The position numbers were made by a program, and so were the translations under genes. A DNA stretch of 64,000 bases from Candidatus Bathyarchaeota archaeon (lineage in GTDB: Archaea; Thermoproteota; Bathyarchaeia; Bathyarchaeales; Bathycorpusculaceae). The notes below the pieces were generated by a model. It was given only the letters and a program-made list of their open reading frames with translations. It was not told the origin of the DNA and ran no database searches. The stretch is from contig CAWHVC010000003.1 of the NCBI GenBank assembly GCA_963832745.1, positions 32,001-96,000 of the forward strand, in the 5' to 3' direction. This document shows positions 1 through 64,000 of this stretch, in pieces. The number at the start of each line of letters is the position of its first letter. Positions within the stretch are counted from its first letter, which is position 1.

Positions 1-13
1 ATACGGTAAAATC

Positions 14-1146
14 ATGGAGGCAGGCACCTATTATTCCACGACCGACCTTAAAGCCATGGACGCCGGCTTGTGGCTAAAAGAAAACTACCCAGACAACACA
101 TCCGTCGTCGTCACGAAGGTTCCGGGCTTCTGGTTCCAAGAGTTCTCCGGCAAAAACGTCACCGCCCAAACTGAGGAAACAGTGCAGTACATGGACGTTG
201 CGGAAGCAGTCTTGAACTTGGCATATGAGCTTGAGCATCCTCAGACGATGCTAAAGGCTTACCAAGCTAAAGGAGACACACTTGACGAATACTATGTCAC
301 CATTCACAAAATCTGGATGCGCGCAGCACTCAGTTCATCAAGCGGTGACACCTTCTCCTATACTCTAAACGGCGTCTACCAAGAAGTAGGAATTGACCAG
401 TTTAACAAAGAAATCGTTTTCCAAAACCAGGCAGACCCAAAAAGCATCACCTTTGTCTTCTCAAACGACGACATAGTCCTCACCAAAACCATCAGTGTCC
501 AAAACAGCAGTTACCCATTCGACGTATCATGGACAGTTACACCGCTTAGGGGCCAAATAACCAACGCCAGCCTTTACTTGACCACCCATTTTGACTTGCA
601 ATACACGTTCGACGTTGCAGACATTCCGGGACTTATGAACTGGATCAACCCCTATGATGCACCCGAACACATCAAAACCACAAATCCAAATTGGGCTGCA
701 GCTTCCTTCAAGGCGCCAATCTCAAAGACAACTACATCGGTCTCTATGACGACACAAACAACGTCGGTTATGCCATGCACTTCAACGATTTGCCCACATG
801 GGGAAACATCGGTTCACTGCCCAACCGCCAGATCGATGCGGTGCGCTTCGTCTACAACTTTGATAACATCCAAGAGGGCCAAACTGTTGAGCGCTCCTAC
901 CAGACAGTGACGCTTTCACAGACCAGCTACCCAGCGCTCACGCGGGAGTCGCTACAGGGCTTATTTAGCCAAACCGTGGAGCCATTCAATGTTATACCCA
1001 GAGACTTCCGCAGCTACATAGAACAAGAAAACATCGGCTTCATAGTTTACGACCGAAACGAACTCGACACACAAATAATCAAGAGCAAAATACTACAACT
1101 CATCTACTCAAACGACAGATACGTAATCTTCAAAATAACAAAATAA
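14..1146 (+). CDS. C-terminal part of a large membrane/surface protein (starts before the window); one frameshift near 708 joins ORF 14..910 to ORF 691..1146
   Basis: Protein-like sequence runs ...PNWAAASF then continues in the other frame GANLKDNYIGLYD...YSNDRYVIFKITK; ttc-aa-ggc looks like a 1-nt loss in an A run. Confidence 0.6.
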
Positions 1147-1183
1147 CAGTTTTTTAGTTAATTTAATGAATAGATTTTTTTTA

Positions 1184-1225
1184 AAAATACTGTAAGGGCT
1201 CGCCAGGGATGAGCCCCAGTATTTT
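1184..1225. terminator. Stem-loop between convergent transcription units (gene 1 and tRNA-Leu)
   Basis: AAAATACTG-taa-GGGCTC-gccagggat-GAGCCC-CAGTATTTT, flanked by T/A tracts. Confidence 0.55.
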
Positions 1226-1231
1226 AAGCAG

Positions 1232-1350
1232 TGGTGGCGGGGGTGGGACTTGAACCCACGAAGGCCTGCGCCAGAGGATCTTAAGTCCTCCTCCATATCT
1301 TAGGTGCAATTATCTGGCCACCTATTTAGACCTGGCTCGGATACCCCGCC
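1232..1350 (-). tRNA. tRNA-Leu(TAA), encoded CCA, 31-nt D-loop intron (1295-1325)
   Basis: Acceptor GGCGGGG/CCCCGCC-A-CCA, anticodon arm GAGGA-CTTAAGA-TCCTC, long variable arm, T arm GTGGG-TTCAAGT-CCCAC; BHB-like GTCT/AGAT helix plus TAGGTG/CACCTA stem. Confidence 0.93.
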
Positions 1351-1456
1351 ACCAGCACCCCAATAGTCAACATGGTACACTTTAAGTTTTTTGGGTGCGC
1401 AAGAGAAAAAAGGTGTATTAAAAAACAAAAGGCATTTAATGGCTTAAGAATAGGCT

Positions 1457-1732
1457 TTATTGCGGATTTGTTTTTAGTTTTTCGATTTCCATGTTTAGGT
1501 GGTCAATTACTGCCTGTAGCCTCTTCTTTTTGCGCTCTAAAATTTCAATCATTTCGTCCTTAGTTGGTTTAAACAATGGTTCACCGCAAACAGGGCAACG
1601 CATACCAGACATCATGGCCATTTTCAAGCCCATTCCACCCATCGGACCCATTCCCATGCCCATTCCTGGCATGTGACTATGCATCATACCGTATCCGCCC
1701 CAGCCTGGACCCCACATGTTGTTTTCATGCAA
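1457..1732 (-). CDS. Small Met/Gly/His-rich protein with CPVCG motif and C-terminal coiled coil
   Basis: GGAGGTGA SD upstream of TTG; low-complexity MGMG region, CxxC, amphipathic helix. Confidence 0.7.
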   Translation of the reverse strand: MHENNMWGPGWGGYGMMHSHMPGMGMGMGPMGGMGLKMAMMSGMRCPVCGEPLFKPTKDEMIEILERKKKRLQAVIDHLNMEIEKLKTNPQ

Positions 1733-2003
1733 AAAAAATTCACCTCCATTTCAGCACAGAGATAAGAAACATCAAAAAATGAGTGACGCGGTCACTTATT
1801 GTTATGTGGCTACTTCTTTGAAGCCACTTTTTTGGTGTTTTTAAGGGCGGATAAAATTTGCTTAGGAGGTAGGTGCTAATGACGGAAAAACATTTCATTA
1901 GTATGTTGAATTTAAAGTGGAGCCTTTGTTGTTTAAGCGGGTGTGCTGAGAATGTTTTTTTATTAGGTTGGACGAATATAGGTTCCATTAGGTGAAACTT
2001 GCA

Positions 2004-2945
2004 ATGGGTAAAGGTTCAGGTTACGGTAAAGTAATCCTATTCGGCGAACACTTCGTAGTTCACGGAGTGCCCGGAATAGTTTCAGCAATAGACTCATCCA
2101 CAGACGCCACAGTAACAAAAGCCAAAAGTGGTCTTAACGTTAGGGATGAACGTAAAACCGCAAAAGGCTACAGCGAAGAAAAGCGGCTCCAGCAACTCGA
2201 ATCTATCGAACGCATGCTAAAAGCCATGGGCTTAGACCCAAAAACGCCACTTGACATCTGGATAGGCGGAAGCCTTCCCGGCTTCAGCGGCTTAGGCGCG
2301 TCGGCAGCAAGCAGTGTAGCAATCGCAAGAGCAATCTCTGAGGAACTCAACCTCAACTTATCAAACGAAAAAATTAACCAAATCGCCTACGAAGCAGAAA
2401 TTGCTTATGCAGGCAACCCCAGCGGCATCGACAACACCGCCGCAACCTACGGTGGCTTAATGTGGTTTAAGAAAAACCCAGCGGGCGGACAAGACTACGT
2501 TGAAAAAATTCATATCCGCAAGCCAGTTGAAATCGTGATTGGCAGCACAGGCAAAGTCGCCAACACCAAAGCTATGGTTGAAGGCGTAGCAGAACGCAAA
2601 AAGAGAGACCCCGCCAAATATGACCCGCTCTTCAAGCAAGCGGAAAACCTTGCAGTTGTCGGACGCAAAGCCTTGGAAGCAGGAGACCTTAAAAAAGTCG
2701 GTGACCTCATGAACGAAAATCACCGTATCTTGCAAGAAATCGGCGTATCCAGCAAAGAACTCGACCAACTTGTTGACATAGCACGCAAACAGGGCGCGTT
2801 TGGCGCAAAATTGACAGGCGGCGGTGGTGGAGGATGCATGGTTGCATTGACGCCGGGCAAAGAAGTTCAAGGCAAAGTGGTTGGCGCCTTTAAGGGTGCT
2901 GGTTTTGAATATTTGATGACCAGAATAGGCGTCGTAACATACTAA
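2004..2945 (+). CDS. mvk: Mevalonate kinase
   Basis: GKVILFGEHFVVHG, PGFSGLGASAA (GHMP motif), GNPSGIDN, GAKLTGGGGGG; AGGTGA SD before ATG 2004. Confidence 0.95.
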   Translation: MGKGSGYGKVILFGEHFVVHGVPGIVSAIDSSTDATVTKAKSGLNVRDERKTAKGYSEEKRLQQLESIERMLKAMGLDPKTPLDIWIGGSLPGFSGLGASAASSVAIARAISEELNLNLSNEKINQIAYEAEIAYAGNPSGIDNTAATYGGLMWFKKNPAGGQDYVEKIHIRKPVEIVIGSTGKVANTKAMVEGVAERKKRDPAKYDPLFKQAENLAVVGRKALEAGDLKKVGDLMNENHRILQEIGVSSKELDQLVDIARKQGAFGAKLTGGGGGGCMVALTPGKEVQGKVVGAFKGAGFEYLMTRIGVVTY

Positions 2946-3103
2946 ACAATGTATACTGGGCTTTTTAGCCCGTATTTGATTTTTTCGTACTTTGATTTCA
3001 ATGCAATCGGTAACTGGTGAACATCAGGGAAAAGTTTGAAAGTGATGATCTAAGGCTCAACGTATAGCATGAATTATGATTCATATCTATGATTACGATT
3101 CAC

Positions 3104-3128
3104 GGGTTCGAATCCCAGCGGTCCCACA
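3104..3128 (+). repeat. tRNA-Pro-like 3'-end fragment (att scar), copy 1
   Basis: GGGTTCGAATCCCAGCGGTCCCACA = T loop plus acceptor 3' strand; no 5' half upstream. Confidence 0.65.
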
Positions 3129-3257
3129 ATCCCTGACTCGAAAAGGGTACTGAATTTTTCTCTTTTTCACCTATACTTTTTTGGGTTAAGTGCCATCAGG
3201 TGTTTATTGCAATTATTTGAGATTAAGAGCCTTTAAAGTGTAAAACGTGTTTGTGGC

Positions 3258-4112
3258 TCATGGTTTTGTATGTTGGTTGAGTGTCATGTCCATACTTAGG
3301 TTCATCGTATAGTTTAGCGCTTGGTAAGTTGATGATTGATAACTTACTGTTTCCTGCATTGTTGATTTAATTTGCCGCATTGTTCCATACTCAATGAAAA
3401 CTGTATAGTTCATCTCTGTGCTTCCAGACATGTTAACGCTGGGAACCTCCAGGTGCATGTTGCCAGTAGTGATGCTTACCTTGACTACTTTGTATGTGCC
3501 GGCAGGCACCGTTAGTTCTTCAATACCTTCAAAAGTAATCGTTAAGTTGTCTTTTATGCCTATACTAGAAAGCGCGCTTGGATAGGGTACGGTAATGGAA
3601 TCGCCAACTTTAACTTCGGACTTATTCAATAATTGAGTAAGGTAAGAATCTCCGGAAATGCCTGTGCTAGTAAAGGATGCCTGCGATGAGTCTCCAAGGT
3701 TTAGCATAAAGGTTGAGTAACCAGTTTTATTCATTGTTTCAAGCACTGAAAAGTTAAGTGGCTTCCCCAAAATATCCATTGTAGTAGTATGATTCAATGT
3801 ATAGAACGCGCCATCAAAATCAACAACTTCAACAGTCTGTGTTGAATCCATTGTCATATTGCTAATTGCACCCAGACCAGTGCCAGTTATTACTGTGTTA
3901 TACACCATTCTTTCGCCAACTTGAAAGTCTGCGGTGAGCGGTATTGCCGCTGCACCTTGAGGAAACAAAAGGGCCACAGCAACTATCACAACAACTATTA
4001 CAGCAAGTAAAGCGTAAAGCTTCTTGCCAAACCATTTAAAACCTGCAGAATTTGGCGCTTAATTATCTGTTGAAGGATTCCCTGAAGAAGTAGTGTAGAT
4101 TCTGTTTAGCAT
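3258..4112 (-). pseudogene. Secreted/membrane-anchored beta-rich protein; in-frame TAA at 4059-4061 (or a later start)
   Basis: The frame extends upstream of ORF 3258..3989 through KKLYALLAVIVVV to ATG 4112; contains the LTVPAGTY motif. Confidence 0.55.
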
Positions 4113-4208
4113 GCTTGTTTCGCCAACCTACAGCTTATGCAAGCAGTATTAATTTCTACACTTTAGGACATCCAATCTTAAGGAAAGAGCCATGAGCTTC
4201 CAATAACA

Positions 4209-5399
4209 TTACAGCGAAATTGCCTTTTTCTTTCTTAAGTAAACCAAAGCCAGAAATATCATCACTACCACGATTGCAGCTAAACTGCCCACAATGATTC
4301 CATCGAAAACGATCGAGTCACTGCCTGCATCATCAATGTTATTAGATTTGTCAGTAGTATCTATGTCAAAATCATTGCTGACTATAAAAATGTCGTCATT
4401 AGATTCAAAGATAATTTTGTTCCCGCTGTTACTGATAGATGGATATTGGTCTTTCACAGTATTACTTGTTAACTGTGTTAATCCTGTTCCGTCTGAATTG
4501 ACAACGAAAATTTCTGTGAAACTATCAAAGCCTTGTTGAAAAACTACTTTTGTGCCGTCACCGCTGATACGGGAATATGAGTCGCCTAGGTCGTTATTTG
4601 TCAGCTGGATTAATCCGGAACCATCACTGTTTACGATGAATATTTCAGTAGCGTTTTCATCAAGCATTGTTGAGCTTTGTGTAAATGCCACTTTGCCACC
4701 ATCTCCACTGATTGATGGCCAACTGCTTTTGCTGTTATCAGCATTATATGTTAACTGTGTTAACCCTGAACCGTCAGAGTTAACAACAGAAATGTTAGCC
4801 ATTCTGCTGATTCCATCCGGAAACGCAATTTTGCTTCCAGCATAATCTATAGTGGGATTAGTTACAAAAGGAACGTAATCTCCTTTGTTGGCAGTTAGTT
4901 GCTTTAATCCGGACCCATCAGAATTTACCACATAAAGCAATACGTTATTACCCGTTTTGCGAGTGAATGCAATTTTGTTTCCATCCCCACTAATGGCTAA
5001 CTGTGCATCATCGTAGGAACCATCGGTTAACTCCCTGAAACCGGACCCATCAGCGTTAATAATGCATATTTGACGTTGACCAAAAATCCCATGTCTAAAC
5101 GCAACTCTGCTACCATCACTACTAAGAAAGGGTGCTCTGTCATCAACAGAGTTATCTGTTAACTGCGTTAATCCCGTGCCATCAGAGTTAATAACAAAAA
5201 TTTCCCAATCATCACCGTCATTACGGGCGAATGCTACTTTGCTACCATCACCACTAATGGTAGAATCTGCTTCTTTGTCAGGGCTTTGAGTCAAATTCAT
5301 AGGCATTTCCCAAGAAATACCGTTGACATTGAGTACAAAAGAAAAATGAACGCTTAGAAATAATACAAGCACGACAACAAAAATTGTCTTTCTTTTCAT
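4209..5399 (-). CDS. TolB-like (PD40/WD40) beta-propeller surface protein with signal peptide and C-terminal TM anchor
   Basis: Repeated ISGDGxKVAF...EIFVVNSDGxGLTQLT units. Confidence 0.88.
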   Translation of the reverse strand: MKRKTIFVVVLVLFLSVHFSFVLNVNGISWEMPMNLTQSPDKEADSTISGDGSKVAFARNDGDDWEIFVINSDGTGLTQLTDNSVDDRAPFLSSDGSRVAFRHGIFGQRQICIINADGSGFRELTDGSYDDAQLAISGDGNKIAFTRKTGNNVLLYVVNSDGSGLKQLTANKGDYVPFVTNPTIDYAGSKIAFPDGISRMANISVVNSDGSGLTQLTYNADNSKSSWPSISGDGGKVAFTQSSTMLDENATEIFIVNSDGSGLIQLTNNDLGDSYSRISGDGTKVVFQQGFDSFTEIFVVNSDGTGLTQLTSNTVKDQYPSISNSGNKIIFESNDDIFIVSNDFDIDTTDKSNNIDDAGSDSIVFDGIIVGSLAAIVVVMIFLALVYLRKKKAISL

Positions 5400-5710
5400 A
5401 AAAATACGCCTCTTACAGTTTCTTCAAAAAATTGAGTTAAGGCAATCAAAAAAGACTTGGATAAACTGCTTAGACATGCAGTATCTAAAACTGGTTCAGC
5501 TATTAGGTCATCGCTGCCAAAGTACTCTCGGATTTTACTCCGCGAAACACAGCCATACATAAGCATATTCCCTCGATTGCCACTATTAACTATTGAAAAA
5601 ATATTTATTTCTATACAATAGTACACATGTTTTATTGTTTAAACTAAGTAAAAAAAGACCACAAACTATAACTCAATAAACATAAAAACAAAAACTTTTT
5701 ACGGCTTTAT

Positions 5711-6616
5711 ATGAATAAGCTTTGTGGTCGTTTATTTGCAATCTCTTCAGTATTTCGGCGTATACCTTATCCAGTAGGAAGACTACGGATTTTTAGCGCG
5801 ATATTTTTAGCGATTTTTTCAGGAATTGCACTTTTTTTAGGTTCCACAAATCTTGAATGGTTCACTCCAATGCGTTTAACATATCTTTTTTACGGAATTA
5901 TTATAGGTATTTTTTTAGGCTTATTCGAAACTAAACTGGTACTGTCTAAGTTATCAAAAAATAGTGAAACCCTAATTTGGCAAGTTTGGATAGCCAATAT
6001 TGTTTTGTTTGGACTACTCTTGATAGTGTTAATACAGATCTTTGGAAATTCAGAGTTTTGGCCATTCATCACCTACGTTTTTCCACTTATTCCAGCTTTC
6101 CTTGCCGTAAGTGGCTGGTATTTCAGCAAGTTTGAGACCATAAACAAAGTAAACGTCTTTGTGTTTTATTTTGGTTTTAAATATTGGAAATTTCCAAGTC
6201 CTGATATTGATGAACGATTTCAGCGCTTTTTGGAAGATGTTGCTTCAAAGGACATTACGCAATTCTGGGGACAAATAGGTTCATCTTTGGGCTATGTCGG
6301 ATACACAAAAATATTTGAAAAAATACTGATGGAAAAGAAAGACATGGATAATGCAAAAAAAATAAAGCTAAATAGAATCATAAAGGCGATGAATACTTTT
6401 AGAATAGCAGCAATAGTTTGTCTTTTGATAATGCTTATTTCTGCTTTTACCATAATTATACTGCTTTTGGGAGTGTCCTCAGGTTATTTCCAATTTAAAT
6501 TTAATATAGTGCAATTTATAGGTCCCGCTTCAGGAGTAATATTGTTCGGATTTTTTACCAGTTACTTTATTCTTATGTATACCTTTCAGAGAAAAATGTC
6601 TAAATTGTTCCAATAA
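5711..6616 (+). CDS. Multi-pass membrane protein of unknown function, AT-rich
   Basis: 301-aa ORF with about 6 hydrophobic segments. Confidence 0.65.
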   Translation: MNKLCGRLFAISSVFRRIPYPVGRLRIFSAIFLAIFSGIALFLGSTNLEWFTPMRLTYLFYGIIIGIFLGLFETKLVLSKLSKNSETLIWQVWIANIVLFGLLLIVLIQIFGNSEFWPFITYVFPLIPAFLAVSGWYFSKFETINKVNVFVFYFGFKYWKFPSPDIDERFQRFLEDVASKDITQFWGQIGSSLGYVGYTKIFEKILMEKKDMDNAKKIKLNRIIKAMNTFRIAAIVCLLIMLISAFTIIILLLGVSSGYFQFKFNIVQFIGPASGVILFGFFTSYFILMYTFQRKMSKLFQ

Positions 6617-6677
6617 TAAAAAAATAAGTGCATAATTTAAAATAAAAAAAAGGTTGATTGTTTTTTGCTTTTACTGC

Positions 6678-9176
6678 TTATTTCTTGCGAAGTACTATCA
6701 GGCCGACGATTGCTACTGCAATGATGATTGCAATAACGCCGAGAATGATGGTTGTTGATACGTTGCTGGTGATTGAGTCAAAGTTGACTGGTGTTGCTGT
6801 TGCGGTGGTTGCGGCTGGTATTACTGTCAGTTTCGTTACTGAGCTAGATGGCCAGTATGAATTGGTTCCTGCAAAGGTAGCTTTGATTGTATACACACCG
6901 GTAGTTTCTGGAACAAAGCTAAAGCCGTATGTGCCTGATGAATCTGTTGTGGTTGTGCCAATATTGACTGTATTGCCGTTAGGGTCAACCGCTGTCAAGG
7001 TCACTGTAACACCTTCAGGTTGTGGCGGGTTGTTTAGCAGTGTTGAGTTTTGCATATGTTTATAGTCCATCCATTCGCTCATTGAGGAATCAGAAACTGC
7101 TGAAACACCTGGTTTCGCTGGAGATTGATCCAATACATTGCCTTTTATGAGAACTGTTGCATGATTGGCTACGACATCATTTTGTATGGTTACTGAAGTT
7201 GAAGTCTCGCCCTTGCCTATGCAGTAGAGTTTTCCGTCGTACGCGCTTAAGCCTATGATGTAACCGTTTGCTGCAGCCCATGGAACAACTCCACCATTTA
7301 AAGTCTAAGTAGTATCTCCTGTAGTAGCATTTGTGCATACTAGCATTCCTTGTCTAGGAATAGGGTTGATTTGATATGCAACAGAGTAGCCCCCGTAGGT
7401 ATAGATATTGCCGCCTTCCATGACCATGCCAATCCAGTAGGGCACTACATTATTGGTATATTCAGTAGAAGCAAAAGCTGTGCTTTCCCAAACTAAGTCG
7501 CCTGTCTGCAAACTCAAAGCGCGAATTGAGCCATCAGGGAACATAAGATATAAGTTGTTTTCGTCATTTGTCCAAGAGTTATAAACTGTGTATTGTGAAG
7601 TCCATGGAGAATCTGCAAAACTTTCACTTGTCCATAATTCAGCGCCAGTAAGCATTGAATAGCAATGGAATGTTGCATCAACAGGATTAAAGGTGACAAA
7701 GCCGTTTATGTTTGAGCGATATAAAGCAAATGCCTCGCCGACTGAATAGGGTATGGTAAGGTTCCATAGCGATGTGCCATCTTTTGCGCTGAAGCCCCAG
7801 TATTGATTGGCGGCGTCATCTTTATTGGCTAACACTATTGTAGATAGATCTGCTGATATTCCAAGAAGAGATGCTGAAGGCTCAAAGAGTGGGCTTGTCC
7901 ATGTAATTCCTGTAGGCCAATTTTCGTCGACTACTTGCGACATGTCCCAAGCAAACAAGTTGTCACCTTCTATTCCATATGCAAAATTGGTGCCATCAAC
8001 TAGTCTATAGATAGATGCAGAGGCATTATCGATGGAGCGCATTAGTGTTCCAGTCAAGGGGTCATAGAAGTTCCATGTAGGGCCAGAAAAGAACCACCAT
8101 ACAGGGCTAGAGGTTCCAAACAGGTAAGGTGTTGAATAGGCTCCATAAGAATTGGCGAGAACTACGGAAGGATCAAGAAAGCTAAGGGCATATGCGTCTC
8201 CAGGTAAGCGTAGGCCAGCTTGGATCGAGCCATCGGCTGTATACAATACTTGTCCTGTTGTTAAATCGATGCATTCAAACTTGCCAGCATTGGGTATATT
8301 TACGAATACTTTGCCATCCATAACTACAGCGCCTTGACCAGCATAATTAGGAGATCCATAACTTCTGCTGCCATAATCTCCGCCAACTATGCCGCCTGTG
8401 TTAAGCGGTTGGCTCCAGACTACATGCCCAGTGTTGGGTCCTGAACCATATGGCTGCCACAAATTACAACCAACACCACTAATAACAGTAGATTTAACTA
8501 AACCATATTGCAGCCAGTCGCCTGAGATTTGGCTCCATTCTCTGTTGTTACTGTTTATGGGGTAGCTCCAGTAAGTATTATCGTTTGGTAGTTGTGCCCA
8601 TGGATAACCGTTGAGAAGACCTGCGTTTACTGGGTCAGTCTGTACTGTAAAAGAGGCTGTATTACTAGTGCACGCGGTATATTGTATAGTTCCAGTGTCG
8701 TCAGTTATGTTCTGTGCAGGCATTGTGAAGGATACGCTCCAGTTACCCGCCATATCAGGCTTATAAAAGAAGAAAATGCTGCCAATTGACTCTGTTTGTC
8801 CAGGTGCAAGTGTGCCTGTCCCATCTACGGGCATAAAGGTATCCTTAGATCCATCAGGTTTTACGAAGGTTACAGTGACTCCATTATAGCCTTGGTAATA
8901 TGTGTCTTGAGCATAGTTTTTAGGTCCCGGAAAAACCCAAAGATTCACTGTCGCTTGCTGACCAACCCCAATAAGTGTTGGTGCAATACTGGCAAAACCT
9001 GCAGTTTTAACCGGCTGAGGAATAACTTCTTGAGCCGAACTTGGTTGAGCAAAAGTCATCATCATTGTCATAGCTAACATCAGAATCAACGAAACCGAGA
9101 AGACTGCCTTTGTATTTCCACTTAATTTATCGCTTAAAATTCTTAAATTTCTAGTCATTTTTGTTTTCCTTTTCAA
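6678..9176 (-). pseudogene. PQQ-like beta-propeller surface protein interrupted by one in-frame TAG (7305-7307)
   Basis: ...ATTGDTT*TLNGGVVPWAAANGYIIGLSAYDGKLYCIGKG reads in frame into ORF 6678..7133, which ends in a TM anchor plus RKK. Confidence 0.8.
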
Positions 9177-9219
9177 ATTTTATGTCGTTACCTGTATGGC
9201 TAAAATGATAAAATCATAA

Positions 9220-9280
9220 GCGAGTGGGGCTACCACTAGCAAAAAAATTATGGGTGCGAGTGGGACCTTCACCAGCAAAA
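9220..9280. promoter_or_regulatory. Tandem 25-bp imperfect-palindrome operator between divergent PQQ and TrmB genes
   Basis: GCGAGTGGGGCTACCACTAGCAAAA (9220) and GCGAGTGGGACCTTCACCAGCAAAA (9256), 20/25 identical, followed by TTATAAAT. Confidence 0.7.
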
Positions 9281-9321
9281 TTATAAATGTCTACTCGCCT
9301 GAAAATTATAAACGAGTTAAC

Positions 9322-10137
9322 GTGTCGGATAATAATGATGAGCTAAAAACTCTCTGTGACTTGGGGCTAACGCTCCAACAAGCAAGGGTATATTTGGCTT
9401 TTGTTAGAATTGGGATAGCATCTGTCCAGGAGGCATCAGCGGTTGCAAACATAGATAGAAGTGAATGCTACCGCGTTAGCTGTCAACTCATAGAAAAGGG
9501 GCTTATAACCAAAGTTCTCACTTCACCCATAAAATATGAAGCTATTATGTTTGATGCGGTAATAAGGAACTTACTTTTAAAAAGGAAAAATGAAGTATCA
9601 TTGCTCGAAAAGAAAACAGAAAATATGCTTAAAAAAATGAAAACGAAGGATAAACCAGTAATTATCAATGAAGCCAATAATGGCATATACGTTGTCCAGA
9701 TGAGTCCTGCTGCAGTGGAACAGGTAAATCACTATTTAGCAAGTGTTGTAGAAAGCTTTGATGCAGTTATGGATGTACAATGGTTTGAATCGAATCAAAA
9801 TGTTACTTACGAGGGGGACATAAGGGCGCTGCAAAGGGGGGTAAAATATCGAATGTTAATATCAGATGCAAACGGCACCTTTGACATTAAAAGATTCCCA
9901 AAATATCTGGAAGAAATAGGTTTTGATCTTAGATTAACAACTGAGTCTATTGCCACACCTTTGAGTGTTTTAGATAAAAAAGCCGCTTGTATATTTATTT
10001 CAGGAGAGAATGTTTTAAAGGCATCTTGTCTCTTCACCAAAAATGAGCGCATGATAAAGATAGTTCAGCACTATTTTGATACTTTATGGATAAATTCAAT
10101 AAAGGTAGAAATGGAAAGAAGCGCAGACCCCCAATAG
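9322..10137 (+). CDS. TrmB-family transcriptional regulator
   Basis: LGLTLQQARVYLAF...IDRSECYRV...LIEKGLI wHTH plus C-terminal effector domain (HYFDTLW); GTG 9322 lies downstream of the TATA box. Confidence 0.88.
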   Translation: MSDNNDELKTLCDLGLTLQQARVYLAFVRIGIASVQEASAVANIDRSECYRVSCQLIEKGLITKVLTSPIKYEAIMFDAVIRNLLLKRKNEVSLLEKKTENMLKKMKTKDKPVIINEANNGIYVVQMSPAAVEQVNHYLASVVESFDAVMDVQWFESNQNVTYEGDIRALQRGVKYRMLISDANGTFDIKRFPKYLEEIGFDLRLTTESIATPLSVLDKKAACIFISGENVLKASCLFTKNERMIKIVQHYFDTLWINSIKVEMERSADPQ

Positions 10138-10644
10138 TCCCGTTTGGATAAAACGGCACCTTGAATGCATCACATAGTGTTTATTGATAAATTGCTGCGA
10201 ACAAATTATCTTAAAAAAGTGAAAAAATGGAAAATGAAGCTAACGTAACAAAAATTGTATTTGATACTTTTTGCTTTATAGATAAGTTCCAAAAATGCAA
10301 GAATAACAGAAAACATTATAAAATACCTGTATCTTTGTTGAACTTTTTTATTCGTCAGGGCTTTTTCCAATAATCTTTTATGGGTCCGTTACTTGCTGAA
10401 ATTTTATGCGAAAATGGGTGATAATTGTCATAGCGGTAGCTATGTTTCTCGCATGCTTAATACTCCACCTTTATTCAGCGATTTCCTAGAATGCTTTGCA
10501 AATGACAAAATTACATTCATACACACTACTGATGAAACCCCGTTTTGTTATCTTCCACATTTGTTTATAGTCGTAGCCAAAACAAACATTCACAATCATC
10601 CCAATCAAGATACTTCTCGCAAACAAATACGAGAAAGCCATAAT

Positions 10645-11020
10645 TTGTCAGTTTTCAAAGGAAGAGAAGCAAAACTAAATCGAGTTATACTATTAATTCT
10701 CTTTCAACCAGCCCCTTGATTATTTATGATATCACTAAAGAAATCAAAAACAGAAGGGTTTTAAGTATACAAAATACACTAATGTTAACCGTAGAGTGAA
10801 AGCACTTCTAAAACAAGATTTTGTGGAAGCTGTCGGCAGCAGAGAAACCCAATCAGGGTTCAAAGGCACGCTGTATCAACCTACAATCAGAGCAAAAGTC
10901 GCCTTTTATTTAGATGAAATAAGCCCAGACCAGTTTATCAAAAAAACAAGTAAGGGTACATTAGCCACAGGATTAGCTACAATAGCGCTTTTCCTAGAAG
11001 ACATATGTGTACAAAAATAA
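10645..11020 (+). pseudogene. Winged-helix-like protein broken by two 1-nt frameshifts
   Basis: SVFKGREAKLNRVILLILFQ / SPLIIYDITKEIK / KGFKYTKYTNVNRRVKALLKQDFVE spread over three frames. Confidence 0.5.
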
Positions 11021-11156
11021 TTTATTTGATATGTCTTTTTAAGATAGATGACTTTACAGCCACTAACAAAGTCTCTACACTTGTGAAAGTCACTGTGCGT
11101 ATAGTATATCATGAGCCCAAAATTTTCTTAGCCTTAGCTTCGCAAGTAGCTTTAAG

Positions 11157-11528
11157 GTGAAACGGTTGAAAACCAAAAAAGTAACAGTCCAAGAAATCAT
11201 CGCTGACATCGGAGCCATCCTAAACAAAATCAACCTTGTACTAAACGATCAAGAGCTAAGACTACAACTAATTGAAGAGATGGACCTAAAAATCGAACTT
11301 GAATTACTAAAATCCAGAATTCTAGCCATATCTGACCTAAAAAAGCAGGCATCAGCTTTGCAGGCACTCAAAAACCTCTGCAGCATTCTTGCAATTTCTG
11401 ATGTAGAACCCATAAACCATAGTTATCTGCTGGGTGGAAGGGAATGGCCGAAATCACAGCAAAAACAACACAAAACCCAAACTGCGAAAAAACAAAAGCC
11501 AGAGGCGCCACCCCTAAAGCATCCCTAG
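11157..11528 (+). CDS. Hypothetical helical protein (mobile-element-like)
   Basis: ORF overlapping the next gene; no family recognised. Confidence 0.4.
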   Translation: MKRLKTKKVTVQEIIADIGAILNKINLVLNDQELRLQLIEEMDLKIELELLKSRILAISDLKKQASALQALKNLCSILAISDVEPINHSYLLGGREWPKSQQKQHKTQTAKKQKPEAPPLKHP

Positions 11529-11866
11529 AAAGAGACGCTGGCATTAATCCCCTAAATTCATCCCAGCAATTAATTGTTGTTCGCTATTTAGACCATGTTT
11601 TATACAATCGCACGTCTGCAGCAGCAATGAAGCCTCAGGCAAGAGAAGCCATCGACTGGCTATTGTACGATTGCGAACTATACATTATTTTAACTTGGGA
11701 TCGGGACACTGAACCACCCTCTCTTCATGGCGGCGACTTAAAAGCTTCGGGTTTAGTGCTTCTAAAAAGCGATATTTTAGACCTACAATTGCTAAAAGCC
11801 AGTGCGCAGCCTCTACCAAAAATACTTGTTGAATTTAAAAAGCAAACAAGCCATACAAGGAGCTGA
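11444..11866 (+). CDS. Hypothetical protein (mobile-element-like)
   Basis: SD-like GGTGGAAGGG before ATG; globular core VVRYLDHVLY...ILTWDRD...SGLVLLKSDI. Confidence 0.55.
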   Translation: MAEITAKTTQNPNCEKTKARGATPKASLERDAGINPLNSSQQLIVVRYLDHVLYNRTSAAAMKPQAREAIDWLLYDCELYIILTWDRDTEPPSLHGGDLKASGLVLLKSDILDLQLLKASAQPLPKILVEFKKQTSHTRS

Positions 11867-11929
11867 GTATGCGTTCCGACTATCGGAGCGAAAAACTCAC
11901 TCCCAAAAGTCTAAAGGGGATAAGCAGCC

Positions 11930-12240
11930 ATGATTCAACGAACCGCAACCTTAGCCCCCGCTATACCCCGAACCCGCAAACTATCCGTAGAACAACTACA
12001 AAGCCTCAAGCTACCACTGATATTCCAGGCGACGTCATCATCATCGAAAGAAGCCTAAACGATTTCAAGCTAAGAACGCCAATAAGCATCAAACTCGAAA
12101 ACGTATTAAAAGCTCAAGAAATCGGCTTAGTCGAATACATCATAAAATCCTACCTCAGCTACCAACCAGGCATTATCCCATACATCTTTGAAAACAAAAG
12201 CCTAGTAAAAGTAGCACCTATGAGGACGTTCAGAGTTTAG
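11930..12240 (+). pseudogene. Hypothetical protein, probable frameshift near 12025
   Basis: MIQRTATLAPAIPRTRKLSVEQLQSLKLPLIF shifts into PGDVIIIERSLNDF... Confidence 0.4.
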
Positions 12241-12422
12241 GGGTAGAGACACTAAGAAACATGTATTCATCAACCGGATTAGCAATTAGACCAAAGACAC
12301 AAGTGAACAGAATCGATCAGCTATCTATCTTAGCCGAGCAGCTAAAAGAGCTCATAAAGAAGGATGTCTCAACATAAAAACAACCGTAAAACAGTACTTT
12401 TTAGCGTTCGCACCAGAAGAAA

Positions 12423-12437
12423 CCAGCGGCCTCACCA
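12423..12437 (+). repeat. Degenerate tRNA-Pro 3'-end scar, copy 2
   Basis: CCAGCGGCCTCACCA versus CCAGCGGCCCCACCA at 16356. Confidence 0.45.
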
Positions 12438-12457
12438 TCTACATTCTTTGGGATTCA

Positions 12458-12736
12458 CTATTTTTTGTCTTTCCAATTCCACCACTTAAGTTTTTCAGGG
12501 TCAGGGTTTTTGTTTTCAGCAAAATAAATTGATGATCTGCAAACATACAAAACACAGTGATCTACTAGTTTTCCCTGTGTGAAACATATTTGTGAATATA
12601 GTTCCTCTGGATTTTTGCCCTTTAAATCTGCAATCTTTGTGATGCCGATTCTTTTGAAGTCTTCCGTTATAGAGTCTCCAACGTAAGGTATTTGGGTTAA
12701 TTCATTGATGATTTTGTGCTTCCTCAAAACAATCAC
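12458..12736 (-). CDS. Helix-hairpin-helix protein, Cdd1/mitomycin-resistance family
   Basis: LTQIPYVG...IGI...LKGKNPEELY...DHCVLYVCR...KWWNWKD. Confidence 0.85.
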   Translation of the reverse strand: MIVLRKHKIINELTQIPYVGDSITEDFKRIGITKIADLKGKNPEELYSQICFTQGKLVDHCVLYVCRSSIYFAENKNPDPEKLKWWNWKDKK

Positions 12737-12767
12737 AAATTCTTTTCAGGTTTAATTGATTAATGAT

Positions 12768-13196
12768 TTAGAGTGGAATCTTTAGGTTTCCTTTTTCATC
12801 TAATTCCCAAAATGGGTTGTAAGCTACCTCGATTAAGTGTCCATCTGGATCTTTGAAGTAACCGCTATATCCACCCCAGAAAACCTTCTGCGCAGGCTTA
12901 ACGATAGTTCCACCCAACTTAGCCACTTCCGCCAGTACAACGTCAACTTCAGTCTCGTTTTTCGCGTTATACGCGAGGGTTATGCCTGGAAAGCCGTTGC
13001 CGCCCTCAGGTACATTTGCATCTTCCGCAAGCAATTTCCGTGAATACAAAGCTAAACCGATACCGCCTAAATCAAATAAAACCAAGTTATCGGTGCTTCC
13101 TGAGGACCTTTTCCACCCAACTCCATTTTCATAAAAGTTGACTGCTTTCTCTAAATCTGTCACGCCTAACGTAATTAGCGTAATTTTCTGTCGCAT
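12768..13196 (-). CDS. VOC (glyoxalase/bleomycin resistance) family protein
   Basis: ITLITLGVTDL...FYE...VFWGGYSGYFKDPDGHLIEVAYNP. Confidence 0.92.
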   Translation of the reverse strand: MRQKITLITLGVTDLEKAVNFYENGVGWKRSSGSTDNLVLFDLGGIGLALYSRKLLAEDANVPEGGNGFPGITLAYNAKNETEVDVVLAEVAKLGGTIVKPAQKVFWGGYSGYFKDPDGHLIEVAYNPFWELDEKGNLKIPL

Positions 13197-13381
13197 TGTT
13201 CTTCCTCAAGTGAATGAAAGTAAGACTTAGCTTAAGAGAATTATTAACAGTTTAATATCAAAAGAAAAATGTTAGGTGTCCTCTCTATTAACATTGTGAT
13301 TCCAGAGGTCCACTATGATAATCCAATTCCATGTTATATTGGGGTTGTTTGCGTTTATGCCTTAGGTAGCTAATTTCTTGT

Positions 13382-15586
<2,205 letters not shown>

Positions 15587-15812
15587 TTACATTCATTCAA
15601 AAAATCTCCTTTTCGCTATATAGGACTGCACAAACGGTTCATTTAAGAATTATTATTATCTAATAATCTGTGCGCTACCTTGTTTTGACCCTCAGCAATT
15701 AAGCTCTATGAAGTAAAAGCTGCACGGTAACACTGTAGAGAACAACTTTCTGCCAAAAACCCGTTGCTTTAGCCGAGCGTGCGTAAACTTTGTAACTAAG
15801 TTACCCTACAGC

Positions 15813-16199
15813 GTGAAGAAGGATGAGTCATCTTCACAGTTTATTGACGTGAGAATCAAGGAGCTGGGCGATTGGCGTGGAGAAACATTAGCCAACGTTC
15901 GGCGGCTTATCAAGGAGGCAGATCCGGATGTAGTTGAAGAACGGAAGTGGGTGAAGCCTGCATTCCTGGAACCCCAGTCTGGTCGCACAACGGGGGCATC
16001 TGCACAGGTGAGACCTACAAGAGTGTGGTCAAACTCACATTCTTCAAGGGTGCTTCGCTGGATGATCCATCTCACTTGTTCAACCAGCTTGGGACTGTTA
16101 GGCGCGCCATCAATATACATGAAGGCGACAAAATTGATGGAGGAAGCTTTCAAGATCCTTATTCGTGCCGCTGTGAAACTGAACACGTCCAAGTCCTGA
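15813..16199 (+). pseudogene. DUF1801 (YdhG-like) protein with two compensating frameshifts
   Basis: LGDWRGETLA...EERKWVKP, then in another frame GTPVWSHNGGICTGETYKSVVKLTFFKGASL, then back to EEAFKILIRAAV. Confidence 0.75.
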
Positions 16200-16346
16200 T
16201 AATGCTAAATGTTTGAATGTTTTGGCGGACGCGCGCTTTCCAGAGGGGTGTATCCCCTCGGACCCGAACCTGTAACTTTTATAAAGGGAAATAGTTGCGT
16301 AGTAATCTGAGTGACTACGATTCGCTAGTATCGCTACAACGTCTAA

Positions 16347-16370
16347 GTTCAAATCCCAGCGGCCCCACCA
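16347..16370 (+). repeat. tRNA-Pro 3'-end fragment (att scar), copy 3, with CCA
   Basis: GTTCAAATCCCAGCGGCCCCACCA. Confidence 0.75.
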
Positions 16371-16528
16371 ATCCTAACTTAAAAGGTATTGTCTTTTTCT
16401 TTTAGCTTGTTTTCTTACCCATTTTTTATATTTTTTCCAGCAGAAGCTTCACTAAAGATTTATAACAGAATTTTTTTGAAGAGATACTATCGCGGAATGA
16501 TAAGCCCAATATACTGGTGGTATAAACA

Positions 16529-17068
16529 ATACAAATTATTACTAACCGATTAGAACTAAGAAATTTCACAGCAACTGATGCTCAAGGCTTATTAGAGTTA
16601 TTATCAACTCCCCGAGTCAATTGTTTTCTTAGTGACAAGATTACGACACAACAGGAGGCTTTATCGGAAGTTGAAAAGAAAAGCAAAGATGATGCACATA
16701 TCGCTGTTTCTTTGAAAGAAGAAAAGTTTCTAATTGGCGAGCTATTTTATTTATTTGAAGCCCCAGATACTTATTCTATAGGATGGAACTTTAATGCACA
16801 ATATGAAGGAAAGGGGTATGCAAGTGAAAGTACAAAGGCATTTATACAATATCTTTTCATAGAAAAAAAGGCTAGACGATTATACGCCTATGTTGAGGAA
16901 AATAACTCTCGCTCTCAAAATCTGTGTGAAAAACTGGGTATGCGTAAAGAGGGTTGTTTTTTAGAATTCATTTCATTTACCACTTATAATAATGGGATTC
17001 CTAAATACGAAAATACATTTCAATATGCATTACTAAAAAAAGAATGGGAAGCGCAGCAAAAAGCTTAA
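16529..17068 (+). CDS. RimJ/RimL-type GNAT N-acetyltransferase; the expected start codon reads ATA
   Basis: IQIITNRLELRNF... in frame with IGWNFNAQYEGKGYASE...NSRSQNLCEKLGMRKEG; GGTGG SD before ATA 16529. Confidence 0.8.
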   Translation: MQIITNRLELRNFTATDAQGLLELLSTPRVNCFLSDKITTQQEALSEVEKKSKDDAHIAVSLKEEKFLIGELFYLFEAPDTYSIGWNFNAQYEGKGYASESTKAFIQYLFIEKKARRLYAYVEENNSRSQNLCEKLGMRKEGCFLEFISFTTYNNGIPKYENTFQYALLKKEWEAQQKA

Positions 17069-17346
17069 TCGTCAAGCAATCGTAAAGTTTGCATTATGCC
17101 GTGTGGCGGCCTGCCGGTCGACCTCTTCAGAAACGATTTCCCTCGATCCAGACTGCTTTTGGAAGGGGCAGTTTGCCAGATCCCCCAACCGTTCCCCGAT
17201 TGCGTATTCAGTGCATCGAAGCTAAAAAAAAAGTGCCTTTTACGTCCAAATCAGAAAAATCGAGCGATCCTACCACTCGTTTAGGCTGTAAGATTGGAAT
17301 GTTGGGAATCACTTCGAAAATCTTTCTATAACTTATTTTTATCTAA

Positions 17347-18816
17347 TTACCTTGACACAACTGCCAAGAATGGTTCAGGTCCCATATCGGTTGTCGCATA
17401 TACAGCCAATGCTATACTCCAAAAGACGTCATCGTGTGTTCCCTGCGGATGGGAGAAACCAATGTTTCCGTCTCTTCGCAGGTCATATCGTTCCACATTA
17501 AGCTCAGTGCATATGTCGCCATGGTAGGGGTGTTCCCAATTAAGTAAGGGATAGAAGAATTGTTTGTTTAGCAGTCTCTGTTTTAACAGACTTGCCATTT
17601 CACTTTTTCTAGGCACACTAAAGGTGACGCCCTCAGCGTTATCAACTCCTGCTGCTTCCATGTCAGCAATAAAGCTTGGACCTTCACGGGTAAAATCTAC
17701 TCTAATGCGTTCAAAACCTCCCCAGCGATCCTGCAAAGCTTTAATGTAAGCTATAACAGGCGCATATACGGTTGGCTGCTTGAAGATTTTTAGGTGACGC
17801 AAATAGAGCAAGTCGTTTTGACGCTCTAAAACTGAGAAAACCGTGTAATCTTTGGTTTGAGCCAAATCTAAGCCAGCAAAAAAGTCTCCTTCCCTTGAAC
17901 TTTGGGGATCAAAAGCATAAAGTTCCTTTTTGCAGTTCTTTACAGTGCCAATGCAAGATGCAATTAAGCTCTGATTTAGCCAGACGTTGTCATCTTCTAC
18001 CCATTCAGCTTGCATTTCTCTTTGCCAACGTGAAGGGTCATCACCCATCTGAGTCTTTATCTGCGCAATAATGTTGGGCTTTAAGGGGCCTTTTGGGCTT
18101 AATGCTTGTTCATATGTGACATGCGAGGTTTTAAAATTGTTAAATTTCTGGTGAGTAAAGATCTTGTAGAAGACGCTGTCGGTATGCCAAGGAGTGCTGC
18201 TACAAACGAATTTACCATCAGTAGTACCCAGCGTGTAAAGGATTGCATCATATAGGTCTTGATCGTTAGCCACGAAATTGAACTCATCCGCATAGACCAC
18301 ATCTAGCGTTGGACCTCTGATGGTTTCAGGGTTGTTGGGAAAAGCCTCAATGCTGCTCCCATTGACAAAGTGGATCTGCGTTTTTTGCGGCTTAAAAACG
18401 ATGCTTCGCGGTAGTTTATGAGCAAAAGCTGCTATACGTGCTATGATTCGTTTGGTTTGACGCCAAGATGGCCCCACTATGCCGATTGCAACATTTGGGT
18501 GGGTAACTGCGTACTTTAGCAGTAGCGCAGATATGGTTTGGCTTTTGCCGCTTTGTCTACACCATCTGGCAGCGGTGAACTGGTTATTTTCAAAGAGCTC
18601 AACAAACTCTTTTTGATAATCATAGAGTCTAAAACCCAATATACATTCAAAAAAGTCGACAGTGTTAACGCTTAATTGTTCCATCTGTCTAGTAACTGTT
18701 TGCTTAACTTCATCATGGTCCCGATCAATCTCACGAAATTTAGCTAAGAACCGGTTGGGTTGAAAAGTTCTAGCTTCTTTCTTGGATTTCTTTGAGCATC
18801 TGTCGTAATTGCGCAT
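17347..18816 (-). CDS. terL: Viral terminase large subunit (ATPase plus RNase H-like nuclease)
   Basis: LYDYQ Q motif, Walker A RQSGKS, IRG, Walker B VVYADEF, SSTP coupling motif, GLDLA and HDD nuclease residues. Confidence 0.9.
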   Translation of the reverse strand: MRNYDRCSKKSKKEARTFQPNRFLAKFREIDRDHDEVKQTVTRQMEQLSVNTVDFFECILGFRLYDYQKEFVELFENNQFTAARWCRQSGKSQTISALLLKYAVTHPNVAIGIVGPSWRQTKRIIARIAAFAHKLPRSIVFKPQKTQIHFVNGSSIEAFPNNPETIRGPTLDVVYADEFNFVANDQDLYDAILYTLGTTDGKFVCSSTPWHTDSVFYKIFTHQKFNNFKTSHVTYEQALSPKGPLKPNIIAQIKTQMGDDPSRWQREMQAEWVEDDNVWLNQSLIASCIGTVKNCKKELYAFDPQSSREGDFFAGLDLAQTKDYTVFSVLERQNDLLYLRHLKIFKQPTVYAPVIAYIKALQDRWGGFERIRVDFTREGPSFIADMEAAGVDNAEGVTFSVPRKSEMASLLKQRLLNKQFFYPLLNWEHPYHGDICTELNVERYDLRRDGNIGFSHPQGTHDDVFWSIALAVYATTDMGPEPFLAVVSR

Positions 18817-19204
18817 TTTCTTCTTCCATTTTCTTTAACTTGATCTCTATTTCTCGATAATGGGCAAAATCCGCAGCAAGTTCTTTGTACTTTTCACAAA
18901 TATTGGCCACCAACTGTAAACGCTGTACCTCAAGCTTTGTTAGCCCAGGTTTAACAGAAGCCCGCATGGCACCCGCCATTATTTTAGTGGCCTCTTCAAT
19001 ACTGGGTAACTCTTTAGGCAAAACTATTGAGTTATCTACATAACGTTTAACATGCAAATCCAAATTCAAGCGTTGGGCTTTAACAATCACAGCTTTGGGC
19101 GTCTTGTTTAGTATAGCAGCAATCTCTTCAACTTTTACGTTATTCTCAATTAGGGTTTTGAGCTGTGACTCTTCTTGAGATGTCCATTTTCTGCGTTGAA
19201 CCAT
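18770..19204 (-). CDS. Putative terminase small subunit (N-terminal Myb/HTH-like domain, C-terminal coiled coil)
   Basis: RRKWTSQEE...EEIAAILNKTPKAV; directly upstream of and overlapping terL. Confidence 0.6.
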   Translation of the reverse strand: MVQRRKWTSQEESQLKTLIENNVKVEEIAAILNKTPKAVIVKAQRLNLDLHVKRYVDNSIVLPKELPSIEEATKIMAGAMRASVKPGLTKLEVQRLQLVANICEKYKELAADFAHYREIEIKLKKMEEENAQLRQMLKEIQERS

Positions 19205-19544
19205 AACATATTAAATAAAATATTTACCGATAAATAAGCTAGTAAGGACTAATTTTAGACCATAAAAACTCAGAGCATACAACTTATATCAACAGCCACA
19301 CTATACATGCCCCAAACCCACAACCCCACACTGCACCATGAATCTCACGTACCAATGAGGCAAAACTTTTCCCCCAAACACACAACACAACCAAAAAAAC
19401 AGCCCAAACCAAAAAAAAGACTTAAAAAAAAGCCCCAAGTGAGTGGGAAATTCCAAACCCCCCACACCACACACAAATAAACAAAACTATGTTTGCGATT
19501 GTTTTTTAAGAAGCAACAAGTAAATTGACTAAAGGCGAACCAAA

Positions 19545-20861
19545 GTGGGCTTAAGAAACTTTATTGAAGAACTCCAAACTAAAGGCGAATTAACTAAAAT
19601 CACAAAGCCCGTCTCAACCGAATATGAGATGGCAGGCATCATCGCAGCTTTAAGCGAAAAACCGGTAATATTTGAGAACATTAAAGAATCTGCTATACCG
19701 GTGGTTGCGGGTTTGGTTTCTTCTAAAGAACTGATTTGCCGTTCACTTGGCATAACAAAAGAGCAGCTTTTGCCGAAGTTATCCTCAGCCATCGAGCAGC
19801 CCAAGACGCCAACAATCGTGCAAAATGCTCCATGCCAAGAAGTAATCCACACAGACGCAGACGTGGACTTAACCAAACTACCAATCATGCACTACACCGA
19901 CAAAGACGGCGGAAAATACATCGCCTCAGCAGTCTCCATCATAAAAGACCCACAAACAGGCCACCGCAACATGTGCTTCCACCGCCTCATGCTCAAAGAC
20001 AAAAACCATTTCATCGCCCGCATTGTGGAAAACCGTGGAACCGACAGTGCCCTCAAAAAAGCAGGCGGAGAACTCGACATAGCCATCTGCGTGGGCAACT
20101 CAACAGCGGTACTTCTTGCCGCTGCCACCTCACTTCCAACAGGAGTAGACGAACTTGGCATGGCAAACGCGCTGGAAAAAATGGAAACCGTAAAATGCAA
20201 AACCGTCGATTTGGAGGTTCCAGCGGAAACAGAATTTGTATTTGAAGGCAGAATAACCAGCAAGAAAGCAACGGAAGGCCCATTTCTTGACTTAACAGGC
20301 GTTGTTGACCGCGTCCGCCAACAACCCGTAATCGAAATCAAATGCATAACCCACCGCAAAAACCCGATTTACCAAACAATTTTGGCCGGCAAAAACGAAC
20401 ACAAATTCTTAATGGGCATGCCTAAAGAACCCACCATCTACAATGAAGTTAACAAAGTCTGCCAATGCAAAGACGTCTACATCACCCCCGGCGGATGCAG
20501 CTGGCTTCACGCAGTTGTGCAAATCCACAAAACCGACCCAAACGACGGCAGAAAAGCAATCCTCGCCGCCTTTGAAGGCCACAAATCACTAAAACACGTT
20601 GTTGTAGTGGATGAGGACATTAACATTTATGACCCAAACGATGTTGAATGGGCAATCGCGACCCGGTTCCAAGCCGACAAAAACTTAATCGTCTGCTCAA
20701 ACCAGCCGGGTTCAAGCCTTGACCCCTCCGGCGATTTAAGCGAAGGCAAAAAAGCCACAACCGCCAAAGCCGGCGTTGACGCTACAACCCCAATCGTCAC
20801 GACAGGCAAAGGCTTCAAAAAAGAGGATTACATAAAAGTCGACTTAAACAAATACATGTGA
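19545..20861 (+). CDS. UbiD-family decarboxylase, probably anhydromevalonate phosphate decarboxylase
   Basis: FHRL, EGPFLDLTG, VVVVDEDI, VEWAIATRFQ, GSSLDPS; operonic with the aconitase X pair. Confidence 0.9.
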   Translation: MGLRNFIEELQTKGELTKITKPVSTEYEMAGIIAALSEKPVIFENIKESAIPVVAGLVSSKELICRSLGITKEQLLPKLSSAIEQPKTPTIVQNAPCQEVIHTDADVDLTKLPIMHYTDKDGGKYIASAVSIIKDPQTGHRNMCFHRLMLKDKNHFIARIVENRGTDSALKKAGGELDIAICVGNSTAVLLAAATSLPTGVDELGMANALEKMETVKCKTVDLEVPAETEFVFEGRITSKKATEGPFLDLTGVVDRVRQQPVIEIKCITHRKNPIYQTILAGKNEHKFLMGMPKEPTIYNEVNKVCQCKDVYITPGGCSWLHAVVQIHKTDPNDGRKAILAAFEGHKSLKHVVVVDEDINIYDPNDVEWAIATRFQADKNLIVCSNQPGSSLDPSGDLSEGKKATTAKAGVDATTPIVTTGKGFKKEDYIKVDLNKYM

Positions 20862-20867
20862 CCATCT

Positions 20868-22067
20868 ATGGAGTTAACTAAGCAAGAACAATCAATGCTA
20901 GACGGCAAGGAAGGCTATGCTGTACGTAAAAGCATGGAAATCCTTGTGGCTCTGGGCGAAATTTTCGGTGCAAAAAGCCTAATTGACGTTAGCAGCGTCC
21001 AAGTCGCAGGCGTCTCTTATCACAACCTTGGCGACGCAGGCCTTGAATTCCTCGACTCACTCGCCAAAGATGGCAGAGTCAAAGTATTAACCACCCTTAA
21101 CCCTGCAGGCATGGACCTAGAAAACTGGCAGCAACTTGGCATCAGCCCTGAATTTGCAGAAAAACAAAACCTCGTAATCGACGCCTTCAAACGCATGGGC
21201 ATCCTAATCAGTTGCACCTGCACACCCTACTTGATTGGCAATTTGCCGCTTTACGGCGAACACATTGCATGGTCAGAAAGCAGTGCAGTAACTTTTGCCA
21301 ACTCAGTTTTGGGCGCAAGAACTAACCGTGAAGGTGGACCATCAGCTTTGGCAGCCGCTTTCGTTGGCAAAACACCTAATTACGGATTGCACCTTGACGA
21401 AAACCGCGTCCCAGACGTCCATGTTCAAGTTAACGCAGAACTCTCCAAACTTTCCGACTGGGGCGCATTGGGCTACACTATTGGCAAGAAGGCAGAAAAC
21501 AAAATCCCATACATCACAGGAATAAAAACTGCGGACCTTGACACACTCAAATCCTTCTGCGCGTCCGTGGTAACTTATGGCGCAAAACCGCTTTTCTACA
21601 TGAAAGGCGTAACTCCAGGCGCTGAAGCACAAAAGCAGCCCAAGGAAAAAATAACAATCGAGCAAGCTGACATCAAAAACGCTTACGACAACATCAACGA
21701 TGCCGTTGACGAAATCGATTTTGTCTGTGTCGGCTGCCCCCACTGCTCAATCAAGGAAATCCAAGAAATCGCCGATCTAATCACGGGCAAGAAAGTCAAA
21801 GAAGGCACTGAATTGTGGGTTGCAACGTCACGAACAGCAAAGCAGCTTTCAGATAAACGTGGCTACACCGAGACGATTGAAGCGGCTGGCGGCAAATTCG
21901 CATGCGACACCTGCATGGCAGTCGCGCCGTTGAAGGGCAGATTCAAAGCGCTCGCAACAACGTCAGCAAAAGGTTGCTTCTATAGCAGACATAATCTTAT
22001 GAAAACTAAGATGGGCAGCATGAAAGATTGTATTGAAGCAGCGGTGAGTGGAAAATGGAACAATTAA
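20868..22067 (+). CDS. Aconitase X large subunit (phosphomevalonate dehydratase, large)
   Basis: VAGVSY, TTLNP, CTCTPY, WSESSA, GARTNREGGPSAL, GCPHCS, DTCMAV. Confidence 0.92.
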   Translation: MELTKQEQSMLDGKEGYAVRKSMEILVALGEIFGAKSLIDVSSVQVAGVSYHNLGDAGLEFLDSLAKDGRVKVLTTLNPAGMDLENWQQLGISPEFAEKQNLVIDAFKRMGILISCTCTPYLIGNLPLYGEHIAWSESSAVTFANSVLGARTNREGGPSALAAAFVGKTPNYGLHLDENRVPDVHVQVNAELSKLSDWGALGYTIGKKAENKIPYITGIKTADLDTLKSFCASVVTYGAKPLFYMKGVTPGAEAQKQPKEKITIEQADIKNAYDNINDAVDEIDFVCVGCPHCSIKEIQEIADLITGKKVKEGTELWVATSRTAKQLSDKRGYTETIEAAGGKFACDTCMAVAPLKGRFKALATTSAKGCFYSRHNLMKTKMGSMKDCIEAAVSGKWNN

Positions 22068-22441
22068 AAGGAAGAATAATTTACAAAGGAAAAGCCGAAG
22101 GAGACGCACTCGTCACCTCGATGCCGATTAGTTTCTATGGCGGCGTTGAACCAAGCACAGGCGTTATACTTGAGAAAGGGCATGAACTTGAAGGGCAAAG
22201 CGTCAAAGGCAAGATTTTGGTGTTTCCGCAGGGCAAAGGCAGCACAGTTGGCAGCTACACGCTTTACCGCATGAAGAAGAACGGCACAGCACCAGCAGGC
22301 ATGATAAACAAAGAAACTGAAACCATCGTTGCAGTCGGCGCCATCATCAGCGAAATCCCATTCGTAGACAAAGTTGACGTTAGCAAGATTAAGACTGGCA
22401 GCAAAGTTAGCATCGAAAACGATACGGTAAAAATCGCTTAA
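22055..22441 (+). CDS. Aconitase X swivel subunit (DUF126; phosphomevalonate dehydratase, small)
   Basis: ISFYGGV, GKILVFPQGKGSTVGSY. Confidence 0.92.
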   Translation: MEQLKGRIIYKGKAEGDALVTSMPISFYGGVEPSTGVILEKGHELEGQSVKGKILVFPQGKGSTVGSYTLYRMKKNGTAPAGMINKETETIVAVGAIISEIPFVDKVDVSKIKTGSKVSIENDTVKIA

Positions 22442-22537
22442 CGTGGAGCAAATGCTCCTTTTTTGTTTTTATTCAAAAAACCAGAATTTTTTTAAAAAAA
22501 TTTTCAAAAACATTCTAAAAATTTATTAAAAGTTAAA

Positions 22538-22665
22538 GTAGGTAGCCAGCTTTCCCAATTTCACGCGGCCGAAGACCGCACTACAGTTGGAAACGGAACA
22601 CGGTTTAACTTCTGAGTTCGGAATGGGATCAGGTGGAACCCGAGTCCTCTGGCCGGCAAACCTAC
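22538..22665 (-). rRNA. rrf: 5S rRNA (stand-alone)
   Basis: CCACCTGATCCCATTCCGAACTCAGAAGTTAAAC core; terminal helix GTAGGT..GCCGGC/GCTGGC.ACCTAC; TTTATAAG promoter upstream. Confidence 0.95.
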
Positions 22666-22915
22666 CACAACGTAACGCCTTTGCCTTATAAACCTTCTTT
22701 TCGAATTATGCGGTAATGCCTTGAAATGCAAGCTTTTTTTAATTGTGCCTTATTGCTTGGTTACGAAAATTGTTTCTTTTTATTTTTTTACTTCAACATT
22801 TTGCATTAAAATTTGAATTATTTGTGTGAATTCAGGCTTCATGAGCCTTATATTGAAAAATGTTGACCTGTACAGTACCGAACGTATACGTGAATTTACA
22901 TATACGGGGATTAAC

Positions 22916-23222
22916 GTGCAAAAAAAACTCGCGTCAATATTCATCTTAAGTTTATTATTAATTAGCGTTTTTTCACCATTTTATACTAATCTGGTAAACG
23001 CCTATACGACAACATACACCTTAACGATTAAGACAGTTGGTCAAGGTAACGTTTCATCGGGCAACCAAACCAGAAACACTTAACCAATCAGGAACACCCA
23101 CAACAATAGCAGTTGCAATAGCTTTCATTGCCTTAGTCTTTGTAATGACAGCGGTAGTCTATCGCCGAAAAAAAGTGACCAAACAGCCTAACCGTTCCTT
23201 TCTTTTCTTTTTCAATAAATAG
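22916..23222 (+). pseudogene. Surface-protein remnant with large internal deletion (signal peptide joined out of frame to TM anchor)
   Basis: QKKLASIFILSLLL...YTLTIKTVGQGNV, then ETLNQSGTPTTIAVAIAFIALVFV...YRRKK. Confidence 0.5.
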
Positions 23223-23283
23223 GTAGGCTCATATTGGCTTGAAAATAGTTCCATACAAAATTTTTTAGTTAAAAAGCAGCAGA

Positions 23284-24135
23284 TTATTTCTTGAAAAGCA
23301 CAGAAGCATACCCAACAACGCTGGAATAATCCCCTGAAGTGTCGCCGCTGTTATGATAACTAAGCAACTCTGCCTTGGCATTTACACTCTGAGCATATGT
23401 AACCAAAGCAGTTATCGGAGCATAACCACAAGCAGTAATATTTTGGCTTTCAACAGTTTCATAAAATCGACGGGCAGCCAAAGCAGTCACCGCATCCAAA
23501 GCCAAATGGTCCTTCTTTTCCGCCTGTTTTGCAGATTCATAATGCGTCATGTCAGAAGAAGCAATAACCACAGCGTTGTGAGCATCCAACACTTCAGCTA
23601 ACGCTCTGCCAACCTCTACCGCTGAATCGTAATCTTGCATTAAAAAGCAGAGGGGAACAAGCTTGAATTTGTCACCATAAAGGTATTGAAGAAAAGGCAA
23701 CTGCACCTCAATTGAATGTTCAAATCGGTGAGCGGTTTCGTCGACGTCTACTATGCTTGTTTCAGATAGAATTGCATCAGCTATTTCCGTGTCGATTTGA
23801 ACGTTACCAAGTGGAGTTTGCCAGACGCCTTCACGCATTAACGACAAACCGCTTCCATACCCAGTATGGTTAGGACCTAAAACAACTACGGTTTCAGGTA
23901 AACCGTCCTGTGCAAGTTCAAAATAGCCTGAAGAAGCAACAGCGCCTGAGTAAACATAGCCTGCGTGTGGACAAATAAGCCCAACAACATTTCGGGGATG
24001 AAAATGAAAATTAACTTCAGGAAGCTTCCCGGGACCAAGATTACTTAAAAAACAAGATTTAATTTGAAGCCTAAGCGCTTCGGCGTCGCCTTCATAAAAC
24101 TGGCCTGCGACTATTGGACGCCGAAACGGAGGCAA
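23284..24135 (-). CDS. MEMO1 / AmmeMemoRadiSam protein B
   Basis: RRPIVAGQFY, PHAGYVYSG, GPNHTG, EHSIEVQLPFLQ, ASSDMTHY. Confidence 0.93.
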   Translation of the reverse strand: MPPFRRPIVAGQFYEGDAEALRLQIKSCFLSNLGPGKLPEVNFHFHPRNVVGLICPHAGYVYSGAVASSGYFELAQDGLPETVVVLGPNHTGYGSGLSLMREGVWQTPLGNVQIDTEIADAILSETSIVDVDETAHRFEHSIEVQLPFLQYLYGDKFKLVPLCFLMQDYDSAVEVGRALAEVLDAHNAVVIASSDMTHYESAKQAEKKDHLALDAVTALAARRFYETVESQNITACGYAPITALVTYAQSVNAKAELLSYHNSGDTSGDYSSVVGYASVLFKK

Positions 24136-24139
24136 ACTT

Positions 24140-24940
24140 TTAGGAGTCCTCCTCCTCGTCTCGGGTGACTTTGGCTTCAAAATCTTCAATTGTAGCTTGT
24201 GGGTCTTTGTCTGGACCGATTTCTCCGCGTTCCCGCAGAATTTGTCTTGCAAGCAACCAGAAGATTACGGCAAGTGCACGTCTACCTTTGTTGTTTGTTG
24301 GAATAACTAAGTCGACGCCTGCGAATTCGTTATCAGTGCTGCATAAAGCAACTATGGGTATACCTGTTCTACTGGCTTCTTTGACTGCTTGTGCGTCTGC
24401 ACGTGGGTCTGAAACTACGATGATTTCGGGGTCAACTCGCCTTGAGTATTGTGGGTTTGATAGTTGACCTGGGATGAATCTGCCAATGATTGGGGTTGAA
24501 CCTGTAACTTCACAGAATTTTTTAACTGGTTCATGCGCATACAGTCTTGTTGCTGCAACTGCAACCTTGGATTTTTCATATCTTGCAAGGAATTTAGCTG
24601 CAATTCTAATTCTGTCGTCAGTCTTTTTAACGTCTAAAACGAATAAGCCGTCAGGGCGTACACGGTAAATGAATGGCTCCATATCCAGAGTTTTCATCCT
24701 AGTGCCAATGTGGATGCCTGCTGAAAGCAGTGTGTCTCTTGGAAGCAGTAACTCTTCTACTGGCGGGGCTTCTTGTTTCTCCGCTTCTTCAACTGGTTCT
24801 TCTACTTCAGCTTCCACAGTTACTTCTGCTTCGGGTTCTTCTGTGCTGGTTTCTTCCACGTTACTCTCAGCTAAAGTTTCCTCTTCATCCTCTGGTTGAT
24901 TTTCAACTGGTTGATTTTCTTTAACTTGGTCTTCTGCCAA
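24140..24940 (-). CDS. rps2: 30S ribosomal protein uS2 with acidic N-terminal extension
   Basis: LSAGIHIGT, GRFIPGQLSNP, IPTNNKGRRAL. Confidence 0.96.
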   Translation of the reverse strand: MAEDQVKENQPVENQPEDEEETLAESNVEETSTEEPEAEVTVEAEVEEPVEEAEKQEAPPVEELLLPRDTLLSAGIHIGTRMKTLDMEPFIYRVRPDGLFVLDVKKTDDRIRIAAKFLARYEKSKVAVAATRLYAHEPVKKFCEVTGSTPIIGRFIPGQLSNPQYSRRVDPEIIVVSDPRADAQAVKEASRTGIPIVALCSTDNEFAGVDLVIPTNNKGRRALAVIFWLLARQILRERGEIGPDKDPQATIEDFEAKVTRDEEEDS

Positions 24941-24955
24941 TTTTTATTCCTCAAT

Positions 24956-26209
24956 TTATCGTATTTTTAGGTCTGCCATTTTAGCCCTGTTTCCAAGGAA
25001 ATGCTCAATTCTTATGAGTTCATTAAGCTTTGCGATTCTTGCACCCTCAACCACGCCTGTCTTGATGATTGGGCACTTGTAAGCAACAGCCAAATGGGCT
25101 ATATGCCAATCGCAGGTATCTCCAGATCGGTGGGACACGACAGGGTCATAACCGTGTCTCTGAGCCGTCTCGATTGTTTCAACTGCGTCGCTCAGTGTTC
25201 CTATCTGGTTAACTTTAATGATGATTGCGTTTCCAGCGTTAATCTTTATTCCATTATTTAACCTTTCAGTATTAGTTGTGAACAAATCGTCTCCGCAAAT
25301 CAAGCAATTTTTAGTTTTGCGGGTTAACTCGGCAAAGCTTTGGAAGTCCTCCTCATGGAACGGGTCTTCCACATAAGCCAGATGATACTTTTCGATTAAA
25401 TCAATCATGAACTCAATTTGCTCGCCAGTATCACGTTTAATGCCTTCATTTGTGTAAACATATTTGCCTTCTTTTTCATTCCAGAAAGAAGAAGCAGCAA
25501 CATCAACACCAAAGCCGCATTCAAAATCAAGCTCATTACCAACCTCTTCACAGGCTTTAGCTATAACCTCAAACGCATCAACGGTATCAATGTTAGCAAT
25601 CCATGCGCCCTCGTCACTTTTTCCGCCGTTAAAAGAACTGCTTTTCTTTTTCAGGGAATCACCGATTCTTTTGTGAATCTGTGCATTAGCGGTTACTGCC
25701 TCAAGAAATGTTTCAGCGCCATGAGGCAACGCTAAGTATTCTTGTATGTCAGGGGATTTCCCGCGTGCATGTTGACCGCCGCTTATACAGTTTCCAAGCG
25801 GGTAAGGCATGCTTGTTGCTGCGTTTCCTCCAAGAAACTGGAACAGAAGCAAGCCGTGAGAGTTTGCTGCTGCTTCAGCATTAGCAAGAGAGATAGCAAA
25901 CGCGGTGTTTCCGCCGATGTTTTTGAAGTTAGAACTGCCATCAATCTCGTGAAGCGTTTCGTCTATTTCTTCTTGGAAATCAGCGTTTAATCCTGCAAGT
26001 TCAGGAGCGATAAGTTCATCGACTCTTTTTACTGCTGCATCAACGCCGCCTTGTGGATAATATTGTACTTCAGCTTTTCCGCGGCTTTTTCCAGCAGGAG
26101 CAGAAGCTCTTCCAAAACCAGAGGTGGTTATTACGTCAACTTCAATGGTTTCTTCTCCGCGGTTATTGAAAACTTTGCGAGCAATTAAATCTTCGATGAT
26201 AGATGACAC
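24956..26209 (-). CDS. eno: Enolase
   Basis: VFNNRGEETIEV, EDPFHEEDF, GDDLFTTN, IKVNQIGTL, VSHRSGDT. Confidence 0.93.
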   Translation of the reverse strand: MSSIIEDLIARKVFNNRGEETIEVDVITTSGFGRASAPAGKSRGKAEVQYYPQGGVDAAVKRVDELIAPELAGLNADFQEEIDETLHEIDGSSNFKNIGGNTAFAISLANAEAAANSHGLLLFQFLGGNAATSMPYPLGNCISGGQHARGKSPDIQEYLALPHGAETFLEAVTANAQIHKRIGDSLKKKSSSFNGGKSDEGAWIANIDTVDAFEVIAKACEEVGNELDFECGFGVDVAASSFWNEKEGKYVYTNEGIKRDTGEQIEFMIDLIEKYHLAYVEDPFHEEDFQSFAELTRKTKNCLICGDDLFTTNTERLNNGIKINAGNAIIIKVNQIGTLSDAVETIETAQRHGYDPVVSHRSGDTCDWHIAHLAVAYKCPIIKTGVVEGARIAKLNELIRIEHFLGNRAKMADLKIR

Positions 26210-26409
26210 AACTGGTATCCTCAAGTCGCTATAATTCTTGTTATCCGCTTATTTTAGGTTTCGGAACAAGCAAACATGCCGTTGCTTAAAAAACCGTATC
26301 CGCGAATAACAATTAAAACTAGTGCATGCTGGAAATTAAAAACATATCTCAAAATAGACGTAAAGTAAGCAATTCTTATGTAACATAAAATGTTGGAAAT
26401 ATAGGGAGT

Positions 26410-28239
26410 TTATTTTGCTTTTTTCTTGCCTGAAGCGTCCTTTTTGTCCTCATCGGTCTTTACGATTTTAGTATAATAATATTCACCGATGCCTTTTTGG
26501 AACTCATCCATCTGCGAACTCTCCTTGTTAACGCGTGGACGCAAAGTAGTCGGGTCACGACGGAAAGTAATGTTCATTTCTTTAAGGAAAGTATTCATCC
26601 CTTGACGAAGTGACATAGGCGTGTTTGCATTGCCAGATACTCCTGGTTCACCGTTGAAAACCATCAGACGGTCAGCAATGAAGTCTTGAGTTACAACATC
26701 ATGTTCAACCACAAAAGCCGGTATGCCGTGAGCTTCAACCACGCGCCTTAAGGTTTTTGCTACGTTTAAGCGTTCTTCAACATCCAAATACGCGCTGGGT
26801 TCGTCAAGCAGGAACAGGTCAGTTTTGCGGCTAAGACAAGCTGCGATAGCAACTTTTTGAAGTTCGCCACCACTAAGTTCCATAACGTTTCGGTCCATGA
26901 GCACTTGGAGACGCAGTGGCTGTGCAATTTCGGTTTTGTACCAACTTGAAGTAAAGTTGTCTTTAGCTACACTCATCAGCAGTTCCTGTACTGTGCCAGA
27001 GTAGTCAGGGGCTATGTACTGCGGTTTATAGCTGACTGTTAACTCGCCAAACTTTCGTTTATCATCAGTCTGTTCGAGACCTGCAAGAATCTTTACAAAA
27101 GTTGTTTTGCCAATACCGTTTGGACCCAAAATGCCAACTATTTCACCGCTTCGAATTTCGCCGGGTTCGGCTTTCAGTTTGAAACCTTGGAAGGATTTCT
27201 CGAACGTGTCCCACTTAAGCAAGGGCGCATTGATGTTCATGCCTGCTGTGGGCGGTCTTTCTTGGAAGACGATGGATTCTTTGCGGAACCTAATGTTTTC
27301 GTCTGGAATGTAACCTTCCAGATAAATGTTGATACCTGTTCTTACTCCATGAACATGAGATACAACACCGTAAACGCCTGGTTCACCGTAAAAGACACAG
27401 ATTTGGTCTGAAAGATAATCGATAATAGCCAAGTCATGTTCAGCGACGATTATGGTTTTTTGCTGCTCCTTTAAACTACGTATAGCACGGGCAACGGTAA
27501 GCCGCTGTTTAACATCAAGATAGCTTGAGGGTTCATCAAAAAGGTAAACATCCGCATCACGACTTAAAGCTGCCGCAACCGCGACTCGCTGAAGCTCACC
27601 ACCGCTCAAAACATCAAGCGGCCTATCCCAGATTTTACGCAATTCCAACTCATCTGCGAGTTGATCAAGAATTTTACGTTCATCAACTTTTTCAAGCAAG
27701 TCACCAGCTTTACCTGTAACTGCTTTTGGAATCTTATCAACATACTGGGGTTTGCTACTGACTTTAATTTTTTTCTCGCTCATTTTTTGGAAATAATCTT
27801 GAAGGCTTGAACCGCGATAGTACTGAATGATTTCGGTCCATTCAGGCGGATTATTAAATCGACCAAGGTTAGGTTTTATTTCGCCTGAAAACACTTTCAG
27901 CGTTGTGCTTTTTCCTATACCGTTCTGTCCTAACAAGCCAAGAACTGTACCGGGCGAGGGAGTCGGCAACCTGAAAAGTTTGAAGCTGTTTTCGCTGAAA
28001 CGATGGCTGCAATCGTTTTCTAACTCGTCAGGCAGGTTAACAATGTTAATTGCTTTAAACGGACATTTTTTGACGCAGATTCCGCATCCGCTACATAGTG
28101 CTTCTGAGATTACTGCTTTAGTACCTTCTACCCGGATAGCTTCTACTCTGCTTCTTACCATTGGGCAGAAGCTTACGCATAGATGGTTGCATTTTTTGAC
28201 TTTGCATCGATCTTGGTCTAGAACGGCTATTCTTGTCAT
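26410..28239 (-). CDS. rli: ABCE1/Rli1 ribosome recycling ATPase
   Basis: N-terminal FeS cysteines and two ABC domains (GQNGIGKS, GPNGIGKT, LSGGELQ twice). Confidence 0.97.
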   Translation of the reverse strand: MTRIAVLDQDRCKVKKCNHLCVSFCPMVRSRVEAIRVEGTKAVISEALCSGCGICVKKCPFKAINIVNLPDELENDCSHRFSENSFKLFRLPTPSPGTVLGLLGQNGIGKSTTLKVFSGEIKPNLGRFNNPPEWTEIIQYYRGSSLQDYFQKMSEKKIKVSSKPQYVDKIPKAVTGKAGDLLEKVDERKILDQLADELELRKIWDRPLDVLSGGELQRVAVAAALSRDADVYLFDEPSSYLDVKQRLTVARAIRSLKEQQKTIIVAEHDLAIIDYLSDQICVFYGEPGVYGVVSHVHGVRTGINIYLEGYIPDENIRFRKESIVFQERPPTAGMNINAPLLKWDTFEKSFQGFKLKAEPGEIRSGEIVGILGPNGIGKTTFVKILAGLEQTDDKRKFGELTVSYKPQYIAPDYSGTVQELLMSVAKDNFTSSWYKTEIAQPLRLQVLMDRNVMELSGGELQKVAIAACLSRKTDLFLLDEPSAYLDVEERLNVAKTLRRVVEAHGIPAFVVEHDVVTQDFIADRLMVFNGEPGVSGNANTPMSLRQGMNTFLKEMNITFRRDPTTLRPRVNKESSQMDEFQKGIGEYYYTKIVKTDEDKKDASGKKKAK

Positions 28240-28398
28240 TTCAAAAAATAAAAGGTCAGAAGGATAGTTATAAACTTAAACCTCGGCAGATAGCGTAAGT
28301 TACTTGGGTTTTTCTGTTTTGCAAAAAATTTTAAGTCTAACTATCAGAAAAGCTTTTTTAAAAGAAAAGAATTTCAAATTTTGGGGTTAACAGATTGC

Positions 28399-28482
28399 TT
28401 ACCATTCTTCTTCTTCCCATTCTTCATCTTCGCCTTCTTCCCACTCTTCGTCCTCTTCAATTCTGTACATCAACATTCTCAT
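28399..28482 (-). CDS. 27-aa acidic Trp-repeat peptide MRMLMYRIEEDEEWEEGEDEEWEEEEW
   Basis: GGAGGTGA SD just upstream of ATG; TAA stop; below the ORF-track length cutoff. Confidence 0.7.
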   Translation of the reverse strand: MRMLMYRIEEDEEWEEGEDEEWEEEEW

Positions 28483-28674
28483 TTTCACCTCCACCATAAA
28501 CGCAGTTAATTATTCACTGCATGTAGGCAATTTTAAAGATTTAGATACGTCAAGTGTCGTTGCATTTCGCCAAGCCCCACGGAGCAGCAGGGTATTTCTG
28601 CATAATTTTTTCTCTGTTACAAACCGAACAAAACCTGCAAAACTATTAAATTCACCATAAACTCATCAGTATTG

Positions 28675-28742
28675 TGGGATGATGTGAGGCGACGGCTTCG
28701 AGCCTTGTAAGCTGTGAGAAATCGTCAATATTCGCTGACCCA
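28675..28742 (+). ncRNA. Candidate C/D-box guide sRNA
   Basis: TGGG-ATGATG(C)...TCGA(D')...TGAGA(C')...CTGA(D)-CCCA with a terminal stem; TATTAAAT about 30 nt upstream. Confidence 0.65.
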
Positions 28743-28777
28743 ACGACAAATTAACGGTTTTTTTATCAATAACGGGT

Positions 28778-29971
28778 TTATTCTTGGCTTTCGAGCGCTT
28801 TGTTAAAATCTTTAAGCTTGCCTTTAAGCAATGTCAAAATAAACGCAAGGCTTCCAAAAATAGCAAAAGATATTCCAGCCATCATTGCGACATAGTTGTT
28901 GTATGTCCAGTGATAAGTGATGTCGTAGGTCACGTTTTTACTGTAAGCGTCAGTGTTTGAAAGAAGATAGTAGGTGGTGTAAGAGTTGCCACATGTGAAC
29001 ACGGAGCTTCCAATCGAACCAGATGAACCATTGTACACAGGTGGATTATGTGTGCGAACGTCAAATTCTGTGCCGTTACTCCACCGATCAATTGGGGAAT
29101 CACCGCTACTGTGGTATATTTGAACGACGCCTTTGTCTACATCAAATTGGAAAAGGTAATCGCCATCATTATTCACAAAATAAGGCAGAGGATAGTAATC
29201 ATTTGCAGGAACAGTTACGGTTCCTTGACTGACGATTCTTTGGGCTTCAACGGGACATGAATAAGTTACAGCCAAAAAGCCACCTAACACAATCATTAAC
29301 AGCAAACCGACTAACACAAGCACCTGTCTACGTGTAACTTTAATTTTATCGCGGTTTTTAAATGCAAAAAACAAGCCAGCCCCGCCCAGCCCAGTTGCAC
29401 CCAATGCAGTAAACAAAGCGCCAATCATCAAATTAGCCGTATTATAGACTGCTTCTTTATGTTCAATGTAGGCTGTTATTGTTACTTGCTTGCTGCTTGG
29501 CGAGTCAGGGTTCCAGAAGATGTAGTGAATTGATGAGGGAAAACCAGAACCCACTATGTATGACTCTTCATAATCGTTAGAGTTATGCTGTTGAGCTGGA
29601 TTGGGCATTTCATACCAGTTTAAGCTATATGAACCGTTAAGCCAAGCCTGATAAAGTTCATCATTGACACTTACTTCCCTTATGGTTCCATTAGTTATTC
29701 TCATCGAGAGCCCCAAGTTAGCGTCTGACTTGTCTAGTTGAAGATGTATCTGGCCATACTCATTGGGAGGTACAACAACCGATTGATTCGTTAATGTCTC
29801 GCGTCTGGTTTCTTGTCCAGTATAATTCTGGACATAAAAGATTCCTGTACAGGTTGAGGCTAACGCTGCAAACACGACTATGGCGACTAGAACTTTTTTA
29901 GCGTACACATGAGGCATTAACAATCCCCATAAAGATTGAAGCGTGAAGGTAAAACGGTTTGTATGTAGCAA
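28778..29971 (-). CDS. Membrane protein with two repeated extracellular beta domains
   Basis: TM-domain-TM-TM-domain-TM layout; VVVPPNEY / VTVPANDY repeat. Confidence 0.7.
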   Translation of the reverse strand: MLHTNRFTFTLQSLWGLLMPHVYAKKVLVAIVVFAALASTCTGIFYVQNYTGQETRRETLTNQSVVVPPNEYGQIHLQLDKSDANLGLSMRITNGTIREVSVNDELYQAWLNGSYSLNWYEMPNPAQQHNSNDYEESYIVGSGFPSSIHYIFWNPDSPSSKQVTITAYIEHKEAVYNTANLMIGALFTALGATGLGGAGLFFAFKNRDKIKVTRRQVLVLVGLLLMIVLGGFLAVTYSCPVEAQRIVSQGTVTVPANDYYPLPYFVNNDGDYLFQFDVDKGVVQIYHSSGDSPIDRWSNGTEFDVRTHNPPVYNGSSGSIGSSVFTCGNSYTTYYLLSNTDAYSKNVTYDITYHWTYNNYVAMMAGISFAIFGSLAFILTLLKGKLKDFNKALESQE

Positions 29972-30033
29972 ATTGACAAGTCAATATTTTAAAATCAAAT
30001 AGCATCCTAATTACTAAAAAAAGGCTCAACTTT

Positions 30034-30666
30034 ATGGTTCAAGCGAAAAATGTTGCACAAGGATTCATTGCCACGGCAAGCGCAATCTGCATTTTTGAAA
30101 CCATAGTTGCAAATTTTTTGCCTAACCTGTGGCTTGTGTTGCTGCTTTTCCTTGTTTTAGCCGTGCCCTTAACGGTAAACCTTCTAATGGCCTTAAGGAG
30201 CTTTAAGGCAAAAAAACCCGTGCAAGAAAAAGTTAAACAGACAAAAAATGTCCTGATGGCGCTACAAGGGTTCGGTTTGGCCTGCTGGTTTTTTGATGTT
30301 CTCTCAACAATTCTTGTTATCGATGTTAAGCATACAAGTTCAGAGCTAAATCCTTTAGGTTGGCCTTTAGGGGCTTTTGGCGCTTTAGTCTATTTTTTGC
30401 CAATCACGTTCATATCATATTTTTTGCTGTTTAAACTAAAAAGCAAAGAATCCTTCTATGGTGTGCTTCTAATCACCGGTGTCTCCGTTTTTATGGGGCT
30501 ACGTAACCTCGGCGCAAGTTTTTACAATTTGCCAGCGATCGGCGGTTTTGCAGGTTACTGGGATGATTGGGCTGTTTTAGGCATCTGGGTTGCTGTGGTG
30601 GCTGTTTTGGCGGCGGTTAATGTTTTGGTTGTAGTAAAAAACAGAAAGGTGGCGGTTGGAGCTTAA
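30034..30666 (+). CDS. Membrane protein (DUF5658-like D..ST...ELNP motif)
   Basis: FDVLSTIL...ELNPLG; several TM segments. Confidence 0.65.
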   Translation: MVQAKNVAQGFIATASAICIFETIVANFLPNLWLVLLLFLVLAVPLTVNLLMALRSFKAKKPVQEKVKQTKNVLMALQGFGLACWFFDVLSTILVIDVKHTSSELNPLGWPLGAFGALVYFLPITFISYFLLFKLKSKESFYGVLLITGVSVFMGLRNLGASFYNLPAIGGFAGYWDDWAVLGIWVAVVAVLAAVNVLVVVKNRKVAVGA

Positions 30667-30899
30667 ACTGCGTCTAGCACGATGGATGTTTCTGTCCGCG
30701 TTACTGTTGGGTCTTGTTCGATTATGTGGTAGACTATTTCGTTTATTTGTTTGAGTGTTGGTGCTTCTATGACTACTACGGCGTCGTATCTGCCTAGTAT
30801 GGCGTGTGCTGCGATTGCTTCTTTTGTTTTTACTTTTATGCGGTCTATTACTTGTAGGGATGTTCCGGGTTTGGTGTTTAAGAGGATATAGGCCATCAT
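30663..30899 (-). CDS. Lrp/AsnC ligand-binding (RAM) domain protein
   Basis: MAYILLNTKPG...GRYDAVV...TETSIV. Confidence 0.88.
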   Translation of the reverse strand: MMAYILLNTKPGTSLQVIDRIKVKTKEAIAAHAILGRYDAVVVIEAPTLKQINEIVYHIIEQDPTVTRTETSIVLDAV

Positions 30900-31151
30900 G
30901 CCAATGTATTCTCCGTTTGTTTGGTGTAACAAGTTAAGGCTTGATTTTTGGATATAAATTTTGCTGTTAACTGTAAATATTTCGAGCTTTCAAATATACG
31001 AGTAAACTATTGTTCAAATAAGCCTTAATTGTTGTAGCCTAAAAAGATTCATTTTCACTTTAACTCACCCCTCACCAGCACCTAAACGTAGTTTCAATGA
31101 TACCTTAAATAGTCAAAAAAACGAAAAGCCATCAAGAAAAGGTACACGAAA

Positions 31152-31895
31152 ATGATGACTCAAAACCTCCTCATAAAACCAACAATAACAACAACACAAC
31201 AACGCCCAGCAACACGCTTAACGCTAAACATGCCAGACGTCGACCAGTTGTTCCCAGGATTCAAACCAGGAGACTTCGCAGTCCTCTACGGTTCACCGTC
31301 CCTAATCTCACTCGCTGCGAGAATATGTGTCCGAGCACAAATACCCACACAACTCGGTGGCTTAGCAAGCAACGTAGTTTTCATTGACGGCGGAAACACC
31401 TTTAGACTTTACAAAACAGCCCGCATAGCGCAACTACACGGAATAGACTCACACAAGGTACTTGAGCGCATTTTCATTTCACGAGCCTTTACCGCTTACC
31501 AATTAACCTCACTTATAATGGAAAAATTAGAAGACACCGTGAAAAAATACAACACTAAAATCGTAGTCATCTCAGACATCGCCGGTTTTTTCCTTGATGA
31601 GGATATTCCAGAGGAAGAAGCACAAAAAGTCTACAGCCAAATCCTCAACTACTTAGCAAGTTTTGCAAAAAAACACCAAATAATCCTAATTGCCACTTAC
31701 CTGCCACATAATAACACAAAAAGAAACACGGCACTCAAAGAAACAACCCTTGCAAAAGCCAACATTGTCCTGTCCTTTAGCAAAACACCCTACACCAGCG
31801 ACATAGAACTTGAAAAGCACCCAACCTATGTTTTAGGAGTCGCCGATTATCCAACAGAAAACATGACACTGATGGATTTCGTAGATAACCAATAA
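31152..31895 (+). CDS. RadA/Rad51-like paralog with degenerate Walker A
   Basis: QLGGLASNVVFIDGGNTF, LERIFISRAFTAYQL; P-loop reads YGSPSLISL. Confidence 0.8.
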   Translation: MMTQNLLIKPTITTTQQRPATRLTLNMPDVDQLFPGFKPGDFAVLYGSPSLISLAARICVRAQIPTQLGGLASNVVFIDGGNTFRLYKTARIAQLHGIDSHKVLERIFISRAFTAYQLTSLIMEKLEDTVKKYNTKIVVISDIAGFFLDEDIPEEEAQKVYSQILNYLASFAKKHQIILIATYLPHNNTKRNTALKETTLAKANIVLSFSKTPYTSDIELEKHPTYVLGVADYPTENMTLMDFVDNQ

Positions 31896-31915
31896 AAAAG
31901 CAACAATTGCCAATG

Positions 31916-32902
31916 TTAGTTAAAGAAAAAATTGGCAGCATACCTTTCGAGCATACGCTTCTTCTTATTTACAGGTTTTTTTACTTCAGGTTCAACTTCT
32001 GAAGGCTTTCCTCTACGAGACACTAGTAAAGCGGCAACTACCGCTATGATAACGCCTGTAATAATAAGTATGTAAAGTATGTTCTGGTTTGAAGACTGGT
32101 CAGAGGTATCGTTTGGTTGCGATGTAGTTGAAGAGGCTCCGGTTGCTTGAGAAGTTGCAACTGGCGCGTTTCCCTCAATTAACGGTGATGCTGCTTGGAC
32201 AAACAGTGCGTAACTGGTGATTTTTCTGTTTCCCGATTCACCGGTTTGATTGGTATCATATGCGCCGACTTTAAATGAGGCAGTGCCAGAGGGACTCACG
32301 CTCTGGGGAGTTAAATAATCAGTGTGTCCAACTGCCACTACATCACCTGATGAATTGTAAAAAGTAGCGGCAACAGCAAGCTTGGAAGCTGTTTGGGACC
32401 CAGTGTTTTTAACAGAACCGCTAATCCAGTAGGTACCTTTGTCATCCCCGCTTGTGCTGGCACCTGCAGAACTAACTGATATTGCAAAGTCAGAGTATAA
32501 ATGGCTGGTATCATCGTTGGCTATGCTTACTGAAACATCAATTTTTGATACTCCAGCAGTGTACCAGTCAGAATAGTCAGTTGGAGTCATCAGGTCGTCG
32601 ATTAGGAAGGGCGCTTTCTGTTGCGGAGCCATATAAGAAACCCATGCTCGTTTAGTGCTGTTTACTTGACTGTTTCCATCTGAAGTGTGAACAGTTACGG
32701 AAAGAACAACTTCGCTTATGGTGCTTGTTCCAGTGTTTTGAATTTCGCCAACAACATCCAAAATTCCAAGGTTGTCAATGTAGTAACTATAACTTAAGAC
32801 TTTGATGTCTTGTGTTTTGCTTGACACGTTTTGTGGGATTAAAGTTAAACATAAAGTGGAAAGTAGCAATATAATGGCTATACCGGTTAGTACTTTTTTC
32901 AA
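31916..32902 (-). CDS. FxLYD-domain surface protein
   Basis: VVGEIQNTG, ISGSVKNTG...ATFYNSSG; signal peptide and TM anchor. Confidence 0.8.
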   Translation of the reverse strand: MKKVLTGIAIILLLSTLCLTLIPQNVSSKTQDIKVLSYSYYIDNLGILDVVGEIQNTGTSTISEVVLSVTVHTSDGNSQVNSTKRAWVSYMAPQQKAPFLIDDLMTPTDYSDWYTAGVSKIDVSVSIANDDTSHLYSDFAISVSSAGASTSGDDKGTYWISGSVKNTGSQTASKLAVAATFYNSSGDVVAVGHTDYLTPQSVSPSGTASFKVGAYDTNQTGESGNRKITSYALFVQAASPLIEGNAPVATSQATGASSTTSQPNDTSDQSSNQNILYILIITGVIIAVVAALLVSRRGKPSEVEPEVKKPVNKKKRMLERYAANFFFN

Positions 32903-33077
32903 TTACAGTTCCTCTTAGCCCTAAACGTTTCAGGCAAGGTACTATAAAATACTTTTTCAAAATTACCACCAATTGTTTGACACTATAATTAGGGCTGAAT
33001 TAATGTGAGTAAAAAATTCTATGTACAACCACTTTTGAAGCATAAAAACGTTTAACACCAAGTTGTGACGGGAAAAA

Positions 33078-34418
33078 ATGCGGCTAAACAGATTACAACT
33101 CCCAAACTCATCAAAGGAACAGGAGGATGCTTACCGCAAGTTTTACCTAAAAGCAAACATAAACCAGACAAAATGGGGCATACTGCTTTTTATCATACCA
33201 ATATTTAGCTTCATCATCAACGATTACACCTTTTTTGGGTTATCCTTCGAGTTGGCTGGTCTTGCAGCGATAAGAATCTTCTTGGTGTTAGCTTCACTTT
33301 TAGAATACATCCAAATAAGAAAAACAACAAGCCCCCGTTCATATGACCGTACAGTCTTCATTGTTTCTGCAGTATGGCTAATCGGTGGAGGAGCCATCAA
33401 CTTTTTCAGGCCAGAAAACTTTGTGGCGCAAGCAATCCTCACAAGCATATCCATTTTCGTTATTTACTTAGTAATTCCGTTTCGTTTTGAGTATCAACAC
33501 CTAATAGGAACTGCAGCAACAATCGGTGAAGCTGCAATTATTCTGCTAATCGCGAGTCCCACAAACCCTGCTACTTTTACAATAATTTTCAGTCTAATCT
33601 TCTCAAACGTGATTGCCGCTTTTAGTTCATGGAAACTTCAATCGTATCAGCGAAAAGCATTTAGTGAGTACCAGCAAAGAATGAAAATTCAAGAAGATTT
33701 AGAAAAAAATAATTTACATTTAGAAGAGTTAGTGGCTGAAAAAACTTCAGAACTTAAAAAGACCGAGCGATTTGCAGCTATTGGTTCAACAGCCAGCATG
33801 GTTGGGCATGATTTAAGAAACCCCTTAACGGCAATTTCAAGCGCCACTTATTATCTAAATAAGAATTATGGTGAGCAGCTTGATTCTAAAGGCAGGGATA
33901 TGCTGGAGTTAATCCAAAACAATGTACAGTTTTCTGACAAGATAATCAATGACTTGCTTGACTACTCACGAGAAATCAATTTAGAGGCAACAAAGACAGA
34001 CCCGCAAAGTATAGTAGAAGAAGCATTAGCACTTCTCAACGTCCCGTCCAACATACAGATTGTTTATAATACAGCAGAAAATCAAGAAGTACCCTTAGAT
34101 TTCGATAAAATGAAACGGGTCTTTGTTAACTTAATCAAAAACGCAGTTGACGCAATGCCCAACGGTGGCAAACTAACAATTAACACTGAACTCTTCATGG
34201 GTGGGACCAGAATCATTTTTTCGGATAACGGGGCAGGCATTTCAGAAGAGAACCAGAAGAACCTTTTCCAACCACTTTTCACCACCAAAGCCAAAGGCAT
34301 GGGTTTTGGCTTAGCCATATGCCAAAGAATCGTTGAAGCACATAACGGCAAAATCGCTATACAAAGTACACTTAACAAGGGAACCACCATAACCGTTGAG
34401 TTACCAACTAAGCAATAG
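33078..34418 (+). CDS. Membrane sensor histidine kinase
   Basis: About 6 TMs, GHDLRNPL (H box), NLIKNAVDAM, DNGAGI, GMGFGL. Confidence 0.93.
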   Translation: MRLNRLQLPNSSKEQEDAYRKFYLKANINQTKWGILLFIIPIFSFIINDYTFFGLSFELAGLAAIRIFLVLASLLEYIQIRKTTSPRSYDRTVFIVSAVWLIGGGAINFFRPENFVAQAILTSISIFVIYLVIPFRFEYQHLIGTAATIGEAAIILLIASPTNPATFTIIFSLIFSNVIAAFSSWKLQSYQRKAFSEYQQRMKIQEDLEKNNLHLEELVAEKTSELKKTERFAAIGSTASMVGHDLRNPLTAISSATYYLNKNYGEQLDSKGRDMLELIQNNVQFSDKIINDLLDYSREINLEATKTDPQSIVEEALALLNVPSNIQIVYNTAENQEVPLDFDKMKRVFVNLIKNAVDAMPNGGKLTINTELFMGGTRIIFSDNGAGISEENQKNLFQPLFTTKAKGMGFGLAICQRIVEAHNGKIAIQSTLNKGTTITVELPTKQ

Positions 34419-34852
34419 CGCGTAGGTTAAGGATACATCTGCAGTTTTATAGGCTAAACTGGCTGTTTCTTGTTTAAGGTGAAATGTTTGGAATCACTAA
34501 TTATGGCTTGCCTATTTTGTCTGGAAAAACAGAGGCAGTACGAATGATGTTTAGAATAATTAAGGAACAATAATGGGCAGATTATGAGCGTGTTCATAAT
34601 AAACAGGGCATTGAGAAGGAACGCGATTTCGTTCAAGCGACACCTACTGGCGACTTGTTACTTATTTAAATAGAATCTAAAGATGCCCAAAAAACCTTTG
34701 ACACATTCACTGTTTCAAAAGACCCTTTTGACCTATGGTATATTGAAGAGATGAAAAAGAATACAGGCTTGGACTTTAGCCAACCCGGTGGACCACTGCC
34801 ATAAATGCTGATTTCATACAAATAATAAAATCTTTTTTTGAATAATTGGTTC

Positions 34853-35092
34853 TTAGGGGATTATTTTGCCGACTGCTGCGTTCTCATCAAGCTGTGTTAT
34901 CTTGATTTTCACGCAGTCTCTGGGTTTAGCTTTAGGCACGATTATCGTGTAACCTCGTATACTTAATCTTCCATCCCCACTTGGAGCTAAATCAATTATG
35001 GTTACATCTAATTCTTGCCCTAACTCTACTGGACAAGGCTTTTCCTCAAACTTGATTTTAAATTTTCCACCGCGGACTCTTCTGTGAACCAT
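34853..35092 (-). CDS. Single TRAM-domain protein
   Basis: PVELGQELDVTIIDLAPSGDG...GYTIIVP. Confidence 0.8.
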   Translation of the reverse strand: MVHRRVRGGKFKIKFEEKPCPVELGQELDVTIIDLAPSGDGRLSIRGYTIIVPKAKPRDCVKIKITQLDENAAVGKIIP

Positions 35093-35093
35093 A

Positions 35094-35567
35094 CTATGGT
35101 CTTGCCTCATTTTGTGTTATATCTACTTTGAACTCTAATTTGCCACATTTAGGGCACACATAAACGGTTACAGGCAACGTTTTTTGGTCAACCAAAGAAA
35201 GTTTTGGTCCACATAAACCGTCTACGTTTAACTTGGTTTTTGCCCAAGCCATCTCCATGTTGCAAGAAAAACAAAAAGGCACAAGAACGTTTTCAGCCTG
35301 TGGCGCCTCAACTTCTTGGCTCACGTAATTGGTTGTGCTTTCTGTTTCAGACTTTGGCTCCATATACGTCCCGTTTTGCCCCAAAAACTTGCAGCTTATG
35401 GAACATTGTGACCTGAAAGTGCAAAGGTAACAGCACAGGTTTTTTTCATCGTTTTGACATTTGAGTTGTCTATTAGACTGTGCTTTCTGGTTGTCGACAA
35501 ACGCCATGCATGTTTTGTCAACGTTTATGTACTCACAACTGTTAGCCAAATCCGACAAGATACACAC
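35094..35567 (-). CDS. Cys-rich Zn-binding protein
   Basis: CCYLC...C...C and CFSC...CPKCGKLEF. Confidence 0.7.
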   Translation of the reverse strand: MCILSDLANSCEYINVDKTCMAFVDNQKAQSNRQLKCQNDEKNLCCYLCTFRSQCSISCKFLGQNGTYMEPKSETESTTNYVSQEVEAPQAENVLVPFCFSCNMEMAWAKTKLNVDGLCGPKLSLVDQKTLPVTVYVCPKCGKLEFKVDITQNEARP

Positions 35568-35777
35568 TTCCTGATGTTCTGAGTCAATTGGGGTTTTTGC
35601 CTAAGTGTGTTTTGGTTAACAACAAGTAAACTGTGCATTCTTTAAGTAGTGCCACGGGGAGAAGTCGGGAATCCTCCATCAAGAAGGATGTCTCCTGTTG
35701 CTTTTTTGCGGTTTAGACAGCAAGCAGTTAACAAATTTCTTAAGTTAGAATTCGCTCCTTTCATCTGAGGCATAATT

Positions 35778-36206
35778 ATGCGACAAAAACTGACTTTAAT
35801 TACGTTAGGCGCAGCAGATCTATAGAGATCACTTGACTTCTATGAAAAAGGGCTTGGCTGGAAAAAATCTTCAGGAAGCACCGATAATTTGGCCTTGTTT
35901 GATTTATGCGGTGTCGGGTTAGCGCTGTATTCACGTAAACTACTTGCTGAAGACGCTACTGTGCCTGAGGCTGGCACCGGCTTTTCAGGAATAACCCTTG
36001 CATACAATGCAAAAAGCGAGGCTGAAGTCGACCAAGTGCTATCTGAAGTTAGCAAATTGGGCGCAACAATTGTTAAGCAAGCGCAGAAGGTTTTTTGGGG
36101 CGGATACAGCGGCTACTTCAAAGACCCTGATGGGCACCTGATTGAGGTAGCGTTCAATCCATTCTGGGAACTGGATGAAAAAGGAAACATCAAAATCCCG
36201 CCCTAA
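35778..36206 (+). pseudogene. Second VOC-family gene with in-frame TAG at 35823-35825
   Basis: MRQKLTLITLGAADL*RSLDFYEKGLGW..., collinear with the paralog at 12768..13196. Confidence 0.85.
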
Positions 36207-36301
36207 AGCGGTTACACTGCAGAAAGAAAATACTTGGCCAAAGTCACAAGTTAACAACAAATAGCAGAATAAAACATTTTATAAACAAAAAAGTTGAAAG
36301 C

Positions 36302-36667
36302 TTAGAGCAGTTCAAAGACTTTCTCGGGAATAGCGTATCTTTTGTTGCAGTATGTGCAGATGGCTTCATTTTTCTTTGATGTTACGGGTTGAACTTTTTT
36401 GCAGTGAGGGCATTCCATGTTGATGGAGCTAATCTTGCCCACTGGTGATTTGGGTGTGACATAGTTTGGGTTGGCTTTCTTTCTGCATTCCTCAGCTTTA
36501 TCTAACATTTCAAGTTCTTCATACAATAAAGCTGCATCTTCAAAACGTTCAGACTTCAAATATATCTCAATTAATTGTTCTTCAGTAACTATTTCTTTAC
36601 CGCCGCAGCTAGGGCACATTTCAGGATTCCGTTGAATGAAGTCATAACCACACTTGGCACATTTCAT
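36302..36667 (-). CDS. Double Zn-ribbon protein
   Basis: CAKC..CPSC and CPHC..CTYC. Confidence 0.75.
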   Translation of the reverse strand: MKCAKCGYDFIQRNPEMCPSCGGKEIVTEEQLIEIYLKSERFEDAALLYEELEMLDKAEECRKKANPNYVTPKSPVGKISSINMECPHCKKVQPVTSKKNEAICTYCNKRYAIPEKVFELL

Positions 36668-36795
36668 GATTATTTCTTAAAAATTAAACGATTTATAGTT
36701 TATGAAGCCTATTTCCCGTTTCTATCTTTCAAAATTGTTTTTGCCTAAACCAGTTTGCGCGATTATTTTTATTCAACAACCCGCATTAGAGCATG

Positions 36796-36878
36796 TTGCC
36801 TGTGAAGAAAACACACGTCAGTCGGAGAAAGGATTTGGTAATCCCAACAATGATGTCAGTTAACGAATTCTGAGGCAC
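36796..36878 (+). ncRNA. Candidate C/D-box guide sRNA with internal hairpin
   Basis: TGCC-t-GTGAAGA(C)-14nt-CGGA(D')-GGATT/AATCC hairpin-ATGATG(C')-14nt-CTGA(D)-GGCA. Confidence 0.65.
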
Positions 36879-37095
36879 ACAAAACAATAAACAAACCGTA
36901 TGTTTACAGGGTTGACGAGCGGAAGAAATTTGAACATACGTGCGAGCATAGATGTCACCGCATATTCTCTTACTTTAATTAGGCAACTGCATTTTACCTG
37001 ATATTAAACTCACTCGTTTAAAAAAATGTGTTTCTAAAAAAATTGAAAATTTCAAGTCCCAAAAAAGGATGAAATAATCAGAACTTAATGGTTAT

Positions 37096-37359
37096 CTATA
37101 TTCCCAGAAGCTTCTTTTTTGAATCAGCGAATTCTTGATCTGTAAGTACACCTGAATTGTGCAGTTCAGCTAGTTTTTTTAACTCCACAGAAACATCTTT
37201 AGCTGGCGCTGTTGCCGCTGTTGGAGCAGCCTGCTGTTGAGCTTGTTGCGCTTGCGCTGCCTGCTGTTGTTGTGCTTGTTGTTGCTTTTGTTTCTCCTCT
37301 TGTTTCTTTTGCCCCATTTTTGCTCCTGCTGCTAATGCTACAATTCTTCCTCTTGGCGT
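37096..37359 (-). CDS. SHOCT-domain protein with Q/A-rich linker
   Basis: ELKKLAELHNSGVLTDQEFADSKKKLLG; GGAGG SD precedes ACG at 37359 (alternative ATG at 37317). Confidence 0.8.
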   Translation of the reverse strand, partial: TPRGRIVALAAGAKMGQKKQEEKQKQQQAQQQQAAQAQQAQQQAAPTAATAPAKDVSVELKKLAELHNSGVLTDQEFADSKKKLLGI

Positions 37360-37672
37360 TCAGAATCCCTCCTTTGCATTTGATAGTGATCGTTTCCAGA
37401 ACCCTCGCGGAAATAAATCGCTTTAAGGATTCTAAATATTGTCATGATTCAAATTGGCGCTATCGAAAAAATCACTACAACGAGATAAAACCAACACCAG
37501 TTTATACCACTATGTGGATACCCCGTTACACCTGCAAAGAGTTACAAATGACCTATATTTTCAGAAGTATAATTTGATTAGTAATTCTTGAGTTCTTCTT
37601 AAGCTATCTTCACGTTCAAAAAAAGTAAAAGATAATAAACGACTTGGGTTCTCTTGTTAGAAGATGATTTGA

Positions 37673-37882
37673 ATGCAATTAAAGAATAAATCTATACTAG
37701 CAAGCGGATTGATTTTGCTCTCTGCAGGTCTTCTAATCGGCAGATTCACCAGATTTGTGTTCGCTGGTGTTCAAATTTCTGAATTCTTAGAAGGCTTCTT
37801 TGTGGGAATATCAATCGTAGTGAACCTTGCGTATATGATTAGATTTAGAACAGCCAAAATCGGCACTTCTGCAAAAATCTAA
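37673..37882 (+). CDS. Small two-TM membrane protein
   Basis: Two hydrophobic helices. Confidence 0.6.
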   Translation: MQLKNKSILASGLILLSAGLLIGRFTRFVFAGVQISEFLEGFFVGISIVVNLAYMIRFRTAKIGTSAKI

Positions 37883-38053
37883 AGGTGTATGACGATAGGC
37901 GGAATTTAAACATTCAACCTCCCACCGCACAGTCAGGTTTTAGCATAATTGTAAAGTCCATAAACTGATTTCTTTGGTCTTTTCTTTCGCTCCTTGCACC
38001 ATGGGTTGGCACTTTCATGCAAAACCTTCCAAACTATTGAGGCTTTAAAAGAG

Positions 38054-38099
38054 GTGGCGGGTGGGGAGGGATTTGAACCCTCGACCCCCAACTTAGGAG
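38054..38099. repeat. att direct repeat (left), tRNA-Arg 3' portion
   Basis: gtggcgggtggggagggatttgaaccctcgacccccaacttaggag, identical to 46184-46229. Confidence 0.95.
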
Positions 38100-38998
38100 T
38101 CCGTACCTTTGGGAATAAATATTCAAGATTCAGAAGTCCTTTAGGAGTCTTACAATCACCAATAGTCATGGAATTAAACTTTGAAGAGTACAAAGTTTTC
38201 TTAGCTAACAAATACACAAACAAACAGTATGCAAAAGCACAATTCAGCAATGCATCAAAATACTCAGAATGTTTAGAAAACCCCGCAAAGATGTTGTCTT
38301 TTCCAGAGTCAAAAAGAAAGAACATCCTCAAAGCTATGGTCTGTTTATCCAAGTATTTGGGTGTCTATGAAGAGTACAAAGCTAAACTGAAAAGCTACGA
38401 TATTAAATGGGGCAATGAAGACACAGCCTTTAACGGATTCTTAGCAATATTCAACCATAAGCACGACACATTACCGGATTATTATAAAGAAATACAGCCA
38501 ATACTCCACGAGAACGAGAGGTTATTTCTAAGATTCCTTGCCGTGACCGGATTAAGGAAGAATGAAGCAATAACCGCATTCAACATGATAATAGAATTGA
38601 ACAGTAAGGGAGAGCTTAGCGAGTATTACAATTCAGAGCTTCAAGTTTTAGAACATTTCAAGTATGGTAAATTATTTTTGAGAGGCACTAAGAACGCTTA
38701 CATCAGCTTTGTTTCAAAAGAACTAATCAATCAAATATGCGATTCTGAGCCAGTTACCTATAATGCTATACACTGTAGGTTTATGAGAAAAAAGCTTAAG
38801 CTGAGACTCAAGGAACTAAGAAGTTACAATAACACTTACTTAAGGAAAAATGGCGTTATCTCTGAACTTGTAGATGTGTTAGCGGGCAGAGTTCCTAAAA
38901 CTGTATTCTGTAGACACTACTTAGGGGAATCAATGAAACCGTTTAGTGCTCAAGTTTTAGGTATAGAAGCTAACTTGGAGAACTCTTTGATTCAATAA
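38054..38998 (+). CDS. int: Tyrosine integrase, C-terminal (catalytic) fragment
   Basis: TGLRKNEA (R), RGTKNAY (K), KELRS (R), LAGRVP, RHYL (Y); begins with att-encoded VAGGEGFEPSTPNLG. Confidence 0.9.
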   Translation: MAGGEGFEPSTPNLGVRTFGNKYSRFRSPLGVLQSPIVMELNFEEYKVFLANKYTNKQYAKAQFSNASKYSECLENPAKMLSFPESKRKNILKAMVCLSKYLGVYEEYKAKLKSYDIKWGNEDTAFNGFLAIFNHKHDTLPDYYKEIQPILHENERLFLRFLAVTGLRKNEAITAFNMIIELNSKGELSEYYNSELQVLEHFKYGKLFLRGTKNAYISFVSKELINQICDSEPVTYNAIHCRFMRKKLKLRLKELRSYNNTYLRKNGVISELVDVLAGRVPKTVFCRHYLGESMKPFSAQVLGIEANLENSLIQ

Positions 38999-39851
38999 GG
39001 AGTTAAAAAAGGGTGAGGCATGGAAATATCGCTACTGCTATTAGATGATGCTATTAAGACAGCTTAGAGAAAAAGAGAAAACTCAATGCTCTAAAAGCTG
39101 ATGGGAAACAGAAAGCAGTATGGGACTTACTTACTATAGAACATAAAACTACAGCCCTCCAACTCTTCTGTTTTCTCAAAATACACCCACAAAAAAAAAT
39201 AAGTTGAGTATTCGTAGCGAAATTCGTATTTTAAACACTTATTTTAACAAAAGAAGCCAGATTTAATCCCTGTTTCAGAGGTTTTATTTCAACATCAAAA
39301 GACCATGTACTTGCCCTACCATTCTGCTTTTTCCACAGATACACCAACAAAAAAATCTGCTGAGCAGATATTGATTTTAAATTCCCCATTTTAAATTTAA
39401 GTCACAGAATAACCCCTATTTAGAACAAAAAGTGCAGGTCTTATCATTTACACAAGCGGTCATAAACAGTGGCGTTACGACCCTAAAGCGGAATGGGACC
39501 TATTTTAGGGTTGAAATATAATCCAGTCACTGGATATCCCATAAAAATGAAGTAATTGTTAAAAGAAGGTCAAAACAAGTAGCATTTAGAAATTATTTTT
39601 CGAGTAGTGAACTGTTTAGGGTAGAGATATAATTGCCTAAAGCAATACCCCTAAAAAATAAAGCAATTTAAGAAATAAGGGCAAAACAAAGCGATTTATG
39701 AGCAGTTTATTTCATGTTTTTATTTGAACCATAATCCTTTAAATTTAGTTTTCTCAAAAGGTATATTGTGCATCCATTAGCTTGATTTTTATGAGGTAAG
39801 AAGCTTACCCTTCTAACCCTCTTTCAAGCTACATTCGGTAAGGAATGAAAA

Positions 39852-40418
39852 ATGAAGAAATTTACTCCAAGATATGAAAGCGGTATTCCATTAGAGAAAG
39901 CGGTAGTCAACTTCTTGGGTAAAATGGGCATATCCAATTCTCATAACGACTTTTCACCTTCAAGATATGTGAATGATAACCACAATGTTGTCGATGTAGT
40001 TCTCAAAGAAAGGGGAGAAGACAAAGCACTTATCGAGTGTACTAATCCAAAAGAAACCACTTTTATGAATAACAGGATAATGAAGTCCAAGATTGAATAT
40101 TTTCACCGAGCAGACCCTGAGCATAAGAATCTCTGGGTTTTGCTTATTAGCTTCTTAACTTTCAGCAAAGAAATAATGGAGTTAATAATCAAAGAAGGAA
40201 TCCAGTTAGTAGTTCTTAACAAGAGAGTTACAAGCGAGAATATTCACAAAGTTATCAGGGGATTATTCACCAGCCCACTATTCACTCTGTTACGACCCTT
40301 TAGTAGAAAGTACCGAGAGAACCCAAGAAAGGCAGAACCAACCAAAACCAGAAAGACAACTTTAACCGATAAGGTTCCAGCTAAGAACAAATCATCTAAA
40401 CGTGTAAGAGAAGAGTAA
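39852..40418 (+). CDS. PD-(D/E)xK-like nuclease-fold protein (putative)
   Basis: LEKAVVNFL...VDVVL...LIECTN. Confidence 0.55.
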   Translation: MKKFTPRYESGIPLEKAVVNFLGKMGISNSHNDFSPSRYVNDNHNVVDVVLKERGEDKALIECTNPKETTFMNNRIMKSKIEYFHRADPEHKNLWVLLISFLTFSKEIMELIIKEGIQLVVLNKRVTSENIHKVIRGLFTSPLFTLLRPFSRKYRENPRKAEPTKTRKTTLTDKVPAKNKSSKRVREE

Positions 40419-40557
40419 GAGTATAGACAGCTATTACTACTTATATCAACATCAAGGGCTAAGAAAAAATCTGCAAATACTCAGAGTTATTGAGTTTTTG
40501 ACTGGTTATAATAGGAAAGTAAAACCCGAAAAATAGCAAATTTAGGATGAAAAATTT

Positions 40558-40917
40558 ATGCCAACAACAAGAAGCATAGGAAACGGATTATTGACTACAG
40601 GTAGGCGAGTTTACAGAGGTAAGGATATGCAATTAGTCTCTTGGACTCAAAACCAATGTAAAGTATGTGGAAGATTTCTAAGCAAAAGACAAATGCTCTA
40701 TTGTGAAAAGCATGGACAGGGAAGTAAAGAATATTTTATTTTAAACAAAGTGAATTATCATAGGTACAATAAAGACTATCGAAGAACACACCATAAGCAA
40801 GAACTGGAAAGACAAAGCAGGTACAATAAACAGCATCCATACATCAAAAAGGTTAGATGGTTCATTCAGAATAAACCTCAAAGTCCGAAAGTAAGACCAC
40901 ATTCTCAACTCAGTTAA
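40558..40917 (+). CDS. Zn-finger protein, paralog A
   Basis: GNGLLTTG...LVSWT...CKVCGRFLSKRQMLYCEKH; basic tail. Confidence 0.7.
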   Translation: MPTTRSIGNGLLTTGRRVYRGKDMQLVSWTQNQCKVCGRFLSKRQMLYCEKHGQGSKEYFILNKVNYHRYNKDYRRTHHKQELERQSRYNKQHPYIKKVRWFIQNKPQSPKVRPHSQLS

Positions 40918-41181
40918 TTCCCTTCTATTGAGGGTAAAATTGCACTATGCAATACCTTCAAGGATTAATTCTTTCAGTGAATTAGGTAACTTAGAGCCTG
41001 TTTATTGAGTGTAAAAATTTACTCAGTAAATACCCCTAAAAAATGGTTATTTCACTAAAATAAAGCGTTTTGTAACCTTATATGGAGTCAAGTTGTTCGA
41101 ACCATATCACTTAAATGCTTTAGCCATCAATCATGAGATATGAGTAATAATTACAATCAATTTAGGTGTTGACTGTAATAA

Positions 41182-41394
41182 ATGCAGTCAAATAACTCAA
41201 AAAAAGAAAATACACAAGTATGCCCCTTCTGTGGTTCACGAATAAGACAAAGATGTTCATGTGGAAGCAACCATACTGTCAAAGTAGGCTTCAATGTTAA
41301 CAGGCAAGGCAAGAGACAAAGACACCTTTGCCGAGATTGCGGAAGAGTAACAATTGAAGATAAAATAATTCCTTTCAAGAAGGCAGTTACCTAA
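41182..41394 (+). CDS. InsA-like Zn-ribbon protein
   Basis: CSCGSNHTVKVG...GKRQRHLCRDCGR. Confidence 0.65.
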   Translation: MQSNNSKKENTQVCPFCGSRIRQRCSCGSNHTVKVGFNVNRQGKRQRHLCRDCGRVTIEDKIIPFKKAVT

Positions 41395-41648
41395 TGGGTA
41401 GAAAGAAAGTTTACCCAGATAACGCTTCTCGACAGCGAGCATGGCAAAAGAAACAGAAAGAGAAAGAATTACAGCAACAGATTGAGACAGCACAGAAAAC
41501 AAACAGCGACCAAGCTAATCAAAAGAAAAAGAGCTTTGAACAATTAGTAGCAAAGTGGTTTAACGGTAAGACTGTCCAGCAAGCTAAGGAAGCATTTCAG
41601 CTTTACAAAAGAACCTATCAGAGTATAGGACAGGACATGATTTTGTAG
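41394..41648 (+). CDS. Small basic putative DNA-binding protein
   Basis: MGRKKVYPDNASRQRAWQKKQK; TAATG coupling with the upstream gene. Confidence 0.65.
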   Translation: MGRKKVYPDNASRQRAWQKKQKEKELQQQIETAQKTNSDQANQKKKSFEQLVAKWFNGKTVQQAKEAFQLYKRTYQSIGQDMIL

Positions 41649-41662
41649 GCATCACTAAGAAT

Positions 41663-41878
41663 TTGGATGAAAGAACGTCACTCAAGAACGGTATTACAAT
41701 AGGGAATATGGAGCAGTTTCTTGAAAGCTTTGATGAGCCTATTTGCTGTCCTATATGTGGCTATTACAGAAGCGGTTTAGCAGATGAGTGCCCCGAGTGT
41801 ACATTGAAGGTAACTAACCCGAAAGCTTGGAAAGAATACCGTAGGGATTATCAACCAGCAATAGCGGTAGAGGAATAA
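41663..41878 (+). CDS. Zn-ribbon protein
   Basis: CPICG...CPEC. Confidence 0.6.
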   Translation: MDERTSLKNGITIGNMEQFLESFDEPICCPICGYYRSGLADECPECTLKVTNPKAWKEYRRDYQPAIAVEE

Positions 41879-41880
41879 GC

Positions 41881-42135
41881 ATGAAGTTTGCACACGCCAT
41901 CAGAAAGATTTTTTTCAAGTCTATTGACGCAGAGTTGGCATACCTCTACATGAATCAAGCATATCAAGAGAAGTGTATTGAGCTATTCATGAAGAATTTT
42001 AAGCTCACCGAGCGAGAATTGGAGTTACAGTCTAAGATTCTTCTGAACTATACCGAGACATTTCAGGAGTTAAAGAATGAACAAGGGCTTACAATCCCCT
42101 TCCCAGAAAAAACGGTTGTAAAATATAATGTCTAA
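41881..42135 (+). CDS. Hypothetical helical protein
   Basis: GAGG SD, operonic spacing. Confidence 0.55.
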   Translation: MKFAHAIRKIFFKSIDAELAYLYMNQAYQEKCIELFMKNFKLTERELELQSKILLNYTETFQELKNEQGLTIPFPEKTVVKYNV

Positions 42136-42272
42136 AAAAGGTAAAATTATGAATCATGAAAAATGTGGATGTAATAGAAATGGGCGAGTAGTTTACTCAG
42201 ACCCAGAGCAAAATAATAATCAAGTGTCGAGGTTCAGCCTCGACTTAAGGAAACAGAGGGAAGTGAACCCGA

Positions 42273-42806
42273 GTGAGTGACCAATTAGCTAACGACCAAA
42301 TAAAAGAGCGTAAACTGATTCTTAGAAACGAAATTGAGCAGCTTACGTCTAAGTTAGGCAATCCAGACGCTTACACAACTAAAGAAGGTCAGCCTTTCCG
42401 TATCAGTAAAGAGTATGTTATCGCTAAAGAGGAACTAAACAAGAAAGTAGAAGAATACAATAGCTTGATAGAAAGCTTTGTCGTTGCGAACATAAAACTT
42501 AACAAGGTAATAACTTTCACAGATGGAAACTATACCATCAAATATATCCCAGAGAAAAACAGGTATGACTTTTACATTGGTAACGAATACCGAAAAGGAA
42601 CAGTAGCGTTCAATGAAGAGCTAACCGAGGCTACAGTGACATGCCCCACTATTAACTCAGACACTAAAGGGGAACTTGTGAATCACATCTACAAAGTAAA
42701 GATACTTGAGCCGAAAGACATCGTTGTAAAGAAAATAAAACCAAAGCCATGCTCTAAGATAGAAGAGGGTTTAGCCATGGTTAACCAAGATGTGCTATTG
42801 GGCTAA
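42273..42806 (+). CDS. Hypothetical protein (helical N-terminus, beta-rich C-terminus)
   Basis: 177-aa ORF in the element operon. Confidence 0.6.
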   Translation: MSDQLANDQIKERKLILRNEIEQLTSKLGNPDAYTTKEGQPFRISKEYVIAKEELNKKVEEYNSLIESFVVANIKLNKVITFTDGNYTIKYIPEKNRYDFYIGNEYRKGTVAFNEELTEATVTCPTINSDTKGELVNHIYKVKILEPKDIVVKKIKPKPCSKIEEGLAMVNQDVLLG

Positions 42807-42937
42807 AATGGGTTACGTTGTTAAGGATAAAGTTACAGGGCAATTTAGAAGACAAACTCCCGAAGAAATGGAAGCAAAAACAAGACCTGCTAAACCCGAA
42901 GGAAAGAGAGGAATAGCTCTTTTTAGAGGGGCAAGAA

Positions 42938-43213
42938 ATGAGCCTACAGGATAAGCAACGACAAATCAAACAACGGGACCAGAGAATACGAGAGCTTGAA
43001 ACAGCAAAGAATAGACTGATAAACAATAAGATTAGAAACGATAGAGCATTAGACCAAGCAGTAAGGAAAGCTAAAGACGATGGCAGAAAGTTCGTTATCG
43101 AAAAGCTCAAGACAGCGATACCAACTACAGCCCCAAGTTATTTTAAACCAGCAGCAAAGGCGTTACTCTCAGACCTTCAACGAATAATTAAAGATGAAGA
43201 GAAAAGAGCGTGA
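42938..43213 (+). CDS. Coiled-coil protein
   Basis: Heptad-like charged sequence; GAGGGG SD. Confidence 0.6.
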   Translation: MSLQDKQRQIKQRDQRIRELETAKNRLINNKIRNDRALDQAVRKAKDDGRKFVIEKLKTAIPTTAPSYFKPAAKALLSDLQRIIKDEEKRA

Positions 43214-43221
43214 AGTTGGAC

Positions 43222-43591
43222 ATGGTTTCTAAGCTGGAAAGCTTAGAGCTTAAGCTTATCGTGATGTTAAGCCTTGAAGAACCAAACAGAGCAGGATGCC
43301 AAGGCTCTTAGGCAAATCACGAACAGGGGTCTTTATCGGCTGGTCTAAGGAACGCTATGATAAGTACATCGAGACTCATGTTTTTTATAAGGACTACGAC
43401 CTCTCACCGAGCTTAGGGAACAGCACGAAAGAGAACTTAGCGATTGGAGAAAAGAGAGGGACCACACACTTAGGGTAAGCCTACACATTACTCTTAATCC
43501 TAACTTGACTGATTACGAGAAATGGAAGGAAATAGAAGAATCATATCCTTTGGAACCTGAAAGGGTAAGAGGCTGGATTCTATCGCGGTAA
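43222..43591 (+). pseudogene. Probable single gene broken by several frameshifts
   Basis: Protein-like blocks MVSKLESLELKL / GVFIGWSKERYDKYIE / LTELREQHERELSDWRKERD...GWILSR* in different frames. Confidence 0.4.
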
Positions 43592-43626
43592 AAGCATCTT
43601 AAAATTTGGAGAAAGATTAAAGAACG

Positions 43627-43983
43627 ATGAATAAAAAAAGTAGAAACTTTGGAAATGGCTTATCCTCTACAGGGTATAGAACATTTAAGAAAATCTGGAA
43701 TCCTTCTACAAAAGAAGAGATTAACGTACTTGTGGCATGGACAGATAGGCATTGTATTAAATGCAAAAGATTCCTCTCTTTGAGACAGCATAAGTATTGT
43801 TCTAAATGTAAACCAATAGAAGACGCTAAAATAGCAATTAAATCAACTACATCATGGCAAAAGAGAACAGGTAAAACATTTCAGTATTATCTTCTCATCA
43901 ACTCAGAATTTAAAGCAACAACGAAACTTAGAGGGTTTGTGAGTAGACATGCAGACGAGCTTGAAGTAGGGCAAATAGTCTAA
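43627..43983 (+). CDS. Zn-finger protein, paralog B
   Basis: GNGLSSTG...LVAWT...CIKCKRFLSLRQHKYCSKC. Confidence 0.7.
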   Translation: MNKKSRNFGNGLSSTGYRTFKKIWNPSTKEEINVLVAWTDRHCIKCKRFLSLRQHKYCSKCKPIEDAKIAIKSTTSWQKRTGKTFQYYLLINSEFKATTKLRGFVSRHADELEVGQIV

Positions 43984-44035
43984 AGTTTCCTTATTCAACT
44001 TTACCGAATATTTTTGTTCTCGGTAATCCTTTATT

Positions 44036-44632
44036 CTATGTTAAGATTGCTCCACAATGAAGACATTTAGATTCGTCTGATTTGTTCTTAGTTCCGCAGA
44101 ATTTACAGTATATCATTTCTGGAACTTTTCCTTTAGAAATAAGCATGTTAATAGCTGTTGCCCATTGTTGACTGGTAGCTTTTATTTGGTTCTTTATTGC
44201 CATGTTTCCAGCTATCATACTTCCAACCCCACCGAATAAAATTAGTCCAGTTGCAGACAAAGCAGTACCCGTACTGAGACTCAATTTAAAGTCTCTTTTC
44301 GTTCCATCTTTGAATATTATCCCTAAAGAACCATTATCTTCTACTATAGCCATTGTCATATCTGAAATGTGCCAGCATGTATTTTCAAATTTATCCCAAA
44401 AAGTGGGAAGTTTTACTCGGCAACGAAATTCTTTGTTTGTTAATGATGCGTTTTTGCATTTAAGCAAGACAGCATCTTCTTTGTTATAGGCTTCCTTTTT
44501 TGTTTCTAAATTGTTAATTGTTGTTTGTGGAGTTGTTGTGTTTATTACTGTGGTTTTATCTTCCCATCCTAAAGCTTCTTTCATTTTACATGCCAATTCT
44601 TTTTCTTCTTGACTCTCTTCTCTTTTTGACAA
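44036..44632 (-). CDS. Membrane-associated protein with C-terminal Zn ribbon
   Basis: Gly-rich hydrophobic segment; CKFCG...CLHCGA. Confidence 0.7.
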   Translation of the reverse strand: MSKREESQEEKELACKMKEALGWEDKTTVINTTTPQTTINNLETKKEAYNKEDAVLLKCKNASLTNKEFRCRVKLPTFWDKFENTCWHISDMTMAIVEDNGSLGIIFKDGTKRDFKLSLSTGTALSATGLILFGGVGSMIAGNMAIKNQIKATSQQWATAINMLISKGKVPEMIYCKFCGTKNKSDESKCLHCGAILT

Positions 44633-44764
44633 TTTAACACGAGCCCAATAATAACACTCAATTCCTACTTTTTTGTCATGAATATATTTAGGATTTATGA
44701 ATTTCTGCTAAGTTATCTTATGATAAGTCTTAAATCTGCATAGCGTAGAAATAACCATAAATTG

Positions 44765-45145
44765 CTAAGAAGGTGAGTATTGAACATAAATGTTTTCGCT
44801 TGTAGTAGGATTATACGTAAGAAGATAGAATGTGTTATCTACTCTCAAGATATTAGCACCTCGACGAATATCATTAAGAAAAGTTGTTTTAGAAACTTTA
44901 GTGAAATCATCGAAACTGATTTGTTTCTCTATTTCTGCTTGCTGTGTACTGCTAATAAGGTTCCAGTTGATAATGGTGACTCCACCATTAGTGCCAATAT
45001 CCTCTTTTAATTGCTTCTCAAAAGAGTCTGCTTTTGAAATTGCATTTGCAGAGTTATTTACAATAAATAATTGAAACGACAACGTGACTACGATTATGCT
45101 TAAAGCGATAATCACGCCAATTAGGGCTAAATATTTTCTTTTCAT
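44765..45145 (-). CDS. N-terminally anchored or secreted protein
   Basis: MKRKYLALIGVIIALSIIVV signal anchor. Confidence 0.7.
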   Translation of the reverse strand: MKRKYLALIGVIIALSIIVVTLSFQLFIVNNSANAISKADSFEKQLKEDIGTNGGVTIINWNLISSTQQAEIEKQISFDDFTKVSKTTFLNDIRRGANILRVDNTFYLLTYNPTTSENIYVQYSPS

Positions 45146-45264
45146 TACCTTTTCTTATTTCTTTATTTTTTGGAACGCTTATACGATTTATGAATCTGGA
45201 ATAAAAATGAGAAGACTATAACTTTTAAATCTGTATAGCGTAGAAAAAGAATTGAGATGGAAGC

Positions 45265-45501
45265 ATGGATGAGAGACAAATAGTCAAAGATGCTCTAAAA
45301 AGAGAATACCAGAAAAAGATAGCTTCTCAATTAGTTAAAGAATTTAGCCTTAGTAGTGATGCAATTAGCTCAACGGAAAAGGGCGAGATACTATTCGCTT
45401 ATTCATTAGGGGCTAACCCCAACACGGCACTCGGTTTAGTTAGGTCTTTAATGGTTGAATTAGCAAACACAAAAGCAGAATTATGGCTTCAATCACAATA
45501 A
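45265..45501 (+). CDS. Hypothetical protein
   Basis: TTTAAAT promoter upstream; helical ORF. Confidence 0.55.
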   Translation: MDERQIVKDALKREYQKKIASQLVKEFSLSSDAISSTEKGEILFAYSLGANPNTALGLVRSLMVELANTKAELWLQSQ

Positions 45502-45861
45502 ACTAATGATAAGAATTAACAGAGTATTTCAGAAAATAGAGCAAGACCAAAGTAAAAAGTTCCCTATTAAGAGGGTTAACAGTCAGTAGTAATCCAAAAG
45601 TATCATTTAGAACATTTCGTAAGTAAATTGAGACAATTACATATCGCTTCCGCTTTCGTGCGTGTCTGCACTAACGCTTTCGCTGATGGTTAAAAGAAAA
45701 GAGGTTTTCTTTTGAATTTTTCAATAATAAAAAGACAACTAAGTTTTCTTTGGAGCTTTCGCCTTTCAAGCAAGAAGTAAAGTAGTGTAGCAATAATTCT
45801 ATGTAAGCTTTTATACCACCTTAACATACTTGTCAATACTAAGAAGTAAGGTGTTTGAGGG

Positions 45862-45984
45862 ATGAGAAAGAAAATCAACATATCCATTGATGAGCAGTTG
45901 GTAGCTTCACTTCAAGCAGAGGCAGTTAAGAAGAATATCAGTTTATCAAGGCTGATAGAAAATAAACTGAAAGGAATATCTTGA
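45862..45984 (+). CDS. Ribbon-helix-helix regulator MRKKINISIDEQLVASLQAEAVKKNISLSRLIENKLKGIS
   Basis: Typical RHH pattern; GAGG SD; directly upstream of int(N). Confidence 0.8.
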   Translation: MRKKINISIDEQLVASLQAEAVKKNISLSRLIENKLKGIS

Positions 45985-45994
45985 GGGACCAGTA

Positions 45995-46229
45995 ATGAAA
46001 GTAACCTGTCCAATCTGTAACATGGAAGGAATCTTAGAGCAAAGAGGTAACAGTCAAAGAGTATTGCATTACAAGGGCTTCATTAACGGTAAAAGAACTT
46101 ATGAAAAGCACACCATTCAGGGAGTAAATGGGAATAACTCTCTGGGAATAAAAAGTCTCGTTTTAGGCTCTAATAGTAGAAGAGTGGCGGGTGGGGAGGG
46201 ATTTGAACCCTCGACCCCCAACTTAGGAG
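45995..46229 (+). CDS. int: Tyrosine integrase, N-terminal fragment (CPIC...H...H Zn motif)
   Basis: Reads into the att as VAGGEGFEPSTPNLG in the same frame as int(C). Confidence 0.85.
46184..46229. repeat. att direct repeat (right), within the intact tRNA-Arg
   Basis: Identical to 38054-38099. Confidence 0.95.
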
Positions 46230-46326
46230 GCTGGTGCTCTATCCGTGAAGAATCCGTTAGACTCGGTACCAGCCCTTTTAGCCGATAGCCAAGCGAAATC
46301 TCCAATCCGTGCTGAGCTACTCACCC
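46185..46326 (-). tRNA. tRNA-Arg(CCT), encoded CCA, 64 nt of D-loop intron sequence (about 46241-46304)
   Basis: D stem GCTC/GAGC, anticodon arm CCAGC-CTCCTAA-GTTGG, T arm GAGGG-TTCAAAT-CCCTC. Confidence 0.92.
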
Positions 46327-46397
46327 AATAGCACCAACAAACAAGAAACCTACCTATAGAAACTTTACTGAAAACCCAAAAGATTGCTGTTGTTAGT

Positions 46398-46553
46398 CTA
46401 CTTCTTTTTTTCGAAATAAACGTGGTTTTCGTCTGCCCAGAATTGTACTGTGTCGCCTTTTTTTAGGTTTAGATGTGTGGCTACTTCTTTGGGGATTGTT
46501 ATTCTGAGGGAGTTTCCGACTTGCATGACGCTTACTTCTATCTTGAGGGGCAT
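46398..46553 (-). CDS. AbrB/MazE/SpoVT-family DNA-binding protein
   Basis: MPLKIEVSVMQVGNSLRITIPKEVATHLNLKKGDTVQFWADENHVYFEKKK (not in the ORF track). Confidence 0.85.
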   Translation of the reverse strand: MPLKIEVSVMQVGNSLRITIPKEVATHLNLKKGDTVQFWADENHVYFEKKK

Positions 46554-46642
46554 TGCTGTAACCTGTTTTATCAGAGTATTCCAAAGATACTTTTATAAGC
46601 ATTGCATTCTTTAAGAATACTATAAGAGTACTTCAAAAGTAA

Positions 46643-46975
46643 ATGGTGAACACGCGAACGAAAATATGCACAACCGATTCCGAGGTTCTTCTTAATCATT
46701 GTGAGCTTGAGCGTATGTTGCAGAAGGCTCGCTTAGAGGGTGCTATTGGTTACATTAATTATCCTTGTGAAGCGCTGGATGAAAAGAAAATCTGCACCTT
46801 AGCTGAGTTAAACGGGGCAGTCAGGGGCGACTGGGACAGTGCATGCGGCGCCGTTGGGCAGTTAATGATGGAAAACCTGCTGCTTGACGGGTACGCAAAC
46901 GGTTTAATGGCAAACATCAAACCAGAAAAGGCACAGGAGCAAGAAAAGCAACTCAACAAGCAACACCCAACATGA
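46643..46975 (+). CDS. Hypothetical protein, divergent from AbrB
   Basis: 110-aa ORF with TTTAAG promoter upstream. Confidence 0.55.
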   Translation: MVNTRTKICTTDSEVLLNHCELERMLQKARLEGAIGYINYPCEALDEKKICTLAELNGAVRGDWDSACGAVGQLMMENLLLDGYANGLMANIKPEKAQEQEKQLNKQHPT

Positions 46976-47214
46976 TGAACTGCCAGGTTTGTAAAGCTGC
47001 TACTGCTTGCAGCTTAACCCACAACCAGCCTGCAACGCAACACAAACGCAGACACCAAAAAGCAACCATCCACCAAACCCCCAGATTGTTGTTGTGCATA
47101 GACGTTTTTTGGCAACAACTACTACAATAAAACAAGTTAACAATTTCAGCATCTTAAGAGGGCATGCTTGATTAAGCCCAAAGCGCATTTAGGCTGAAAA
47201 GCTGGCAAAAATGG

Positions 47215-47955
47215 ATGATTGAAATACGGCAAACACCTGAAGGCAACGCTTTGATTCTGACTTCTGTCTCCGAATTCTGTGGCGCCATGGGATACTGCGA
47301 AGTACGCGTCCAACATTTCCTAAAAGGCATAAAGGCGCCCCAAACTAAAATCACATTGGATGGTATAGAGTCACATGAAAAAGAAGAAGCCTACGAACGT
47401 GAACACTTCAAGTTTGAACCAGTCACCAAAGAAGCACTATCTGATTTTACTAAAGACATAGAGTTTGCCCGCGAAGGTCTCTATACAAGGTTTCAGCGGA
47501 CACTTGTTTTCGGCGAAGAAACCCTATCGATACTGGTTTATGGTCGCGCTGATAAAGTGATGCGGAGCCAAGGAACCCTGATTGTGGAAGATTCCAAGTA
47601 CCCAACAAGCCGTGACAAGTACCAAGACAAGTTTGAACCGTTTGATGACCAAAAACTTCAGACGCTACTGTATTTGAACTCAAGTTTTAGCGAGAAAGGC
47701 TTAAGCTCGCAAGGGGACTGCTTTGAAATTAAATGCGAAAAACGTGCCTGGATAATCAACATTAAAGATAAGGCGACTCTTGAAAGCGTTAAAGTATTTC
47801 AGGGCTATCAAACAAAGCAAGCAGAAGATTTTCTTAACAAGAATCTAAGTAAGTTTGCGTTGTTGGTTTTAGGTAAAATGGAGCCTAAGCATCACGGGAA
47901 CCCCCGCAAGTGCCGTAGCTGTCGTTTTGATAACTGCCAATTTAGAACTATTTGA
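47215..47955 (+). CDS. Solo Cas4-like PD-(D/E)xK exonuclease
   Basis: N-terminal Cys (GYCE), GRADKV, VEDSK, QTLLY, C-terminal CRSC...C. Confidence 0.8.
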   Translation: MIEIRQTPEGNALILTSVSEFCGAMGYCEVRVQHFLKGIKAPQTKITLDGIESHEKEEAYEREHFKFEPVTKEALSDFTKDIEFAREGLYTRFQRTLVFGEETLSILVYGRADKVMRSQGTLIVEDSKYPTSRDKYQDKFEPFDDQKLQTLLYLNSSFSEKGLSSQGDCFEIKCEKRAWIINIKDKATLESVKVFQGYQTKQAEDFLNKNLSKFALLVLGKMEPKHHGNPRKCRSCRFDNCQFRTI

Positions 47956-48102
47956 CGTGTAACTCTTTAGTTGTCGGTTTAGGAAGCGGTCTTTGCTTGT
48001 TTTGCAACGGCTACTTTGCAAGTCCTGCGAGCTCCAGTAAACAATTCAGCAAGTTAGGCTTCTTAACTAAGCATTTAAGACTAAAATTCTACAGGTAGAA
48101 GT

Positions 48103-48306
48103 ATGAAAAGCAATAAAGCGCTTAAGCAAATAACCGCTATGTTTGAGGCATACACTGAATTGTCACTTGTATTGTTTGGTGTTCTCTCGATTTTGGTGGT
48201 GTTTGTTTTTCCGCTACGCATGGATATCAGATTGCTTGTGGGCGGTTTCGGTTTTTACTTGGTGGCTACTGGCGTAGTGGCTAAACTGATTTCCCGCAAA
48301 AACTAA
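48103..48306 (+). CDS. Small two-TM membrane protein
   Basis: Two hydrophobic helices. Confidence 0.55.
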   Translation: MKSNKALKQITAMFEAYTELSLVLFGVLSILVVFVFPLRMDIRLLVGGFGFYLVATGVVAKLISRKN

Positions 48307-48824
48307 ACAAGAAAAACCTAAATTGACGTGTATTTGCTTTTTTATAGGTGTCTTTTTGTTACAACATAATATTATATTTGAGGTAGAGAAAGTTGTATTT
48401 GTGCCAAGTTGAGGAACACGCTCTACGGTGGCAAAAGTGACTGGTTTCAAGAAATGCTAAATGACAAATTTGGCGATAGTCTCAAAGAAAGAGTCAATAG
48501 CAAAGTAATGAAGCAAAGTCTTGCTTGCTGTGGGGTTTAGACTTAACTTGGCATTTTTATTTTTGGACAAAATTTAGTTTAGTTGGAAGGGAGAATAAGC
48601 GCCTTCTCCTTCGCTTACCCTTCCCTTTTTTGTTAGGAAACTTCCCCTTTCTCCTTGAAACACAATAAAGTAGTTTTTATTTAAAAGGGATATTTCCCAA
48701 CCAGTAATATTCCCCAAAACTCGATATTACATGCAAAAAGAAGGATAGCAGATAAACTAGCAACTGCGAACTTGATAGAAGTGGCATAAAGAATATGCCC
48801 GATGAATGCTCAAGGAAGAAACTG

Positions 48825-49211
48825 TTAGGCAGGCGTTTTTGTGCAATGCTCAAATCCAATTCTTTGGGCATCTCTGAGTAACCTTGCAACCTCAGACTTA
48901 TCTTTTTCAAAACTATGTACTTCAATGTGCCGGACAGACTTGTTTTTCTCTTTTGTTCCATGACTCTTCAAAAGCATGGATGCAAGCGAGGTACCCATAG
49001 CGAATTCGACGTCTACGTGACCACTTGCTTGGGTCAACCAAACAAAGTCTTTGCCGTCAAGAACGTAAGTAATGCTGCCGTGTCGAATAATTTCTGTTGA
49101 TTCTGGAACAATGCTTTTGATTAGGTTTTGAAGGCTCTGGGTTGTTTGCCGCTGTTTTTCGTCAAGACTGCTTAAAAGTTCTTCAAGAGCTATTTTTTCG
49201 TGATACTCCAT
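48825..49211 (-). CDS. DUF1801-like protein
   Basis: LIKSIVPESTEII...HVDVEFAMG...VRHIEV. Confidence 0.7.
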   Translation of the reverse strand: MEYHEKIALEELLSSLDEKQRQTTQSLQNLIKSIVPESTEIIRHGSITYVLDGKDFVWLTQASGHVDVEFAMGTSLASMLLKSHGTKEKNKSVRHIEVHSFEKDKSEVARLLRDAQRIGFEHCTKTPA

Positions 49212-49435
49212 AACATAAGGTTAAAGGTGCAGGTTCATAATAGTTGCGGAGAGAAAGTTTCATCATGTTTTAGATGTTTTTCTGCATCATTTCGGAATTA
49301 CTCCATAGTATTTTGCAGTTTTAGCTTAGAGCCTACTATTCTGGAAAAGGTAGACCCCCTATGGTTCCTGCATATAATTTCTAATAGGATCCAAATAATC
49401 CAATAAATTGGTTGCTGAAAGTCTCAGGCGACTTT

Positions 49436-49621
49436 TTAGGCTTTAATTGTCTCTAAAACAAGCCTTGTTGTAGTAACGTCTATCTCTGAGATTTTGACGT
49501 TATTGTACTCTTTTCCTTCACCTATAATGTTTTTAACAATAACTTTTTTACCTTCTACTTTAGCATAAATGACGTCATTGAAAACTTTGTTTCCGTCTAA
49601 AATAACATTAAATTCGCACAT
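49436..49621 (-). CDS. CooT-family nickel-binding protein
   Basis: MCEFNV...FNDVIY...KNIIGE...EIDV. Confidence 0.8.
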   Translation of the reverse strand: MCEFNVILDGNKVFNDVIYAKVEGKKVIVKNIIGEGKEYNNVKISEIDVTTTRLVLETIKA

Positions 49622-49803
49622 GACTATTTCACAAATTTAAAGAATATTTTTCCCTTGTAATAAGCACTTTTATTCTAATGTGATTTTTCACAGGTAAAAC
49701 ATTAGGCGCGTTTTGTTGTTGTGTTGTGGTTACTGCAAAAGTTTTTAGAATCAAAATTGTTTTTGTAAAATGGTTAGAGCTTGAAACTTGACCTGAAGTT
49801 TCT

Positions 49804-50187
49804 TTGCTAAGTAAACCCTGCTATGGTGCTCATGTTATGGTTTTAGTTGAAGGATTAAACCTTAAAGCAAAACGCATACCAAAAAAACAACTTGAACCTG
49901 TTTGGAAGTCCCTGACGGATAAACCGTACCCCAAAATTAAAGCGTTAATCCTAAATGACAGCGACTTTAATCACATTATTGAGCTTCGTCAATGTCCTGA
50001 AGATATGATGCGGGAAATTGAAGAGTGGGGGCGTGTATTGACAACCAAAGGCACAGATGCCTGCATTTTTAATGGAGACTACAAAGAAAAAAATGAATAC
50101 ACTATTTTAATCAGGGAAAAACCATATCATAAAATTGAAGAAATAATCCCGCACGAGTTATCACACATTATACGTGGCGACCTGTAA
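49804..50187 (+). CDS. Small protein with C-terminal HExxH (zincin-like)
   Basis: IIPHELSHII. Confidence 0.6.
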   Translation: MLSKPCYGAHVMVLVEGLNLKAKRIPKKQLEPVWKSLTDKPYPKIKALILNDSDFNHIIELRQCPEDMMREIEEWGRVLTTKGTDACIFNGDYKEKNEYTILIREKPYHKIEEIIPHELSHIIRGDL

Positions 50188-50213
50188 AAAGAAAAAACCA
50201 CTGTGTTGCAGGT

Positions 50214-52232
50214 TTATAGGGCGTGAGATAGCCAAACTAGGTAAAGTGATAGACTTACGATGAACAGGCTTGCCCAGACTTTTTTGTTGTATTGGAAGAC
50301 GTCTGCTCCAAACATGGGTTTGATGGGGATTGTGTCAATGAATGCCGCTACCAAACACATTGCCAAGCCGGCTCCGCCAATTAAGGTGTAACCTGCCAGT
50401 ACAAGTGCAAAGAAAATGCCTGCAAAAACCAAATTGAGCAATATACTTATACTCATTACTATGCCAATGAAGTTATCGGGCCTGTTTGATGTGCTTACTC
50501 TTCTTGTCGGCGAAGAGAATGGCGCTCGGAAAGCAACAGTTGAAATTAGAAACAAAGCGATACCCAGGTACCATATCTTATATTCAGTCCAAACACCTTG
50601 CCACCTTGCGTAGACCGTGAGCATATAAGTTCTGACTAAGCCAACAACAAGGCTAGTAGCAATAAACGTTGGTAAAATTAATAAAAACTCGGGCAATGAA
50701 TTCACCTGAACGTAAGCAAAAGAAAACGTGAGAACAAGAATAGACGCTACATAAACTAAAAGTTCGCCTTTTGTAGGCTGATATACTGAACCATGCTTTT
50801 CATTAACATCCATCTTGTGTTTAGTCAAAACTATGCTTTCAAACCAATCTTTAACTGTGACAGGTAAAATGTTTCGAAGCTTGCCCGCAAGGCTTTCAGC
50901 AATTTTGCCTAAAAACGAGGACACAGTTGTCGCGGCAGGAACATTTGAAAATGCGGCAGCAAGGATTGAAGTTACTGACATAACGCTGACAGTGACGATG
51001 CTTGCGGCTACCCCGTTTGCTGGAGTAGGTGCCCAAATATTTCCATTAGTGTCACTGGTTGAGTTTTGGTTGGATGTGCTTCCAGGGGTGAATTCGGTGC
51101 CATAAGCGTAAACATGGCTGTCATAGGAACCAACAAACATTACTCCACCACCAACTGTTGGAGCTGAAAATACTCCGCTGCCAGTCTGGTAACTCCATAG
51201 CAGATTACCAGATGAAGCATCAAAGGCATAAACTGAATTATCAGGAGCATATGAACCAACAAAAACAGCGCCATCGGCAATTGCAGGCGAAGAATAGATT
51301 GGGCCATCCGTTGAGTAAGTCCATGCTTGTTTTCCTGATGCAGCATTAATTGCGTAGAAATCACCTGATTCAGATCCAACATAGACTAGCCCATTGTAAA
51401 CGGCTGGTGAAGAAGAAACCTTATCGGGGGTTGGAAAAGTCCAAAGTGTTGACCCGTCCGAAGCACGAAATGCATACAAGTCATGGTTAGTTGAACCAAT
51501 GTAAACAACTCCATCAACTACAGCGGGGGAAGAGTTAGTGTACGTGTCTCCGTCGTTTGTTTGTGAACTCCAAATTTTAGTGCCTGTTGAAGCATCTAAA
51601 GCGTAGAAGTTTCCGTCTTGTGAACCAAAATAGACCACTCCATTAACTACAGCTGCAGAGCTTCGAATATCGCCCCCCGTCGGATACTTCCAAATTTGAG
51701 TGCCAAAATTAGCGTCTAAAGCGTACATGTTATCATCTGTTGAACCAACGTAAACTATTCCGTTAACAACTACTGGAGAAGCCCAAACAGCGCCACCTGT
51801 TAGGAAGTTCCATTTCAAGTTGCCCCCTTCAACGTACAGGGCGTAGACGTTAAAATCGTTTGAACCCACATATACGACACCATTTGCAACGGTAGGCGTA
51901 GACCATACGTCGTCGCCTGTTTTGTAAGTCCAAACTTGGTTGCCAGTGTTTGCATCTAAAGCGTATATGTTTCCACCGAAGCACCCAGTGTAGGCTGTGC
52001 TGCCTGAAATGGTGACTGCTGAACGGACTGCGCCGTCGAGGCTGGCTTGCCAGAGTATTTGACTTGTTTTGGGTGCTGTGGATGTTGAGTATCTTGAGCC
52101 TGAGAGGTCATGCCCAAAAGTTGACCATTCACTGCTGGTTTGTCCTTTGACGATTGGCGTTAAAGCTGTGACTATCAACAGGACTATTAATGCACAAAGC
52201 AAGGCGGTTACTATTTTTTGTGAATTTTGCAA
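50214..52232 (-). CDS. PQQ/BamB beta-propeller fused to a C-terminal M50-like membrane domain
   Basis: About 8 SSPAVxxGVVYxGS..YALDA.TG...W repeats, then about 7 TMs. Confidence 0.85.
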   Translation of the reverse strand: MQNSQKIVTALLCALIVLLIVTALTPIVKGQTSSEWSTFGHDLSGSRYSTSTAPKTSQILWQASLDGAVRSAVTISGSTAYTGCFGGNIYALDANTGNQVWTYKTGDDVWSTPTVANGVVYVGSNDFNVYALYVEGGNLKWNFLTGGAVWASPVVVNGIVYVGSTDDNMYALDANFGTQIWKYPTGGDIRSSAAVVNGVVYFGSQDGNFYALDASTGTKIWSSQTNDGDTYTNSSPAVVDGVVYIGSTNHDLYAFRASDGSTLWTFPTPDKVSSSPAVYNGLVYVGSESGDFYAINAASGKQAWTYSTDGPIYSSPAIADGAVFVGSYAPDNSVYAFDASSGNLLWSYQTGSGVFSAPTVGGGVMFVGSYDSHVYAYGTEFTPGSTSNQNSTSDTNGNIWAPTPANGVAASIVTVSVMSVTSILAAAFSNVPAATTVSSFLGKIAESLAGKLRNILPVTVKDWFESIVLTKHKMDVNEKHGSVYQPTKGELLVYVASILVLTFSFAYVQVNSLPEFLLILPTFIATSLVVGLVRTYMLTVYARWQGVWTEYKIWYLGIALFLISTVAFRAPFSSPTRRVSTSNRPDNFIGIVMSISILLNLVFAGIFFALVLAGYTLIGGAGLAMCLVAAFIDTIPIKPMFGADVFQYNKKVWASLFIVSLSLYLVWLSHAL

Positions 52233-52326
52233 CCTTTTCCCTGAAGAATGCTGTATGCAACGGTTTGTTTTTAAGACTTTTCAACCAAAACTAAAATCAA
52301 ACATACAAACGCTGTCTTGTCTGTGC

Positions 52327-52584
52327 TTATTTTGTCTGCTTTATAGTTTGCAAGGTTTTTTCTGCCGTTGAAACACTAAAAAGTAGATCATCAATGGTTG
52401 CCGTGAAAGTAGCTAATTTGCCTTCACACATAATCTCTGTTACAACCGTTCGTTTTTCCCTAACCGTGTTAACACTCAAACCGACGGGCGTTTTGAAGTT
52501 GTCTGGCGAAACCGCTTTGGCAACCGCATCAGCCGTTTTTGCGTCAATATACTCAAGCGTTATTGTTGCCTGCAAGCTTTTCAC
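52327..52584 (-). CDS. pcc1: KEOPS complex subunit Pcc1
   Basis: AVSPDN...TFTATIDDLL; conserved context after uS15-RecJ. Confidence 0.85.
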   Translation of the reverse strand: MKSLQATITLEYIDAKTADAVAKAVSPDNFKTPVGLSVNTVREKRTVVTEIMCEGKLATFTATIDDLLFSVSTAEKTLQTIKQTK

Positions 52585-54016
52585 CCTTCAACTGTCGCCC
52601 AATCAACTCATCGGCTGTCTTCACGAAAGCTTCAATTTGCTCCATGGAAACTTGAGCGCCAGCCGCAATATTGTGACCTCCACCTTTCCCGCCGTGCTTC
52701 TCAGAAGCTAAGCGCATGACATCGCCGAGGTTTACGCCTTTCTGCAGAGCGGCTTCGGTTGTGCGTGAAGAAATTTTGACAGAGTCTTCGCCGTCTACTT
52801 TGGCGTAGGAGATGAGGGGTTTTTGGTTGTTAGCTAAACCTGCAACCATAATGGAGGATACTGTGCCAATGATTTTTTCGTTGATGAAGTCTTCGCCGTT
52901 GACCACGTAAATATTGGTTAATTCTCGGAGGCGTTCAGGTTTTTCCATAACCCAGCCGAGGTACTTGTTGATGTTTTTACGGTAATCTTCAAGGATAGAA
53001 TTTGATTCTTCGAGGGCTGCTCCACGGTCACCCATGCAGATGGCGATGCCTAAACTTGGGCGGTCCATGCGTCCAGTCGAGTTAAGTAGGACTGAATATT
53101 CTCGCGCGTCACGCAGAGCAGTGTTTGGTTCCTCATTTACCAAGACATAGTTGTTGCCGATTAAGTTGGAAACTTCTACGTGTAACCCTTTTGAAAGCAT
53201 ATAATCCGCAAGGGCTGAGCATAGGCGTTTCTTTTCCTCCTCGTTAAGATCGCTAAGGGAACGTAGTCGTTCTCCCTGCTTAAGATTAATGTTCAATGTT
53301 GCCAGAAACGCTAAGGCTTTGTCTTCTTCGCCGCTTATGCCTGGAATGAACGGGTTAGTGGTGGTTGCCAGGGTACGGTGGATTGGACGGGTTTCTCTGC
53401 CAAAGAATGTCAGGTCTTTTTCTACTTTCATTAAGCCTGCTTGAACAGCGTCTTTGAGAATTAACTCGTTTAAGCCGCCGAAGCTGCGTTGGTCATACTT
53501 ATCTTGCATGTCACCCAAAGCGCCCACCAACGCTACTGGGGCTAAATCAACATTTTTTGGGTTCATTGCTTTAGCTACAAAATAGGTTACGCCTGAACCG
53601 CTAACTTCAGTTGCCCCGTCAACTCCGTATTCGTGTGGGTTTACTTGGGCAATGTTGGGGTTGTCTACTTTAGAGGTGATTTGGTGATGGTCCATAATTG
53701 CAACTTTGACGCCGGGCACTTTTTCGTTTAACAGTTGCAGGTACCCGCTTCCGAAATCGGTTAATATAACAAGTTGAGGTTTGTCAGCAATAATGTCGTT
53801 TATTATTTTGTCATCTACCCACTGCATTACACGTACGCGATAGCGGGCGTCTAGCCTGTAGAGTGCTTTAGAAATGACACCGGCTGCTGCAACCCCGTCT
53901 GCGTCAAGATGTGAGAAACAATCAATAAAGCCGTCCTGCTCAACGGTTTCTAGTATCACTTTTGCAGCCTTATCAGCTGCTGATAAGAAGTTGGCTATTT
54001 GGGTTTGGTTTACCAT
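52553..54016 (-). CDS. DHH/DHHA1 RecJ-like nuclease
   Basis: HLDADG, TDFGS, DHH, GALGD, GGGHNIAAGA. Confidence 0.92.
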   Translation of the reverse strand: MVNQTQIANFLSAADKAAKVILETVEQDGFIDCFSHLDADGVAAAGVISKALYRLDARYRVRVMQWVDDKIINDIIADKPQLVILTDFGSGYLQLLNEKVPGVKVAIMDHHQITSKVDNPNIAQVNPHEYGVDGATEVSGSGVTYFVAKAMNPKNVDLAPVALVGALGDMQDKYDQRSFGGLNELILKDAVQAGLMKVEKDLTFFGRETRPIHRTLATTTNPFIPGISGEEDKALAFLATLNINLKQGERLRSLSDLNEEEKKRLCSALADYMLSKGLHVEVSNLIGNNYVLVNEEPNTALRDAREYSVLLNSTGRMDRPSLGIAICMGDRGAALEESNSILEDYRKNINKYLGWVMEKPERLRELTNIYVVNGEDFINEKIIGTVSSIMVAGLANNQKPLISYAKVDGEDSVKISSRTTEAALQKGVNLGDVMRLASEKHGGKGGGHNIAAGAQVSMEQIEAFVKTADELIGRQLKGEKLAGNNNA

Positions 54017-54121
54017 GCGGGGTTGCCTCTAATGGCAGTAAAAGGCGAGTAATTGGATTTAAAGCTGGCGCACCAAAAAAGCTGCAAAAAAATTTAAAAA
54101 ATAAAATGAAAAGAAATTGGT

Positions 54122-54562
54122 TTAGAAGATTGAAGCGATTTTTGCTACGTATTTGAAGTTCTTAGCAACTTTGCCTTCACGCTTATAGTAACGTGAGAGC
54201 TTGTGGATTCGTGCCTCAATAACCTGCATGTTACGTTTGTTGTGCAGGTCTTTCTTGTTTTTCTCCATGTGAACTGCAAGAGCCTGTGCCTTCTTCATTA
54301 AGTTGGCAAGGTCTTCTGGCATTGATGGATTTAAGTTGGCACTTTTGAGTATGTCGCTTACGCTTTTACCGGTGATTGGTTTTACCAGTGGAATTGCGTA
54401 TTGATCTCTAAGAATTGTGCCTATGCCGCTTAGTGAGTGGCCTTCTTTTGCGAGTTTAATAACGAAGGCTTCTACTTCTTCAGGCTGATATTTGCACCAG
54501 CTTGGAGGTCTTCGACTTACAGGCCGTATTGAATGTGACTTTCCTTTTTCTTGCTTTGGCAA
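54122..54562 (-). CDS. rps15: 30S ribosomal protein uS15
   Basis: GKSHSIRP, IGTILRDQY, MPEDL, IEARIHKLSRYYK. Confidence 0.96.
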   Translation of the reverse strand: MPKQEKGKSHSIRPVSRRPPSWCKYQPEEVEAFVIKLAKEGHSLSGIGTILRDQYAIPLVKPITGKSVSDILKSANLNPSMPEDLANLMKKAQALAVHMEKNKKDLHNKRNMQVIEARIHKLSRYYKREGKVAKNFKYVAKIASIF

Positions 54563-54680
54563 TCGTTACACCTTAATTCTGCACCTTACATCCACAGTAC
54601 GGAGATATTTAAAAATAACTGTTTAAAAAAGCGGTAAACTTACACTTTGTATGTACCTAAATAGCTTTAAACCAACGTTT

Positions 54681-56189
54681 TTACTTTTTGCTTTTTCTAC
54701 TTAGAGAAACGAAGGTAACAATTGCTACAATAGCCAAAATTATGCCCAGCACAATTAAGAGGGCAATCTCCACTAAACCAAATGTTGGCAGTTGGGAAGA
54801 TTCGGCAGGCGCATTTGAGGAGGAAAAGGTGATTTTTACTGAGTGACTGCTGTGGTGGTAAGTGAAGTAGAGCAGCCAACCGTCCCCTTGAGGTTGCGCG
54901 GTATAGGTTATTGGGTTGTTGTCTAAGTACACTTTGAGTCCAGAAACGTCGTTCATTAAAGATTTTGGAATATAGACGTTAACGTAACCAGCGGTTCCGT
55001 TGTTTCCGATAACTCCAAAACTCAACTCTTTGCTGGTTGAATCAAAGGAGAATGCTGAGAGGCTAGAATTGGAAGTCACAGAGAAAACACTCTGTTCAGT
55101 GCAAGGGACAATAGAAAAATTCATAACTTTAGTGACGCCCAAATAGTCCTCGTCACCCTGATAGACCACTTTTAGCATGTAATCGCCTGTTGCGGCTGGA
55201 AACCATAACGCCGAATAAGTCCCATCAGAACACGTGTGAACTGTGGTTAGGTCCTGCCAAGATGCACCGTTTGTTACGCTATAAGACAGCAGAATTTGCA
55301 CGTTTGGAATGCCTGCACCGTTAAAGGTTAAGTCACCGTTGACTTTCACTTTTAGGCTGGATTCTGATAGGGCGCTCTCGCATGTAGTGGTCAGGGTTGG
55401 TATATGTAAGTCTTTGGCTGCTATCGAAAAGTCATCGATAATGTGGGTGCTACATGCGACCATTCCGTTTGATCCGCTAAAGCCAAACACGTCATAGGTT
55501 CTGTCTATTGTTCCCTTCCATTGTAGAACCAGTTTCTGGTCAACATAAACGTCTACTGAGGCGCCTTGAACCTGAACTGAAACGTCATGCCAAACATTTG
55601 GCGCTATGTTGGTGCTGTCTGCCCAAATCAAGTGGTCACCAGTAAAATCCTTTATCAAAGCAATATGATGATCTGAGGGGTCTGCATCTGGATTGGGCTT
55701 GCCTCCATTTATTTCAGCAAATTCATAAGGAATGTTCTGCCAGCCGTCAAATTCGATTCCGTAACCGGGAATAATTGATCCAGTGTTGAAACCAGTGCGA
55801 CCACCAGCAATTCCGTTGGCTCCATAGCTACCTGAGAAATCAAGGTTTGAAGGGTACTGCTGCTTGTAAAAGAACATTACCAGCCCATCGTCGTAATTGT
55901 ATCCTGTACATAGGAAACGGAAGTTTGCTGTAAAGGAGCCTTTAATTGGCGTTTTGAAAAAAGCGATGCCTGTTTGGTCACTTGACTGGTTCGTTAAGAC
56001 CATGTACTGGTTTGTGGCGTCTCTTTGTGCGCTTCCCAAGTATTCCCATGCGCCTGAATTCGTGCTGAAGTCGTCAGAAAAAGAAGTGCTCGATTGTTGA
56101 GCATTTACGGGTTGAAGGATAAACACTAAAACCGAAGTTAACAGGAACAAAAGAGATAGGGATATAGCGATACTGTGGTTTTTTCGCAT
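54681..56189 (-). CDS. Surface protein with legume-lectin/ConA-like domain, Ig-like domains and TM anchor
   Basis: DGLVMFF, YGIEFD, FGFSGS; signal peptide. Confidence 0.75.
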   Translation of the reverse strand: MRKNHSIAISLSLLFLLTSVLVFILQPVNAQQSSTSFSDDFSTNSGAWEYLGSAQRDATNQYMVLTNQSSDQTGIAFFKTPIKGSFTANFRFLCTGYNYDDGLVMFFYKQQYPSNLDFSGSYGANGIAGGRTGFNTGSIIPGYGIEFDGWQNIPYEFAEINGGKPNPDADPSDHHIALIKDFTGDHLIWADSTNIAPNVWHDVSVQVQGASVDVYVDQKLVLQWKGTIDRTYDVFGFSGSNGMVACSTHIIDDFSIAAKDLHIPTLTTTCESALSESSLKVKVNGDLTFNGAGIPNVQILLSYSVTNGASWQDLTTVHTCSDGTYSALWFPAATGDYMLKVVYQGDEDYLGVTKVMNFSIVPCTEQSVFSVTSNSSLSAFSFDSTSKELSFGVIGNNGTAGYVNVYIPKSLMNDVSGLKVYLDNNPITYTAQPQGDGWLLYFTYHHSSHSVKITFSSSNAPAESSQLPTFGLVEIALLIVLGIILAIVAIVTFVSLSRKSKK

Positions 56190-56325
56190 ATTAACACAGC
56201 CTCTTCTGTTCTAACCCTTAGAAGTGCTCTAAATAAAAGACTACTCGTAAAGATTCCTTTACTAACCTTAGTCAAACATTTTCAACTAAAATTTTTGGCT
56301 GATAGCCCCCACGTTTCTGCGTATG

Positions 56326-57063
56326 CTATTTCCATTTTGTCAGGATTTCTTCTCGGCGAAAAGTTGCAGTGGCTACTCTGAACAAGGCTAAATCTACCAG
56401 CAAGAGTGCGCCACTGATTATCAGAATATGGGTTATGTCCAAATATAGTAAGCCTATTTCGCCTGCCAAGTAAATAAGCATAAACGGAACAAACATTAAG
56501 CCTGCGATTTGGTTAGCAGCCCGCACATCGCTCACTTTCGATGATGCAACCACGCTCAGTTGGATACTCATGATTTCTGCAAGCGGAATAACAACAAAAA
56601 GCAATATGATGATATCCCAGTTGGGGTAATAAAGACCGCCCAGTTTGGAGTACGTAAGGTAATCAATGAGCCCCATGTAAAGTGCAACGCAAGAATAGAT
56701 CGCTATTGTAGGCGGTAAAAAAGCGGCTATACTTTTTCCTAAGAGCAACTCGCTGTCAGTTGTAGGTGTTGCCAGAAGGGGTTCAAGACTCTTCTCTAAT
56801 TTTTCGCCCACTATACTGTAAGATGAAATTGCGCTGGGAAGAATCGCCGATGCTATAACAAAGAAAAAGGCAAAAGAGTTCAACAAACCTGGAAGAGCCA
56901 TAGCAGGAATACCGCCACTATCTTTCCCAGCAAACTCGACAACCAACGGAAAAAGAAACGACAATAGCAACGGGAAAAATATTAGACCGTAAAGGATACT
57001 TTTCTTTCGCCTAACGGACTTTAGTTCCTTTGAAGCTACAACCCAAGCAATGCATAGATTCAT
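56326..57063 (-). CDS. ABC-2 type permease
   Basis: SIVGEKLEKSLEPLLATP, LLGK. Confidence 0.9.
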   Translation of the reverse strand: MNLCIAWVVASKELKSVRRKKSILYGLIFFPLLLSFLFPLVVEFAGKDSGGIPAMALPGLLNSFAFFFVIASAILPSAISSYSIVGEKLEKSLEPLLATPTTDSELLLGKSIAAFLPPTIAIYSCVALYMGLIDYLTYSKLGGLYYPNWDIIILLFVVIPLAEIMSIQLSVVASSKVSDVRAANQIAGLMFVPFMLIYLAGEIGLLYLDITHILIISGALLLVDLALFRVATATFRREEILTKWK

Positions 57064-57980
57064 TCGTTCTCCCTCACAAGTTTTAAATAGACTTCTTCAA
57101 GGCTCGAACTAGATACAGAAACCGTTTGGATTTCGCCGCCTGCGTTAACTATTGCTTGGACAATAGACGGGTTTTTCTCATAGGGGTCAGCAAGTTCAAC
57201 TGTTAACTTGTTGCCGTCTTGGACAGTTTTTCCAAGTGACAACTGCTCCACCGCATTAATGATTGCAGTGCTCACTTTTTTAAGCTGAATTATTGTTTTT
57301 CGGGGTCCAATTGAATGCTCTAACTCTTCAGGTTTGCCAACTGTCACAAGTCTATTATTTAGTATTGCTATTCGAGTGCAGACTCTTTGAGCTTCATCAA
57401 GATTGTGTGTGTTTAAGAAAATGGTTTTCTTCTGAGCCTTTAATTCAAGAATAAAGTCTCGCACTGTTTTCGCTGATTCAGGGTCCAAATTAGCTGTGGG
57501 TTCATCCATGAAGAGAATTTCTGGGTCATGAATAAGTGCTCTTGCAAGCGCCAACTTCTGCTTCATACCTTTAGAAAAAGTTCCAGCATAGACGTCGCGT
57601 TTTTCCCAAAGCCCAAGCATCTTCAAGAAACGTTCAATATTCTGTTTTCTTTGTGCTTCAGGAACATAATATAGTTTACCGTAATAGTTCAGGTTCTCGT
57701 AAGCCGTCAAATCCTCATAAAGCCCGACATTATCTGGAACTAACCCAACAAGTTTTCTTATTTTCAAACAATCCTTTTCATCGCCAATATCCAGATTGGC
57801 AACTCGAGCGGTTCCGCTTGTTTTAGCTATAAGGCAACAAAGCATGCGAACCGTCGTAGTTTTTCCAGCGCCGTTAGGACCAAGAAAACCGAAAACTTCA
57901 CCTTCATCAACATGTAACGTGAGGTTATCTACAGCTGTTAATGAACCAAATTTTCTTGTCAGGTTTTCTGTATCAATCAA
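57060..57980 (-). CDS. ABC transporter ATP-binding protein
   Basis: GPNGAGKTT, FSKGMKQK, MDEPT. Confidence 0.95.
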   Translation of the reverse strand: MIDTENLTRKFGSLTAVDNLTLHVDEGEVFGFLGPNGAGKTTTVRMLCCLIAKTSGTARVANLDIGDEKDCLKIRKLVGLVPDNVGLYEDLTAYENLNYYGKLYYVPEAQRKQNIERFLKMLGLWEKRDVYAGTFSKGMKQKLALARALIHDPEILFMDEPTANLDPESAKTVRDFILELKAQKKTIFLNTHNLDEAQRVCTRIAILNNRLVTVGKPEELEHSIGPRKTIIQLKKVSTAIINAVEQLSLGKTVQDGNKLTVELADPYEKNPSIVQAIVNAGGEIQTVSVSSSSLEEVYLKLVRENE

Positions 57981-58081
57981 AAAAATGTCACAGCCAAAAA
58001 CTACAGTTACCTAATTAAGCTGAAAAGTTGCCGTTTGTATATTAGACTTATGCTTTTCAAAAAATCAAAAAAAATAAAAAT

Positions 58082-59014
58082 TTATTTTTTGTAGTATGGT
58101 CTGCGTATATAACCGTACGCTTCAAGCGCCGCAGTTATTCCCTGCCCAACCGCCGTGCCAACCTGCTTTATCGGGTGATTTGTTACGTCGCCCGCTGCGA
58201 AAACGCCTGCAATGTTAGTTTCCTGCCGCATATTGACTTTGATGTAGCCTGCATCGTCAGTCTCCACGCCAGAAGCTTTAGCAACGGTGCTGTTAGGTGC
58301 TTCGCCAACTTGCACGAAAACGGCGTCAACGGTGAGTTCAGTATTTTCGCCTGTCACGTTATTTTTTAGGGCTACTGTTCTTACTTGGCGGTCGCCTTTG
58401 ATTTCTTCAACTTCCGTGTTCCAAAGCACCTTAACGTTGGTTTTCGAGGTAACGTCTGAAACAACTTGTTGTTCTGCCCTAAAAGCATCTCGCCTATGAA
58501 CCACTGTGACCTGCGCAGCTAAACCTGAAAGGTAAAGTGATGTTATGCAGGCTGAGTTGCCGCCGCCGACTACAACAACTTTTTTGCCTTTAAAGAATGG
58601 CCCGTCACAGACGCCGCAGTAGCTTACTCCTCTGCCGCGGAACTCTTTTTCACCTTTAACGTTTACTTCCTTATAATGTGAACCCGTTGCGAAGATTACT
58701 GCTTTTGCTTGATAGGTGGCGTTTTGGGTAGTTACAGTTTTTGATTCACCGTCAAGTTTGATTTCACTTACCGGTTCAAGGTCCCTTACTACTGCGCCGA
58801 GTTTTCTGCATTGAGTAGTCATTCGTTCGGAAAGTTCGCGTCCGCTGATTTCAGTAAAACCGGGGTAATTTTCTACTTTTGGTGAATCAGCAATGTTTCC
58901 GCCGGCTAGTTTTTCGTCAAGAACAAGAGTTTTAAGTCCGCTTCTTACTGCGTAAATTCCAGCAGATAAACCTGCGGAACCAGCGCCAATGATAATTACA
59001 TCCCAGTTTTCCAT
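58082..59014 (-). CDS. trxB: Thioredoxin-disulfide reductase
   Basis: IIGAGSAG, GVSYCGVCDG, GGGNSA, FAAGD. Confidence 0.93.
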   Translation of the reverse strand: MENWDVIIIGAGSAGLSAGIYAVRSGLKTLVLDEKLAGGNIADSPKVENYPGFTEISGRELSERMTTQCRKLGAVVRDLEPVSEIKLDGESKTVTTQNATYQAKAVIFATGSHYKEVNVKGEKEFRGRGVSYCGVCDGPFFKGKKVVVVGGGNSACITSLYLSGLAAQVTVVHRRDAFRAEQQVVSDVTSKTNVKVLWNTEVEEIKGDRQVRTVALKNNVTGENTELTVDAVFVQVGEAPNSTVAKASGVETDDAGYIKVNMRQETNIAGVFAAGDVTNHPIKQVGTAVGQGITAALEAYGYIRRPYYKK

Positions 59015-59064
59015 AAATAACAACCTGCAAAATATTTCTCAAAGAAGTTAAATAATAATTCGAT

Positions 59065-59658
59065 TTAAGCGCCGTTTTTCAGTATTGATTGTGCTACTGA
59101 GAGTCGCCAAGTTGTTAGGTCGGAAAGTCCCGCCAAGTCTTCGACGTTAAGGTAACTACCTACAGATTCGTCAAAGAGTACGTTTGCTGTAGGCGGTAAT
59201 TCTTCATCAGTCCATAAAACAATCGTTTCGGGGATTTCTGGGAACATTTCAATTTCAACCGAGCAGTCTCCGTGGCTTAATGGTTTCCCACCTAGCAGTT
59301 CGGCGGCTTTGATTAGTTCTTGGGGGTTTCTGCCAAAAAACTTCACGATTGGCTCGACGGCTCTTCTTTGGAAAGCGTTTTCGTAAGCGTAACCTCCGGG
59401 AAAATCTTTGAACTTAACCAGTTTGCCGGTTCTTTTGTGTTTGCAGGCTAAAGCATATTTTGTTAGTAGTTCAGCGATTTGTTGGTGCATTGCTGGGTCT
59501 TTAAGTTTGGGCTCTACAGTTTTTTGTTGTAGATTGTCTTGGAGGTCACCTGTTTGCAGGTCTAAACTAAAACCCAAGAAGCGGAAGCAGTTGTTTTTTG
59601 CATTCGTTTCCGATTTTAGTTTGATGAGTATTTCTGGGTCAAGAATTGGGTTTGTCAT
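59065..59658 (-). CDS. DUF3786-family protein
   Basis: VKFKDFPGG..Y..AF, LWTDEELPPTANVLFD, VEDL. Confidence 0.8.
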   Translation of the reverse strand: MTNPILDPEILIKLKSETNAKNNCFRFLGFSLDLQTGDLQDNLQQKTVEPKLKDPAMHQQIAELLTKYALACKHKRTGKLVKFKDFPGGYAYENAFQRRAVEPIVKFFGRNPQELIKAAELLGGKPLSHGDCSVEIEMFPEIPETIVLWTDEELPPTANVLFDESVGSYLNVEDLAGLSDLTTWRLSVAQSILKNGA

Positions 59659-60541
59659 CGGTTTGATATTCGTTTGATTGCTTTTTTCTTTTTCTGGTTA
59701 AAACTAAAGCAGCAAACAGTAAGCAGACAGCCATTGTTGAAGCGGCAACAGTTACTGTTAGCGTAGAAATATCTGACGCTGGTGAGGGTTCTGTCACATT
59801 GAAGTGAACAAGTTGGGTGCCACGGTTTCCCGCAACATCCCAAACGTAGAGCAGCAAAGTGTAATGCCCAAGCTGCAAACCCTCAAGGGTAGTGTTGCCT
59901 TGTATATTAAATTCGCCTGTCCCGTTTAGGTTGTAGGTGGCGTGACTGATGGGTTCATTAACTATGAATTCAAGGGGAACATTGCTCGTTTGAAAGGTTT
60001 TGTTTTCGGTTGTCACCATAGTTATTGCAGGAGCGGTTAAGTCTGGCGTTGGTGCGTGGGTGTCTACGGTGAAGATTATTGTGTCTTGCCAGTTTGCTTG
60101 ATAGTGTGGTCCGCCAGGAGTGGTTGGTTTAAATGGTGGACCTGGAGGGTTTGGGCTGTTTGTGGTGACTGAAGCGGTGACTTTTATGGTTAAATAATGT
60201 GTGCCTTCATGCAGTTCGGACAGTGGCATGTATCCCGTTGCGGGGTTAACTACGTGTATCTCGCCGGGTTTAAGAGCGGTTAAAGGCACCTCGCCAATGT
60301 AAGTGCCATCTAAACTGTATGTCAAGGAGCACTTGATGCCTAAGCCGTATCCGAAAGTCAAATTCAAAGCCAAATTGCCAGTGTTGTAGGTCACGTTGAC
60401 TGGCGAATAAACCCTTGCGCCCGAAGAGAGGACAATACAGTTGGTTGATTCAGCAAAAGCAGAACCCATCTGAACAGTTACCGTTGCCAAAAACAACATC
60501 GCCAAAACAACCACGGCAGCCCATTTTATCCATTTAATCAT
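59639..60541 (-). CDS. Surface protein with Ig-like domains and TM anchor
   Basis: YSLDG, GTHYLTI, WDVAGN; RKRKK after the TM. Confidence 0.75.
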   Translation of the reverse strand: MIKWIKWAAVVVLAMLFLATVTVQMGSAFAESTNCIVLSSGARVYSPVNVTYNTGNLALNLTFGYGLGIKCSLTYSLDGTYIGEVPLTALKPGEIHVVNPATGYMPLSELHEGTHYLTIKVTASVTTNSPNPPGPPFKPTTPGGPHYQANWQDTIIFTVDTHAPTPDLTAPAITMVTTENKTFQTSNVPLEFIVNEPISHATYNLNGTGEFNIQGNTTLEGLQLGHYTLLLYVWDVAGNRGTQLVHFNVTEPSPASDISTLTVTVAASTMAVCLLFAALVLTRKRKKQSNEYQTDDKPNS

Positions 60542-60683
60542 CCTTATTCGCCCATTAAGCTAATTTGAAACACGCTTTTAGCTCTCCTTCGAGAACATAG
60601 TGTTCTTCAAAAAGAACAGCACAGGCGGCTTTAACGCAAATCATAAAAGCCCCCACATTAAAGGTTGTCAGCGGTAATAGTCA

Positions 60684-61208
60684 TTGATTGATCGCGGTCT
60701 TTACGTTGGTAGATTTCAGCCGTTCCATCTTGGACACCTTGATGCCATAAAAGAAGTCCTAAACAAAGTTGACGAACTTGTAATCGTTATCGGCAGCGCC
60801 CAGTACAGTCATAACCTAAAAAATCCCTTCACAGCCGGCGAACGTTTAGTAATGATTCGTCACTCCTTACAAGAAGCAAACGTGGATTTATCAAAGGTTT
60901 GGATTGTTCCTGTTCCCGACGTTCACTTGCACATGCTCTGGGTTCCAGCAGTAGAAGGCTATACACCAAAATTTAACGCACTGTACTCAAATGAACCATT
61001 GACACGCCGATTGTTTATGGAGTCAGGCTACAGGGTTGAAAGCATCAGCCTTTTCGAAAGACAAACCTATTCATCCACGATAATACGTGAAAGAATGCTT
61101 AAAGACGAAAAGTGGACTTCTCTTGTTCCTCGAAGCGTCACTGACTTCATAAACAAGATTGATGGCGTGAACCGTCTAAGGGACCTTGCAAGAACCGACA
61201 AAATCTAA
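60684..61208 (+). CDS. nadM: Nicotinamide-nucleotide adenylyltransferase
   Basis: GRFQPFHLGH, IGSAQYSH, NPFTAGER, SSTIIR. Confidence 0.94.
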   Translation: MIDRGLYVGRFQPFHLGHLDAIKEVLNKVDELVIVIGSAQYSHNLKNPFTAGERLVMIRHSLQEANVDLSKVWIVPVPDVHLHMLWVPAVEGYTPKFNALYSNEPLTRRLFMESGYRVESISLFERQTYSSTIIRERMLKDEKWTSLVPRSVTDFINKIDGVNRLRDLARTDKI

Positions 61209-61771
61209 ACTACCATTTTAGTTTTTGACGCTTTATGGTAAAATGTCCAAGCCAAATAGTAGACCACAAGTAACACTATTATCTGAACTGCAACTGCGAA
61301 AAATGCGTCACCAAATTCTATTGCAACAAAGTTGTTTATGCTGTGTAATGCTACTGCGATTAGGTAATACGGCAGGGGATTCTTTTTAGCTATGCCATAG
61401 GCGGTTACGGCGGCACTTGAAGCATGAAAAACTATTCCAGGTATCCTGACAAACGGCGATACACCTAACACAGTTACGTAAAGAAAGAATTCTGTTATGC
61501 CAAAACCTAGCCCAATTAGAATGCCCAGCAGGACAATGGAGCGTTCTGTTTCGCCGTGACGATAAAACAGCGGAAAAACTTTAGCAAGTTCTTCAATAAA
61601 TGGCGCCAACACTGCGGAGGTTATCAGCAGAGGCAAAAAATTATAAAATTGCCCCCAAAATACGGCGAATGGGACACTGACAAGTAAGCCTGAAAGGAAA
61701 AAGAAAAATTTCTCCCTAACACTTGGGTTATGAATTGGAATGACACATTCAGGTTTAGGGTTGTCGCTCAA
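61205..61771 (-). CDS. PrsW-family intramembrane glutamic protease
   Basis: APFIEELAK, GLGFGITE, FHA, LHSINN. Confidence 0.88.
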   Translation of the reverse strand: MSDNPKPECVIPIHNPSVREKFFFFLSGLLVSVPFAVFWGQFYNFLPLLITSAVLAPFIEELAKVFPLFYRHGETERSIVLLGILIGLGFGITEFFLYVTVLGVSPFVRIPGIVFHASSAAVTAYGIAKKNPLPYYLIAVALHSINNFVAIEFGDAFFAVAVQIIVLLVVYYLAWTFYHKASKTKMVV

Positions 61772-61830
61772 AAAATTTGCCTCTACACAAAAATAGGATG
61801 GGTTCTGCCTTATCAGCCTTTTCCAAGGGG

Positions 61831-63201
61831 TTAGAAGCCTGCAGTGATAAGGTTTTGGGGTTTCATGATTTCCCGTAGCAGAACCGTCGCGTAGCAGCCT
61901 CTAAGTAGCCTAAAAGCTAAAGAAACCGTCAATCCATCAGCACAGTTCGAGATGTCGAGCAGCTTGAAGTCTTTAACAGGAGTTAAAGCGGTTCGTAAGC
62001 TTCCTCTGCCGCCCAACCGTGAGTTAACCGTGACACGGAACCCATCCAAGTTCACGTTTTCCTCAGACAGAACACGCTTTTCCAGCTCACCCATGACACC
62101 GCCTGAAAGCTTCTGCTTAAACCCAACAATCGGTAAAGCAAGCCTCATTTTACCTGCCACGATTGCTTCGTTTGCTTTAGCTTGAGTTTGGACGGTTACG
62201 GTTTGAGCCATATTCACCATCGGCAACCCCGTGCGTTCTACGCCAATCACGAAATCGCCAACTTCAGCCCTGTTTAAGGGTAAGCCAGTTTTGATTCGTT
62301 CGCTTAAACAACGGTTAAACAGGTACGATTGGTATGCTTGAACAAACAGGCCTTGAAGCTTTAGAGGCAAAACTTGGAAAGCACCTGTAAAGTCATTGGA
62401 GTTGTTGTTTAGGTAGTTTAACATTGAGCGTTCGTAACGTAATTGTTTTGGGTAACGTTCTAATGCCGTTTTGAAGTCGCGTGACTCTTGGAGTTCTGTG
62501 CGGGCTTGTCTTGAGTCTGGATGCTCGTCTGGGCTGGGTTTAGCCAGAAAAAGCATGGCTGCCATTTCAAAATCGCCTTTAAGAATTGCTTTGCCCACAA
62601 GATGCGTTATTGGGCGTGTTGTGCCAAAACGTTGGTGCCCATAAAAGTTTGGTATGCCGCCGAGTTGATTGATTTCCTTAATTGTTTGATTTATTTGCTC
62701 ATTGACTATGGTTTGGTCTTGAGTGATGCCGCTGATTCTAATTGTAAAACTGTTTCCCAAAAGGTAAAACACTGACAGAGGATTTCGCAGGTAACCTATT
62801 GGACGAAATTCTACGCCTTTAACAGCTACTTTGGCAGCGTCCTCCATTGTCAAGTTTTCAACAGTAACAAACTGTGCGGTAACCGCTTTGGCATCCTTAA
62901 TACCTGCAATTTGAATACTATTTTGTCCCAATCCAAGCTGGTAAGCCACGTTTTTGGATGCAAGAAAAGTGTCCCAGTTCCGTTTAACCAAAACACAAAG
63001 AAGATGCCGTTGCCGCTCCAACGACGCACCCAACGCCCTCTTCTCTTCAGATGGGCACACTTGAGCTTTGGAGCCGTCAACTAGGACTTCTTCAACTTGA
63101 AAATCTTCAACTGCACCACGGATTCTTCCACCGACACCGCTGGTTTTTGTTGCGTAAACCTCGATGCCGAGCAAACGATCAATTTCAGGTGCAGACTGCA
63201 A
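61831..63201 (-). CDS. truD: tRNA pseudouridine(13) synthase
   Basis: EDFQVEE, AGIKDAKAVTAQ, GNSFTI, PNFYGHQRFG, YATVLLRE. Confidence 0.95.
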   Translation of the reverse strand: MQSAPEIDRLLGIEVYATKTSGVGGRIRGAVEDFQVEEVLVDGSKAQVCPSEEKRALGASLERQRHLLCVLVKRNWDTFLASKNVAYQLGLGQNSIQIAGIKDAKAVTAQFVTVENLTMEDAAKVAVKGVEFRPIGYLRNPLSVFYLLGNSFTIRISGITQDQTIVNEQINQTIKEINQLGGIPNFYGHQRFGTTRPITHLVGKAILKGDFEMAAMLFLAKPSPDEHPDSRQARTELQESRDFKTALERYPKQLRYERSMLNYLNNNSNDFTGAFQVLPLKLQGLFVQAYQSYLFNRCLSERIKTGLPLNRAEVGDFVIGVERTGLPMVNMAQTVTVQTQAKANEAIVAGKMRLALPIVGFKQKLSGGVMGELEKRVLSEENVNLDGFRVTVNSRLGGRGSLRTALTPVKDFKLLDISNCADGLTVSLAFRLLRGCYATVLLREIMKPQNLITAGF

Positions 63202-63212
63202 AATAGTTCGCC

Positions 63213-63575
63213 TTATAAGAGTTTGAGTTTGCCTGTTAAACGGTCAATCATGGATGCGGGTGCAGGTCCAATGCCAAGGCAAGTGACTGAGCCTTCAGGA
63301 ATTTCTGTCAGGCCGCGGTCAATAATCAAAGCGTGGGGTAATCCAAGGTCGTCTGCTGCTTCTTCGAGTTCGCTGAGTTCTTTTTCACTTGGAACTTTAA
63401 GGGCAACCTTCTTTTGTCCTTCAAAAAGCCAAGATTCCCACCATTTCTTATGATGCACATAAGCATCTTGTGCCGCTGAAACCGCTGCGTGCCCTGCCTG
63501 CGCCGCAATTTTGCCTTTACTCATCTGCAAATCCATACGGAAAACTATGACCTGCTTGTACTCAAATTCAACCAT
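63213..63575 (-). CDS. pth2: Peptidyl-tRNA hydrolase Pth2
   Basis: KQVIVFRMDLQMSKGKIAAQAGHAAV, DRGLTE, GIGP. Confidence 0.95.
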   Translation of the reverse strand: MVEFEYKQVIVFRMDLQMSKGKIAAQAGHAAVSAAQDAYVHHKKWWESWLFEGQKKVALKVPSEKELSELEEAADDLGLPHALIIDRGLTEIPEGSVTCLGIGPAPASMIDRLTGKLKLL

Positions 63576-63612
63576 GATGTTCGCCTTTTGGCTAAAATGT
63601 GCTTCCACTGTT

Positions 63613-64000
63613 TTAAGGGTTTGCAAACAAATAAAGCAACCCAAAATAGCCCAACGCCGCCAACATGGCAGGTTTAGTGGCGACCTGCATCATCATCCTG
63701 CCTTGATAATCGATTTCTTCCACGCCGCTAAATGCTTTGCCAACGCCGACGCGGTTGCAGAACCGCAAAACTGAATCCCAGCGGTCATCTGAAAGCGAGT
63801 TTAGGAATCGCCTGAGCCTAAGCATGAAAGCAACATCGAAGTTTAGGGCATTATTACAGCGTTTCTGGTAAACAGAAAGCGTCTTAGCTGAAACATCCTC
63901 AAACTCAATGGCGGATTTGGCTGTTTCTGCCGCAAATTCGCCGCAGGTTAACCCAAAAATCACTCCACCGCCAGTCGTAGGCTTAACCTGAGATGCTACG
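63613..64000 (-). CDS. Geranylgeranyl reductase family, C-terminal part (runs off the window)
   Basis: ASQVKPTTGGGVIFG motif. Confidence 0.8.
   Translation of the reverse strand, partial: VASQVKPTTGGGVIFGLTCGEFAAETAKSAIEFEDVSAKTLSVYQKRCNNALNFDVAFMLRLRRFLNSLSDDRWDSVLRFCNRVGVGKAFSGVEEIDYQGRMMMQVATKPAMLAALGYFGLLYLFANP

Follow-up and report, generated by a model that had tools for sequence, protein, structure and literature searches.

In fuselloviruses and pT26-2-type plasmids, attP lies within the integrase ORF, and integration into a tRNA gene yields separate Int(N) and Int(C) parts and flanking direct repeats; pSSVi also integrates via an SSV-type integrase. Satellites of the PICI type measure about 5-15 kb, carry a terminal integrase and small regulators, and lack virion genes in whole or in part; some encode a terminase. 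Elements of hyperthermophilic archaea carry 'suicidal' integrases of the SSV family (PMC7253208), and pSSVi and pSSVx appear as satellites of Saccharolobus spindle-shaped viruses in 10.1101/2025.02.15.638363, which also cover the bacterial phage satellites PICI, cf-PICI and PICMI. The cryptic integrated elements (CIEs) of Thaumarchaeota are described by Krupovic et al. (2019; PMC6563490) as integrase-bounded inserts of 2.6-98 kb without viral or plasmid hallmark genes; in many of them no replication protein is identifiable, RHH and wHTH regulators are included, and one CIE, NitEve-E3, has an SSV1-like integrase that is split on integration.

The element studied here lies in a 64,000-nucleotide stretch of DNA (the window) and is read, with a probability of about 0.65, as a degraded member of an apparently undescribed family of small cryptic integrative elements. 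It shares with fuselloviruses and the far larger pT26-2-type plasmids the attP within the integrase, tRNA integration, a split integrase and direct repeats, but Pfam and PHROG searches revealed no fusellovirus capsid, DnaA-like ATPase or plasmid Rep, and its host, unlike those of the hyperthermophile elements, is mesophilic (37-43% G+C). Like the CIEs, it is integrase-bounded, without recognizable hallmark or replication genes, and has an RHH regulator; the host class differs, the integrase type is the only common gene found, and the family is defined by a conserved core and gene order, whereas CIEs are described there as having no signature genes. It likewise resembles pSSVi and pSSVx, which in the account cited are small archaeal elements without a full virion module that are thought to spread in the particles of a helper, but these have plasmid-type replication modules and fusellovirus genes; the present family has neither, and its only link to viruses is a terminase of head-tailed-virus type in two relatives. 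In size, an integrase at one end, small regulators and few virion genes, the family is similar to PICI, cf-PICI and PICMI, but no primase, Rep or AlpA was found in it and no TerS is recognizable, its host is archaeal and its helper dependence is putative.

Direct repeats of 46 nt, 100% identical, bracket 8,130 bp beside tRNA-Arg(CCT) (Table 1), in agreement with the original prediction of perfect att repeats at a tRNA-Arg gene, and the resulting element of about 8.1 kb is present in one copy in the 3.02-Mb genome. The repeat spans the 3' part of the tRNA gene, from the anticodon loop to one base beyond CCA (minus strand), and its 30-nt core, with up to three mismatches, occurs twice in the window, two matches being obtained in 0 of 100 shuffles. 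ARAGORN called no tRNA in the window and an Rfam scan returned 5S rRNA only, the tRNA-Arg(CCT) gene being missed because of an insert of about 64 nt in the D-loop; its orthologue in the relative G008, with 78 nt and no intron, is called as tRNA-Arg(cct) by ARAGORN. The predicted split integrase was also recovered: Int(C) matches PF16795 (E = 1.6e-10, 41.6 bits, cut-off 27) and the integrase family phrog_5127 (3.7e-14), is 64% identical over 315 residues to the Int(C) adjoining the same tRNA in G017, and shares with Int(N) an identical att-encoded peptide, in the same frame across both att copies. The expected RHH regulator exceeds the cut-off of DUF6364 (31.2 bits, cut-off 27.3), is under those of CopG_antitoxin and RHH_1, matches the Arc-like repressor phrog_3180 at 1.5e-3, and recurs at 77% identity in G018, again next to a homologue of Int(N). 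This anatomy shows that an SSV-type tyrosine integrase, with attP within its own gene, inserted a circular element by recombination at the tRNA-Arg(CCT) 3' part, a reaction that left the split integrase and the perfect 46-bp repeats; intact members probably excise to a circle, restoring the integrase gene.

Table 1. Features of the element and its integration site (window positions)
Feature	Position	Strand	Basis
attL, distal 46-bp copy of tRNA 3' part	38054-38099		100% identity to 46184-46229
Int(C), catalytic part of split SSV-type tyrosine integrase	38054-38998	+	PF16795, phrog_5127
Repeat 'ATACCCCTAAAAAAT', copy 1, upstream of o188	39631-39659	+	29-nt direct repeat
o188, PD-(D/E)xK-fold nuclease-like protein (putative activity), frameshift-truncated	39852-40418	+	homologues, AF2, Foldseek
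o188 C-terminal piece, out of frame ('YLYQHQ..NLQILRVIEFL')	40408-40536	+	C-terminus of homologues
o119, Zn-finger protein, o118 paralogue	40558-40917	+	similarity to L039 147-aa protein
Repeat 'ATACCCCTAAAAAAT', copy 2, upstream of o70	41016-41044	+	29-nt direct repeat
o70, double CxxC zinc-ribbon protein	41182-41394	+	CxxC at residues 14, 50
o84a + o71, one gene split by frameshift near 41639	41394-41878	+	L039 154-aa protein
o84b, small conserved protein	41881-42135	+	38% identity, L039 85-aa protein, E 9e-18
o50, small ORF	42128-42280	+	no relatives found (Pfam, PHROG, L039 comparison)
o177 + o54, one gene split by 1-nt insertion near 42789	42273-42954	+	homologues 200-245 aa
o91, coiled-coil-like small protein	42938-43213	+	30% identity, L039 96-aa protein, E 2e-9
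Pseudogene of 130-145-aa protein, frameshifts near 43323, 43405, 43575	43283-43640	+	tblastn, three-frame reading
o118, Zn-finger protein, two CxxC pairs	43627-43983	+	L039 84-aa protein
o198m, antisense variable gene, C-terminal zinc ribbon, weak hydrophobic stretch	44036-44632	-	Zn_Ribbon_1 below cut-off
TCTGCATAGCG repeat, copy 1	44723-44751		29-nt repeat
o126m, antisense gene, N-terminal membrane anchor	44765-45145	-	KD 1.74 window at N-terminus
TCTGCATAGCG repeat, copy 2	45218-45246		29-nt repeat
o78, small ORF	45265-45501	+	no relatives found (Pfam, PHROG)
RHH (CopG/Arc-like) regulator, just upstream of integrase start	45862-45984	+	DUF6364
Int(N), N-terminal part of split integrase, runs into attR	45995-46229	+	shared att-encoded peptide, frame
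attR, inside functional tRNA gene	46184-46229		identity to attL
tRNA-Arg(CCT), ~64-nt D-loop intron, integration target	46185-46326	-	by-eye reading, G017 gene alignment

Among 119 other species of the genus, 5 encode a match to the o177 profile, and a sample of 400 other genomes from across the class gave 2 matches, which belong to that genus as well; as far as searched, the family is restricted to one genus, probably of Bathyarchaeia to judge from the named hosts of homologues. Its members have a common core: adjoining the integrase, a pair made up of a PD-(D/E)xK-fold and a Zn-finger protein; clustered small proteins of the Zn-ribbon and RHH types; and o177, a coiled-coil/beta protein whose tail is basic. 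All five related o177-bearing inserts are 8-11 kb long with host genes as their limits (L039, about 8.8 kb; L052, flanked by purA and an IS; L053, by the genes of SMC and a PQQ protein; L054, by those of FTR and HcyBio), and the much larger relatives with Rep or capsid genes that would have made the element a deletion derivative were not among them; no att repeats that would mark exact ends were found in the relatives searched. Eight gene families of the window recur, in almost identical order, in L039 (in G369) and L052 (in G460). The integrases there are unsplit and occupy different sites, so a single deletion did not produce the layout. A remnant of a larger head-tailed provirus, as opposed to a lineage that is small by design, would be compatible with the heavy decay of the window copy, the lone terminase in relatives (one of them broken) and a collagen-repeat gene in L052, but this origin is improbable, because gene order and size are kept in three type A copies from three species, at three sites and with two integrase types, which independent deletions would not give, and because no full-size relative was found in the 119 genus genomes, the 400 class genomes or IMG/VR. 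The proposal of a new family has accordingly held: the family is small, no published description was found in the literature searched, and the window element contains, as predicted, no Rep, capsid or packaging ATPase recognizable with Pfam or PHROG.

The o177 + o54 product combines a pair of long helices with a beta domain and ends in a basic tail, with o54 equivalent to the C-terminus of the o177 homologues; 19 matches at E<=1e-3 were obtained among cluster representatives, 18 of them with an aligned stretch, and the AF2 model of the L039 copy has a pLDDT of 78.7. In L053 and L054 a large terminase lies just downstream of o177. In L054 a single 47-aa ORF separates o177 from this 491-aa protein, which scores 28.4 bits against PF03237 (cut-off 22) and E 0.004 against the T4 gp17 ATPase, and in which Walker A/B and the acidic nuclease residues are invariant across 15 sequences; the pair recurs in L053 at another chromosomal location, where the terminase is broken, which indicates that the terminase gene moves along with the element. 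In both inserts the next genes are those of the host, so neither a capsid nor a portal gene is included. These elements may, though we consider it unlikely, be satellites of head-tailed archaeal viruses, the window copy being a dead one, in which o177 would play the part of a small-terminase-like specificity factor: it would guide a large terminase, encoded by the element itself in type B and by the helper in type A and the window, so that the 8-11-kb element is packaged in the helper's capsid. An HK97-gp10-like head-tail gene in other 7-8-kb inserts with o188, and a size and order (integrase, regulators, unknown module, packaging-side gene) resembling those of PICI-type islands, are consistent with such packaging. 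However, the TerS-like genes that precede the terminases of this genus are not similar to o177 by profile comparison (hhalign probability 0.1-0.2), 0 of 17 o177 members match a terminase PHROG, fold searches of the PDB and BFVD gave no match at E<=1e-3, the type A members and the window contain no terminase, and IMG/VR yielded no relative of o188, o177 or the type B terminase; no helper is visible, as the host genome has no capsid, portal or gp10 Pfam match. The satellite idea is thus a possible one that derives from gene position; sequence, profile, fold and complex results lend it no support.

Of the genes of the element, o188 is the most widely shared, with 19 homologues besides itself, and with 22 loci; D48, E62 and K67 are invariant in the family and the conserved motif is ExT..K, compared with the canonical (D/E)xK. 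Its AF2 model (pLDDT 79.8) was matched by Foldseek to EcoT38I, MspJI, AF1548, NucS and Hjc with E of about 1e-4 and probability 1.0, TMq being 0.31-0.44 across the nuclease-fold matches; the nuclease suggested originally is therefore supported at the level of the fold, the matches being restriction-endonuclease-fold proteins, and o188 is modelled as carrying a PD-(D/E)xK nuclease-like fold with putative activity. The out-of-frame piece that follows it corresponds to the C-terminus of homologues of 215-250 aa. Its partner o119 is 58% identical to the 147-aa protein of L039 and clusters with o118, and the ESM Atlas gave weak leads only, to viral double zinc ribbons (0.90-0.91). Of the 17 loci compared, many of them short contigs, 7 have an integrase at a distance of 1-7 kb from the o188-family gene, and in type B relatives the o188 slot is taken by a ParB_N-domain protein (26.0 bits in Pfam, cut-off 26.3; PDB ParB matches, E 5e-5). 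With o188 and its Zn-finger partner as an unrecognized initiator that opens or nicks an origin, the element could be an integrative plasmid-like one that replicates as a free circle after excision; the wide sharing of o188, its invariant residues, the ParB_N-domain protein in its slot and its place next to the att end or integrase, where small islands usually keep the replication module, would fit this role. We regard it as doubtful, as the fold of o188 is not known from any Rep, the motif is not the canonical one, no origin-like iterons were found, and no free circular contig was seen, the longer o188-homologue loci being stretches of longer contigs. The element showed no recognizable origin, initiator or packaging signal. 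In a family of cryptic integrative elements, the reading preferred here, the nuclease-like/Zn-finger pair would fill the slot where comparable islands keep an initiator, and intact members would depend on host replication, because no polymerase, primase or helicase is present in the members, and would probably spread in particles made by something else.

Judged against intact relatives, at least six frameshifts are present in four core genes of the window element, which split o188 from its C-terminal piece, o84a from o71, o177 from o54, and the 145-aa gene into four pieces. Residues 1-82 of the 154-aa protein of L039 align in one frame and residues 83-154 in another, this gene (o84a + o71) being intact as 154-155 aa in L039 and L052, and the 145-aa protein of L039 follows two alternating frames by tblastn in the pseudogene, of which the listed ORF 'o60' is one fragment; this protein, too, is intact in L039 and L052. 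The tightly coupled operon of about ten tiny ORFs was therefore overcounted, several being pieces of frameshifted genes, and while the integration anatomy of the original prediction stood, this count and the second of its membrane genes did not. The identical att repeats had been taken as a sign of recent or ongoing mobility, a view that is not supported: four conserved genes contain six or more frameshifts, in a genome with long host ORFs (200 of at least 600 aa and 93 of at least 800 aa); cover of the element by ORFs of at least 150 aa is below the 1st percentile of the 8-kb windows of its contig. Local assembly errors or readthrough in an element that is intact and active would agree with the perfect att repeats, the uninterrupted Int(N) and Int(C) and the intact RHH gene, features that also fit a still-excisable element, but this has little probability given six shifts in 8 kb against long host ORFs in the rest of the genome, an o177 shift outside a homopolymer and three shifts within 300 bp of one gene. 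The o188 copy of L052 and the terminase of L053 are likewise broken, which suggests that decay is common in the family. The window copy is most likely a dead relic, to judge from its reading frames, and its inheritance is most likely passive, along with the chromosome.

Among the remaining genes, o70 has homologues in L018, L040, L053 and L054, and o118 is 45% identical in its C-terminal 80 aa to the 84-aa protein of L039, with an o119-like N-terminus. Two CxxC pairs each in o70, o71, o118 and o198m confirm the expectation of at least four Zn fingers. Of the two antisense membrane genes proposed, o126m has a clear hydrophobic anchor and no Pfam or PHROG family, whereas o198m has no KD window >=1.6; the latter matches Zn_Ribbon_1 under the cut-off (E 2e-4) and has a 37%-identical homologue in G012, outside any recognized element. 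The remaining ORFs gave no further Pfam or PHROG family. The two 'ATACCCCTAAAAAAT' copies are 79% identical, a similar 'CATACCCTTAAA(A)TAT' is repeated in L054, and these repeats may be promoter-like. The two copies of the TCTGCATAGCG repeat, 90% identical and the only ones in genome G000, may represent a regulatory site, and the repeat is found too in L041, L053 and L054.

The insert beside tRNA-Arg(CCT) is bounded by two perfect att repeats, each of which starts with the anticodon loop's first base and ends one base beyond CCA. In the 64-kb window the 30-nt att core occurs twice at up to three mismatches, both times at the att copies, and two matches were obtained in none of 100 shuffles. 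The right copy, attR, covers the tRNA from the anticodon loop to its 3' end, and the 3' part of the tRNA is thus the target that is regenerated on integration. This intron-bearing tRNA was missed both by ARAGORN, which called no tRNA in the window, and by Rfam, which reported the 5S rRNA alone. Its orthologue in one genome of the comparison (G008) is 78 nt long, lacks the insert and is called tRNA-Arg(cct) by ARAGORN, and that of another (G017) carries an intron of different sequence at the same D-loop position. The ORF of Int(N), the N-terminal half of the integrase, enters attR, and the ORF across attL is in the same frame and has the same att-encoded peptide, which indicates that integration split the integrase gene, as in SSV-type elements. 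The tyrosine recombinase family, the attP inside the int ORF with the two integrase halves next to the att copies, and the tRNA 3' target of an SSV-type integrase element are all present. R..K..HxxR..Y-like residues were recognized in Int(C) by eye only, and a PDB sequence search with Int(C) gave no match and did not reach the SSV1 integrase. The element is present as a single copy in the host genome (3.02 Mb, five contigs, 99% complete), which, judged by the named hosts of homologues, is probably that of a Bathyarchaeia archaeon.

Coordinates of the features discussed, in the window unless another locus or contig is named
Feature	Coordinates	Strand	Basis or remark
46-nt direct repeats (attL, attR)	38054–38099 and 46184–46229		perfect; 8,130 bp apart
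tRNA-Arg(CCT)	46326..46185	-	sequence reading; acceptor, anticodon and T arm normal; ~64 extra bases (intron) in D-loop
Int(C)	38054–38998		PF16795 (archaeal SSV-type integrase) E 1.6e-10, 41.6 bits, cut-off 27; also phrog_5127
Int(N)	from 45995		
Ribbon-helix-helix (RHH) protein, 40 aa	directly upstream of Int(N)		DUF6364 31.2 bits, cut-off 27.3; Arc-like PHROG
o188	39852–40418		
Conserved C-terminus of o188	40408–40536		another frame
C-terminal part of o177	42790–42954		separate ORF
Remains of the 145-aa gene	43283–43640		four pieces, two alternating frames
Orphan terminase pair, window	17347–19204	-	
Orphan terminase pairs, elsewhere in host (G000)	C3:444909–446751; C3:179086–181021; C4:142540–143602		
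o188 homologue to unsplit integrase	L019 9659–16715; L020 9965–17083; L023 10043–18474		stretches of ~7–8 kb
Insert at orthologous tRNA (L043)	G008, C8, 2193–3396		degenerate att copy
Int(C) homologue (L042)	G017:C104, 1604–2512	-	
Genes beyond the tRNA	46398–47955		
MITE-like repeat	47004–47135		~130 nt
Conserved non-coding stretch	36757–36899		
Motif TCTG[CT]ATAG[CAT]G	window 44735, 45230; L041 10634, 11649; L053 9686; L054 9744		

Among the 19 ORFs scanned, none other than Int(C) and the RHH regulator reached a Pfam cut-off or a PHROG match at E≤0.01, and the original observation that no Rep or capsid is recognizable holds for the Pfam and PHROG scans of all 19. A Fuselloviridae-like provirus was rejected, as there is no Pfam or PHROG match to a VP1/VP3-type capsid (two hydrophobic helices) or to a DnaA-like AAA+ ATPase; a hydrophobic window was found in one element ORF only, where it forms a single N-terminal anchor. 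A Caudoviricetes provirus or remnant is not supported either, since neither a large terminase nor a portal nor an HK97-fold capsid was found in the element with Pfam and PHROG (divergent archaeal capsids could escape Pfam); among the relatives described below, a terminase is carried by one type only. The integrase, the small regulators and the size resemble those of a PICI-like satellite, an island of about 5–15 kb, although such satellites have their own primase/Rep and origin, and no such family was recognized among the 19 ORFs (Pfam/PHROG). The element fits the description of a cryptic integrated element (CIE), an integrase/att-bounded insert without the hallmarks of a virus, plasmid, ICE or casposon (Krupovic et al., 2019; PMC6563490). 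According to the accessible text of that paper, the CIEs of Thaumarchaeota range from 2.6 to 98 kb, a replication protein is unidentified in many of them, and one carries a split SSV1-like integrase.

The element has relatives within the genus of its host. Element ORFs are named here by their length in residues, and a profile of o177 found two of 400 other genomes across the class, both in this genus; within the genus it found five species out of 119 besides that of the host, all five in low-contig assemblies. Two of the relatives, which we call type A (loci L039 and L052), have eight gene families in common with the window, arranged almost as they are there: o119, o188, o84a/o71, o84b, o177 (with o54), o118, o91 and a 145-aa gene. 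Their integrases are unsplit; L039 is inserted at the 3' end of a protein-coding gene, and L052 has purA on one side and an IS on the other. Two further relatives, type B (L053 and L054), have o177, o70 and a small Zn-protein family in common with type A, and their integrase is of the family seen in L052, with the slot of o119/o188 occupied by a 549-aa ParB_N protein in L053 and by proteins of 465 and 486 aa, for which a PDB sequence search gave no match, in L054. Directly downstream of o177, type B elements encode a 491-aa large terminase (PF03237, 28.4 bits, cut-off 22; T4 gp17 ATPase, E 0.004), whose Walker A/B and acidic residues are invariant across 15 sequences; that of L053 is broken. 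Because the two type B copies occupy different chromosomal positions, the terminase is part of the element, and since host genes (FTR and aRF1, SMC/ScpAB, HcyBio) follow immediately, the type B inserts are also no longer than about 10–11 kb and lack a capsid or portal gene. Relatives of far greater size that encode a Rep or a capsid, of which the window element would be a deletion derivative, were not found in these genomes. No att repeats were found in the relatives, and IMG/VR scans with the terminase and the o177 of L054 returned no relative.

The element is thus a member of a genus-restricted and apparently undescribed family of small cryptic integrative elements, defined by a conserved gene set in which some ten ORFan families are joined by a nuclease-fold protein and by integrases of two types. 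The proposal of a candidate new family is in keeping with the literature, in which, supplements aside, no description of small Bathyarchaeia integrative elements was found. As far as found in the accessible text of the sources, the published mobile elements of Bathyarchaeia comprise head-tailed proviruses and four virus families, none of the latter being of the size of the window element (Duan et al., 2024; PMC10848311).

With respect to the window copy itself, four conserved genes are interrupted. The homologues of o188 comprise 215–250 aa and the o177 family 200–245 aa, and in the window the C-terminal part of each lies apart from its ORF, in o177 owing to a one-base insertion near 42789 that is outside any homopolymer. 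With L039, the best relative, as the reference, a single 154-aa ORF corresponds to o84a and o71 in two frames, and the 145-aa ORF is in pieces; together, these breaks amount to at least six frameshifts, placed near 40400, 41639, 42789, 43323, 43405 and 43575. The host genome contains 200 ORFs of at least 600 aa and 93 of at least 800 aa, whereas by the share covered with ORFs of at least 150 aa the element falls below the first percentile among 8-kb windows of its contig; the frameshifts are accordingly read as real decay. Judged from its reading frames, the window copy is most likely a decayed relic. The identical att copies had been taken as a sign of recent or ongoing mobility, a view that the coexistence of perfect repeats with this many frameshifts does not support; by estimate rather than computation, decay of this extent can readily leave a repeat of 46 bp unchanged. 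The window copy serves mainly as a warning against taking perfect att repeats for evidence of activity, and what deserves attention is the family with its link to a terminase, not this copy.

The small protein o188 had been proposed to be a PD-(D/E)xK nuclease. A search of 5.8 billion proteins gave, apart from o188 itself, 19 homologues, all unnamed or annotated as 'hypothetical'; one stems from a Bathyarchaeia MAG, one that is 83% identical to o188 is encoded on a contig of 10,871 bp, and the family shows no variation at D48, E62 and K67. Its AlphaFold model (pLDDT 79.8) matches the restriction-endonuclease fold of EcoT38I, MspJI, AF1548, NucS/EndoMS and Hjc at E values near 1e-4, with a probability of 1.0 and TMq of 0.31–0.44, so that the assignment is supported at the level of the predicted fold, with a motif, ExT..K, that departs from the canonical PD-(D/E)xK. 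PDB sequence searches with the profiles of o188 and o177 gave no match, and neither did IMG/VR scans with o188 and its profile find a relative. An ESM Atlas search with an o119-like protein gave no more than leads, at 0.90–0.91, to viral double zinc ribbons. The 22 o188 loci, from metagenomes and one MAG, share o188 alone with the window, save for one o70 homologue, and of the 17 that were compared, seven have an unsplit tyrosine integrase at a distance of 1–7 kb from the o188 homologue. In some of them (L019, L020 and L023) the stretch between the two contains an HK97-gp10-like head-tail gene, with no terminase or capsid match among the ORFs scanned, and in L019 the o188 homologue adjoins a tRNA-like gene.

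The position of o177 upstream of the terminase suggests a small-terminase (TerS)-like role. Among cluster representatives o177 has 19 matches at E≤1e-3, 18 of them with an aligned stretch, and the model of the L039 copy (pLDDT 78.7) combines a pair of long helices with a beta domain and a basic tail. Neither PDB nor BFVD contained anything similar to this model at E≤1e-3 in Foldseek; a PHROG scan of 17 members gave 13 families, each from a single member and at E≥0.01, with a terminase for none of the 17; the ESM Atlas gave no usable match, an IMG/VR scan with o177 no relative, and hhalign against two kinds of TerS-like genes of the genus a probability of 0.1–0.2. That the family comprises satellites of head-tailed viruses is an idea prompted by the adjacency of o177 and the large terminase in L053 and L054, but one that we regard as doubtful, given that o177 has no profile or fold similarity to TerS and that no helper is visible in the host genome, where a Pfam scan found no capsid, portal or gp10 match. 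The host genome does contain four terminase genes, all in isolated two-gene cassettes amid host genes. The pair in the window consists of a 489-aa large terminase (PF03237, 64 bits) and an overlapping upstream 144-aa HTH/GcrA-like gene, flanked by the host genes KatG/GNAT and UbiD/AcnX. Terminase-like matches occur in 61 of the 119 other species of the genus, mostly within ORFs of about 450–500 aa, and a gene of 100–170 aa lies just upstream of the terminase in all 18 loci examined, three of which are those of the host itself.

In its fullest form, to which we give a probability of somewhat less than one in five, the satellite reading holds that the window element and its five relatives would be the first satellites of head-tailed viruses in Archaea, capsid-less islands of 8–11 kb packaged via a terminase recruited by o177, with the orphan terminase cassettes of the genus taking part in the same packaging economy. 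If so, o177 would be a new protein, unrelated to TerS, that brings the large terminase to the island, some members would encode that terminase themselves and the rest would borrow one, and the cassettes would belong to the same parasitic economy. Type B is in any case a capsid-less island tied to a terminase in an archaeon. According to the accessible text of a 2025 preprint (10.1101/2025.02.15.638363), pSSVi and pSSVx were the sole satellites earlier described in Archaea and are tied to spindle-shaped viruses, as are the candidate satellites (SRCEs) that it adds; archaeal satellites of head-tailed viruses were not found in the literature, supplements aside.

Further insertions were observed at this tRNA. 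In G008 the orthologous tRNA has a degenerate att copy of 29–35 nt at a distance of 1.1 kb, with a gene in between that carries an HPFxDGNGR (Fic-type) motif, read by eye; on sequence grounds, this insert is a second, older insertion at a tRNA-Arg(CCT) hot spot. In G017 an Int(C) that is 64% identical to that of the window adjoins the same tRNA and reads the att in the tRNA-sense direction, an orientation of attP within the int gene opposite to that in the window; this element ends at the contig end. Beyond the tRNA, the window contains genes for an AbrB/MazE-type protein (PF04014), for a product of 110 aa and for a Cas4-like protein of 246 aa that has a Cys cluster at its C-terminus. In G008 and G017 these are missing upstream of the tRNA at the orthologous site; copies of the Cas4-like protein with 62–68% identity are found at other places in three genomes (G001, G012 and G014). 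A k-mer scan found no CRISPR array in the host genome, and a 29-nt repeat of the element was rejected as a host CRISPR repeat, as it has two copies only, both within the element. The motif TCTG[CT]ATAG[CAT]G borders the antisense genes in the window and the homologue of the minus-strand ORF o198m in G012; in type B elements its place is between the genes for o177 and the terminase, and a 29-nt version of it has matches at 90–100% in many genomes of the genus. A non-coding stretch of the window that matched no Rfam family at the gathering threshold is 79–89% conserved in six matching genomes of the genus (G016, G009, G001, G012, G002 and G014) and is possibly a small RNA, and the MITE-like repeat occurs many times per genome throughout the genus (at least six places in G005 and G007, for example).
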